Shown: positions 1 to 64,000 of the stretch, piece by piece
Numbering within the stretch: the stretch's first letter is position 1
How the letters are laid out: each line of letters starts with the position of its first letter
Source of the DNA: Epithemia pelagica
Lineage: Eukaryota > Protista > Bacillariophyta
Length of the DNA: 64,000 nt
Direction: 5' to 3'
Assembly (NCBI GenBank): GCA_946965045.2
Contig: OX337240.1
Span: 1,550,001-1,614,000, forward strand
Notes under the pieces: model-generated
Databases searched by the model: none
Seen by the model: only the letters and a program-made list of their open reading frames with translations
What the model was told of the DNA's origin: nothing
Made by a program: the position numbers and the translations under genes

Positions 1-87
1 AAAATAAGTCAATAATGTGATGAACGGATAAAGGAGGCCTTTCTTGATAAAGGGGGAGTGCTGCACGATAGTTGTGTTCGGTAGCTT

Positions 88-888
88 TCAAGCCGCAGGA
101 GGCGGTAGTCCAGCCAGCATACTCTCATTGTAGTTGACATTGTTGCTGAATACCGAAAGATCCTCATGAGAGTTTGTGAGTCGCTCCATGCGTTGGTGTT
201 CCTCCAATAGGACCTTCATTTGACCCAGCCGAAAGAGTGTTTCCTCAGTTTCCCACAGCAGACAGTAGACATGACCCGTGTTGTTCAAAAGTGCAAGCTC
301 GAGCAATCGACTTGGATGCTGGCACTCCTGCACTAAATCCTGGAGGTAGTTGTTCGCCATTTCATAGGCAAAGAGACACTTCTCGAGTTCATGACTCCAT
401 ATCATTGGGTCTCTTGAGGCCAGACCAGACAAACGAAAGCACAAAGCAAGATTGTAGTAAAGGACACAGAGTATCAGGCTGATATCTGTGTCAGAAAGAA
501 GATAGGAGTGACCAGTAGGCACAATTGAAAATGCCTTATCGAACATTGCGAAAGACGAATCTTGTTTGGATCCAACCACAAAAGTTGTTGTCGGAGGAAC
601 AACAGCGACACTTTCCACTCTGACGGAGTCCTGGATATGAGTTGGCTTGTCTTGGTCATCTTCTCTTATCCCCTCGAGGTACACAATGCATTGGTCTAAA
701 AGATCCTCGGCTGTATCGAAAACCTTGAATCGCATAAGACGAAGTGCTTTCATGTTCATGGCCGCAAAGAACGAAGGTGAGGTCCACATTCTTGAGTCTA
801 TCAATGGGCAATCAATCCTCATTCCTGTCTTTTGAACCATTTTGGAGAGAGCAGGAGCTTGGATGCACCTCAAGAATGGATACATCAT
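88..888 (-). CDS. Hypothetical TPR-like helical protein (diatom-type expanded family)
   Basis: 266-aa ORF with motifs VLYYNLALCFRLSG and LALLNNTGHVY resembling TPR-like helices; similar in style to 61987-63213. Start uncertain. Confidence 0.6.
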   Translation of the reverse strand: MMYPFLRCIQAPALSKMVQKTGMRIDCPLIDSRMWTSPSFFAAMNMKALRLMRFKVFDTAEDLLDQCIVYLEGIREDDQDKPTHIQDSVRVESVAVVPPTTTFVVGSKQDSSFAMFDKAFSIVPTGHSYLLSDTDISLILCVLYYNLALCFRLSGLASRDPMIWSHELEKCLFAYEMANNYLQDLVQECQHPSRLLELALLNNTGHVYCLLWETEETLFRLGQMKVLLEEHQRMERLTNSHEDLSVFSNNVNYNESMLAGLPPPAA

Positions 889-2361
889 ATCGGCTGCCTC
901 AAAAAGGCGAGGTCATGGTCCTCAGCCTGCAAATAGTTAAGGCTGTAGAATTCTCAGGAACAAAGGACGAAAAACGAAAAAGAGACGCAAAGAGCAAACA
1001 GAAATCCACCGATAGAAAAACCCGGATCCCCAATTAAGCGACACTGCAGCTAACCTAACATGTCCGAGACATAACTGCTATGGCTTTGTTGCTGCCGTAT
1101 ATATTATTATCTACTCATATTGTAAGAGGTCAGAGGTCATCAGAGGACATGTTGTCCCGTTGTCCCTTTTTCTGTTGTTGCGTTATAATTATAATATTAT
1201 GTTTGTTGTAAACTCGTACTTCTTTTTCCTCTCCTCTTCGACGATGGAAGCTGCTCGTGATTCATGACTTTTGGGTATCGACATTATTTCATGTCTGATG
1301 CCATGCTTTCTCTCCGATTCCTTAGTTGTCGTACTTGAACCGAGAAGACAAGAGGAAATTGATCCCTGCAACCTGCAACGCTGAACGAGGAGCTTACGTT
1401 TTGCGTTGAGCGATTGACGGGTTTCCTGTCTGTCTTCGTGTCCAATCTTTTTTCATCCTCGGACAGCCCAACACAATCAATCAATCCAAAAAGCATTCCA
1501 ACCAAGCTAACTGTTGACCTTTCTCTGACAGATACCTGGTGTGGAAGAGCGCGAAACAAGGAATGGCCTGAAGTGTTATTCATCAGAAGGGTGGATCAAT
1601 GGCATGTAAATTTACTCCTATGAGCTTTTGGATTGAACTAGGTTGGTAGGTAGGCGCAATTACCAGGCGTTTCCATGATCATGCAAACGGCATACTAGTA
1701 ATACTTGGCGAGTTAAGGGATTGCAGGAGAGATTACTTTCATGTTTGTGCTCCATCTCGCATCTACCTACACCATCGCAAATGCTGCTAGGAGTAGGTAG
1801 GAGTACCTAGTGCTAGCGCAGGCTACCCACCTGTTTCTTTTCGGGGGTCATCCCCAAAATTTTCCAATGCGTACAGTCGCAGGGGGAGCGAGGACTACCT
1901 CATCAGGACGTAGAGGTCCGGGTAGATAATAGTTACTCCTAATCGCAAACTCGGTTAAGACGATGCTTCTATTGCTCGAACTGCTCCTGGATGAACGAAA
2001 GAAAACTCTTGATTAGAGTGATATAAACGAGAGAAAGAAAAGATCCCGACGAACGGTCTTTCCGAGCCTAAAATCCCGGTAAGATTCTTCTCCAATTTAA
2101 GCTTACAGGTGATGCCATGGCCAAGTAAGACGCAGCTTTAGAGCGGTAGCGATTGTCCGGACTAGATACAAGCCTGTTCGCATTGTTAACATAAAGCCAG
2201 TCAAACGGGAATACGCAAGCTGATCTATGGGATGCATTCCATGAGTCAAATAAAAAGTGAAAACAGAAATCTCGAGATGTAACTTAAGTGATATTTCTAT
2301 TCACTGGCTATGACGTCTATGAGTTCTCCATCAGAAACAAAAGTCTCTAAAAGTGTGAAAT

Positions 2362-3054
2362 CTAATCATCCAGAAGGATCTGATCCCCTAGAATGGAAGA
2401 ATCGTATGCGGAGTCCGAGCTTGATAGAGTGCTAATGGAATCGTCATCGTTGCAACCTCTTGGAGCGCGAGTGGGCGATGCATTTGCGTTTATTGAGAGC
2501 GTTTCAGGTGTTCCATTGACAATCGACCATCTCTCTGGGTGAAACTCAACGTCAAATCCATCAGCATAAGGGGCAGTGGCCAGATTCATGGAATTCAAGC
2601 AGGTTTCAGTTTGTGGTCTTCTCATGCTTTGGCTGATTCGTGGTCTTTCCTTGCGGAATCTCCGTCTCCCTCTTGTTGTACTGCTGCAACTGCTGCTGTC
2701 CGAATCATAGCAATAGGCCTCTTCGTTGTTTCGCAACCAATGTCTTGATGAGAGTTTGGGATAGGATGAAAGGAATCTTGGGTCATTGCATGGTAGATTT
2801 TGAAGTTTGTCCATCGCCAAAGTCGCAGGCATCGTGCAGCTTCCACTGGAAGAGTCAATCGACGCGGAGAGCGCTCGAATCGGACCAGTTCTTCTATCAA
2901 TCGGACGTAGTGTTGGTTGATTCCTCATGGTTGAAATCACTGAATCTCCAAGGACGAGAACCAAGTTTGTGCTTTTGGAGTGAAGAATAATATGAAAAGT
3001 GAAAGGGAACATGACATTCTTCCGTAAAGACACATCGACAGGGGGGTTCGCCAT
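2362..3054 (-). CDS. Hypothetical low-complexity protein
   Basis: 230-aa Ser/Arg/Asp-rich ORF with no recognisable domain; the true start is probably a downstream ATG. Confidence 0.4.
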   Translation of the reverse strand: MANPPVDVSLRKNVMFPFTFHIILHSKSTNLVLVLGDSVISTMRNQPTLRPIDRRTGPIRALSASIDSSSGSCTMPATLAMDKLQNLPCNDPRFLSSYPKLSSRHWLRNNEEAYCYDSDSSSCSSTTRGRRRFRKERPRISQSMRRPQTETCLNSMNLATAPYADGFDVEFHPERWSIVNGTPETLSINANASPTRAPRGCNDDDSISTLSSSDSAYDSSILGDQILLDD

Positions 3055-3968
3055 GAAAGAAGACTTCGGCAGTTGGAACCTTTATCGCGACCGACTGCAT
3101 TTTGTGACGTGGCTGAATGTGGCACTTGAAGATGCCGAATCTCGCAAAGAATCTTGTGCACACAAAATCTTGATGATCGACCAACGACACACATCATGCT
3201 TCACGCCTCCCGTATTGGCAAGTTGGCTGTATGGGATGACAAGGACGAATCTATGAACTTGTGCCTTTCACTGGCATTCTGTGCATTGACACAGCGGGGT
3301 GCCAAAGATTCTCATCCCAAGTTTCTCTAGGAGTACAGGCTACAAGAGGGCACGCCCACAAATCGAGGTAGATCCGGTATTAAAGATCTTCAGGCATTTA
3401 GATGTATGAAGTACCAAATGCGAAGTAAAGAATCTGAAGCGATACCGAGATTATCCTAGAGATGATGATGTGAAATGGGATCTACAATACATTGGGCATT
3501 CAAAATGACTTAGGAGTAGTCTTTCTTGATGGAGCACTTGCTCTTCTCTCGACATTGCAGAGATTTTTCTCTTGCGGTTTGTTGTTTCCCCAAATCCCTC
3601 TTCTCACTCCTCCAGGTTTGCTTCACCTGTTCATAGCCAAGAAGCTGATCGCACAATCATGGATGTCCGACCTCATCTTCCAAAGAGAGACAATCGCAAT
3701 TTTCAATTTTCGGCTCTGAATCTGATCTATGTATCAGTCGCGTTTACACCTTCTGGTCGCGTTCATCGGTGGGTTCGCTTTCCACTCCACCCACGCCGGC
3801 GCATTCGCTCATTTTTGTTTTTTGTCCGCATTCGAGAAAAGTGGAAACGCGAAGCCGTGGATGCCACCAAACAGACTATAGCATGTTCTATCTATGTTTC
3901 GTTGCATACGAGGCAACAGCCTCTTTGAGTTCACAAAAAACAAGTCGCACATAAAGAACACACCATCG

Positions 3969-5150
3969 ATGAAGCTTTTGTGGAACAAGGACAAAGGATC
4001 TTCGTCTTTTGATCTGAAGACTGTCGACGAAGTGGAAAACAATGTGGAACACCAGGAAGAAGAGCACTATGATGTTGAAAGAGCCGAACGGTCCATTTTC
4101 TCTCGCATGAGATGTTCGCTCAGCAGTACCAGTAGTTTCCGGGATGTAGACGAAGAGGACCAGACATCGAACACAACAGCCTCTTCCTCATCTTCTCATA
4201 ATTCAGAGTCCTCCATCTGCTCGAGTGATGCCACTCATGAACGTGATGGAGGGACCACCAAACCGGAAAAAGCAAACGCGACACCCAAATCGGTCCGCTT
4301 CAATACAGACTTGAACGAGGTATTTCATGAAGGTCCGTCTACAGAACCGGGAACAGGACAACAACCAGACTCTTCTCAATCGTGCCTATACTCTCGGCAG
4401 TCGAGTTGGAAGCACCGCTGGTATACCAACATTCTCAAAGCAAAAAAGAAAAGAACACCATCGCCTGAAAGGGAATATGATCCTGATTCAGCTTGCATTT
4501 GGTACTCTCAGGAAGAACTGGCCAGGATGGACGCACAGCTGGAACCTGATACCTGCACTTACCTGATTGAGGACATGCCAAGGGCAGCACGATGCCTCAG
4601 AAACTTGCGGCTCTTGTATAGAGAATGCCACAAGTCATGTGATGGAGAGCATGAGGAAGTGCAGAGTGGAGAGGGGCTGAAGCACTTGTCAACCGAATCC
4701 ACGCCCAATTATCGCAGGTGCCAGTCTCACCACGAACTTTTGAGAGATAACCTACGGCAACACGTCTACGCGAATGAGGGGGACTTGGATGATGACAAAG
4801 CGACAGACCGTATAAATGGTGACGACATGCCACTTGTATGTGAACAGAGCAAAAGAACCACCATTGTTGGTTTGGAACGCATTGTCATGGGCCCAGAACA
4901 GTTTGAAAAGGAAGCGCACAACGATCGTCTTCGAATCCTTCGCCAACAGCAACAACCTAAGCAACGACACTGGAACAGTCGTGGCAAACTTTTGCGGAGA
5001 ATGACCGGTCGTGAGCAGGAGCCGTTCACTTCGGTGAGTCAGGCAAGTCGTGCCTCGAGTCGGTTCGCACAAGAACTGGCTGGTGCCCTCGCAGCGTCTT
5101 TGTATCCTGAAAAAGGCTCATCCAAGGAAGAAAGTCTTGATGCTACATAG
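3969..5150 (+). CDS. Hypothetical protein of a diatom-type family of unknown function
   Basis: Long ORF (3894-5150, first ATG 3969) with motifs SVRFN, IWYSQEEL, VGLERI and SRASSRFAQELA, an order I recognise from diatom hypothetical proteins. Confidence 0.7.
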   Translation: MKLLWNKDKGSSSFDLKTVDEVENNVEHQEEEHYDVERAERSIFSRMRCSLSSTSSFRDVDEEDQTSNTTASSSSSHNSESSICSSDATHERDGGTTKPEKANATPKSVRFNTDLNEVFHEGPSTEPGTGQQPDSSQSCLYSRQSSWKHRWYTNILKAKKKRTPSPEREYDPDSACIWYSQEELARMDAQLEPDTCTYLIEDMPRAARCLRNLRLLYRECHKSCDGEHEEVQSGEGLKHLSTESTPNYRRCQSHHELLRDNLRQHVYANEGDLDDDKATDRINGDDMPLVCEQSKRTTIVGLERIVMGPEQFEKEAHNDRLRILRQQQQPKQRHWNSRGKLLRRMTGREQEPFTSVSQASRASSRFAQELAGALAASLYPEKGSSKEESLDAT

Positions 5151-5601
5151 CTATCGTGGGGCTCTGTTCAGGATGTTAATGCTTGTCATCCACAGTCCCA
5201 AGCATTTTTGGAGCTTTCCGTATGGCGGGTAGCACGTGAAAACAAGAGGAATTGTGATAGAATTTGAGGTCCATAGATATATTCCTATTGAAAAGCTTTT
5301 GTTTCGTACTCTATGGCTAGGATTTCCATCAAACAAAGAGTGTTTGTGTAATCTCCTTGTTGGTAGTGAAGCAAGGCAATGAGAAAACAAAACGGAGAAA
5401 AGACTTCCAAGAAGTACATACGATGTATGCTTCCATGAGAAAACACACTGAGGTGCCAGCAGTTTATCAATATTGTTCTATTTTAGCTTAGCCTCATCAT
5501 TTTCGTTACTAGGACTGCTTGTTGCATCTACCAATGCTTTTCCTCTTTGTCCAAAAAGTCAGCAACCATTCAATGGTTGACGACCGTGGAGGCCACAATT
5601 T

Positions 5602-8135
5602 TTAACTGTTCGCTTCATTTTGACGCCGAAGAACAGCAAGCTCAGTCCGTAAGGAAGCGTTTTCTTTTTCCAATTGAACCTGTCGTTGTTCCACTGCCTC
5701 CAGTATTTTGGATACTTCTAACAACAAGTCATCCTTTTCTTCCAATTGCTTTTGCAGAAACGACGAATCTGCTTTGCGAATGGTGGACGCCAACTCTTGT
5801 TGTTCTAGTTGAGCTCGCAAATGCAGCACCTCTTTATCAGAAGAGGAAGACGAATGCATCGATGAAAAGAAAGGCCCACCGCCATTTTGCTGTTGTTGCT
5901 GTTGTTTGGTTTTGCGCTTTTTCAACACAGAACCCAACAATCCTTGAATCCGTGACAGTTCAATTTGCAAGTTTTTGTCCGTCTCGTCCTCCGCTGCCGA
6001 TACTTGCCGTACGATGGGAGCCGGAGTCTGTTGTTGAGACGAGCTCTTGGTGGCAGGTGTATTTACGGATGTGCTAGTCGATGTCGCACCTTCACTCTTG
6101 GTTGTAGCCAGTGCAATCAAATCCTCTTCATCGTCGATATTTGCCGTGTCATTGTACGCATCCCAGTCTTCGGAATCAATCAAATCCTCTGGTCGTTGAT
6201 GCATCATTGGCGACATGGGCTTCGACTTGAGAATTAGTTTCTCCATTGTTTGGATAGAAGAAACCAGTTCTTTGATCTCATCCTCCGAAACCACATCTTC
6301 CAAGAAGCTACCGGACCGCTGTTGTTGCTGCTGAAGCGGCGAAGTTTGAGATGAAGGTGAGCCCTGTTCCAGCAATATCTTCTTGGCTGCTTCAGCCTCT
6401 TTCAGTTGCTGTTTCAAATCCTCAATTTCATCTCTATACGATTGCAACAAGGTTCGGTCATCGGGTGCCTCTTGAATGGTTGCCTTTTGAGGAATCTTCT
6501 TCGCCCGAGTAGCAAACTTGAACGTATTGTGCGACTCTTCGACATGTTGCGCCAAGGGAGATATACAGCAAACCAACATGAGCTGTGCATTACCCGACAA
6601 GGACGGTTGCAGCAATCTTGTGAGCTTCGAGTCTCGATACGGGATGTGTTGTTGTTTCAAGGACTTTTTTGTGTTGCTGCCACCTGAGTAATTCGCATCA
6701 CCCATTTCTGACAAAGCATAGACCACCTTCCCGAGTGTCATAAGTGATTGATTAATGTAATGCCCTTCCTGTCGTCGTTCATTGCTGCCCGTTAATCGGA
6801 CCGATTCCGAGCCTGCAAGATCAACCAAAGACAAGGAGGATACTCGAACATGGGCACCCAGTCGGGAAGAGGAGGCCAATGATGAGGTTGACGAGGAAGT
6901 GGAGGTGAACCGTTGTGGACCGGGATGTGACGACAAGTTGCCATTTGCTTCGGGCAAGGCTCGACTTTCAATCCACAAACGAACAATGACATGACTACGA
7001 CTGCTATGAGCATTCATATGTGTCGCCCCCACTTGCCGTCGCGATTCACCTTCGGCCAGGAGACTAAACACTTGTTCTGGGCTGGTAACGACTTCTTCCC
7101 GTAATCCTTTAATGACCAACCCATCAGCGGCCGTGTCAAACAAGCGAATGGGTGTCGAGGAGCCATCTCCGAGCAAATCGCGGATATGTTCCTTGTAAAC
7201 CTCCATGTAAGACAGCCGCAATAAATATTCGCGAGGGTGTAATTGGTTGTGTTTCAAGTAATCAAAGCACCCTCGAATGGATAAAGGTATCAAACCTGGT
7301 TGCGATGTTGTACCTGTCATTGTGTGAGTCTTTCCAGTGCCTGAACACGTATGGTGGCAAGAGTTTCAAGAGAAGGTAAGTTGACCACGATACATCGATA
7401 TTGTGAATCAGTAAATGATCGGCCGCCCATTGAAAACAGCAAATACAAAATATCACAGGGAGCATGAATTGGTTAGCTTGATCAGTGGAGACAACGAGCA
7501 GAAAATATTGAAGAATACGTACTGGTTTGTCCGTAGGCCAGAATCGAGGCATGATATCCATCCATGGAGGCATTGACAAGATTGAGAACCGACTGGTCAA
7601 AGAGTTGTTGAGTGGAAGCATCAGGTCCATACACATGATCCAAGGTATACGCTGTAGTTCTTCCGGGCAAATTTTCCAAATTGGGATTTTGTTGGACAGT
7701 AGCATCTCCAGATACATTCCAGGCATAACTTTGCGGTTCCCCTGCTCCTCCTCCTTGCGAGTCCACTTGTGGGCTTTGTTTATTGTTGTTCGTAGTATTG
7801 TTGTTACTGTTGTTGCTCCGTCGATCTGGGGTGGATAACAAACTATTTTGATTCCTCGCCTGTCCCAACAAAGAGGAAGCCTGAGTGGTGCGATTGGCAC
7901 GGGGAGGAGTCGTCAATTTGGAAAAGCGAGGACCTCCACTTCCTCCACGGTGATGCGTTTTTGGTTTGTTATTGTTGGAGGAGGACAAGAAGCTGGTAGA
8001 GGATTCCTTGCCGATTTGGAGGGGTCGTATTCGCACACACACTTCAATGTGCGTCTTGCGCTCTTCCTCCTGTGAGGTAGTGGCGACAATCTCCGTCAAG
8101 GGAGGACCCGAAGACGGCATGTTGAAATCGCTCAA
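5602..8135 (-). CDS. Kinesin motor protein, kinesin-7/CENP-E-like; 2 exons
   Basis: GT-AG intron 7341-7522 joins ORFs 7482-8135 and 5602-7320 to give the P-loop GQTSTGKT. Also NAHSSRSH, LVDLAGSE and HIPYRDSKLTRLLQPSL, followed by coiled-coil segments. Confidence 0.92.
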
Positions 8136-8905
8136 GAAAAAGAGGAACTATAAATTCGATTGGGAATAGATACCAGGAAGCACAAACAGAAGCACAAACA
8201 GAGCGGTGGTTGTAGATATTGTCGAAGAAAGGTCGAATTTACCAAAACTGTTTCTTGCAGAGGCAGAGCAAAAAATGAAGATACCAATCGAAATTCGTTT
8301 CTCTTGTTTTTCTTCCAGGATGACTTTCAAAGATGTAAGAACCACAAAGGGATGTCGTACAAGGTCAAATGGTTGAGGAGGTGATCTCAATTATGAACAA
8401 AATGAAGCTTGTTCCATACACGGTCGTCCTTGTCGAATGCCGAAGCCACACACACCACAAGAGTCTCCAGCCAAAGAACTGGTCGACGTTGACAGCAAGA
8501 GTCAAATGCTCTCACCGCACACGGAAACAATCGCAGCTCTTGATGCCAATGGATTTGTCCGGACCGTCCTTGTTGTCGTCGAGAGTCACGATGCCCTAGC
8601 TCCTGGCTCACTGTGTTCCAGGCTGCGTCGCAGTCAGTTAGTTGGAGTGGGAAGGGCGAGCCAACGAGACTCAAGATGAGATGGGCGCTTCGAACTTTGA
8701 ACCACGACGAATGTAAAACGGATTGGGCTGGATTTGTTTTCGCTCTCTTCTCCGGTCAGGTTTTCCCAAGACCTCCTTCTTTGTTTCAGAGTGTGTTTTA
8801 TGTCGTGTAAGTTCTTGTGTGATAGTCGCAGTAGATCAAACAGCGAGTGAGGGCAATGGCACGTGGCATGCGTTGTTGCCCTGTGTGGTTGGGTTTCCGG
8901 CGCTC

Positions 8906-8948
8906 CTTTTTTGTTTTTTTGTTTTTTGTTTTTTGTTTTTTGTTTTTT
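8906..8948. repeat. (GTTTTTT)n simple repeat
   Basis: Read directly from the sequence. Confidence 0.8.
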
Positions 8949-10139
8949 GGGGTCGTCCTGTTGCGCCAGTCGCTTATAAAATATTGATCTGGGTACTCTA
9001 TACTCGATAGTGGCGTATATCCGTAATCCGTTGTCCGTCTGCCTGTCGTTGTCCGAGTCAATGGACAAAGGACACAAAAAATTCCCCAAATCCAGTTTCG
9101 CCAACTTTCGACCTTTGGGACGGAAATTCCGACCATGGCAAATCCATACGAGTGAACCGAAACAATTTTTTCGTGTACTCGAATCTCATTGTTTGAAGAA
9201 AGATCACCTATGATGCAAGTGACACTTCATGAAACGACTACCTCCTACTACTACCCCTAGAGAGATTGGGAGGGTGAGATTCAAGAGGCGTCAGTTCTTT
9301 GTCACAAACGGTCAAGGTTCTATTTCGATCCAGAGAAACCGTTCTATTTTACCATGAACCATCAATCCGCTACGGGAGAGTGAATCGGTGTCCTCGAGAA
9401 ATGCAGATTCCTTCGTTCCGTAAGAACCAATGAGAGGCCTTCTCATCGAGATTGTTGTTGCTGAGCATGTGTAGGTATAACACCAAGGTCGTACAAAGCT
9501 TATACAATAGTGTCTTTCGAATAGGTGTCTGTCGATGGACCTTATGGAACGCCGCTCTTTGACTATTGCTTCTTCAATCTTGATGCTCCTATTGTATCAT
9601 TCGAATTTTGTCTTCTTGGCGCTTGGCGGTGGTGGTGGACGTGGCTCGGACCATTCAGCCTTCTCACCCGGCGCCGGCGCGTATGCCGCCAAACCCTTGT
9701 GTTCTCATTAGTTAAGCCTGATGCGGTCACGTCCGCGGAGAGGATCAATAAAACTGTCAATGGAGACTTCGACAAACAGTATCACGCATGCACGGCAATG
9801 ATACACTAGAATTATCAATAGTGTACTCGCATCGCTTCTGTCTAGCGTAGAGAGTACCGCTTCAGTCGTGTGTTATTTGAAAACACGAACCAACCACTGA
9901 AATTTCCCACAAAAACAAAGAAGCGCACTCTTTGATTCGCGTCCGTTGTTCGCACTCTCTCTTCATGGTTCTCTTCTTCCTTTTGGCCCGAAACGAAGTT
10001 CCCTGTCATCATTCGCGCACCTACCTTCATTCCCATTACTCTCAAAGAGCAAATTCAATTTGACTGCCGACTAGTTTTGATTCGAAAGGACCGAGTCATT
10101 CGTTCGTGCTTATACACTTTGCTTTCATCATCATCATCA

Positions 10140-11560
10140 TGTTTCCAGGTTTGCTCCGAGCTGTAGCGTTGAGTTTGATGCTGGCCATCGACCTCATGCC
10201 GGTGTCGAGTGAAATGATCGATATTTGTGCGAGTTTCAACTACACCATTAACACAGATGGCGTGAACTTCAACTCAACCACAGGCAAGGATGAATTTGAC
10301 CAAGAAGGAATCGACTTTGTGAATCAGAAAATTGACGAAGCCAATGTGAATGTGAACATTACCAATTACACCAGCATCTTAACCTCAGGAACGTGTGATG
10401 AACAACCCGTGTCTCCCTTTGTATCTTGTGCTGTGGCTGGAGCTACCCTCTGTGCCATGACTGATGAGACCATTGATCAAGATTTGATCGATCGTTTGAG
10501 TTTGGCCAAAGTTCGAACCTTTGTCAGGGAATTCAATCAAAGCTATCCAAACCAAATCAGCATCACCTACCAGTATCCCATTCCGGTCAAGGGAACCATT
10601 GTCTTGACCTTTTCTCAAGCCAACGCACCTGTGAACGAGACAGCACTGATTGAGGAGTTACGTCTCAACCTGGGCGCTGTTTTGGCACAAGAGGGATTTG
10701 ATTTGATCAATGTCATTATCTATTTGCAAACCGCAATGGTAGCATCGCAAGGGACACGGCGTCGCTTGAACGAAAAGAATGTGCCCTTTGATGACGTGGG
10801 AGCGGGCGATCAGGTGACGGGTGTACAGGTACAAGGCTTGATATACACGCATTGTCCCTTACCCTGCTCGGAAGATACCCTCAAAAAAACTCTTAATTCC
10901 GCTACTTCTGAAAACTATATTAAAAACGAAATGTTGGTGAATTTGAAGGAAGACGATCCGAACAGCTTTGCAGGTGTTGAGTCTGTTGCCATCGCGGACG
11001 ATACCAATGGTGTTCTAAATTTAAACGTAACAGAAATCTTGGGTGATGCCACCAGGGATATTCCCCCGTTCCGAGGCGAACCACAAGAAATTGAGGAAGA
11101 AAAAGTTACGTGGTGGATTTGGGTGTTGTTTGGTGTCATTATGTTTGTCATTGTGGCAGGTGGACTCTTCGCCTTTTGGGCCGTGCACAGACGCAATGAA
11201 AAGCGGTTTATTCAAGATCAGTACGATCACTTTGCGGCCGCCACTCATAGTGCTTCACACTCCCAAGGAGGAGGAGGCAGTGTCGCCAGCCGCAGTGCCA
11301 TGGCAGGCAGCGTGAGCCGTAACAACACCAACAGCAGCGCCATGATCCGAAACGGTAGCAGTACTCGGTTTCGTGGAAGTGGGGACAGCGTGGCTGGTCG
11401 GTCTCATGTCAGCAACAGTAGCCGCAATAGCGGTAGCGCTGCCGCTCCCATCGTCGCAACCGCCGTCCCACCTTCGACCTTGGTTGTGGCAACGCCACAT
11501 CCCGTTTCCTCCGATACAGACGTTCCATCCACACCTCATGCGGTCATGGTGGAAAAATAG
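10140..11560 (+). CDS. Type I membrane protein (signal peptide, Asn-rich ectodomain, one TM helix, Ser-rich tail)
   Basis: ORF 10106-11560 with ATG at 10140. Hydrophobic N-terminus MFPGLLRAVALSLMLA, several N-x-T/S sequons, TM segment WWIWVLFGVIMFVIVAGGLFAFWAV followed by basic HRRNEKR. Confidence 0.8.
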
Positions 11561-11816
11561 CAACGAACGACTAGAAACTAACCAACAAGAAGAGAAGGAC
11601 AGATACAAGTATTGGCGTTTGTGGTCTTTCTCGGAAAGGGGGGACCTTGTTTTGCATTTTAGACCGTAACTGTTATTTTCAACCGTCCATCGTTTCAACA
11701 TAGGATTACCAAACAAGCTGCTATATGTTCAAGTCTCTACTCCTATGAGATATAGCTAGATGGGGCTCATCTGTAATCTATCGATTTCCCGGGTGGAGCA
11801 AAGGAATCTCTTCTTG

Positions 11817-13052
11817 TCATGCGTCATGGCGTCCTCGTTTGACTGGCAACGACGATGCACTGTGATCAAGCTGGGGCGCCAGTGTGGTAAGGGCGGCAAA
11901 CATGCACGTCTTGCCAATGAATCCATCTTCCTTGGCCAAATAGGCCAGGGCATGGCTCCATATGCTCAAGTCTCGACTCGACGAATGACGCACACTGGCC
12001 CGCACTTGGGCCAAGAGTTGATTGCGCTGCATACATAGTTCCAATATCCGTTGAAAGGACATTTGGCTCTTGTGTCCGGCATGGATTCGTTGCAAACTGT
12101 GATTGGAAAAACAAAGTGTCTGCAGAAACTCTCGTCGTAACCGGGTGTGAATGCGAAACAATCGTTGAGTACCACCCAGACTCAATCCATGTAACTTGCA
12201 GTCTTTTTGGCCGAGTAACTTGTGAAGAGAGCTAAGCGATTTTGTTCCCAGTCCACAATCATACAAGTTTAGTACTCTCAGAGTGTTTCTTGGACCTTTC
12301 TTTCGGACCACATCTAGAATTGCTGCCAAATCAGCGTCGTCCAGTTTCTTTTCAAAGTCATCCATATCAATGCTTAGTTCTTGTAAATCTGTTTGAACAA
12401 CAAGACCTTCCAGTAGATAGGAGATGTCAGGCCCAAAGTCACAGGCACTCAGTGTGAGCTTTTGAAAGTCCCGTTTCTGAAGCAAGAGTCGATGGAGATG
12501 CGTTCGGTTGCAGTGATCTGTCGAAAAGTTGTAGAAATGGAACCGTAGACTTCGAACTGATGTATTGTCGGGCAACGCAAATGACAAGCACTCCAGCATG
12601 GTCCCATTGTCCATGTTTGGACCGTCGTCATAGCCATAGGTGTCATCGTAATCATCCCCATCGCCCCACAAACACAGAATGACAATTTGTTTGGTCGACC
12701 GAAGAGCATTCGCCATCACTTCCATGGCGCCATCCTCTTGATTAATGTTGGAGACAATGGAGAGGCCTTTGATACGAGGTGTGTGCTGCAAGAAGTTGGC
12801 GACATAATCGGCACTGTCACGGTTCAGGAGTAAACGATCGCGATGAGAGTCACCTGCAGGTGACAACTCAAACAAAACGGCATGTTGATCCAGTTGAGCT
12901 TTGGTCACATTTTGGCAAACATGAGGATGGAGTCCTCCCACAATTTCTTCTTCGAATACCATCAATGTCATGATGATGATAGTACTGCCTTGTCGGAACA
13001 GGACTGAGACAGACGATAGTGTTAACTTCTTGCAGTATGCGAAATTTGCCAA
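11817..13052 (-). CDS. RNI-like leucine-rich-repeat protein, copy 1
   Basis: 411-aa intronless ORF with LRR-like units (FQKLTLSACDFG, LQELSIDM, LRVLNLYDCGLG, LHGLSLGG); paralogous to 25412-26743, 49448-50626 and 51176-52357. Confidence 0.85.
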   Translation of the reverse strand: MANFAYCKKLTLSSVSVLFRQGSTIIIMTLMVFEEEIVGGLHPHVCQNVTKAQLDQHAVLFELSPAGDSHRDRLLLNRDSADYVANFLQHTPRIKGLSIVSNINQEDGAMEVMANALRSTKQIVILCLWGDGDDYDDTYGYDDGPNMDNGTMLECLSFALPDNTSVRSLRFHFYNFSTDHCNRTHLHRLLLQKRDFQKLTLSACDFGPDISYLLEGLVVQTDLQELSIDMDDFEKKLDDADLAAILDVVRKKGPRNTLRVLNLYDCGLGTKSLSSLHKLLGQKDCKLHGLSLGGTQRLFRIHTRLRREFLQTLCFSNHSLQRIHAGHKSQMSFQRILELCMQRNQLLAQVRASVRHSSSRDLSIWSHALAYLAKEDGFIGKTCMFAALTTLAPQLDHSASSLPVKRGRHDA

Positions 13053-13636
13053 GATTTATGAGCAAGTCCTTGTGGGATATGAGACTACCACCAGCACGAC
13101 AGGGGCAAGGGCAACAAGTAAAGGAGTCGAAGATGGAGGGTTCGAGTCTTTGTTCTTTGTATCACCATGTTTTTTGTTTTATGATTAATTTGTCCAGGGC
13201 ATCACACGTTGTCGTCGGTTGTCCTCTGCCCTGGTTGCAATCTCACGTTTTGAGGTTTGACTTGCCAGACAGAGCGAAACTTAGGCCAATCCTTTAGCTC
13301 AACAAAACCAATCCGAGCGGGGCCGGGCCGGATTTGGTTTTGAAAATAGTGTAAAACGCCATCCTTACGCATTCGCAAAACAAATCCAAAAGACCGCGCC
13401 TTTTCGAATCCTGTCCACCATCCCTGCCTGCGTTCCCCCAAAATGACTTCCTTCCTTTCAATACTAAAAATATTTGAGCGTAGGACGTGCGTCTTTGGTT
13501 CACTAATTGCAATTCAATTTCAAATATCCCGTGTATGCGGTTTATCATCCTGTTATCATCCTGTTATCGTCCTGTATTGTCTCCTCCTCTCGTCTTTGTA
13601 TCGTTTTCATCTCATAATTCGAAAGGATAGTTCATC

Positions 13637-15079
13637 ATGCCGCCGTCATCTGCTAATTCGTCTCCCAAGGGGTACCTAGTCAAGGAGTTTCAAAGCATTA
13701 TTGCGTGGGTCATTTTGAACCATATTAATGTGAAAAACTCAATGAAGGCCAAAGCCATGGAATGTCGGTTCCATAATCTATTTCATGGTGTTTCTTCTGA
13801 CCCCAAGAATATTCCCTTTGTGAAACAGTGTGCCCAAGGTTTGAGTGTCTTCAAACATCTCGTAATTCCTGCCCCCACTGACCAACAACGTTTAACCAAA
13901 AGTCCTCCCGGGCCTTTGCAACTTCAGATTCGACCTGAACTCATTCCAGGGGCAACTGAACCCATGTATATTGGGTTGGGACCGTCCGCAGATATTCGCC
14001 TGGTACATTTGGAAGCCGCAAACGTTACTCATCTTGGTACGGAGAGAAATGCCCTTATTTCGGGTCGGACCTTGCTCCGGATGGCGAAACAAGTTTCAGC
14101 TGTGTTGAAGAAAGTACATCCTATTGTAATGGAGTGCTTGGGACCTGATGGTGAGTTCCCTTCTGGAACCAATCAAGACGACCTGTTCAAGGAGCTTATT
14201 AAGAAATTAATGAATAGGAAGAGCAAGGGACTTTTTGTCGAAGGTACTCCAGAAGATGAAGCTCCATCGTCGAATCAAGAGACTTCAGATCCAACTGTCG
14301 CAACCTTGACACAAGGTACCCAGGCAGTTGCTTCTGCTATTCAGAAAAATACAAAGGACAAGTGGACATACAAGTATATCCCCATTGCGGGTTGGTTCGC
14401 TATTGCGCTCTTCTGCCAAAACGGCATTGCCCGTAAATCAGTTGAGGATTTACTGCCGCTCCTCAAGTTCAAAGATTATGAAGGAAATGAGAAAAAGAAG
14501 CACTCGAGGTCTGCGGCAAGAAAGGAAGAAGCAGCAAGCAAGGCCCGTTCCAGAGGTGGTTGGAAACGCGTCGACTTGGCCTTGGGCGGAGTCAACACAC
14601 GAGATCATCTTCTTGCTTCAATTGTGGGTTTGCTTGCGGATTCCAATTCCGCAAATCAAGAAATGGACTCCCTTGCCAGACAGAAAGATCGGTATCGCTT
14701 CCTGCAACAATCGATCAAAGGTCTTCAGTGGCGGATTGACCATTCAGTTCAGTTGGATGAGGACTGCAGTAGATTGATTCAAGAGTTGGGCGACAAAATG
14801 AAGGAAGCGGAAGAAGTTCGGCTTGGAATGAATAAGATAATGGACCAACAAGACAAGGATGATCGTTCCGCCATGAAGGATACCAACGAGCGCGCACGAA
14901 AAGTCGCCAAACTTGTCGACGACTCGTTACAGGCCGACTCTGACAAACCTGCAACGGTAACCATTGATTGCAGCAAATCTCTAGGCTCAGAATCACAAGA
15001 CGAGACAACAAAGTCAACGGACAAGGATGATTGCTCTACAAATGGTAACACATCGCAGGTAGAGAGCCACCCTGTCTGA
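13637..15079 (+). CDS. Harbinger accessory ORF (putative DNA-binding partner, coiled-coil C-terminus)
   Basis: 480-aa uninterrupted ORF inside the TIRs, convergent with the transposase. Function inferred from PIF/Harbinger two-gene architecture; no Myb/SANT motif seen. Confidence 0.75.
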   Translation: MPPSSANSSPKGYLVKEFQSIIAWVILNHINVKNSMKAKAMECRFHNLFHGVSSDPKNIPFVKQCAQGLSVFKHLVIPAPTDQQRLTKSPPGPLQLQIRPELIPGATEPMYIGLGPSADIRLVHLEAANVTHLGTERNALISGRTLLRMAKQVSAVLKKVHPIVMECLGPDGEFPSGTNQDDLFKELIKKLMNRKSKGLFVEGTPEDEAPSSNQETSDPTVATLTQGTQAVASAIQKNTKDKWTYKYIPIAGWFAIALFCQNGIARKSVEDLLPLLKFKDYEGNEKKKHSRSAARKEEAASKARSRGGWKRVDLALGGVNTRDHLLASIVGLLADSNSANQEMDSLARQKDRYRFLQQSIKGLQWRIDHSVQLDEDCSRLIQELGDKMKEAEEVRLGMNKIMDQQDKDDRSAMKDTNERARKVAKLVDDSLQADSDKPATVTIDCSKSLGSESQDETTKSTDKDDCSTNGNTSQVESHPV

Positions 15080-15189
15080 AAGATGTGGAAGTATCTGACA
15101 AGAAAGCTTTCAATCGATACTTGAGAGTCATTGCAAGACGAAAGCCCTTGATACTTGGCTACATGGTAGCAATTGCATGATGAGAGTCC

Positions 15190-15365
15190 TTGTTGCATGG
15201 AGAGATTTTACATGGAAAGCGTTTGCATCTTTGTTGCATGGAGAGATTTTACATGGAAAGCGTTTGCATCTTTGTTACATGGAGAGATTTTACATGGAAA
15301 GCGTTTGCATCTTTGGAGTTTGCTGTTGTTACATGGAGAGATTTTACATCGAGAGCATTTGCATG
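15190..15365. repeat. 41-bp tandem repeat, about 4 copies
   Basis: Unit TTGTTGCATGGAGAGATTTTACATGGAAAGCGTTTGCATCT at 15190, 15231 and 15272, plus a degenerate fourth copy. Confidence 0.9.
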
Positions 15366-15502
15366 ACATGAATTGGCAGAGACATGGAATGACATAATTT
15401 TGCAGGACAACAAGTACAAGATAACATGCATAGTCATTCATTACGTCTTTACATTAATTCATATAACGAGATTAATTTGTACTACCAGGTTGTATTCCAT
15501 TT

Positions 15503-17128
15503 CTAGTTGAATGATGGCCACTGAATTGCGTTACTCTGTGCCATTAATTCAAAGTTCTCGATCAACTTCTGGCGGAACAAACGCATTGACAACAGCCGAA
15601 CAGAAATAACACCGGATTCATCACGTGCATTGTCCAATTGCTCTTCGTCAGTCATGTGGTTGCATTCATCGTCCGAATCCAAGTCAGCTTCGGCCATTTC
15701 CTCATCCGAAATTCTGTCATCACCTCGTCCCATATTGGAGGTGTCGTATCCACGTATGGCCCCAGGATCCATGAGGCGCTGAACAGCGAATGGCACTGCA
15801 GTCTCAATATCGTCATCATCGAAATCACCCAAAGGTGTCCGCCACTCCTCGGACTCATCCAGACCGTCGTATTCCAGTAACATGTTGTGCAAAGCACAAC
15901 ACGTCATCCATACACGGTCAATCGCTTCTATGCCATGGAGTCGCACACCTGACTTCAAAATGCGGAAGCGACCTTTTAGGATGCCGAATGTACATTCTAC
16001 ATCTTTGCGCAATGATTCAACCCACTCGCTGAACCGCAATTCAGCTAACGACGGTGTAGTCTTCATGGGTGGAATGGTGCAAGACCAATCCAAATACCCG
16101 TTGTCAACAAGTAACCAAGCTCCCTTGTATCGGACATTGTTTATTCGTCCGTCCTGTCCCCGTTCTTTCAATGTAAATTGTAGATTGTCCAATTCTACTG
16201 ATTTTCCATAGCGCAGAGTGGTTGCAAGCTCGTCGTAGCGAACTAGTGTCTTATCATTCCATCGTGCGGGGTGCCCATTCGTTGTACTCAAAATACGATG
16301 GCGATTCGTTACTGCGATGTTGTACGTTCGTGCAGTGGATGACTGCTTGAATCCAGTGTGTTCTTGTTTCATATCGTTGCAAATTCTTTCGCCCACAATA
16401 TTGGTGGCATCCATCGATCCCATACATCCCATCATGCCCGCATTTTCGTAGTCCGAAGATCTGGCATCACTGGCGGTTTGGGGAATTGCTACATACATTT
16501 TGAAGAGGATAGTGCTTCCAAACTCAATGTAGCGATGAAAAAAACAACGGTGAACTTCACCACATATTCCTGTACACTCCTCCAAGTCATCAAATGTCCA
16601 ACCCCTGCCCAAATATCGCAGTGCACCTAAAACCAGTAGTTCAATGGGCGATTTGTCCGCAATTTCTTGCTGGAAAGTTTCCCCAGCACCTTCTCTCCAA
16701 CGGGCAAAAAAGGGAAGATGGGTGTCGTCGTTAACAACGGACAAATGTTGGAGGAACGCAGCGAATGGCAGTCGAAACCTCAAACGAAACTTGTTGAGAA
16801 ATTTGGGATCGTCGGGACGAGGGTGGACAATGTAGGTGAGGTACCAGGGGGACATCGTCGCAGTCATGGCTACCACATTGCCATTTTCGTCCCGTACAAA
16901 CATCTTCGCATTTGCATCGCGATTCCGTGGAATCGATCCACCCGATGGTTGCGCAAGGAAATTGTCAACGTCGGTGGAGACTTGAGAATCATCGTTGCAA
17001 ATGATCGCAGTAGCCGCAGCAACAATATGGGCTTGTTGAGATGCGATCCGACGCCTCTTATCAATCCAGTCTTCCTCATCAGCATAACAATCTTCATTGT
17101 CAGAATCCGCCATGGTGGACATATACAA
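15503..17128 (-). CDS. PIF/Harbinger DDE transposase (DDE_Tnp_4/HARBI1-like)
   Basis: 541-aa ORF with GSMDATN (D), LLVDNGY (D), RKDVECTFGILKGRFRIL (E) and CCALHNML. Confidence 0.93.
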   Translation of the reverse strand: MYMSTMADSDNEDCYADEEDWIDKRRRIASQQAHIVAAATAIICNDDSQVSTDVDNFLAQPSGGSIPRNRDANAKMFVRDENGNVVAMTATMSPWYLTYIVHPRPDDPKFLNKFRLRFRLPFAAFLQHLSVVNDDTHLPFFARWREGAGETFQQEIADKSPIELLVLGALRYLGRGWTFDDLEECTGICGEVHRCFFHRYIEFGSTILFKMYVAIPQTASDARSSDYENAGMMGCMGSMDATNIVGERICNDMKQEHTGFKQSSTARTYNIAVTNRHRILSTTNGHPARWNDKTLVRYDELATTLRYGKSVELDNLQFTLKERGQDGRINNVRYKGAWLLVDNGYLDWSCTIPPMKTTPSLAELRFSEWVESLRKDVECTFGILKGRFRILKSGVRLHGIEAIDRVWMTCCALHNMLLEYDGLDESEEWRTPLGDFDDDDIETAVPFAVQRLMDPGAIRGYDTSNMGRGDDRISDEEMAEADLDSDDECNHMTDEEQLDNARDESGVISVRLLSMRLFRQKLIENFELMAQSNAIQWPSFN

Positions 17129-17380
17129 AAGACAAAAGGGACTAATACCTAGGTAAGTGGAAAGGCAGGACGAAAAAGTGAGGCCAAAAAGGGCGCGAAA
17201 GCTCTATCCCTAATGAATTTCCACGATTTGTTCGAACAAATCGTGAGTTCTGGATTTGTTCGAACAAATCGTGAAATGCTCTTTTACCCGGATATATGAC
17301 GTAAACGTGACGCAAAATGCTGACGTGCACGCAATCTCGATTTGGATTTGCGAGCTAAAGGATTGGCCTTATTGAATTCG

Positions 17381-18294
17381 TAGAGCTGGGTCGAGCGTCA
17401 AGCGCTCAAGCGCTCAAGCGCTTGACCTCTCAAGCGCTTGAGGAGCTCCAGCGCAGAAAGGGTGTTGCTTGAGAGCTCAAGCGCTCAAGCACCCGGACTA
17501 CCAGAAAGTCCCTAAACGTAGCAAAAACCCTCATTCATCTGCCCTTCACACCTTTCCAAAATGCCCGAGAACTCCAGTGATGATGAGAATGAGTCATCAT
17601 ACCATCAATATGATGATAATGATGAGCAAGTGTCCGAAGAGGAACTAATAGCAGGAAGTTCCTTTTCCAACCAAGAGGGCAAGGACAGAAGTGGAGTTTG
17701 AAGTCAGTGACACGCTGGGAGAAATGATGGATGACGAAGAGGATGACAATGGAGACTCCAGGAAGATTTATAGTGGAGGGGTATCCTATGCTACCATCTG
17801 CCATCTTGAAATTGACAAGTTCCGTACAACGGCAGGACTTAAAATGTACTACGTGAACAAGGCTGGGACGAAAGTTGCACAAGATCCTTTGCTCTCTTGG
17901 TGGAAAGGAAAGGCAAGTGAGTTTCCCAATATTTGGTGACTTGCTCTTAAGTATCTTGCCATGCCGGCAACAGCAGCCTCCTCTGAACCGGCATTCAGTA
18001 TTGCTGGTCTGATAATCACGCCAAAACAATCATACTTTGATCCTTCAACAGTTTCTGATCTCCACTTTTTGCGTGAGAACTGGGGAAGTATCTTCTAACA
18101 GAGTTTCCATTGCATATCAGTTACATAATAAGAGTAGTTACCATTTCACTAGAGGTATTGCAATGAGTCTATTGCCATAGTTTCCCGTGTTAGCCCTGTT
18201 CGCTGCCGCTTGAGCGCTTGAATTTGGTCCTAGCTCAAGCGCTCAAGCGCTTGAGTTCTCCAGCAGAAAAAAGCTGTTGCTTGACCCAGCTCTA
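17381..18294 (+). mobile_element. Non-autonomous hAT element, copy 1 (914 bp)
   Basis: TIR TAGAGCTGGGTC(G/A)AGC; 8-bp TSD TGAATTCG at 17373-17380 and 18295-18302; subterminal CTCAAGCG/CGCTTGAG arrays. Confidence 0.93.
17691..18098 (+). pseudogene. hAT transposase C-terminal dimerisation-domain remnant
   Basis: PLLSWWKGKASEFPNIW*LALKYLAMPATAASSEPAFSIAG...LHFLRENW matches the hAT dimerisation motif; in-frame TGA at 17937-17939. Confidence 0.85.
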
Positions 18295-18602
18295 TGAATT
18301 CGCAATTCGGAATCCGGCCCTTCGTTTTAACAGCAATCGGGAGAAGTTCAATGACATTTCTTATCAGCCATGTATCGGAGAAGGCTCTGTATCGGTGACA
18401 ACCTATAAACCGTACGTACGTCGTCCGCACAGTCTCCCCCATAAAATCTCCCAAAAGCAAATCGTCATGTTGAATGGCCGGCGTGCAAGTGACAGTTGAA
18501 GGTTGGCGGGCGTCCTCTGATCAACACGATTCAAATTCCAGACGCTCGAGAGCGACAGCTCATAAAAACCATGCGAGCAAAATCTTAACGCCAATCGTAA
18601 TC

Positions 18603-18652
18603 GAGTAGCGCATAGCTGTCTCCCATATATGGGAGACAGCTATGCGCTACTC
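18603..18652. repeat. Perfect 50-bp palindrome inside the left end of piggyBac A1
   Basis: GAGTAGCGCATAGCTGTCTCCCATA|TATGGGAGACAGCTATGCGCTACTC, checked base by base; repeated at 28225-28274. Confidence 0.97.
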
Positions 18653-18953
18653 CCTTAACTTTCACTTCAAATAACTTCATCAAAATCCATTTTCATCCAA
18701 ATCTAACTTCATCATTCGATAGATCTTACAATTCTGAACAACTTCATATATGATACTCTACAGTAGAAATGAAGTCATAATGGCGATATTTCGCTTTGAA
18801 AAATTGGCGGTTTCCCTCATTTTTGTCCATTTTCAGTTTCCTTCGCCCGAAGCCCAACTTGGTGCCCTTATATGTTCGGTCTCTCTGAACTGATCGTTGC
18901 AGGACTCTCCATTCTGGAAGTCTATATAGTGAAGAAGACTTGGACGCAAGGAA

Positions 18954-21900
18954 ATGTCGTCTCAACCTTTTCCCACGACCATGAGTCGACACCACCCGAT
19001 TTATCGCAACCGCTCATCGATCAAGACGCAGACCAACCCGTCGTAGCTCAAGCCAGTGACACTCAAACCGCAGCACCTCCAGTCGACAATTCAACAGCCG
19101 GAGAGCCTAATGCCCCGATGGAGCTCCCACCGGAGCTAGAGAGTCTTGTCGCACATTTGCCTGGACGACGACAATCTTCCCGCCCGAGATCAAGATTTTC
19201 ATACGCTAAGCGGAGTTTCGTTGCGATGGACGACTTCTGGATCCATGAAAATTTCAGGGAAGATTTCCGTCGTCGGTTTCGACCCAATCCTACGGACCGT
19301 CACATTCATCTTGTCGGAAAAATTGTGGAATGTCCCTCGAAGAAGAATGACAATATATATGCGATTGTCTGGGACAAACGCAGTATTTCGAGTTTGAACA
19401 TTCCCGACAATTGGATCAAGACACAGTTCACCTCGTCGAAAGCAGTCAAAGCCAAACTTTGTCACTTCATCAAAGTCTACAATCCCGCCAATCTGCCATT
19501 TCAACCATCACAATCGACCCAACCATCCCAATCCCAACAGTTGCAACCAACAGGTCAGTCGGCTTCACAACAAACAAACAACACCTCCACGACAGCATCT
19601 CAACAGAACAATCACACTCAAGACGACAACAATCCTACCAACAACAGCACTGTAGACGACAACAATCCTACCAACAACAGGAATGCACAAGAACCTCCTC
19701 AACCTCCTTCCACAGCAGAGCGTGCACGCCGCCGAGCCGCCATTAGGAATGTACCAGATGCGTCTTTGAGGCGATCTCCTCGTCGTCATTCGACTTCTAC
19801 ATCGAACATGCCATCGACTCAAGAGCGTGCACAGGGTCGTGCTGCACTCATGACTGCACCAGAAGGAGTGCTATCTCCAAGTACTCAAGGAGGTACTCCA
19901 ACTAACGAAGTTGCAACTCGTCTCTTCGGAAGTGCTAGTACTGGTGGCTCCTCCAGGACGACACGACAGCAGCGGGTAAATAACAACAACAATTCCACCG
20001 AGGCCTCCGACGACGAAACAAATAATGACAACTCTTCATCAGACGAAGATGAATCTGGTGGCTATGATTTAGATGTAAACAAAACTGTCCACAGGGATAG
20101 CGATCCATTGTTGGAATACAATGACAGTGACGACGAGGATAACCCTGACGAAGAGAATGCTTCCTCAGGATCGGACAACGAAGATCCCAACAATTCAACA
20201 AATTTGAAGGTGTTGATCGATAATTTACACTTCCACTTCAAGGAAGTTGATTCGTCTGATAATGCTTTCTCATGGGTTGGGCAGGAGCGCAACAACAGAT
20301 CGATGTTTCGTGGTGGCGACGGTCTAAAAGTGGGGATTGCAGATGTATTTCATACTCCCTTTGACTGTCTTCGAGTTGTTGGAGGATTGTCTAAATCCAT
20401 CATTTCGGACATGGCTGCGGCAACGAATCAATATTTCCGCAACAAAATCCGTCCAAACCTAATGGGACGACGAGGATATTTTCATTCTCAGAAATGGAGA
20501 GACGTGACAATGCAAGAAATGACTCGGTTTCTTGGTATCATCTTGATGATGTCCTTGAGACCCGTTGATGGTGGTGGTTACGCAGCTTACTTTTCCAACT
20601 CCAACATGATGTACAGCCTGGGAACTGCAATTCCAACAATGGAAATTGCAGATAGTGCTGGTTGGGCATCGAAATACATGCGCCTTGCTCGATTCCGACA
20701 AATCAGAGGAGCATTCCACCCCGAATTGAAAGAAGCTGGACGGGGAGGTGACAAATGTTACCAACTGCGAAGACTCATCCAGGCTGTAAATTCTGCGTCA
20801 AGACGATCTTTCAAAATTCCACAAGATTTGGCATTCGACGAAGGAGGTATTGGATGCCGTTCGAGGTACTGCCCGGTCAGGCAGTACAACAAGGATAAAC
20901 CAGCCAAGTTCCGCGTTGATTTCTTCATCCTGGCTTCGTCCACTAGCTATGCAATCTTGCATTTGGACGTATATCAGGGAAAGAATGCTACTAATTCATA
21001 CATCCGACACGAGGCACAACGTCTTCCTACAACAATGAAGGCTGTTGTGAATGCGTGTTACGCGCTGGAATTGAACAAGGAAACCCGTGGATTCCGCCAC
21101 TTATCCATGGATAATAGGTATGCCGCTCCACAACTCCTGGTGATTTTGCGAGATCGACTGAAAGTCCTTGCTACTGGTACTGTTCGTGTGAACCGTGTTG
21201 GATGGAACAAGGTTCTCATGGATTTGAAAAAAAACAAAGACCAATCGTGGAACGATGAAACTGGGACATGATGAAGTGAACGGAATCCTAATCGGGCAAT
21301 GGGTAGACTCTAAGGTGGTTAATTTTGTTTCAAGTTACGAGAATGTTGGGACAGGGCAACTACAACGCCAAGTTGGTCAAACGAAGAAAGACTTCAGGTG
21401 CCCCCAAGCATTGATACGATACCAAGACAACATGGGGGGGATTGACCGTGGCGACCAAATGCGGTCACAAATGGGCGGATTTGCCACACATGGCCATTTC
21501 AAGAAATGGTATAAAAAACTGCCCTCGGTATCATGGATATTATGTTGCTCAATGCTCTCATAGCCTGGAACATGTCCGCTGGGGATAGAATTCGTTCAAG
21601 GCGTACAAAGCTTTCAAGACATGCTTTCTACACGTGTGTCGCACAAGCTATGTGCAGTTACGAAGATACAGAAGAGGTTGATGCCTTGGCGCGGCGGACC
21701 CAACAACCTTCACAACCAAGTTGTGAAGATGGACACTTTCCAATCCCTTCGGAGGGCAACAAACGGTTGGCGTGTGCTGTTTGCTTGTTGGAGCACCGTT
21801 GGAAGAAGAAAACATTGGGGATGAAAGGATTGTACTCGAATGTCGGTCAATGTGCCAAATGTGGAATTGTCACACATTTGGTGAATTCCACAGATGAAAG

Positions 21901-22192
21901 AGAGGATGGTTGGAAGATTCATTAGCTACCACAATTCGCAGGTAATACCTGTTTCGAGATTCTGCACTCAATTCAAGGCAGGGAGATATTCATGTGCCGT
22001 CCGGCTGATGGAGGGGACAGCAGATATAAGTACACAACAAAGAAAAATCACCCTCTTGTATTGGATTTGAGAGAGAAACATGGTCTGCCGCCAGAGTTCA
22101 CAAGAAAGAGAAGACGGATTGAAGCCTCGGCCCCTACGGAAGAAGACAACGAGAGTGAGAATGAAAGTGGTGAGGAAATCCATGAATTGTAG
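18954..22192 (+). pseudogene. piggyBac-like transposase (DDE_Tnp_1_7-like), disrupted
   Basis: Motifs FDEGG, MDNRY, MGGIDRGD and a Cys-rich C-terminus. Lesions against families A2/B: 10-bp deletion near 18975, +1 in A8 (21227-21234), -1 in A6 (21513-21518), AAG>TAG at 21923-21925. Confidence 0.9.
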
Positions 22193-24899
22193 AAGCAGCA
22201 TTATATAAGAGACATAGTAAACACAGACGACACAGACTCACCTTGGACAGGTCATTCATAGGTTACTTGTGCCATTGTTGACATGGATCGATGATCTTGG
22301 CTGTGTTGAATGACACAAAAATGAGACCTGCGTTTTAAGGTTAAAACAGCCTCTGTTAAGGCGCTCGCATGGGAGACAGCAAATTCGAGCATCTGGCTGA
22401 CTCCCATAAAATTTATGGGACACAGCTATTTGATACTCCGATAAGCTTAAAACCCGTTCTTTACGATTGGCGTTAAGGGCCCTATCACGGTACCGGTAAG
22501 ACCATCGGCCATGGCACATGAACCGCGGACGAATCATTGTAGACTGTAGACAGAGCGCGTCTTTCCTTCAGTTGTTGTTTGTGCCTTATGTTTCTTCTTA
22601 GGATTGATAGATTGGTAGTGTTTTCGCCCATTTTCTGATTGTAGGGCTTGTCACATCCATGGTTCGAGTTGTCTTCTTGGTTGGGGACGATTTGGTTTCT
22701 TACTCTTACGAGTAGGAGTAGTACTACATCATGAGGCTGATTGTCACCACTTTCTTTCTAGGCTAATGGTCGCTGAGACAAATTCTTAGTGTTTGCTATA
22801 TCTTCTTCAAGGTGAAGACGAGGAGAAGGAGAAGAATAAAGACAAGAGAATCCCTGGTCAAGCAGGACACCACCATTGACCTTCATATTTACCCCTATGA
22901 TAAAATATAGAACAGGAATTCTACCTAGACTAGTATCAGAGTAAAAGGGCTACAAATGAATCAATCATAAAGACTACAAGCAAAATTGGACTGGTGAAAA
23001 GTGAGACGTCGCAACGAGTCCAGAAAATGGGGCTCAAGGGGTGTATGCGAACAAAAACAACAGGGAGGGACTATTGAGATGCTTGTCCTTAGCCCAATCG
23101 CAGCACTGTCTTTCTTGACGTACCTGGGTAGCATGGAAGCTGAAAAATCATGCCATTGCAAGAATTGCCATGGACATGGCCGCTGTACTGGAGGTTTGTT
23201 TGTTTTATGAGTGTCGTGCACCAACACCAACCACCAACGGCAACCGTCATGCACGCTGGGCCGTTCAAACTGATTTGAAATGTGACAAGGAAATGCCGGC
23301 GTGTCCTTTCTGATTTTTTATGGAAAATAGGATATGAATCGAGAAAAAAATCTCCATTGGGGGGACAGTTTGCGGACGACGTACATACGACTAATAGGTG
23401 GTCACCTATACCGAGGGAATTCAAAATTCAAAAGTACTCGTAGAAATCTGGGCGGGTGTATAACTTCTGTCATCCATCCGACATTTTTCTTTTTTCATTT
23501 TAGTTTTAACTTGAAATTATAACTCAGTTTTTTCTCTAAAAGCAGTAATTATAACGTCCATAGCAACTGTCATAACTGGCTTCGCGCGCTTCGCCCTGGC
23601 TTTGGCTTGATACGGAGCACAACGCGAAGAAATCCCACACAGAGATGAACAGTGAACACACACGTGAAACAGAAAAAAACATGCACAAACACAAGACAAG
23701 TGGCAATGGCCCACAACAAGGAAAGCTCTTAGTACATTGACTGCAACTAAAATACAAGCATAGTCAACTCTATATGTATCTAGGTACTCCTCCTATTTGT
23801 TTAGGCTTCCTGGCCCTATCCATTGTATTGTGTCCTTCCTTAGACTCTGATGTCGTCCACACACTGGTTGATTGTCATCTTGTCATTTTTCATCCTTCTT
23901 CTCATTCGGTTGATTGCCGCGTTTACTGATGATCCAGGGGGTAGATCTTGACAGTAGTATTCATGCTATGGTCATTCATTTTGCTGGATTGTTCAATTTT
24001 GTTGCAGCCCCATTGTCATTTCTTGTGGTTCGTCGAAAAGTGAGAAGTGAGACAATTCATGGCTCAAAATACGAGGCGAGGCCGGCGTTCAGATTTCAAC
24101 GATCGAAGGCAGGCTGACGATTTGACATGGCAGGCGCTTTGGAAAAAAACAAGAGGCCAAAGTTGGGCAACGCACGAAGGACAGAAAATATACACCTCTT
24201 GAATCGTTCCCTATTGTTGACCTCCGGGTGACCGGTTCTTACTTGAATTTTGAATTTTGGGATGCCATTCTCCATTCTCTGTTCTCTGTACACTTTCTAC
24301 GAATACAAATTGAAAATTGACTATCCGTAATCCGTAACCACAACCAGCGCAACCATCCAACGCAACAACCAACAACCAACCACCAACCACCATGAACCAT
24401 AAACCATAACCATACCGAAAACCCACCCTCCTTGTCCTTGCCCTTACCCCTTTGCTGGTTACGAATTGTACGAGGGACGAGGGACGAGGGACGAGGGGGT
24501 ATATTATATGCATATCGTCAGTAGTTATCATTATTAGTATTTTAGGTATTTCACACTATCCGTTTACTGTTTGCACAAGTTCCAAGTTCCTGCCTAGTAC
24601 TATGACCTATGACTCGAGACTCGAGCAGAGAGCAACCTAGTGAGAAGTGAGAGAGAGACCTTTTTCAACTTTTAGCCCAGCTTGTAGAGATTTAGACGTT
24701 CTTGAACAAAAATTCATCACACGTCATAAGTCATAAGGTGATGATTTTCTTGGAGATGTTGTTCAACACAACATCACATCATCATAATTCATAATTCATA
24801 ATGGATTGGCTATTGGCTCATTGATCTGGGATTAAGGATTAGGTTGGAGTATTGGAGATTGGAGTAGGTAGTTCGCTTCGGCTCCAAGAAGAACTCTGG

Positions 24900-24940
24900 C
24901 TCTGATCTCTGATCTCTGATCTCTGATCTCTGATCTCTGA
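24900..24940. repeat. (TCTCTGA)6 microsatellite
   Basis: Read directly; duplicated at 34525-34565. Confidence 0.9.
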
Positions 24941-25027
24941 TACTTCACCAGTGAAATTGAAATAGTATTATGTTGTCTATACTATCATCTTTCGTGGACC
25001 TGTTCCTAAATCGTACATGTTCCTTAA

Positions 25028-25518
25028 CGCCATTCGTAAGCGAGTAGCGTATAGCTGTCTCCCATATGAGCGAGACAGCTATACGCTACTCGCTTAACTT
25101 CGACTTTCATTAACTTCATCAAAAACCAAAGTCTGTCAAATCTGACTTCTTCGTTGTAAAGATCTTGAAATTCTGAATAACTTCATATATGATAGTCTAC
25201 AGTAAATACACAGTCATTAGCGTGATATTTCGCTTTGAAAAATTGACGATTTTCCTCAATTTTGTTCATTTCGATCATCCTTCGCCCATGGCCCAACTTT
25301 GTACTCTTATACATATCTACCATTTTGGCCGATCGTTGCAGGATTCTCCATTCCGACGGTCCATATAGTGAAGAAGACGTCCACGAAAGGCAATGTCGTC
25401 TGCAGTTGTACCTACGGAGAACGACGATCACGAGTCCTCACAGCCGAATTCGTCACAGTCACTCCTCGATGAAGATACTGATCCACCCGTCGCACCTCAA
25501 GCCCATACCTATCCAGAT
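25028..25518 (+). mobile_element. piggyBac-like family B, left end only (truncated at the duplication junction)
   Basis: TTAA at 25024-25027, TIR CGCCATTCGTAA, 25-bp-stem hairpin at 25037-25096. Matches 34653-35143, then switches to LRR-gene sequence. Confidence 0.93.
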
Positions 25519-26743
25519 GGCGTCCTCGTTTGACTGGCAACGACGATGCACTGTGATCAAGCTGGGGCGCCAGTGTGGTAAGGGCGGCAAACATGCACGT
25601 CTTGCCAATGAATCCATCTTCCTTGGCCAAATAGGCCAGGGCATGGCTCCATATGCTCAAGTCTCGACTCGACGAATGACGCACACTGGCCCGCACTTGG
25701 GCCAAGAGTTGATTGCGCTGCATACATAGTTCCAATATCCGTTGAAAGGACATTTGGCTCTTGTGTCCGGCATGGATTCGTTGCAAACTGTGATTGGAAA
25801 AACAAAGTGTCTGCAGAAACTCTCGTCGTAACCGGGTGTGAATGCGAAACAATCGTTGAGTACCACCCAGACTCAATCCATGTAACTTGCAGTCTTTTTG
25901 GCCGAGTAACTTGTGAAGAGAGCTAAGCGATTTTGTTCCCAGTCCACAATCATACAAGTTTAGTACTCTCAGAGTGTTTCTTGGACCTTTCTTTCGGACC
26001 ACATCTAGAATTGCTGCCAAATCAGCGTCGTCCAGTTTCTTTTCAAAGTCATCCATATCAATGCTTAGTTCTTGTAAATCTGTTTGAACAACAAGACCTT
26101 CCAGTAGATAGGAGATGTCAGGCCCAAAGTCACAGGCACTCAGTGTGAGCTTTTGAAAGTCCCGTTTCTGAAGCAAGAGTCGATGGAGATGCGTTCGGTT
26201 GCAGTGATCTGTCGAAAAGTTGTAGAAATTGAACCGTAGACTTCGAACTGATGTATTGTCCGGCAACGCAAATGACAAGCACTCCAGCATGGTCCCATTG
26301 TCCATGTTTGGACCGTCGTCATAGCCATAGGTGTCATCGTAATCATCCCCATCGCCCCACAAACACAGAATGACAATTTGTTTGGTCGACCGAAGAGCAT
26401 TCGCCATCACTTCCATGGCGCCATCCTCTTGATTAATGTTGGAGACAATGGAGAGGCCTTTGATACGAGGTGTGTGCTGCAAGAAGTTGGCGACATAATC
26501 GGCACTGTCACGGTTCAGGAGTAAACGATCGCGATGAGAGTCACCTGCAGGTGACAACTCAAACAAAACGGCATGTTGATCCAGTTGAGCTTTGGTCACA
26601 TTTTGGCAAACATGAGGATGGAGTCCTCCCACAATTTCTTCTTCGAATACCATCAATGTCATGATGATGATAGTACTGCCTTGTCGGAACAGGACTGAGA
26701 CAGACGATAGTGTTAACTTCTTGCAGTATGCGAAATTTGCCAA
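25412..26743 (-). CDS. RNI-like LRR protein, copy 2, with a new 34-aa C-terminus
   Basis: Near-identical to 11817-13052 (H>N at FHFYNF/FNFYNF) but reads through the junction into antisense piggyBac B sequence; 443 aa. Confidence 0.8.
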   Translation of the reverse strand: MANFAYCKKLTLSSVSVLFRQGSTIIIMTLMVFEEEIVGGLHPHVCQNVTKAQLDQHAVLFELSPAGDSHRDRLLLNRDSADYVANFLQHTPRIKGLSIVSNINQEDGAMEVMANALRSTKQIVILCLWGDGDDYDDTYGYDDGPNMDNGTMLECLSFALPDNTSVRSLRFNFYNFSTDHCNRTHLHRLLLQKRDFQKLTLSACDFGPDISYLLEGLVVQTDLQELSIDMDDFEKKLDDADLAAILDVVRKKGPRNTLRVLNLYDCGLGTKSLSSLHKLLGQKDCKLHGLSLGGTQRLFRIHTRLRREFLQTLCFSNHSLQRIHAGHKSQMSFQRILELCMQRNQLLAQVRASVRHSSSRDLSIWSHALAYLAKEDGFIGKTCMFAALTTLAPQLDHSASSLPVKRGRHLDRYGLEVRRVDQYLHRGVTVTNSAVRTRDRRSP

Positions 26744-26991
26744 GATTTATGAGCAAGTCCTTGTGGGATATGAGACTACCACCAGCACGACAGGGGCAAG
26801 GGCAACAAGTAAAGGAGTCGAAGATGGAGGGTTCGAGTCTTTGTTCTTTGTATCACCATGTTTTTTGTTTTATGATTTTATGATTAATTTGTCCAGGGCA
26901 TCACACGTTGTCGTCGGTTGTCCTCTGCCCTGGTTGCAATCTCACGTTTTGAGGTTTGACTTGCCAGACAGAGCGAAACTTATTGAATTCG

Positions 26992-27905
26992 TAGAGCTGG
27001 GTCGAGCGTCAAGCGCTCAAGCGCTCAAGCGCTTGACCTCTCAAGCGCTTGAGGAGCTCCAGCGCAGAAAGGGTGTTGCTTGAGAGCTCAAGCGCTCAAG
27101 CACCCGGACTACCAGAAAGTCCCTAAACGTAGCAAAAACCCTCATTCATCTGCCCTTCACACCTTTCCAAAATGCCCGAGAACTCCAGTGATGATGAGAA
27201 TGAGTCATCATACCATCAATATGATGATAATGATGAGCAAGTGTCCGAAGAGGAACTAATAGCAGGAAGTTCCTTTTCCAACCAAGAGGGCAAGGACAGA
27301 AGTGGAGTTTGAAGTCAGTGACACGCTGGGAGAAATGATGGATGACGAAGAGGATGACAATGGAGACTCCAGGAAGATTTATAGTGGAGGGGTATCCTAT
27401 GCTACCATCTGCCATCTTGAAATTGACAAGTTCCGTACAACGGCAGGACTTAAAATGTACTACGTGAACAAGGCTGGGACGAAAGTTGCACAAGATCCTT
27501 TGCTCTCTTGGTGGAAAGGAAAGGCAAGTGAGTTTCCCAATATTTGGTGACTTGCTCTTAAGTATCTTGCCATGCCGGCAACAGCAGCCTCCTCTGAACC
27601 GGCATTCAGTATTGCTGGTCTGATAATCACGCCAAAACAATCATACTTTGATCCTTCAACAGTTTCTGATCTCCACTTTTTGCGTGAGAACTGGGGAAGT
27701 ATCTTCTAACAGAGTTTCCATTGCATATCAGTTACATAATAAGAGTAGTTACCATTTCACTAGAGGTATTGCAATGAGTCTATTGCCATAGTTTCCCGTG
27801 TTAGCCCTGTTCGCTGCCGCTTGAGCGCTTGAATTTGGTCCTAGCTCAAGCGCTCAAGCGCTTGAGTTCTCCAGCAGAAAAAAGCTGTTGCTTGACCCAG
27901 CTCTA
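26992..27905 (+). mobile_element. Non-autonomous hAT element, copy 2
   Basis: Same TIRs, TGAATTCG TSD and dimerisation-domain remnant as 17381-18294. Confidence 0.92.
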
Positions 27906-28210
27906 TGAATTCGCAATTCGGAATCCGGCCCTTCGTTTTAACAGCAATCGGGAGAAGTTCAATGACATTTCTTATCAGCCATGTATCGGAGAAGGCTCTG
28001 TATCGGTGACAACCTATAAACCGTACGTACGTCGTCCGCACAGAACTCTGTCCTTCTCCCCCATAAAATCTCCCAAAAGCAAATCGTCATGTTGAATGGC
28101 CGGCGTGCAAGTGACAGTTGAAGGTTGGCGGGCGTCCTCTGATCAACACGATTCAAATTCCAGACGCTCGAGAGCGACAGCTCATAAAAACCATGCGAGC
28201 AAAATCTTAA

Positions 28211-31200
28211 CGCCAATCGTAATCGAGTAGCGCATAGCTGTCTCCCATATATGGGAGACAGCTATGCGCTACTCCCTTAACTTTCACTTCAAATAACTTC
28301 ATCAAAATCCATTTTCATCCAAATCTAACTTCATCATTCGATAGATCTTACAATTCTGAACAACTTCATATATGATACTCTACAGTAGAAATGAAGTCAT
28401 AATGGCGATATTTCGCTTTGAAAAATTGGCGGTTTCCCTCATTTTTGTCCATTTTCAGTTTCCTTCGCCCGAAGCCCAACTTGGTGCCCTTATATGTTCG
28501 GTCTCTCTGAACTGATCGTTGCAGGACTCTCCATTCTGGAAGTCTATATAGTGAAGAAGACTTGGACGCAAGGAAATGTCGTCTCAACCTTTTCCCATTG
28601 AGTGGGACGACCATGAGTCGACACCACCCGATTTATCGCAACCGCTCATCGATCAAGACGCAGACCAACCCGTCGTAGCTCAAGCCAGTGACACTCAAAC
28701 CGCAGCACCTCCAGTCGACAATTCAACAGCCGGAGAGCCTAATGCCCCGATGGAGCTCCCACCGGAGCTAGAGAGTCTTGTCGCACATTTGCCTGGACGA
28801 CGACAATCTTCCCGCCCGAGATCAAGATTTTCATACGCTAAGCGGAGTTTCGTTGCGATGGACGACTTCTGGATCCATGAAAATTTCAGGGAAGATTTCC
28901 GTCGTCGGTTTCGACCCAATCCTACGGACCGTCACATTCATCTTGTCGGAAAAATTGTGGAATGTCCCTCGAAGAAGAATGACAATATATATGCGATTGT
29001 CTGGGACAAACGCAGTATTTCGAGTTTGAACATTCCCGACAATTGGATCAAGACACAGTTCACCTCGTCGAAAGCAGTCAAAGCCAAACTTCGTCACTTC
29101 ATCGAAGTCTACAATCCCGCCAATCTGCCATTTCAACCATCACAATCGACCCAACCATCCCAATCCCAACAGTTGCAACCAACAGGTCAGTCGGCTTCAC
29201 AACAAACAAACAACACCTCCACGACAGCATCTCAACAGAACAATCACACTCAAGACGAAAACAATCCTACCAACAACAGCACTGTAGACGACAACAATCT
29301 TACCAACAACAGGAATGCACAAGAACCTCCTCAACCTCCTTCCACAGCAGAGCGTGCACGCCGCCGAGCCGCCATTAGGAATGTACCAGATGCGTCTTTG
29401 AGGCGATCTCCTCGTCGTCATTCGACTTCTACATCGAACATGCCATCGACTCAAGAGCGTGCACAGGGTCGTGCTGCACTCATGACTGCACCAGAAGGAG
29501 TGCTATCTCCAAGTACTCAAGGAGGTACTCCAACTAACGAAGTTGCAACTCGTCTCTTCGGAAGTGCTAGTACTGGTGGCTCCTCCAGGACGACACGACA
29601 GCAGCGGGTAAATAACAACAACAATTCCACCGAGGCCTCCGACGACGAAACAAATAATGACAACTCTTCATCAGACGAAGATGAATCTGGTGGCTATGAT
29701 TTAGATGTAAACAAAACTGTCCACAGGGATAGCGATCCATTGTTGGAATACAATGACAGTGACGACGAGGATAACCCTGACGAAGAGAATGCTTCCTCAG
29801 GATCGGACAACGAAGATCCCAACAATTCAACAAATTTGACGGTGTTGATCGATAATTTACACTTCCACTTCAAGGAAGTTGATTTGTCTGATAATGCTTT
29901 CTCATGGGTTGGGCAGGAGCGCAACAACAGATCGATGTTTCGTGGTGGCGACGGTCTAAAAGTGGGGATTGCAGATGTATTTCATACTCCCTTTGACTGT
30001 CTTCGAGTTGTTGGAGGATTGTCTAAATCCATCATTTCGGACATGGCTGCGGCAACGAATCAATATTTCCGCAACAAAATCCGTCCAAACCTAATGGGAC
30101 GACGAGGATATTTTCATTCTCAGAAATGGAGAGACGTGACAATGCAAGAAATGACTCGGTTTCTTGGTATCATCTTGATGATGTCCTTGAGACCCGTTGA
30201 TGGTGGTGGTTACGCAGCTTACTTTTCCAACTCCAACATGATGTACAGCCTGGGAACTGCAATTCCAACAATGGAAATTGCAGATAGTGCTGGTTGGGCA
30301 TCGAAATACATGCGCCTTGCTCGATTCCGACAAATCAGAGGAGCATTCCACCCCGAATCGAAAGAAGCTGGACGGGGAGGTGACAAATGTTACCAACTGC
30401 GAAGACTCATCCAGGCTGTAAATTCTGCGTCAAGACGATCTTTCAAAATTCCACAAGATTTGGCATTCGACGAAGGAGGTATTGGATGCCGTTCGAGGTA
30501 CTGCCCGGTCAGGCAGTACAACAAGGATAAACCAGCCAAGTTCCGCGTTGATTTCTTCATCCTGGCTTCGTCCACTAGCTATGCAATCTTGCATTTGGAC
30601 GTATATCAGGGAAAGAATGCTACTAATTCATACATCCGACACGAGGCACAACGTCTTCCTACAACAATGAAGGCTGTTGTGAATGCGTGTTACGCGCTGG
30701 AATTGAACAAGGAAACCCGTGGATTCCGCCACTTATCCATGGATAATAGGTATGCCGCTCCACAACTCCTGGTGATTTTGCGAGATCGACTGAAAGTCCT
30801 TGCTACTGGTACTGTTCGTGTGAACCGTGTTGGATGGAACAAGGTTCTCATGGATTTGAAAAAAAACAAAGACCAATCGTGGAACGATGAAACTGGGACA
30901 TGATGAAGTGAACGGAATCCTAATCGGGCAATGGGTAGACTCTAAGGTGGTTAATTTTGTTTCAAGTTACGAGAATGTTGGGACAGGGCAACTACAACGC
31001 CAAGTTGGTCAAACGAAGAAAGACTTCAGGTGCCCCCAAGCATTGATACGATACCAAGACAACATGGGGGGGATTGACCGTGGCGACCAAATGCGGTCAC
31101 AAATGGGCGGATTTGCCACACATGGCCATTTCAAGAAATGGTATAAAAAACTGCCCTCGGTATCATGGATATTATGTTGCTCAATGCTCTCATAGCCTGG

Positions 31201-32104
31201 AACATGTCCGCTGGGGATAGAATTCGTTCAAGGCGTACAAAGCTTTCAAGACATGCTTTCTACACGTGTGTCGCACAAGCTATGTGCAGTTACGAAGATA
31301 CAGAAGAGGTTGATGCCTTGGCGCGGCGGACCCAACAACCTTCACAACCAAGTTGTGAAGATGGACACTTTCCAATCCCTTCGGAGGGCAACAAACGGTT
31401 GGCGTGTGCTGTTTGCTTGTTGGAGCACCGTTGGAAGAAGAAAACATTGGGGATGAAAGGATTGTACTCAAATGTCGGTCAATGTGCCAAATGTGGAATT
31501 GTCACACATTTGGTGAATTCCACAGATGAAAGAGAGGATGGTTGGAAGATTCATTAGCTACCACAATTCGCAGGTAATACCTGTTTCGAGATTCTGCACT
31601 CAATTCAAGGCAGGGAGATATTCATGTGCCGTCCGGCTGATGGAGGGGACAGCAGATATAAGTACACAACAAAGAAAAATCACCCTCTTGTATTGGATTT
31701 GAGAGAGAAACATGGTCTGCCGCCAGAGTTCACAAGAAAGAGAAGACGGATTGAAGCCTCGGCCCCTACGGAAGAAGACAACGAGAGTGAGAATGAAAGT
31801 GGTGAGGAAATCCATGAATTGTAGAAGCAGCATTATATAAGAGACATAGTAAACACAGACGACACAGACTCACCTTGGACAGGTCATTCATAGGTTACTT
31901 GTGCCATTGTTGACATGGATCGATGATCTTGGCTGTGTTGAATGACACAAAAATGAGACCTGCGTTTTAAGGTTAAAACAGCCTCTGTTAAGGCGCTCGC
32001 ATGGGAGACAGCAAATTCGAGCATCTGGCTGACTCCCATAAAATTTATGGGACACAGCTATTTGATACTCCGATAAGCTTAAAACCCGTTCTTTACGATT
32101 GGCG
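28211..32104 (+). mobile_element. piggyBac-like element, family A, copy 2 (defective)
   Basis: TTAA at 28207-28210 and 32105-32108; TIR CGCCAATCGTAA; 10 bp longer than A1. Confidence 0.93.
28576..31824 (+). pseudogene. piggyBac-like transposase, disrupted
   Basis: 775-aa ORF to 30903, then two A-run frameshifts and TAG at 31555-31557, the same lesions as A1. Confidence 0.9.
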
Positions 32105-35017
32105 TTAAGGGCCCTATCACGGTACCGGTAAGACCATCGGCCATGGCACATGAACCGCGGACGAATCATTGTAGACTGTAGACAGAGCGCGTCTTTCCTT
32201 CAGTTGTTGTTTGTGCCTTATGTTTCTTCTTAGGATTGATAGATTGGTAGTGTTTTCGCCCATTTTCTGATTGTAGGGCTTGTCACATCCATGGTTCGAG
32301 TTGTCTTCTTGGTTGGGGACGATTTGGTTTCTTACTCTTACGAGTAGGAGTAGTACTACATCATGAGGCTGATTGTCACCACTTTCTTTCTAGGCTAATG
32401 GTCGCTGAGACAAATTCTTAGTGTTTGCTATATCTTCTTCAAGGTGAAGACGAGGAGAAGGAGAAGAATAAAGACAAGAGAATCCCTGGTCAAGCAGGAC
32501 ACCACCATTGACCTTCATATTTACCCCTATGATAAAATATAGAACAGGAATTCTACCTAGACTAGTATCAGAGTAAAAGGGCTACAAATGAATCAATCAT
32601 AAAGACTACAAGCAAAATTGGACTGGTGAAAAGTGAGACGTCGCAACGAGTCCAGAAAATGGGGCTCAAGGGGTGTATGCGAACAAAAACAACAGGGAGG
32701 GACTATTGAGATGCTTGTCCTTAGCCCAATCGCAGCACTGTCTTTCTTGACGTACCTGGGTAGCATGGAAGCTGAAAAATCATGCCATTGCAAGAATTGC
32801 CATGGACATGGCCGCTGTACTGGAGGTTTGTTTGTTTTATGAGTGTCGTGCACCAACACCAACCACCAACGGCAACCGTCATGCACGCTGGGCCGTTCAA
32901 ACTGATTTGAAATGTGACAAGGAAATGCCGGCGTGTCCTTTCTGATTTTTTATGGAAAATAGGATATGAATCGAGAAAAAAATCTCCATTGGGGGGACAG
33001 TTTGCGGACGACGTACATACGACTAATAGGTGGTCACCTATACCGAGGGAATTCAAAATTCAAAAGTACTCGTAGAAATCTGGGCGGGTGTATAACTTCT
33101 GTCATCCATCCGACATTTTTCTTTTTTCATTTTAGTTTTAACTTGAAATTATAACTCAGTTTTTTCTCTAAAAGCAGTAATTATAACGTCCATAGCAACT
33201 GTCATAACTGGCTTCGCGCGCTTCGCCCTGGCTTTGGCTTGATACGGAGCACAACGCGAAGAAATCCCACACAGAGATGAACAGTGAACACACACGTGAA
33301 ACAGAAAAAAACATGCACAAACACAAGACAAGTGGCAATGGCCCACAACAAGGAAAGCTCTTAGTACATTGACTGCAACTAAAATACAAGCATAGTCAAC
33401 TCTATATGTATCTAGGTACTCCTCCTATTTGTTTAGGCTTCCTGGCCCTATCCATTGTATTGTGTCCTTCCTTAGACTCTGATGTCGTCCACACACTGGT
33501 TGATTGTCATCTTGTCATTTTTCATCCTTCTTCTCATTCGGTTGATTGCCGCGTTTACTGATGATCCAGGGGGTAGATCTTGACAGTAGTATTCATGCTA
33601 TGGTCATTCATTTTGCTGGATTGTTCAATTTTGTTGCAGCCCCATTGTCATTTCTTGTGGTTCGTCGAAAAGTGAGAAGTGAGACAATTCATGGCTCAAA
33701 ATACGAGGCGAGGCCGGCGTTCAGATTTCAACGATCGAAGGCAGGCTGACGATTTGACATGGCAGGCGCTTTGGAAAAAAACAAGAGGCCAAAGTTGGGC
33801 AACGCACGAAGGACAGAAAATATACACCTCTTGAATCGTTCCCTATTGTTGACCTCCGGGTGACCGGTTCTTACTTGAATTTTGAATTTTGGGATGCCAT
33901 TCTCCATTCTCTGTTCTCTGTACACTTTCTACGAATACAAATTGAAAATTGACTATCCGTAATCCGTAACCACAACCAGCGCAACCATCCAACGCAACAA
34001 CCAACAACCAACCACCATGAACCATAAACCATAACCATACCGAAAACCCACCCTCCTTGTCCTTGCCCTTACCCCTTTGCTGGTTACGAATTGTACGAGG
34101 GACGAGGGACGAGGGACGAGGGGGTATATTATATGCATATCGTCAGTAGTTATCATTATTAGTATTTTAGGTATTTCACACTATCCGTTTACTGTTTGCA
34201 CAAGTTCCAAGTTCCTGCCTAGTACTATGACCTATGACTCGAGACTCGAGCAGAGAGCAACCTAGTGAGAAGTGAGAGAGAGACCTTTTTCAACTTTTAG
34301 CCCAGCTTGTAGAGATTTAGACGTTCTTGAACAAAAATTCATCACACGTCATAAGTCATAAGGTGATGATTTTCTTGGAGATGTTGTTCAACACAACATC
34401 ACATCATCATAATTCATAATTCATAATGGATTGGCTATTGGCTCATTGATCTGGGATTAAGGATTAGGTTGGAGTATTGGAGATTGGAGTAGGTAGTTCG
34501 CTTCGGCTCCAAGAAGAACTCTGGCTCTGATCTCTGATCTCTGATCTCTGATCTCTGATCTCTGATACTTCACCAGTGAAATTGAAATAGTATTATGTTG
34601 TCTATACTATCATCTTTCGTGGACCTGTTCCTAAATCGTACATGTTCCTTAACGCCATTCGTAAGCGAGTAGCGTATAGCTGTCTCCCATATGAGCGAGA
34701 CAGCTATACGCTACTCGCTTAACTTCGACTTTCATTAACTTCATCAAAAACCAAAGTCTGTCAAATCTGACTTCTTCGTTGTAAAGATCTTGAAATTCTG
34801 AATAACTTCATATATGATAGTCTACAGTAAATACACAGTCATTAGCGTGATATTTCGCTTTGAAAAATTGACGATTTTCCTCAATTTTGTTCATTTCGAT
34901 CATCCTTCGCCCATGGCCCAACTTTGTACTCTTATACATATCTACCATTTTGGCCGATCGTTGCAGGATTCTCCATTCCGACGGTCCATATAGTGAAGAA
35001 GACGTCCACGAAAGGCA

Positions 35018-38000
35018 ATGTCGTCTGCAGTTGTACCTACGGAGAACGACGATCACGAGTCCTCACAGCCGAATTCGTCACAGTCACTCCTCGATGAAGA
35101 TACTGATCCACCCGTCGCACCTCAAGCCCATACCTATCCAGATTCTGACCAACCTATTGGTAGAGATCATCACCAACCTCATGTTGACAATGATCAAGAT
35201 GATGCTGTCGCTATTTCTGCATCACCACAACCAATACCGAATGCGGATGGCGAGCCACCCGTCGATGCTGAGCGACCTGTTCCACCTCCACCTCCACACC
35301 CAGTCGGAAATATTGCACAAGGACAAGAAACAAATACCGAGACACAAGAACTATTACCCGAAGGGGAAAGTCTTCCGGCCCATTTGCCCGGACGAGGTCA
35401 ATCCACTAAGCCACGTTCCCGATTTAGCTACTCGAAACGGTATCTCGTCTCACCTGACGATTTTTGGATTCATCCAAACTTCCACGAGGAATTTTGTCGT
35501 CGCTTTCGTCCCAACCCTACAAACCGTCCTATAAATCTCGTTGGGAAAATTGCAGAGTGTCCTACGAAGAAGAATGGAAATGTATATTCCATTGTATGGG
35601 ACAATTCAACACTCTCATCTCTCGAGGTTCCACAGAATTGGATCAAATCTCAATTCACCTCCAACTCTACAGTAAAGGAGAAACTTCGTCAATGTATTCA
35701 AGAGTACAACCCAAGTCAACATGGCCGGGGAAACCAACCATCTCAAACACAACAATCGCAACAAACAAGCCAGTTGCAAACGCACCAACCAAACCAAACT
35801 TCTGTGGTGGTGACTCAACAGAACAATTCTCTGAACAACAACAATGCACAAGCTCCTGTTGTTCAGCATCGCGGATCAACACAACAGCCTCCACCTCCTT
35901 CCACAGCAGAGCGCGCACGACACCGAGCCGCAATCAGGAATGTTCCGGAATCTTCTCTTAGACGCTCTCCTTGCCGTCATTCTCGTCGCAGCTCAACATC
36001 CAACCCGCCATCCACTCAAGAAAGAGCCCAAGGGCGGGCAGCTCTAATAACTGCTCCTAACGGCGGCCCTTCTCCGTCAGAAAATGGGAACGACGAAAAC
36101 AACGATACTCCAACCACCCAAGTTCCAACCCGTCTTTTCGGCAGTACAAGTACTTCTGTCTCTACAAGAGCTACGGCAGCTGCACGGCGACAGCGTCGAC
36201 AGGAAGAAAACACAGAAGACGATGCATCAGAGAATGGGGAAGATTCTTCGTCTGACGAGGACGACAATGGTGGGTATGAACTGGATTTCAATGCCACAGT
36301 TGATAGGACTGTCGATCCCTTAGATGACTATGACGACAATGATGACAATAATGAAGACGAAGAAAATGTTGTCCAAAGCGACGACTCGGAATCAACAGAC
36401 GACGACGATGATCCCAACAATTCAACAAATCTGAAAGTGCTCATAGACAATCTACAATGGCACTACCGGACCGTTGATCAGTCAGACAGTGTTTTCGACT
36501 GGGTGGGACAAGAACGACACCATCGATCAATGTTTCGAGGAAGTGATGGGTTGAAGGCCGGTGTTGCAAATTCGTTCAATACTCCCTTTGATTGTTTGCG
36601 CAATGTTGGTGGACTTTCGGAGTCTCTGATTTCGGACATGGCAGCAGCAACCAATCGTTACTTCCATCAAAAAATCCGTCCTAAGCTCATGGGTCGGCGT
36701 GGTTATTTTCACTCACAGAAGTGGAAGGATGTCACTATCCAAGAAATGACAAGGTTTCTTGGTATCATCTTGATGATGTCGTTGAGACCACTCGACAGTG
36801 GTGGTTATGCATCCTATTTCAACACCTCCAATCGAATGTACAGTCTTGGCACTGCCATCCCATCGGTAGAAATTCTCGATAGTACCGGCTGGGCGTCTAA
36901 GTACATGCGTTTGGCTCGGTTTCGCCAAATAAGGGGAGCCTTCCATCCCGAATCAAAAGGCGCCGCACGTGGGGGGGACAAATGCTACCAGTTGCGTAAA
37001 CTTATACAGGCAGTCAATGCAGCTTCGAAGAGGTCTTTTATCATTCCTCAAGATCTTTCGTTTGATGAAGGTGGAATTGGTTGTCGGTCTAGATACTGTC
37101 CAGTGCGTCAGTACAACAAGGACAAACCTGCCAAATTCCGAGTTGATTTCTTTATTTTGGCGTCGTCTACAAGTTACGCCATTTTACACATGGATGTGTA
37201 TCAAGGCAAAAATGCCACGAACTCCTACATCAGGCATGAAGCACGCCGCCTTCCTACTACGATGAAGGCTGTTGTTAACGCTTGCTACGCGTTGGAGCTA
37301 AACAAGGAGACCAATGGCTTCAGGCATTTGTCTATGGACAATAGATATGCGGCACCACAACTTCTTGTGATTCTACGAGATCGCCTCAAAGTTCTTGCCA
37401 CCGGAACAGTACGAGTCAACAGGGTCGGTTGGAGCAAATCACTGATGAATCTGAAAAAAACAAAAACCAACCGAGGCACAATGAAGCTTGCACATGACAA
37501 AGTAAATGGTGTTATCATTGGACAATGGGTTGACTCCAAAGTTGTTAACTTTGTGTCGACATACGAGAACATTGGTACCGGACAAGTGCAACGTCAAGTG
37601 GGCCCAAACAAGGAAAGCTTCAACTGCCCACAAATGCTGATTCGATACCAGACTAACATGGGTGGAATCGACAATGGTGACCAAATGAGGTGCCATATGG
37701 GCGGTTTTGCCACCCATGTCCACTTCAAGAAATGGTATAAGAAAGCCGGTCTGGGGATCATGGACATCATGCTACTGAATTCGTTCATTGCATGGAACAC
37801 GTCCGCTGGTGACCGGGTACGGTCCAGACGCACGAAGCTATCAAGGCACGAGTTCTACACAGTCGTCGCTCAGGAGATGTGCAGTTATGTGCATGCAGAC
37901 GAAGTTGATGCATTGGCTCGACGGACTGGAGTACAGAGAAACACTGCATGCGAGGATGGTCACTACCCGGTTCCCATTGATACTTCGAAACGGATGGGAT

Positions 38001-38469
38001 GTGCCGTTTGTTTGTTGGAGCATCGGTGGAAACGTAAGGAGATTGGAATGAAAGGTCTGTTTTCAAATGTAGGCCAATGTGCCAAGTGCGGAATTGTGGC
38101 ACACCTGGTGTCATGTAAGGACGACCGGGAGGACGGATGGAAAATTCATAAGCTACCACAATTCGCGAACCATACTTGCTTTGAAATACTCCATTCGACA
38201 CATGGCAGGGAAATGTTTATGTGTCGTTCAACAAGTGGCGAGGATGGCAGATACAAGTACACAACAAAAAAAACCACCCTTTTATAATGGCCTTGCGAGA
38301 AAAGCATGGTTTGTCCCCAGAATACACAAGGAAAAGACGACGCAGTACTGGCAGTGAAAACATGCAAGAGGACAATGAGGAAGCCAATGACAACAACGGA
38401 AACGAGAACGACAACAACGACGACACTGAAAGCAATGAAGACGAAACCACCAATATCCATGAACTGTAA
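35018..38469 (+). CDS. piggyBac-like DDD transposase with long N-terminal extension
   Basis: 1089-aa ORF (35018-38287) with SFDEGG, MDNRY, MGGIDNGD and CAVC...CAKC...H...CFEILH. One extra A in the run at 38266-38273 would restore the A-family-like tail KKNHP...RKRRR...IHEL ending at 38469. Confidence 0.9.
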
Positions 38470-38535
38470 AGACAATACTAATCTAAGTAAAGAAGAGAGC
38501 ATTTCGTAGTTCTCAGTACATGTTTAGTAGGCTAG

Positions 38536-39166
38536 TTAGGCATCGCCATCAGTGGGAGCAGGTCGGAAACCCACATACTGTTCATCCGTGTTTTCATTTG
38601 GAAAGTTTTCACGGACGAAATCTACCAAACAATCCGGCAGTGGAACTCGGTAACCACGTCCAAGGGGACCGTGAAGCTTATTCGACAAGCGCCGATATAG
38701 CTGGTATCGAATTGCACGGTTCGACTCACCTTTGTTTCTGAGATGCATGGCGATTTCATGAATGTAGCTAAGGTGTTCGACAACAACGCAAGGGTTTTGC
38801 TGGCAGATAGAGCACACGTTTTCCCAGTACATGTATCCATGCGATTTCGTGCGCGGCATGTTGTTGTTTAGCTCGTAGAGAATCTTCTCGATGCTTTCGG
38901 GGCAAGCATATTCAATGGGAATGTACCTTGTTTCGGTAGCTTCAGAAGTCTCGTCGATGACTATTCCCTGTTCCCCAGTTACCAACACTTGCGATTTCTT
39001 GAGGGTAAAGGGAACCATCACGCCACTGCGTGGAACACTGTTGTCGTCGAGGGTCGACTCTGCGATTTCGACGGAATCAATGAGATCTGCGAAACAAGGT
39101 GAGGTGAGAATGAAGAAAAAGGACTTCATTGACTGAATTCTTGAAAGAAAAGAACTCACCGTCCAT
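38536..39166 (-). CDS. Passenger/accessory protein resembling the P2X7 C-terminal (ballast, P2RX7_C-like) domain
   Basis: ORF 38536-39207; predicted ATG at 39166 and GT-AG intron 39087-39159 give 185 aa. CSICQQNPC...NRAIRYQLYR...GPLGRGYRVPLPDCLVDFVRENFP...QYVGF resembles the human P2X7 C-terminus (RHCAYR...LPSCCRWRIRKEFP...QYSGF, from memory). Confidence 0.75.
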
Positions 39167-40136
39167 GATCTTCCGATAGGAGGTTGTAGATTGATCGTAG
39201 CCTTCAATGAATGAGGGATGAATGAGGGGAAAAAAAGATACTGTGGTCATTGCTTAACACGGTTCTGTTAGTGTTTTAAGAAGGGAGACAACTAAGCGAG
39301 TAGCATGTTGTCTCCCATAAACTTTATGGGAGACAACTATATGCTACTCGCAGAAGCTTAACACCCGTTCTTTACGAATGGCGTTAATCCACTCATTCTT
39401 GACGGTCCACAAAACTCTTTGTACGACCCAGTGTTCTGCTTTTCGATCGAGGACCGACGACTCAACCCTACACGGAACCTCTCTTCGTATCTCTATGGGT
39501 GGATGTATGTCTAGCATCCTTCAAAGACGTAGAGTATACCGAGAAAGAGCCATGTTGTTAAGGTGATGAGTTGATACAGCTTTTCGCAGAATGAAACGAT
39601 CAATGGTCCTCCTTGGCATTGGACGGTGCCACCAGAGAACATAGCAGATAACATCCCTCTCCCCTAGTAGACAGTGGCGTCTTGCATCTTGCTCCGAAAG
39701 CACCAAAACAGGAGAAACGGAAACAACTTTCTGGCGATGATGGCACTTTTTTTCTCACTCATGTAGAGTAGACGTTCCTATCTCAAGATGCCTATTTTCT
39801 CACCATGTTCCAAAAAGTCGTTGGAGAATGCCGACGAGACGTTGCTGGATACGGAGAAAGGCGTTACATCCAGATTTTATCCTCGCGATACTCTTGGACT
39901 TTGTCTTGTCATTACGATATGGAAGCAAGACAATTTCAGCACTTGGCAACATATGGAATACCACACTTAGATAGTCCCATGGTCTATCCCACTCTTGATA
40001 CTAGCTAGTGCAGCATAATAGGAATAGGAGTATAATATACAATAGGGTTGTAGCTATTGAAGCGAGAACTCCCCTAGCAAGAGTCCAGTCGCAGATCACG
40101 AGTTATCCCCCAAGTCATTTTGATGGAGTCATCTTA

Positions 40137-40498
40137 GTCCTCGCCCTCCCGGGCCCGGCGCGTCGGTCGGCTCACTCCGCGCGGGTGAGTGCGGCAGCGT
40201 TAAAATTAGTGTTGGGGGAGCGCTATTTCAACGATGGGAATTGGGAACGTGCCTATTGAGGTCAATGGGAACGTTCCCGTTCCCAAAGGCATGCCTTTGG
40301 TAACCCGGATGTAACTCTAACCCTAAACATGACTCTAGCTCACTAAACGCCCAGATAAGATAGAATAACACTGTACTCCGAGTAATAGGCTAGGAAAGCA
40401 CGATAAAAAAAAGGAACAATCTATTTTAACGCTGCCGCGCGTACCCGCTAGGGTATCGTCGACCGACGCGCCCGGCCTCAGAAAACTGAGGCGAGGAC
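40137..40498. mobile_element. MITE-like element (~80-bp imperfect TIRs, TA flanks)
   Basis: GTCCTCGCC...CGCGTCGGTCG...GCGGCAGCGTTAAAAT is mirrored at ~40422-40498; TA on both sides; internal perfect palindromes at 40267-40278 and 40283-40300. Confidence 0.65.
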
Positions 40499-40998
40499 TA
40501 ACAAATCAAGAAAAAGGTTGGAACATTACGGGAAAGGGTGTGCAGACCGGAGGATGACTGGGCGCCAAGTATTGAGCCAGTTCCTCAGTTGGATGGCTAG
40601 GACAGCACGATAATATACGTAGTCGCATATGTAGTCGCATTTGGGAATTCCTGGCGGCTTTTTGGCGGCGACGGGAATTGGGAACGGGAACTGGGAATTC
40701 CTCTGGGAACGGCATGCCCCGTGCCAGATTCCCCCAACCCGAGTTAAAGAATAGACCATAGTTTTTTTTTCATTTTGATGGAGTCATCGTCGGTCATCTT
40801 GTACTCGTGTTCTCAACTCGTACTGCCCTTTGTCGTACTCCCTTCAGATAATCAAAAGGTATCTATTGGCTCACCCGCAAGTGTCCCCACTATCGGACAC
40901 CTGACAGCCATCCGACATACTATGACGACAAAGAAAGTTGTTCTTGAAACAAGTCTTCTCTGAGTGGATACTGCCCCTGCATGACTTAGCTTCAAACA

Positions 40999-42980
40999 GT
41001 GTCATTCCATTGTGTAAGACTCGCCGGTTCTATCAGAATGGTTTCCGCCTCTATGGATATTTGTGGCTTTTTGATTCCAGCCAAGGACGATGCTGCCTTG
41101 AAGGAGATTTCGGTGGGTCTGACGGACGGTTCCGACCGACAAGAACAGATTCACTCCGAGATGGGCAAACTCCTGGGTGGTATTGATTTTGGACACGATG
41201 GGCGTCAAGTGCTGCTCGTGAGGCCGTGGGGAGGACAACCGGGCCTCATGGCGTACTACGAAGATGGTGTCCGACGACAAAGCAACAAGACAAACAATCG
41301 CCGAGCAACGTGTTTTGCCATGACCTGTGGCCTCTTGAATGCCCGTTTTGTCGGTGATGTTGTGGTCTTGACGGTCCGTCCAATGTCGCAAACCGCAACC
41401 GAAGCTGCAGAGGTGCTTCTGACGATCGATCAACTGTCGGCTGCCTGCCATACACCGGACCTTCGATCCGAAGCACTCCTGCAACTGGCAGGAACCAAAG
41501 AAACTGTCCCCGAATCCATTGCCAATGCTGTCTCCAACAATTATCATGATCGTGCGGTGCTCAAGAGGTTCAGTGATGTCATGAGGGATCGAGCCATGAG
41601 CGATGACGAGTCTGGTGATTTTGTTAGTTTTTTGGACAGCGAGGGCGATGCGTTTGATCTGGACGATGATGATGACGACGACGACGATGTTGCCGAATGC
41701 GCGAGTCGATCGTTGGATGCAGGGGGAATTGAGTTTGCCGTCACTCGTGTTCCCCTATGTCTGCATTGTCGAAGGCCTGTTTCCAGTCTCTGCAATAAAT
41801 GTCAGGCTGCATACTTTTGCGATCCTCCCAGGAACTGTCGCCAAGAAGGGTAAGCATCCGTCAACCCACTATGATCATTTTGGTATCCATTGTCTAACGG
41901 GTGTTCGGATTTGTTATGGGTTACAGCTGGTCTCATGACTGTTTGTGTGCAACTTGGAGTCTCTACGCACAACGGAGACCGGAACTTTCGTCCTTCCCTT
42001 TAGGGTCGTGGACCGAGGACATTGTTACTCGACAATGCGAACTTTCCGATGAGCCATACGAACAATTTCTTGGAAAGCTTGGAATTGAGAGGAGTGGTAG
42101 CAGCTGGTGGAGGGCCGAGTTTGGAGGGTGGTCAGGTGGAAGTAGTGATAGTGCAAGGACCGTAGACTTGGACACTGGCTTGAACTATGCACAAGGATTT
42201 GCCCCTGTTACGGATATTCCGGCAGAAGAAGATATTGCCATGGACGAACTCAAGGCGAAAAACTGGGACGACAAACGTGGACTTTGTCGCCTCAGCGATT
42301 GGAGCGAATACTACCAGCTACGTGCGATTCCCCTTTCCAGCCCCGTTGCACTCCTCCTCACCTTTCCCTTGACTTTGTATTACGCAATTCTTGAGTATGG
42401 AATGGTTCCTTGCAAGGTTGCCCGCATGATGGAGCGTCCGCTCCGTATTGACATTGTTGGTGTGGAGAAGGAGCTGCACTTTCTTCCTTTGTTCCAAGAA
42501 GCTGCATTTCTGTTGCCGGACGATTTGAAGCTTGAGTTGGTCTTTGTCGTTCGTTCTGATATGGTGCCAGAGTCAATGAGAAACGCCCAACGCAGGGAAA
42601 GAACATTCAACTTTGGCAGCAAACTTGATATCAGAGTTGTCTCTGGAACCTATGGTGACTCACTGGATCCCCTCTTTGACTGTGGTCGATCGGGTCCACC
42701 GAACATGGTCATGGCGTTCAATGCAGGCTTGTACGCGTACGAAACCTGGAGAAGTGTGGTCGAGTTCTTACAAAAGAACAAGAGTTGCATTGGTGTGTTC
42801 TCGGACTACAATGAATGGAGTGGTGTGCAATGCGCCAGCTTGGGTGGTGGTACTAGTCGTACATCACTGCGGGTGAATCCATTTCGCCAGCCTCGAGCAA
42901 TGCCCGTTTACAGCATGAACCTTCCACAATTCAGCAACGGTTTCTTATATGTATTCAACAAACAAGATGCGGAGGAGTAG
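40999..42980 (+). CDS. zf-MYND plus MSS51-like C-terminal domain protein; at least 2 exons
   Basis: GT-AG intron 41850-41926 (branch-like CTAAC) joins CLHC...CNKC...C...CRQEG to WSHDC. Downstream LTFPLT, FNAGLYAYETW and VNPFRQP resemble the MSS51 C-terminal family. Start uncertain. Confidence 0.8.
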
Positions 42981-43013
42981 ATAATTTAAATCTGATTGCA
43001 AGCTTTCTTTGGT

Positions 43014-46000
43014 CTATGTAGTTTTGGTTTTATTCGACAAGAATCCACCCAAGAAACCGAACCTTTGTCTTGATTCTTTGGTTGCAACATCCGCCGTTGT
43101 TGCGTCTGGTAATATTGTCTCGGCAGTTGAAGCGGCAGGGGCTCCGGTATCGGGGTCCTCTGTGCTTGGTTCAACTTTCTTTTGCATCCATGATGGAGGA
43201 TAGTGCTTAACAATGGAGAAAATGGGTTTCGATTGATGCAAGAGGCCAGTCTCCTCGGAAGCAGGAAGTTCGCTCTCTCCACGGACAAGTACTGATCCCC
43301 TTCTTGTGCGCTTCATTTCCTGGTATGCGCAAGAACTTTGTAAGAGGACATAGGATAAGTATGCGAGGTGCGAGGATCGTATCAAACTTACATCATAGGG
43401 AACATCAAATATCATATTGTGAAAGTCATAAGAATTCCTCGAATCTGTCCATCCAATTAGCTCCTGAGGAATTTCATCAACGTCACACGCAAGAAGGGGG
43501 AAGGCAAATCCAACCAATTTGATCTGTGGAACATAACCGTAGATCTCTTCATTAGAGCTGAAATCTATATGTTGCACCATACCACTTGGTTCATAAATGC
43601 CCCGAAAGAAAGAGGAGACAAAATGCAGAATGTTTGTACCAAAGGCAAATATGACGTATCCAACAAGAACGGCGAATGCAGTCCATCCGTAATAGTCCAC
43701 CAACGTTCGTTGCGATTCAGACATGTATTTCAGATCTTCCCTCTCCAAACGTGAAGTGGGTGGGAAAGGGAATACATCTGCATCGAGCCACCTCTGACTA
43801 CAGAACTGGACGTCGTGATCTTGTGTCACAGTGATGCTGTCCATTTGTGTTCCATTGAAAAGTTTAACAATGAAATAGTCTCTGGCATGTCCATAGGACG
43901 GGTCATTTGCCGGTTCACATAAGTTGTCGTAGGGATACTGCGCCCACGCGTATGCACTGACCTGTCAAGCAAGTGCAAAATCCGTTAGACTTGCCAGCAA
44001 ATACTCAATCATCTCACAGCTTAACTCACCATCAGAGAGGCAACCAAACTACCGTAAAAAAAGTAACGTCGTGAGAAACGAGCAAGCTTGGATCCCACCA
44101 TCGGTTGCCGTGCCCAAATACGCATGAGACAGAACTTGTCGGTCTAATCAAAGCACAGTGTGAGGAGCTTTCATAGTGTTAGTTCTCGTCTCGAATGGCC
44201 GGGAACTTACGTAGTGCTGTACAAACAAAATTGCGGCACCAAAAAAGAAGGCGGCTGGAAACAGGGCAGAATAGAAAAAGCATACAAAGAGGATGCTCGT
44301 CAACCCTGTGTACCGTTCGCCAATACTATACTCAGTTCCTTGGAAGTACGTGTTCATTTGTTCCTGTGTCTTGGCGCGAGGCGCGTAGAGATGCTTGTTC
44401 ATGTTTGATGAGATATCTATCAAGCTCAAAAGCGGAGTAACATACAACTCAGAGACAAGAATGGCCTTAATGGAAGGGAGAATGTCTTCCTCGTCATCAA
44501 CCAGAGTTCCAGTAAGGGGCGTTGTCATTGATGCAAGTATGGCCGTGTTGACAAAGCGAAACAAAGTGATCTTAATGTAGAGTGAAGTTTGAAAACTTCC
44601 TTCGGCTGCCACGATCAAACGACAAGGGGCCAGGTGAGTACATATTTGTTTCATCTTTTGGTCCAGATCTGGTCAACGACTTACTCAAGTGCCGTTCGTT
44701 GGTCATGAGCATGCTCACCACAATGGGAATAATGGAATTGAAGACAGAGACAATCATACCGGCAGTGTACGGGCCATACCGAGAGCGAACGAAACCCACA
44801 ACTACACCCGAAATGACCAATGAAAGTATGGTCACAAGAAGGCTGTTAAATTGCTTGATGTATCTGTCCAACAGGTTTGAACTCAAGTCAAGCCATCGCA
44901 CGGAATCGGGCTCGACTGGTTCCTCAACGACCAACAGACGATCTTGAAATACAATTTCAGAGTCGTTTCGTTGGATCCTGTTCATCCATATATCAAGCCT
45001 TCCTATCGACATGGCTGTGAGGCACTTGCGCTGAGCCTCTTCCGTCTCAAACGTCACAAAAACGTTCCTCGCACTGAACTCTTTGTCTTGAAGCTGTCGG
45101 ATTTCCTCGGTCAACCGTTCAATTGTGTTAAAGATGGAACGAGGGGGTACAATCATTCCCATTGCAACCAAAAGTGGATTGAGTATGTTTTTGCTAAAGC
45201 TGGAGGATTCCATCTCTTCTTTTAAAGTGATGTCATTGATCGCTTTCAATACCTGTTCCGTGTCATCCATATGGACTTTGTCGGAGAGCAGCAGACGCAA
45301 CTTGTGCTGTTCCATGCGACGTTCTGTGAGTTTCCGCAGCATTTCATCATTGTCTAGAGCAATTGTAACACAAGTAACAGAGCCAAATTGTTTCTCGAAA
45401 AAGTCTTTCCATTGGTCTGGATCAAACGCCTTTGGTGGTGGATTCTGTACCACCACGGAATAATCAGTCGCTGTGCATCTGGACAAAACAAAAAGTCAAC
45501 TGAGCTGAGAGCAAATCCTTGTTTAATCTGATAACATTTAATGAGCACATACTTGTCTTCGTCGGATCGGACTTCCCTTATCCCGAGATAAATGGACATG
45601 AAGGCCATTGATCCGAGTAAGAAAAAAAAGGTGGCAAAGTTCACCGTACCTTGCACCATGTCGGCTCCATTGCAATCATTGTGTTGTACCAAAACACTGC
45701 CATCTTGAGCCACACCAATCCGTGAGCGAGCTTCCAACTCATAATCGTCCACCACACAATCACGGCAGACAACCCATTCTGAGGTGGTGCATAAGGCACT
45801 TCCTTTCAGGAAGATGCTGCTGATGTTGTCCTGTCCGTTAGGACTATAATCAGAGCTTGCGTAATAGAGAATATTGTGAATGTTCAACAGACCTGCAATT
45901 AGCATCATACCAGAGACCATTTTCAGAGTAGAAAAGTACATATCCATCCCAATTCCCCATTCAACAAAGGATTTTGCATCAGTTCGGAATGGATCATAAA

Positions 46001-46555
46001 GCAGTGTGGGCTGGTTCGCTTCCCCGGGTTCGGCGCGATCATCGGTACCAAGGAAATGTCGAGGAAGAGTGACATGCTCATAGAATGCGTAAGCTTTCGT
46101 CGGTGATCAAGATCGGAGGTTCGCATAGAGAGAAAGAGAAAGCGCGAATAAGAGGTGCGGCAGCTTCACACTACATTTTGGGGGAAATGTGTTGTTACTC
46201 ACCATCGGACAAGCTGGGACCATCTTTATTGTCTTTCATTGGATAGTACCACTGGAACTGGATAACAAAACACAAATGAATGAGTAAAGAAGAGTGGGAG
46301 CCAACCATTCTCAGAATGGCCAGAAATGGAAGAGACTATGGTTGTTCGATCGCTTGCCCGTTCCAAATTCCAACCTACCTTGGAAAGATAAGACTCGACA
46401 AACCGGCGAGTCCAAGTTTTGTCTTCTTCCTCATCTTCTTTGGCAAAAGCATGCATTTCAGCTCGCATCTCTTCGTCCGACAGTGACGGGGCGCTCGTCA
46501 CGATGGAATCATGGTGTTGGCGGCTTGTCCTTCGCGAGTGGTGCACGGTCGTCAT
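43014..46555 (-). CDS. CSC1/OSCA/TMEM63-like multi-pass membrane channel; multi-exon
   Basis: Collinear minus-strand ORFs 46226-46555, 45923-46126, 45354-45947, 44572-45486, 44148-44654 and 43014-43844. Motifs YSVVVQNPP, VFVTFETE, EEPVEPDSVRW and many TM segments. Exon boundaries only partly resolved. Confidence 0.7.
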
Positions 46556-47226
46556 TGCCTATCCTTTCTCCTCGATGGCAACCGGCAGAACAAGGAGCAA
46601 CGGTAAGAGGCTTCCTCCGAAGGTGAAGCAGTATCTCTCAGAGGCTTTGGCTCTCAGTAACTCTGAGAAAACCTACAGACGGATAGAGTTGTTGGAAGAA
46701 TCCAAACAAATGAGATGTGACCGTGCGAGAATCGTTGTGGGCATGTGAACGCGGATCGGTCCTCGCAGTCGCGCGTATTTGTGCATCAATAGAGTGCTAT
46801 GGCTCCAACGAACTCTACTCTTCCTCCATCGGCAGGCATTTTCGTTGTCGCATATGATCAGTCCAGTTCAATATTCAATAATAGATCCGTATTCTTTACT
46901 ATCATGACATATTAGTGCCTGCAGCAAGCTTTCTAACTTAGAATATTTTAAATGGTTCACCTTTCTACAACCTGTTTTAGGACACGAGTTTCTTGCGTAG
47001 CCACATTGACCTTGGTATTAGCTGGAATGGAATGATCCATGAAGAGAACTTCATCCATTCATGAGCGGCAATTGTCCAATTTCGCTCTCTGCGAGAAGAA
47101 ACTAGCTGAGATGCTCCAAAGAGGAAGAAATTGCTTCTCCGTTCGACTCGCATGTCTTTTTTAAAAGTCACGATCCGACATGGACCACGACAACAACGTT
47201 TATATAGCCACCGAGTTTGTTTTGCT

Positions 47227-49050
47227 TCACCACAAATCGGTGCATTGCTCTCCGCATTGTTCCAATTCGTGACGGACACGGTCTCGTTCCTGTTGCAACA
47301 ATCGAACATGATGGGTCATCCATTCATGGGTTCGTTCCAAGCGTTCCACAGTATTGGTACATTGCAAGGACCACGAGAGTTGTGCCTTGTTCAAGAATGG
47401 TCTCAAAGCCAGCAAGGTAACAAAGGAAAAGAGCTCGTAATGATACTCCTCTCGTTTTTGCCATTGAGGACTATAGTAGGGTTCCAAGGTTTCCATCCAT
47501 ACCCGTGTCATGGCCAGTAGGGTACAAACGGATGCTGCCGAATACCCCATACCGTAATTCTCCATTTCACCCACTGTTGGATTGTCAAGGTCCCCAACAG
47601 GGGAAGTTGTTTGAGTGTTGTAGTTCAAGGTACTGGACAAATGAGATTCGGCCGCACCATCCATCAAAGTCAAGGGATCGCCACGCTCGCCGGGTGTAGC
47701 GTGTGGACCGTCCTGTTCGTCGTCCTGCAAAGACGGCCAAAACAATTCTCCAAGGCCGTCATGATCGTACAAATCTTGTCGTAAGCCAACGAGTTGCAAA
47801 CGTGCCTTGGCCGTTTGCAATCCAGTCACCAACTGTTGACGATCCGAGTGTGCTAATTGCAACCGACTGGCCCAGGTCGACATTTTGGCAACAGTGTGGA
47901 CCGGACTGGACAAGGCCCCCGTTTGCGAATGCGCATCGTGATCGTGCAATACACGGACTTGAGCCATGACAATGTTGAGTCGGAGCAAATCATCATCTTC
48001 CTCCTCCTCCTCCTCCTCTTGCTCATTGGTGGCACCCTGGTCGAATTCTTCTTCTCGTTGTTGTTGTGCATGGAGATGTTGTTGAACTTTGAGATCAACG
48101 TGTTGTAGATATCCTTCATCATCTTGCACATCCTTGGCCATTTGAGAAGGCATGCGGTAAAAAAAGTTGGAAAGGGCCGCCCGGCCAATTCCAACCAATC
48201 GAATTTTGGACTGCGATGCCACCACCTGGTTCTTCTTGTTTGGAATCATTCCTCCTTTAAACGACTGCCAAAACGAGGACGACGTGGAGTCCGAAGTAGT
48301 CGACGATGAAGCCAAATTCATGCCCACGACAGCGGCCAAGGTTGCATATCTCTTGCCATTGGGTCCACCATTGGGTGCTTTCTTCCACGCATGACCAAGA
48401 TTGTGATCTCCATCTCCAATTGAGATATCATCCATGATTGCTACCAGAGGGGCAGCATTAATTCTGGCATCCCTACTCGATGCACCATGAAACCCAGTGC
48501 CGCTAGCAGCCACTGAGGGGGATAAAGTGTCTTGGTTTTCGTTCCATGATTGTCCTTCGTCTGGTTGTTCCTCTTCTTCTTCTTCTTCTTCTTCTTGACG
48601 TTGTATCAAAGCAGCCTCCTCTAGTGTATACCATTGTAAGGGTGTGGGTGGATGAAGGACGAGTTCGGCACCGACCAGCAAGGGAGGTTCTCCTGGAATG
48701 GGACCCAATACTGGAATAGTCATTGCCGAATCGGAAGACGGTGCCTGGGTCTTTGGTTCTGATCGTGGTCCTTCTTGTTCTCCACTGCGAGGATGATGAT
48801 GATGATGATCATCCTCTGCCTTGTACGACAATATCGTGCGGTGCAAACGTCCATCCACCGTAGGGCCCTTTTGAGTATAGCCAGTGGCAGGAACGCGAGA
48901 GGTTCCAACCGTTGGATGAACATAGGCGGCTGCTGAGGCATGTCTCGAGGCACCAAAGCCAGACAGGAGGACCATTGCCACGGAAAGGAAGCAAGTCATG
49001 ATTGGACCACTTCTTTTATTGCCAATGTATCGTTGGACAAGGGTTTTCAT
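47227..49050 (-). CDS. Hypothetical protein with probable signal/targeting peptide; possibly a divergent Lon N-terminal-like domain
   Basis: 650-aa ORF; hydrophobic CFLSVAMVLLSGFGA segment. The Lon-N guess rests only on the C-terminal LQCTNTVERLE motif. Confidence 0.6.
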   Translation of the reverse strand: MKTLVQRYIGNKRSGPIMTCFLSVAMVLLSGFGASRHASAAAYVHPTVGTSRVPATGYTQKGPTVDGRLHRTILSYKAEDDHHHHHPRSGEQEGPRSEPKTQAPSSDSAMTIPVLGPIPGEPPLLVGAELVLHPPTPLQWYTLEEAALIQRQEEEEEEEEEQPDEGQSWNENQDTLSPSVAASGTGFHGASSRDARINAAPLVAIMDDISIGDGDHNLGHAWKKAPNGGPNGKRYATLAAVVGMNLASSSTTSDSTSSSFWQSFKGGMIPNKKNQVVASQSKIRLVGIGRAALSNFFYRMPSQMAKDVQDDEGYLQHVDLKVQQHLHAQQQREEEFDQGATNEQEEEEEEEDDDLLRLNIVMAQVRVLHDHDAHSQTGALSSPVHTVAKMSTWASRLQLAHSDRQQLVTGLQTAKARLQLVGLRQDLYDHDGLGELFWPSLQDDEQDGPHATPGERGDPLTLMDGAAESHLSSTLNYNTQTTSPVGDLDNPTVGEMENYGMGYSAASVCTLLAMTRVWMETLEPYYSPQWQKREEYHYELFSFVTLLALRPFLNKAQLSWSLQCTNTVERLERTHEWMTHHVRLLQQERDRVRHELEQCGEQCTDLW

Positions 49051-49447
49051 ACTTCGGTCTGTTGGCAAGGAAGAAACCAAGAACAAGCCATGTAGAATCG
49101 TCGCCTCCTCTCGTCCATCAAAGAAGAGAGAAAAAAAATGATCGGTCGATCGGAATGTTCCCAAAAGGGCAACTGTCAAAAACCTACAAATTCGCAGTAC
49201 ACGTCACCACGAAGAGGCAGGATACTCCCTAGCGTAAGGGGGAGAAGTGCTCGTGAATAACGTTGTTGTGCAATCTCTTACAATGCACACCATGAATCAC
49301 GATCAACAGGGACTCAGCGTTACGCTAGGACGTAGGGTTCAGGAAACCTACGCTAAGGTTACGGGATACAACTGACAGATGATCATGTTCAGTCACGGTT
49401 CTGCCTACCTATCCGGAGCTCTCCTCTAGCAGTTGCTAGGAGTACTC

Positions 49448-50626
49448 CTATGTGCTAGGGCAAGCTCGGCGCTTGCGGTTGCAAATCCCACTTGTGGTTG
49501 CGGTCAATTTTGGGACCAAGGCCACCATGGCATGGAACATGGGAGTAGCACTCACACTGGCTGGTTCGTTCGACAGGAGGGCTCCTAGAACCATGCTCCA
49601 CTCGGCGACCGCCATGGAATCGCGTGCTGCCAAGAGTCCATGAATACGGGACAGCAAGTAATTCCGTCGTATACACACCTGAATAGTTTGTTGCAAGGCC
49701 TGTTGGGTTCGACAACCGGCACGGATGCGATGGAGACTCAGATTGGAACAACCCAGTACGGACATGAATTGGTGTGTCAAGTCTTGGTCCTGAAACAGTT
49801 TCCCACATCGTCCCAAACACAGGCCTCCTATTCGACAGTGTGGTTGCGACAACAAGTGCATCAGGGCCTGGAGTGCATGTGGTCCCAATCCACAATCGTA
49901 CAGAGTCAAATTGCGCAAACAAGGATTGTGGCCTAGTCCTGTTACAATGGCCGCCAGGGAGCGGTCCGAAAGCTTTTTGTCGTATTCATTCATATCAATA
50001 CAAAATTCTTGCAATTGCGTCTGCAGTGCCAATCCTTGACAGAGGAGAGAAATGCCACTTCTTCCAAAGTCACAAGCACTAAAGGAAATCATTTTCAAAT
50101 TCCTTTTACAGGACAGCAGCCGACCGAGATGCTGATAATTGGCGTGAGTCGGACCAAGGTTGTAAGAATGAAACCGTATCCGAGAAATCGATGAGTTTTG
50201 TCCCAGACCAGACAAAAGGCATTCCAGAACCGACCCATCGTCCACTCGGTGCGACAACGATGAGACTTGTGTTGAAGCAGACAAGGGCGGACGAGAAGCA
50301 CCTGGACGTTCCACTTCATCTCCCCAAAGGCAGACTGTTGAAACATGATCGGTCGATCCCAGTGCTTTAGCGACCACATGCATGGCGCCATCGTCTCGTT
50401 GAATGTTGGAAATAAACGACAGTCCCTGGATTCTTGGTGTCTCGTGAAGAAAGGATGCTATAAACTCGGCACTAGATCGGTTCACGGTTGGACCTGCTCT
50501 CCCATTCTCGTCATCGGCCGACAAGTCGAACCAGACCACCCGCTCATCCAAAAGGGCCGCTTGTACCTTCTCCCACACTTGTCGTTGAATCTCTCCTTCT
50601 CCTGCTGCTTTCATGGTGTGATCCAA
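49448..50626 (-). CDS. RNI-like LRR protein (paralogue)
   Basis: SAEFIASFLHETPRIQGLSFISN..DGAMHVVAKAL and LTLYDCGLG align by eye with 11817-13052. Confidence 0.85.
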   Translation of the reverse strand: MDHTMKAAGEGEIQRQVWEKVQAALLDERVVWFDLSADDENGRAGPTVNRSSAEFIASFLHETPRIQGLSFISNIQRDDGAMHVVAKALGSTDHVSTVCLWGDEVERPGASRPPLSASTQVSSLSHRVDDGSVLECLLSGLGQNSSISRIRFHSYNLGPTHANYQHLGRLLSCKRNLKMISFSACDFGRSGISLLCQGLALQTQLQEFCIDMNEYDKKLSDRSLAAIVTGLGHNPCLRNLTLYDCGLGPHALQALMHLLSQPHCRIGGLCLGRCGKLFQDQDLTHQFMSVLGCSNLSLHRIRAGCRTQQALQQTIQVCIRRNYLLSRIHGLLAARDSMAVAEWSMVLGALLSNEPASVSATPMFHAMVALVPKLTATTSGICNRKRRACPST

Positions 50627-51175
50627 TGAGCCCGGTCAAAGGAAACGGAGCACATTTCCAAGATGACAAGCACATGCAAAGAGTCTACCTAGATTCTCTT
50701 TTTTTTCACACAAGCTGCACAGAACCTGACGACTTAAAAAATGGTTCGCGTTTTGGTGAGGCCACGTATATCGTCAGGCGTGCTTGATTTGGTGAGTCGA
50801 GAATACGGAACCAACACGCCCGATTTTAGTACAAGCATGCAATGATCACTATTCAATACTACAGTAGGATCAAGTGTCCTCTACCAGCTTGTAATAGAAA
50901 ATCATACAGTACAAAAGAATAGCCCTAATTGGGTAAGCCCCCTCCTTTGTCCTCTTTTATTCCCGGGGATCCCGGAAACTCAGTCGTTAATTCGACGTTA
51001 ATGCTTAATGCGCGAGCATTCCTTACGAGTACTGCTGCTGGTAGAGGGTACTCGTACGAGTACAATCGAAATGGAAAAATGGTAACTGTTGTTCAACGGT
51101 CAACGCCTCTCACCTCTCATCGGCAAAACCGGACGTTTTTCTCGACAATGGCCAATCGCCACGGAGCATGTGCGT

Positions 51176-52357
51176 ATGAGCCATAACGGTGTAATCGCAC
51201 GCGGAAACAACACACGTCGCTCACGGCGAAGAATGCAGGCTGTTGCATCTCATGAAGAGCAACAACAACAAGATTGGTTGCCATCCTCCATTCGTGATGA
51301 AATTCGGGACGTGACACAACGATCACACGTGACAGTATTGGAACTATCGAACGGCGACGAGGAGGAGCGCTTGAGCTTGGACCATCGAACCGTGAATCAC
51401 GTGGTTTCCTTTCTTCAAAGAACTCCAAGAGTGAACGAGATCAGTATTGCATGCAATTTTGAGACAAACGACGCTTTGGACGCCTTTGCAAGTCTACTGC
51501 AAAGTACACAGCACATTGAGACCGTCTCAATCATGGGCGATTGCAATGTGGATACCAACAAGAGTCGCGAGATTGATGATGGTTCGGCTTTGCAGTGTGT
51601 GTCAAGAGCTCTTGCGTCTGGCAAGAGCATTTCCATTGAGGAGGTGGAATGTGAATACTACGATTTCAGCCGACCCAACTGTGCCCTGCTTTGTCAATCC
51701 TTCCGACAATTGTTGGTGAACAAGACGCCCTTGCGCAAACTATCTCTGGACTTTTGTGTGTTTGGTTCGAATAATGATTGTGTTGCCTTCCTCGTGGAAG
51801 GGTTGGCGGCACAGCAAGAGACACTCGAAGAACTTTGCATGATGCACACAACCTTTGCGGACATGGACGAACGTGAACAACAGATGAATGCAATTTTGAC
51901 AACCTTGGCGACAGGACAGTGGCGGCGACTCCGACATTTGAGCCTCTGTGCCTGGAATATTGATTCCGAAAAGGTCACACAATCGCTGTGTCGACTTTTG
52001 GCCCATGGCGACTGTCAACTCCAACACTTGGATGTCCTTGGCAACCATGAACTCTTGACAAAACCCGTCTTAAAAGACGTGCTGGTGGAAACACTTGCCT
52101 GTCGCAATTTGTCACTTCACACCATGGAGAGGGAGCAGGCAACGGTCTCCATCTTTGCATCCTTTCTTCGTCGAAATCAACTGGTATCCAAGGTGCGCCA
52201 GTCCGAAAGAAATCATGGGTTCCCTCTCGGGCTCTGGGCTCTTGCCATTGGTCGGTTTGTGGCTGAAGAAAGGATGCACGGCAAAGGGATTGCACCTACA
52301 CCCATTTATGCCGCACTTGTCAGTCTTTCTTCAAAGTTGGCTGGGAAAACGCCTTGA
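51176..52357 (+). CDS. RNI-like LRR protein (more divergent paralogue, head-to-head with 49448-50626)
   Basis: VVSFLQRTPRVNEISI, LRKLSLDFCVFG, LRHLSLCAWNI and a C-terminal RRNQLVSKVR...LGLWALAI block. Confidence 0.82.
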   Translation: MSHNGVIARGNNTRRSRRRMQAVASHEEQQQQDWLPSSIRDEIRDVTQRSHVTVLELSNGDEEERLSLDHRTVNHVVSFLQRTPRVNEISIACNFETNDALDAFASLLQSTQHIETVSIMGDCNVDTNKSREIDDGSALQCVSRALASGKSISIEEVECEYYDFSRPNCALLCQSFRQLLVNKTPLRKLSLDFCVFGSNNDCVAFLVEGLAAQQETLEELCMMHTTFADMDEREQQMNAILTTLATGQWRRLRHLSLCAWNIDSEKVTQSLCRLLAHGDCQLQHLDVLGNHELLTKPVLKDVLVETLACRNLSLHTMEREQATVSIFASFLRRNQLVSKVRQSERNHGFPLGLWALAIGRFVAEERMHGKGIAPTPIYAALVSLSSKLAGKTP

Positions 52358-52830
52358 AGGAGTCCCAAAGTGATCTATTTTCGAAAGCAATCAACACCAC
52401 CTTATCGTGGACCGTACCATCTTGAGACCACACAGAACGGTGCGTGAGAAGCGTCCACTCGGAGGATACTGATGCTCCAAGAAGCCATTCGTACTCAGAC
52501 ATAAATGTCATTGAAGATCCTGGTGTAACGAAAGTTCTGCGCACCGTTTGATCCACTTATGGGAAGTGCACCGAACATCGTCGTGGCACAACCGTTGCGC
52601 GCACCCTTCCATAGGTAGAGGCATGGTTCCGTTCTTCTTGTGAATTCTCAGGATCGAAACCGGGAGCGCGGCGCTTTGCCAAAAACGTATCCAACGGACC
52701 GTTCTTTGACAATGTGAGTAATGGACACTGTTATCCCACAAACGGTTTTCTCTTGATATTTCAGGGGCTGTCATCTGTTCCGTGGCACATTTACAAAATC
52801 TTCCTTCCCCGGACCGAACAAACCAACAAC

Positions 52831-53517
52831 ATGACACGCAGACAACGGTCACCATCGCCCTTGATTGTGGTTCTTCCGACTCCATCACCGTCGTCTCGTC
52901 ATGCGCGAACAACAAGTGCAACCACAACAACAACATCATCGTCGTCCTTGTCGTCGTATCTCAAACGAGAACAATTTCGTCAAGTGTATGCACAAGAAGA
53001 AGACGATACGTACGACGAGTCGACGGCCTACAATCAAACGTTTGACCAGACCCAAGAGGCAGCATTCCTCAACAAGAAGAACAAGAATAACCGCAAGTCT
53101 CTGACGCAATGGCTTCGAGTCTGCAGTCCCTATCCCACTTGCTCGTCGGCATCACACTTTCGATATTGCTACCCCATCCATGATTTCGACAGAGAACAAG
53201 ACGAGGACGAATGCCATGTGCATACGGAACAGGAGGACGAAGACAAGGACGACGAGGATGATAGTGGTGATGGAGACACGGGGCTTTGGAATCTCGATGC
53301 GTCCTTTGAAATTGTTGGATTGGCCAACGAACAGTCTCGAGTGGGATGGTCGGTAAATGACGTTGAACCTACAACGACTACCAAGATAGGACCCGAACAA
53401 TTGGCAGCCATGCCAACGGCACAACAACCTCCACCACCATCACAATTGTGGACTACCTCGAACGATATGGTCATGGAAATGATGAGTTCCTGTTATCCCT
53501 CCATGACGGCCTACTAA
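52831..53517 (+). CDS. Hypothetical low-complexity (Thr/Ser/Asp-rich) protein
   Basis: ORF 52714-53517 with first ATG at 52831; no domain recognised. Confidence 0.45.
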   Translation: MTRRQRSPSPLIVVLPTPSPSSRHARTTSATTTTTSSSSLSSYLKREQFRQVYAQEEDDTYDESTAYNQTFDQTQEAAFLNKKNKNNRKSLTQWLRVCSPYPTCSSASHFRYCYPIHDFDREQDEDECHVHTEQEDEDKDDEDDSGDGDTGLWNLDASFEIVGLANEQSRVGWSVNDVEPTTTTKIGPEQLAAMPTAQQPPPPSQLWTTSNDMVMEMMSSCYPSMTAY

Positions 53518-54155
53518 TAGAACAGGAACAACTTGGGGATTAGAGAGAGACAAGCGTATCAAGAGGGATGGGAGATCTGTGGGTCGATGACTGCTGGCGA
53601 AAAGAGTTGGTTCCTATGGACGAGACTCACCATCATTGGGGTTACGGCCAAAGGGAGCGAAACCATGAAGCTCACACTGGCAAAATCATCCCGTGTTGTA
53701 CAGTTGCATCCATGTCTCAAGCCGTAGAGAACAATCACTCACGCTTAACAATGGACTGCCATCAAGGAGTGAGCGAACAATAGTTTGTATTGGCTTAATG
53801 TTGTACCGTAGTACGTAGTAGACCTAACTTTAATAGAAACATCGCGTCACCACGTATGGTTTTGGACACCAACCAACTCGCAGTCTGAATGTGGAACTTT
53901 CCTGTGATCTGTGACACCCACTGCTATTCCAACGAGGCGCCATGGTCATGTCATGAAAGGAATCGAGGTAGAGGAGTAGATGGTACCATAGGCTACCTGC
54001 ATCGAAAGTTTAAAATTTCAAAAATCGTCGGTCGGTCTTCCTCCCGCATCTTTCAAAGATTCGGTGTTGTTGGCCAATGTCGATGTCGAAGGTTCTCAAT
54101 CGAATCCTGTGCCCAACTAGGTGTAGAAAAGACCAAAAGAACAATCATAAAACAA

Positions 54156-55994
54156 ATGAAGCCATTGTCCTTTGGTTCATGGTGGAAAGAGACATTGCTG
54201 CTGTGGTTGGTTGGCTCGAGTCTGTGGGATCTTTCGGCAGGATTTGAGCTTTGGTGGCGGCCCTCTTTTCCGATTGGTCGCAATCCAGTTTGGTTTCATG
54301 AGCGTGGACACAATGGTATCTTTGATGCGTGCAGCAGGAAAACGAGACACACGTTGCCTCGTTGGAAGGCACAATTGCATGGCGCCTCGTCTTCAGTAGA
54401 GGAAGATGAAATTGCACCCAATGAGGAAAGCGTATCCAAAACTTTGAATCAGCAAGAAATCACAGAGAATCCACCACCAGGAGGACCCTTTGTCCGTTCC
54501 TATCCACGATATCGAGTCGATTTGTCTCGAGTTCCGAGACGCCCTGAAACAGCCTCGTCGTCCTCGTTTTCTTCCTTTTTTTCTGGACTAGGAAATCGTT
54601 TACCCTTTGGCCGTGTGGCTTCCGAAATGGCGAAACAGCAATACGCTTCCCAATTTCCTTTGGCGGAGATTCAGGTTGTTGACCTTGCATCCACAAAAGA
54701 GAAAGAGACACTTCCCTTTGCGGCCGCGTGTCATGCCATGACCAGTTTGTGGCAAGCCGCACAACAGGTCCAGGAAGGAGGGGAACATGAAACCAATGGC
54801 CGATTGGTGATTTTGGCCGATCCAACGTTGGCCGGTGTGGCTCGCAATTTTGTGGATTTACTCGACTGGGCCAACGAGCAATGTGCCACTCAAGATTCGC
54901 AAGGCAAGCGCAACAACAAAAAGTCGTTTCCAGTACAGGCACAGTTTTTCGCCAGTCCCAACGATCGATTGGGGGAGATTCCAGACGCTCAAGGCGGCAA
55001 ACGACAATCGCCCGACCAATCATCGAGTGTAGCACCTGCAGCTGTCTTGTTGTCCTCGCCCGTACCATCATCCACAACACCGCCGACAACAACACCGTAT
55101 GGACCATTCGTCCGAAATGCCACCACCGAAACCATGATCAATGACCACACTCGGTCCTGGGTTCAACGCTTGTTGGTAGAACGGGGCATTTGTCCCTTTA
55201 CCAAAAATGTGGAATGGAGTGGCCAAGGATTGAAAAAGGAAGGTGTGCCAGTTGGTCGCATTGCCTATCATGCCGTTGTCGTTGACGACGAGGATGATGA
55301 TGATTCATCCAAAGAGCAAGCTCCAGACGAAGCAATTTGGAATTTGGTCACTCCCCTCATGGCCCGTACGTGGGAGACCATGTACGAAATGCTACTGGCA
55401 GGACCAGAGGGCAAGGAAGGAGGGATTTCGAGTATCTTATTGGCGGCGCCAGCCTTTGACCAAGAGTTTGAATTTTGGAGTGGTCCCTTGTTTGCCTTGC
55501 TGGAAGCTAGTGTTGTGGCCGCTCAGGCCGAACCCTGGCTGGGTGTCGTATGTTTTCATCCTCAATATGCCGTCAGCGATGGATCGTCGTGGCCAGGCTT
55601 TGGTCATATGCACTCGCTACCTCGACTGCAAGAATGGGTCCATAACGCACAAGTCCAAGACGAATCAAAGTCCTGCCCGGCTCGCCGACCGAAACGCAGA
55701 AGGAAACAAGGAACCAATGCGGCTGCTGCGACACCAGTGGCGACGCAAGGTTGTTGCCCCGAGTATTCGGTCGAGGAGATTGCCGCAGGAGGGGCCTGGC
55801 AACGTCGGACGCCTCATGCTACCATTAATGTATTGCGGGCCAATCAGTTGGCAGCCGCCGAACAAGTACGCTCTTCCGAAACCCTTTATCCCCGCAATAT
55901 TCAGGTACTGCGAGACCAAATTGGATTTGACCAATTGTGGCATGATTTGCAACGCGAACAAAAAAGATCACCTACAGACCAGGAACCACAGTGA
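54156..55994 (+). CDS. DUF1415-like protein with predicted bipartite plastid targeting
   Basis: WVQRLLVERGICPFT, VCFHPQY, RRTPHATINVLR and RNIQVL follow the DUF1415 motif order. N-terminal signal peptide ends LSAG|FEL with Phe at +1. Confidence 0.72.
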   Translation: MKPLSFGSWWKETLLLWLVGSSLWDLSAGFELWWRPSFPIGRNPVWFHERGHNGIFDACSRKTRHTLPRWKAQLHGASSSVEEDEIAPNEESVSKTLNQQEITENPPPGGPFVRSYPRYRVDLSRVPRRPETASSSSFSSFFSGLGNRLPFGRVASEMAKQQYASQFPLAEIQVVDLASTKEKETLPFAAACHAMTSLWQAAQQVQEGGEHETNGRLVILADPTLAGVARNFVDLLDWANEQCATQDSQGKRNNKKSFPVQAQFFASPNDRLGEIPDAQGGKRQSPDQSSSVAPAAVLLSSPVPSSTTPPTTTPYGPFVRNATTETMINDHTRSWVQRLLVERGICPFTKNVEWSGQGLKKEGVPVGRIAYHAVVVDDEDDDDSSKEQAPDEAIWNLVTPLMARTWETMYEMLLAGPEGKEGGISSILLAAPAFDQEFEFWSGPLFALLEASVVAAQAEPWLGVVCFHPQYAVSDGSSWPGFGHMHSLPRLQEWVHNAQVQDESKSCPARRPKRRRKQGTNAAAATPVATQGCCPEYSVEEIAAGGAWQRRTPHATINVLRANQLAAAEQVRSSETLYPRNIQVLRDQIGFDQLWHDLQREQKRSPTDQEPQ

Positions 55995-56279
55995 ATCCGA
56001 AGGGCCCTAATCAGAGGTTATGGGAGAATCTACACAAAAGCAAACACCAATGCGAGACAAAGTCTCCGAAGCGTTCCCTACTCCTGCTGATATAAGCTCC
56101 TCTTTCGACAGTTATCGTAGAGGCGAAGACTATGGCAAAAGTGGGTGTCAATATAGCAAGGAATAAGAGGGTGCTCTATACAACAACCATACAACGGTCC
56201 ATTTTTACCGAAAAAGTTGCAAAAATGTACAAGCTCCAACCCACACAGAGTTGACAGCAGCATGGCAGTATTCCTTTAT

Positions 56280-56948
56280 TCACGCACACTCTTGATAGAG
56301 CTTGCTCAGTCGATCCAACTCTTTCAAGTGCTCCCATCCCTCCCTTGCCAGTTCCAAAAATAGATTGCCATCGGCAGGTGGGAAACTTTCACTGTGAAAA
56401 TGTTCTGCGGCAATGGATATACAAAGAGAGGCTTGTGCATAGGTCAAGCCATGTACCTGTTCCAAGTCATATTCCCATTTGTCACCTGCCTCAATCAGCG
56501 ACCGAATCTTCAAATAATGTTTCTCGGCCAGTCCAGATGATGCCCTTGAGAGTTTGCGTTTCTTGAATGTCAGTGGACAAGGATCCAAGACCCGGAAAGA
56601 TTCCGACTCGTCATCTTCGACTGTTTCCGTGACAATGGTTGCAGGCACGGTCGGCTCCAACGTTTTGTCCAACGCTCGTTTTCCTCTTGAAGTTTCAATC
56701 TCTCCGTCGCAAGTCGCCGACGACATTGTCATTCTATCCTTCGTAGCACTCATCGGATATTCTTCAGTGGTAGAGTTTGTATCTTTCATTCTCGTTATGA
56801 TCGTTTGCTGTTTGGCAGCCAACACGTACTGTTGCTGACTGACAAAGTGGAGGGATGTTGACGGAACTTGCAAGTGTGATGTTCTTTTTCCAGCAATCTC
56901 GACGAATGCACTTGGGTCTTTGTTGCGCGATAGCGGCGGAGACACCAT
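56280..56948 (-). CDS. Hypothetical protein
   Basis: ORF 56280-57101, likely ATG at 56948; basic KKRK motif and a helical C-terminus. Confidence 0.5.
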   Translation of the reverse strand: MVSPPLSRNKDPSAFVEIAGKRTSHLQVPSTSLHFVSQQQYVLAAKQQTIITRMKDTNSTTEEYPMSATKDRMTMSSATCDGEIETSRGKRALDKTLEPTVPATIVTETVEDDESESFRVLDPCPLTFKKRKLSRASSGLAEKHYLKIRSLIEAGDKWEYDLEQVHGLTYAQASLCISIAAEHFHSESFPPADGNLFLELAREGWEHLKELDRLSKLYQECA

Positions 56949-57559
56949 TATTTTGGTCAATGATGTGTGTGAGACAGCCAAAGAGAAAACAGTTCGGAAA
57001 AGCATCAAGTACAGAATATTCGTACAGGAATAGGGTGGTGTCCCCCGTCCATCTGTTTTCTCTTGGCGACCACCATGGACCAAAGAGTTCGGCTGCGTCA
57101 CGCGTCACTGACATACCTTGTCATCGACAGATTCCCAACCAATCAACAATCAACAGTCCCGAATGGTCGCTGACATCTGTGACCCTGTCCACTGCCAGCG
57201 CGCTGGTTGGTTTTTGTTTGGCGCACGGTCACCGCATCACTCACGCTCAGGACTCGAGTCTTTCCACGAACCGATTCCCAGGTAAATCTCAAATTGCTCT
57301 AGTAGCGCTTTTGTAGTTGTGCTACCTAGTACGAGTAACTATCACAATCCACCTACTGACAAAGATCATTGTTTAGTTCTAGGAGTAGATCAATAACTTG
57401 TTGTTCGGAACGAAACATGTTGACCAGGATTTGGTCATTTTCTCATGAATCACGCAGTTAGATATTCCTCATAAATCAAGCACTTGGATAGTCGTTGATT
57501 GGTTGTAATGCTTCAGACTTTCCGTGTAAAAACTTCCTCCGAGTCGGCGCCGTCCCAGT

Positions 57560-59135
57560 TTAGACGGGTGAACTATGATTGTTGCCTTCGCCTGTTTCTT
57601 CAACTGTCGCAGTTGTTGCAACTTCATTGGACTCCTCATTCGTGTCGTCCTCACATTCACAAGTCTGACTATATGTGTCGTCGTCGCCTTCAGGGGCAAT
57701 CATAGGATCATTGGACTGTTGTTGTGGAGGAGAGGGGACACTACTACTAACAAGAGGTGGAGGTGGTACCCTAGCCGAACTGCCCATGGTGGATGTGGAT
57801 GCGTGTTGCCGTCCACGTTTCATAGCAATGTGTTCAATCCACCCACCAAGCCATGGAATATGTCGAACAAAGGCAAGACTCTTTCCATCTTGAATCAGAC
57901 GAGCAAATCGCCGTCGAAAATACACGATTGAATTCAGAAATCCCTGAATTTCAACAATCAATGATGAATAAGAATGAAGCGATTGCACATTGGAGACAAT
58001 GGGATAGCACGAACCGTATCTGGTATATCGACGTACCTACAATGGCGTGCAAAGTTTTACCAAGATCGCCACATAAAACTTTGCCCTTCGTTCTTGGCTT
58101 GGATTGTCACGGTTGGTTGGGAGAGCAATCAAAATAAGCAGAGGTCCATAAGTGATGAAGAAGGCGGCAATGTACAACAGAGACTGTTTGGCTGTCGCCT
58201 TGGTTCGAGGAAAGGTGGGTTCATTGCCACGGCGCCGTCTCGTTGTTCGGGTCATTGTGGTGGTGGTAGAAGTTGTGTGACTGCCTCCATCTCCTTCATT
58301 GACCGCGTAGAGTCGAAATCGATTTTCCATTTGTCGCACTTTGAGTACGATGGAAATAATGCACACGATAATAATTCCCCATATGGCTGTCACACTCCAT
58401 CCGACCGTCACGTAGCTGTCATAATCGTGACCTCGTAAACACGTCGTGTCGTTATTGCTGTCATTGTCGGGTTGAGAACAAAAGGGTGGATTGTCCGCAA
58501 ACCAACACCATCCTGGCAAATCACGCACTGGATTAAAAGCTGTATTGGTGAGAGCCACACTATTGGATCCCAAACAATCCGCCAGGGACAACAAATGTGC
58601 AATGGGTTCCAAACAGCGTGCGATGCGCCTGTCCCAAAACAAGAGCGACCAGTCAAGACAGGAACAAGGCGAATTTCTAAGAGACATGACACAGCATTGT
58701 GTGTAGCGTCACAAACGTCATGACTTGCCTTTCTTTCCATTCCCATCGCAGGAGCAAGACAAAATAAATGGCCAAGAATACCGAATACCACATGGTTATA
58801 GTAATGAGATTGAGTGAAAATCCTGCCGCCTCACACGTGGCAATAGTACCTCGGTTGCTTGTTTGACCCGAGTACGGCCATTCCCTGGGGACAGCCCAAT
58901 GTCCCAACACCAACATGCCCATGGAATTGCAAAAATCGGCCAAACTCATACACAGGAGGAATCGATGGTACACATGATGACGAAGCAAGGTCTTGTATTC
59001 AAAGAGAATGGACCACAAAATCAAGGCGGAACCTGCCACAGAAAATGGAGCGGAAACGTTTGGAAGAATGGCCAATAAATTGGCTTGACTGGATGTATAG
59101 AGTGGGGGAGGATCAATCACCACGTCTTGGGACAT
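57560..59135 (-). pseudogene. 7TM GPCR-like gene (cAMP-receptor/Git3-type) with in-frame TAG before the end of TM7
   Basis: Exons 59135-58729, 58628-58037 and 57943-57560. Motifs SVAGSALIL, YHRFLLCMSLADF, TCEAAGF, WCW and PL[TAG]GFLNSIVY. Introns 58629-58728 (GC-AG) and 57944-58036 (GT-AG). Confidence 0.72.
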
Positions 59136-59717
59136 GATAAAGTTGAAGGAATTGTTGATTCAAACGTTGTATCGATAGTATTGTTGTTGTTGTTCATGAT
59201 GGAAATGAGGATGCTCTGTTGCGGTGGTAGCAGAATCTAGAGGGTGTGTTTCAGAGGCTTCTCAAATTGAATGTTCGTCTTCTCCAGAAGAGCAAAACGA
59301 GGGATCGATTCTGGACGGAAGTAGCTGTGTCAACAACGGGAGACAAAGACACCAGAAACAAGCAAGTCCAATGCGATACTCTAGGATCATTTAATAGCAA
59401 TCACCAGTTCTTTTTTCAGACAAACGGATCGGGTTGTGGCGTTCGTGGCTTCGGGTTCATCAAGCACATGATCTCTTGGTTTTTCCCTTTTATCTTCAGT
59501 AAGGTACAGTCATGAGGATTATCCGCGAACGGCAGTCGCTCAAAAAAGTTCCATCCATGAGCCATGAGGCTGGTTGCGTCCTTTTTCGAAACGCAGTGGG
59601 AGACACCAAGGAAATAAGCCCTGATTTTCCCCAGCCTCACTTATACGTGCCCATTCGCTGTATTCCACAGACATGGACACTGGTCACAAACATAGACATT
59701 CCGTTAAACTCTAAATA

Positions 59718-61256
59718 CGGACTCCGGGGGACAAAAAATTCCCCCACGATATCCCGTGTTTCACGTTGGTGAGACTTCCGGCCCTACGAGATTCATGAGT
59801 CCATTCATTTTCTCGAAGTAAAATGAATTGCCCCTCATCATCCACAAGTATCTCGCAGTCGCAACTCGTACCGATGAACCTTTCACCATGACGAGGCGCT
59901 TACCCTTCCTGTGCGAGTAATAAACAACAATCATACAAGTGCAAAATATACAACCCACTTTTTAATTATAAGCCTATATTATGTAGTCACCACCACTGCT
60001 GCTTGTTGTCATTGGTATAGGTGATGGTTTCACTTGGAGTTGGTTGTTGCGTTTGTTGTCGTTGTCGCGGCACAGGATTGTCTCGTTCGGCCGAAACAAG
60101 GCGTTGATCGTTGTGTTTGTTGTAGAACCGTAGAACTGAAAGAACCAGCAATGGAGAGCAGTTGATTGTTGCTTTTGGTGCCATTGTCATTGTCGTGGCC
60201 CCGGATTGTTTTGTTCGGCCGAAACGATGAGTTGATTGTTGCGATGGGGACATGCATGCTACGCGAGGCCAAAACCAGTTGGTTGTGTAGTTGGTGGTAT
60301 CTGTTGTCATGTCTGTGGATGTCGTATCATCATCACCATCCGATGGCTCGGTCGTTGTGGCTCTTGGTTTTGTCGTCAAGATCCTCCCGCTTTTGATTGT
60401 TGCATTGGATGTTGTTGTCGTTTGTCGTTGTGGCCAAAACGAGGAGTGGATAGTTGCATTTAGGCTTTGTTGGAGGTCTAGAGTAGTTGGTTGGTGCATT
60501 GGTGTTATTGTCTTGAACCATCCAATGGATTTGTCGTGATGGATGTTGGTTTTGTGGTCGTGGGCTTCACGTCGTCGGGAAACAAGGGTTCACTTCGCGT
60601 CCAACTTGTCGTGTGGTGCCACAAATCAGTCGTTGTCTTTGTTGTGGCTGCGGTTGTTGCGGTTGTTGCAACCGTGATGATGGAGTCGACCCTTCACTTC
60701 CACAAGTCGGCCGGTTGTTGTTGGGTTCTTGTGGTCTCGTAACATTGAGAGACGGTCTGTTGTTGGTGTTGTCGTTGCTGCGGCCGACTGCTTTGTTCAG
60801 ACGAGAACCCTCCAGTTGATTGCCTTGTGTCCTTGCCGCTGCTCTCCCACGACTCATCCATCCATTTAGAAGCTTCCATTGTCGTTCCTCATTGCAATCT
60901 TTGTTCATTACATCATTCTCCGACTCCAATCTTGGTAATCTTGTTGCTTCCTTCCCACCAGGATTTGGAAGACTTCAAAACTTTGCCTTCGGTCCACCAA
61001 AATGGCCAACCCATCGCCGCCCGTTCATTCCGTCACAGTACACTTGATTCTGAGGACTCCGTGGTGGTCGGAGGAGTGCTAGCACCTTTAGTTGGAGGTG
61101 CACACCGGCTTGAGTTTGCCATGTTGGTGCCATGCAGTGTATCATGAATCATGACCGTGGTTTCCTAAACCACCGGCCCAGATAACTATAGACAATAGAG
61201 TACAAGTATGAAAAGCACGGCTAACTGTGGGGGAGTTTTTCGGCCCCCGGAGTCCG
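59718..61256. mobile_element. Non-autonomous TA-flanked TIR element (Tc1/mariner-like)
   Basis: TA|CGGACTCCGGGGG ... CCCCCGGAGTCCG|TA; 13 bp perfect, ~30-45 bp imperfect TIR; no transposase recognised inside. Confidence 0.8.
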
Positions 61257-61986
61257 TACGCTACCAATATTCGATATGGTTCCTGATCCCCCATCCCCAA
61301 TCCCCATGTCCAGAAGATGACCTTGTTCCAAAACGCAATCTTTTGTGGGCAGTCATCTCACTTCTCACGCTCTCACTCTCTCCACTACGAGTACGAGTAT
61401 TCGAATTGGTCTCGTCCACATCAGCGTCAGCGTCAGTGCCTCGTTCACAACAGATGTAAACCTATGATTGGCATCTCATTTCGAGAGCAATGATTCACAC
61501 ACATTCTTGTCAAGACATATTGGTTATCGGTTGCGAGGAATACCACGCTAGCTAGTCGCATATTTCGGCAGCTGCTCGGCAAAAGGGATGGAAGATTGGC
61601 AGCACCATAATATCTACGAGTACGAGCTCGTAATCGTCGATGGATAGTTTGCGTGCTGTTTCTGAGACGCCAGGAAATTCAGACACTTTGATGGTATGAA
61701 CGCCAACGAATCCCTTAAGTCCAGTCTCCTCTGGAGTCTGGATCAAAGAAGCTTGGCCGTTGTGGGTTGGCCCCATTTCGTATTGTCCTTCCCACAAAGT
61801 TCCCAACTTCTTATACCAAGTCAGATATGGTGGTACTTGTGACTTGTGGCAGCCCTGAAAAGTGCCGAACCAATAGGGTCATGGAGAAATTCCGAGAAGA
61901 ACGACAAGCTTTACCATCCTGACTCCCTCATTCTCGTAATGTGATCCCACAAATTCCAGGCTCGCAAGTTTTTATTATTCGCCGCC

Positions 61987-63213
61987 GTGCCACCACAGCA
62001 GCAGCAGATTGTTTTCAGAATCACGACAACCAGAAGGAATTCAAAACAAACAAGGACACCATCGACCATGGCAACCACAACAACGACAAGTTCTACCAGT
62101 CTCTGCTGGCCGTTGGAAAAACCACCCGTCAATGCATTCTATCGAACCGCATTGGTCCTCAACAACCAGGCCGTGACATGGATGCAACATGGACAGTTTG
62201 GACCCGCCATGCGTACCATGTGTGAGTGCTTGTCCAACATGCAACGAGCCTTTGTCACGACATCGTCCACCACCCACAAGAAGCAAAAGAAGACGACACG
62301 AAGGACTGCTCTGCATCCACAGGAACAGTATCCGCAATCGAAGCACAAGAGCAAGAACCACCAGAACAAGAACCACAAGAACAAGACTACTGTTGTTGAA
62401 GGTCTACCTGAAGCACATCCCTCCTCCTCCTCTCATACTCATGTTGCGGGAAGGACAAAGTCCAAGGACCATCCAGACAAGACAAACAAGAATTCCCACG
62501 AGACGATTGCACCTGCAGCATCAGTCATTATGGATATTGAACCAATCGAGGACACGGACATTGGTCGACTCTTGGCCATGGCTCGGTATGGTCCTACTAC
62601 GTCCATGGCCTCACCCATTCGTATTGCGGGAGCTGCGAGTTGTGACGAAACGGATGAGATCCAAAAGCACTTTGGTATCATGCTGTACAACCATGGTTTG
62701 GCTACCTTTCTCGTGTCGACGACCATACGACCCAAACAAAGAAGAGCAAGAACGCATCGTGACGGCACAACGAGTACTACTAGTAGCACATACCAACGTT
62801 ATGCGGACCGTCACAAGAAATACATGGCACGATCCCAAAAATCTTTGGAAATGGCCGAGAAAACACTTGTACTCTTGTTGGCAGCCAGCAATGCCTCCCA
62901 TTCGAAACCATGGACCGACTCTGTCGTCCTGGATCAGCAGCAGCAGCAGCAGGAGAACCGAGGATCCATAGAGGACATGCCGAGCCCCGGAGTACCCGAC
63001 CTTTCCGTCTTCCTCCTCTTGGCCTTGAGTCTGAATAGTCGCTGCGTTCTCTGGTGTCAAGCAGCGCACGACAAACCGCACTACTGGCAAACAAAGGTAC
63101 CGCTGGTACAACAAGCCGTGACATGCTTGTGTGGTCGTGTCATGGCCGAACAAGCACACTGGTCCCGTTGCATGGGCGCTCGAAAGGAAGGAGTCGTGGC
63201 TCAAGCCGCGTAA
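61987..63213 (+). CDS. Hypothetical TPR-like helical protein (diatom-type expanded family)
   Basis: LNNQAVTWMQHGQFGPAMRTM, IMLYNHGLA and LLLALSLN motifs; first ATG downstream of the GTG ORF start. Confidence 0.65.
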   Translation: MPPQQQQIVFRITTTRRNSKQTRTPSTMATTTTTSSTSLCWPLEKPPVNAFYRTALVLNNQAVTWMQHGQFGPAMRTMCECLSNMQRAFVTTSSTTHKKQKKTTRRTALHPQEQYPQSKHKSKNHQNKNHKNKTTVVEGLPEAHPSSSSHTHVAGRTKSKDHPDKTNKNSHETIAPAASVIMDIEPIEDTDIGRLLAMARYGPTTSMASPIRIAGAASCDETDEIQKHFGIMLYNHGLATFLVSTTIRPKQRRARTHRDGTTSTTSSTYQRYADRHKKYMARSQKSLEMAEKTLVLLLAASNASHSKPWTDSVVLDQQQQQQENRGSIEDMPSPGVPDLSVFLLLALSLNSRCVLWCQAAHDKPHYWQTKVPLVQQAVTCLCGRVMAEQAHWSRCMGARKEGVVAQAA

Positions 63214-64000
63214 CCAAAGGCAAGCCAAAGAATCCTCTGCTGTCGCGGCAACGACGACTGTGGACCATCTTTCACCAGATGCGGTGCCCCGAATGAGCTT
63301 GAAGCTATTCTGGAGAGACTGACAGCATAGAAAGTCTTAGATTTCTAGAGAATGAGTGACACATGTAAGAGCTAAAACCCATTCCTTTCCACACTACCTT
63401 GAAGGTATTTCAAAAATCCTCCATGAGAGCGTCACCAACCGAAACGAAGAAGCAAGCATACAATTCCTTAGCGCAAAAGAATACCACTCCCCAATGACTG
63501 GGCGTTTCTCATGGTCCGAGTCACTATTGACGGTTTCTTGTGCTGGTCCCGAGGACGGGATTCCGTATAAGTGTCTGTGGACGATGCAACCACTCCACTA
63601 CTTTGGATGCTGGAGGACCCAACCGTTTTCCTCCAATCTGGACGTTCCATTCCCTACCATGAATGCTCTACGAGTCGTACAATAGCTTCACCACAAACAG
63701 CTCGTTTCTCTTTGTACACACCTGTTATTACCAATATATGTCTCATTGCCGAGAGGGGATGATGGAGACTGGACACTCTAGACTATGGAACTGTTGTGGT
63801 AAGGTAGGAGTAGCAAGAAGAGAATCGTCGGAAGGCACGCGCGAACGGCCTTTCCAAGAAAGGCCTCTCCGCGTCTCGGGTTTTCCAGACACGTTCCTCG
63901 GACAGACAATCGAATGCAATCGAAATAAATCGAACAACCCTGGGTGAATGGCACCGCACACGATCTTTGCGTTTGTCTCCACCGCATCTTCTCGTCGGTC

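Follow-up and report, generated by a model that had tools for sequence, protein, structure and literature searches.

Comparative evidence for a conserved ballast-like second gene in a recently mobile diatom piggyBac element

In a 64,000-nt stretch of Epithemia pelagica DNA, hereafter the window, we identified a full-length piggyBac element of 4,739 bp (positions 34649 to 39387) that is bounded by TTAA at both ends and carries two convergent genes, one for a transposase and one for an accessory protein (Table 1). The accessory gene (39166 to 38536, minus strand) is located inside the terminal inverted repeats (TIRs) and lies tail-to-tail with the transposase ORF, from which it is separated by 248 bp. 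An earlier sequence-only reading of this DNA had described the same arrangement, and the coordinates, the TIRs, and the DDE_Tnp_1_7 match of the transposase all agree with that description. The TIRs are perfect over 12 bp (CGCCATTCGTAA), or over 16 nt at 100% complementarity when TTAA is counted, and begin with CGCC, as opposed to the CCC of classical piggyBac; besides, each end of the element contains a subterminal palindrome of 25 to 27 nt. The DDE_Tnp_1_7 match occupies the C-terminal half of the transposase and covers profile positions 11 to 349 of 349. A Kolobok-type transposase and Kolobok-type termini are both absent from the window element, whose transposase is of the DDE_Tnp_1_7 type and whose termini read CG...CG and not 5'-RR...YY-3'; a Kolobok identity was thus rejected on both counts, i.e., wrong transposase and wrong termini.

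Table 1. Features of the two-gene piggyBac element (window positions) and remote two-gene contexts. L001 to L005 are close homologues of the accessory gene.
Feature	Position	Strand	Basis
Left TTAA target-site duplication	34649..34652	.	Window sequence; empty-site contig (runs X1, X2)
Left terminal inverted repeat, CGCCATTCGTAA	34653..34664	+	Inverted repeat I8, 100% complementary with 39372-39387
Left subterminal palindrome, 25-nt arms and 10-nt spacer	34662..34721	.	I3, I4; inverted repeat of it at 39325-39351
piggyBac transposase, 1,089 aa, uninterrupted	35018..38287	+	Pfam DDE_Tnp_1_7 (PF13843), E = 1.5e-47
Accessory exon 2, 182 codons and TAA	38536..39086	-	Homologues; purifying selection
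Ballast/KolX-like C-terminal module, 101 aa (predicted)	38539..38841	-	55-sequence alignment, P2RX7_C in relatives, P2X7 profile match, AF2 model
Accessory N-terminal region, ~81 aa, acidic, predicted beta-rich	38842..39084	-	Conserved among six diatom copies
Intron, 73 nt, GTGAGT...TTTCGCAG, ending CAG (predicted)	39087..39159	-	GT..AG; same position in L001-L005
Accessory exon 1, coding part ATGGACG, probable start codon	39160..39166	-	ATG 7-16 nt 5' of donor kept in all five lineages
Right subterminal palindrome	39296..39351	.	I4, I12, I17; between TIR and accessory gene start
Right terminal inverted repeat	39372..39383	-	Inverted repeat I8
Right TTAA target-site duplication	39384..39387	.	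Window sequence; empty-site contig (runs X1, X2)
Remote two-gene contexts	L006 (Seminavis robusta); L007/L008, L009, L010, L011, L013 (metagenomic)		Convergent with transposase

The minus-strand ORF of the accessory gene is open throughout from 38536 to 39207. Its product contains CSICQQNPC, NRAIRYQLYR, GPLGRGYRVPLPDC, VRENFP, and QYVGF, so that the CxxC-x3-PC and NRAIRYQLYR motifs and those downstream of them are present as had been read from the letters. The same reading had considered a 73-bp intron plausible. Indeed, a putative intron occupies the homologous position in five other copies (L001 to L005; 56 to 99% protein identity), all of which keep GT...AG; the intron sequences themselves are unrelated among these copies and differ in length. 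The probable start ATG at 39166 sits 7 nt upstream of the GTGAGT donor, and in three copies (L001, L003, and that of the window) exons 1 and 2 can be joined in frame only if the intron is removed. Comparison of the copies thus favors the predicted 73-nt intron and a predicted product of 185 amino acids. We preferred this model over one of 213 amino acids starting from an ATG at 39250 (MTTVSFF...), which is less likely because the upstream ORF is broken in L003 to L005.

Upstream of the gene, the stretch that separates the start codon from the right palindrome (window 39167 to 39260; approximately 130 to 230 nt inside the right end in L001 to L005) opens with a conserved motif (ATGAC..GTATCTTTTTT). 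This motif can be translated as a pseudo-ORF (MTxVSFF), which three of the lineages interrupt; the stretch is probably a promoter or 5'-UTR rather than coding sequence. As a separate observation, a small run from 2024 (X4) yielded three contigs of 151 nt at a depth of 2 to 4 within 38614 to 39081. All three fall within exon 2 of that gene, with nothing real from the transposase, and would be a hint of accessory gene transcription if X4 is RNA.

We further compared five diverged copies of the gene from the same assembly. Nonsynonymous differences were few (pN, 0.11 to 0.27) versus saturated synonymous differences (pS, 0.65 to 0.99), and dN/dS was 0.04 to 0.10 where dS could be estimated, with values of ≤0.1 in both the N- and the C-terminal halves. 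Judging from these substitution patterns, the accessory ORF is a real gene under purifying selection.

The five close homologues (L001 to L005) come from one ENA assembly, which also contains a protein identical to that of the window (P0171), and every one of them lies tail-to-tail with a DDE_Tnp_1_7 gene. More remote homologues (30 to 42% identity) were convergent with a piggyBac transposase in six of the seven contexts looked up, including that of Seminavis robusta (L006), so that the two genes converge in 11 of the 12 contexts in all. Whether homologues recur inside piggyBacs in this orientation had been raised by the sequence-only reading, and they do so both within the assembly and beyond it. 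Furthermore, the window copy, L001, L003, L004, L005, L006, and L011 have TTAA at both ends and unrelated flanks, and the TIR start of the window copy recurs as CGCCA(T/A)TC in the other six. The sole exception among the contexts examined (L014:433-1458) encodes a 341-aa metagenomic protein with two tandem ballast-like modules, and its 3.5-kb contig contains no piggyBac transposase. We also observed that amino acids 56 to 284 of the window transposase (35183 to 35869) show weak but significant conservation in distant two-gene piggyBacs (L006, L009, and L011), with 20 to 27% identity and E values of 1e-8 to 1e-11.

The catalytic region of the transposase and the accessory protein gave congruent maximum-likelihood trees, with the topology ((B,L001),(L002,L003)),(L004,L005), in which B is the two-gene element of the window (34649 to 39387). 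This congruence implies that the accessory gene diverged together with its transposase and was not repeatedly captured. A one-off capture was rejected, since the pairing recurs and the trees agree; diverged copies keep the gene, although related elements without it are found nearby. On this comparative footing, the accessory gene is shown to be a long-standing and stable part of a piggyBac clade.

The elements without the gene are two essentially identical piggyBac copies in the window (18585 to 22476 and 28207 to 32108), which we designate A. The catalytic region of the A transposase is 82% identical to that of B, and the A transposase contains two frameshifts and two stop codons. In the tree it is nested inside the gene-carrying clade, so that A is most readily understood as a decayed descendant of that clade in which the accessory gene was lost. 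An element copy can therefore exist without the accessory gene, and the A copies, whose transposases are frameshifted, could be mobilized in trans. Besides, a fragment at 25024 to 25518 reproduces the first 495 bp of B at 100% identity, i.e., its left end and the first 42 transposase codons. This fragment and the duplicated A copies together point to local segmental duplication.

B itself is a recently mobile piggyBac. A near-twin copy (L001) resides at another locus with unrelated flanks and is 98.2% identical over the full length, with a transposase 97% identical to that of the window; an apparent 8-bp identity between the flanks of the two copies is really 6 of 8 bases and was attributed to chance. 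Different contigs carry at least nine protein variants of this family, of which eight are full length. Moreover, four public runs contain this DNA and behave as genomic (contigs of up to 443 kb), and the DNA runs X1 and X2 include an empty-site contig that joins 34651 directly to 39384. Its depth was 162/140 versus 383/318 for the flanks, or approximately 40% of flank depth, indicating that the insertion is polymorphic or heterozygous. The empty allele reads ...CATGTTCCTTA+GTTCC+TTAATCC and is 8 bp longer (tandem GTTCCTTA) than the product of a precise excision; the extra 8 bp could be a footprint left by excision, or else an indel between haplotypes that is unrelated to it.

The accessory protein of approximately 185 amino acids is composed of a C-terminal module of approximately 100 residues and a lineage-specific, acidic N-terminal region. 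The sequence-only reading had likened its motifs to the ballast domain at the end of the P2X7 receptor, a likeness that holds for the family and fails to reach threshold for the window copy alone. The latter scored 12.8 bits (E = 0.11) against Pfam P2RX7_C (PF20478), below the gathering threshold of 23.5 bits, and its match spans only profile positions 137 to 192 of 192; searches of PDB sequences with the single sequence and with a five-sequence profile gave no match. When a profile built from five diverged copies was searched exhaustively with HMMER, 713 cluster representatives were retrieved at E ≤ 1e-3, 71 of them at E ≤ 1e-10, and nearly all of these matches were limited to the last ~95 residues, i.e., the C-terminal module. 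An alignment of this module from 55 sequences (A3) has the signature C-x2-C-x3-PC ... N-x2-IR-x2-LYR ... HG-x-LG-x-G-x-R-x2-LP-x-CV ... IR-x2-(F/Y)P ... YVGF, and four cysteines (C-x2-C-x4-C ... LP-x-C; module positions C10, C13, C18, and C71) show little or no variation across the 55 members. P2RX7_C was matched at E ≤ 0.01 by 32 of the 55 relatives (best, 4.6e-7), one of which (P0123) exceeded the cutoff with 26.2 bits. Among PDB sequences, the A3 profile matched residues 539 to 593 of human P2X7 (9e3m_A) with an E value of 1.7e-5. By the HMMER alignment, P2X7 R546, Y550, L569-P570, C572, and R578 all have retained equivalents in the module.

Structure prediction agrees with this relationship. 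An initial AF2 model (160 aa; five-sequence alignment) had a pLDDT of 63 and returned only noise from Foldseek; it was replaced by a model of the 101-aa module from the 55 sequences, with a mean pLDDT of 82 and a pTM of 0.68. In a Foldseek search of the PDB with this model, P2X7 accounted for nine of the ten best chains, with E values that are not significant (0.69) and a TM score by query of 0.53. VIA-align superposed model residues 6 to 96 on P2X7 residues 475 to 595 (Z, 8.3; 88 aligned residues; 22% identity), and its top 14 rows were all P2X7. The nearest ESM Atlas cluster, 99% of whose members carry PF20478, was annotated as P2X purinoceptor 7-like (TM, 0.68 over 89 residues), and the second nearest was P2X7 itself (TM, 0.62). 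The profile comparisons and the predicted fold identify the module as a remote homologue of P2X7 475 to 595, in the C-terminal half of the KolX/ballast domain, with similarity at the family level, and not as a Pfam-level member. The dinuclear zinc site of the ballast would not be intact in it, as only four of approximately seven ballast cysteines are kept, and the module may or may not have retained the guanine-nucleotide pocket.

The N-terminal ~80 residues were poorly modelled (pLDDT below 56) and had no match in Pfam or the ESM Atlas. ESM Atlas feature searches with this region and with the whole protein gave only noise-level scores of approximately 0.5. In the exhaustive search, the region was shared by only three other clusters (P0006, P0042, and P0104).

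We are confident of the identity of the element and its gene, namely, a two-gene piggyBac with a ballast-like partner. As for the best explanation as a whole, i.e., a two-gene piggyBac clade with an accessory subunit that aids transposition, we lean modestly in its favor, and the particular mechanism of a zinc-stabilized transposase partner is offered tentatively, as a possibility rather than an expectation. According to this mechanism, the protein would be made by the element for its own transposition and, as a zinc-stabilized accessory subunit, would bind the transposase and help or tune transposition, either as a cofactor or as a regulator. Docking might take place on the conserved stretch (amino acids 56 to 284) in the long N-terminal extension of the transposase. 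Furthermore, since the right palindrome lies between the TIR and the gene start, the accessory promoter would have to overlap it, and feedback from transposase binding would be possible.

Alternatively, the protein might be a passenger that acts on the host, by countering silencing or defence or by affecting signalling, and that is kept because it raises the survival of the element. Strong purifying selection and long persistence show a benefit to the element and not a catalytic role, and the module of L014 occurs without a neighboring transposase, both of which would suit a passenger. However, Kolobok, a DDE superfamily unrelated to piggyBac but with the same TTAA target, has this module as its accessory protein (PMC9587614), and a role in transposition explains this more easily; besides, the predominance of the convergent arrangement suggests coregulation with the transposase. 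We consider the passenger explanation unlikely.

More doubtful still is palindrome binding, one of the roles that the sequence-only reading had put forward. The protein would then be a DNA-end factor comparable to the Myb-like partner of Harbinger, binding the subterminal palindromes or the TIRs and recruiting the transposase. Palindromes are conserved at both ends, the 5' end of the accessory gene adjoins the right one, and a zinc-binding structure could be built from the four conserved cysteines. Nevertheless, with a pI of 5.13 the protein is acidic overall (N-terminal half, 4.48; C-terminal module, 6.45), it had no match to a DNA-binding family in Pfam, and its only structural relative, the P2X7 ballast, has been described without a DNA-binding role (PMC9859053). 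An overall pI of 5.1 counts only slightly against DNA binding; as predicted from its sequence, the accessory protein is unlikely to bind DNA in a sequence-specific manner. It is the acidity and the lack of a DNA-binding signature that led us to rank protein-protein action above palindrome binding.

A stronger form of the transposase partner, in which this piggyBac clade is truly two-component, cannot do without the ballast-like protein as its second subunit, and has its activity gated by zinc or guanine nucleotide, strikes us as improbable, although, if true, it would offer a first clue to the function of the enigmatic P2X7 ballast. In that case, the module, which two unrelated TTAA-inserting superfamilies (piggyBac and Kolobok) have recruited, might serve specifically in the capture of TTAA targets or in repairing the TTAA site after excision. 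Finally, an ORF that is open by chance, a pseudogene in decay, or a host gene fragment captured once would be in keeping with the weak Pfam match of the single sequence and with the neighboring A elements that lack the ORF, but this reading is refuted, on comparative sequence data, by five diverged intact copies each within a piggyBac, by the low dN/dS and the congruent trees, by the 713 related clusters, and by the nesting of A among gene-carrying lineages, where the gene was lost.

piggyBac, one of the major tools of genome engineering, is taught as consisting of a single gene. The strong selection by which a widespread clade in algae has maintained a second one suggests a cofactor or a layer of control that has gone unstudied. 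The ballast module is also present in human P2X7 and in the KolX protein of Kolobok, where it is likewise unexplained, and an active, polymorphic, and compact two-gene diatom element is a workable system for asking what the ballast fold does.

With regard to known systems, the element resembles PIF/Harbinger in that a second element-encoded protein is conserved beside the transposase. The partner protein of Harbinger is required for transposition. The proteins of the two systems are unrelated, and the Harbinger partner is basic, Myb-like, and DNA binding, whereas the accessory protein described here is acidic. With the P2X7 ballast (PF20478; PDB 6u9v, 6u9w, and 9e3m), the module shares the predicted fold of residues 475 to 595 and the motifs N-x3-R-x3-YR, G, LP-x-C, IR-x2-FP, and Y-x-GF. 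Unlike the ballast, it belongs to a predicted stand-alone soluble transposon protein and not to the tail of an ion channel, and it lacks ballast residues 393 to 474 and several of the cysteines. The P2X7 ballast binds guanine nucleotide and zinc, with A567 and L569 among the GDP-contact residues, and a DNA-binding role is not mentioned for it (PMC9859053).

A closer precedent is KolX, the accessory protein of the TTAA-duplicating DDE transposon Kolobok, which was reported to have the ballast fold in the Kol0 lineage, with similarity to P2X7 residues 476 to 595; the P2X7 tail was proposed to derive from it (Kojima & Bao 2022, Mob DNA 13:24, PMC9587614). The sequence-only reading had placed KolX in the ballast family, and this is correct (PMC9587614). 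The window element has the ballast-type accessory module and the TTAA target in common with Kolobok and nothing else. Its transposase is of the DDE_Tnp_1_7 (piggyBac) type and its termini are CG...CG, in contrast to RR...YY; KolX keeps the seven cysteines of the dinuclear zinc site, whereas the accessory protein retains four and corresponds only to the C-terminal part, and its N-terminal region is unrelated to that of KolX.

The sequence-only reading had regarded the element as an undescribed system, with the reservation that the claim would fall if the pairing were already catalogued. It is: Data S6 of Kojima & Bao 2022 lists piggyBac-2_GrCh_2p from the red alga Gracilariopsis chorda and piggyBac-14_PI_2p from the oomycete Phytophthora infestans (PMC9587614). 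Beyond that paper, the literature that we searched contained no report of a KolX-like piggyBac pairing. By hhalign, the A3 profile matched the C-terminal 88 residues of piggyBac-2_GrCh_2p with a probability of 99.0 and an E value of 3e-18 (31% identity over 83 columns). The window family shares with the published piggyBac KolX-like proteins the motif C-x2-C-x3-PC ... HG-x-LG-x-G-x-RV-x-(L/I)P-x-C ... R-x2-(F/W)P ... Y(V/M)GF, and, as in them, most of the seven cysteines conserved in the ballast are missing from it, four being kept. Unlike the two published families, those found here are hosted by a diatom-like genome, Seminavis robusta, and marine metagenomes. Because such piggyBacs are already in print, the value of the present analysis is the depth of evidence and not discovery: Kojima & Bao devoted one sentence and two sequences to them, whereas the fixed gene order, the conserved intron, the selection on the gene, the co-phylogeny, the N-terminal region, and the breadth of the family are absent from that work and are shown here, together with recent mobility. 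Thus, the diatom-lineage element is a new member of an already published, uncharacterized type of piggyBac.
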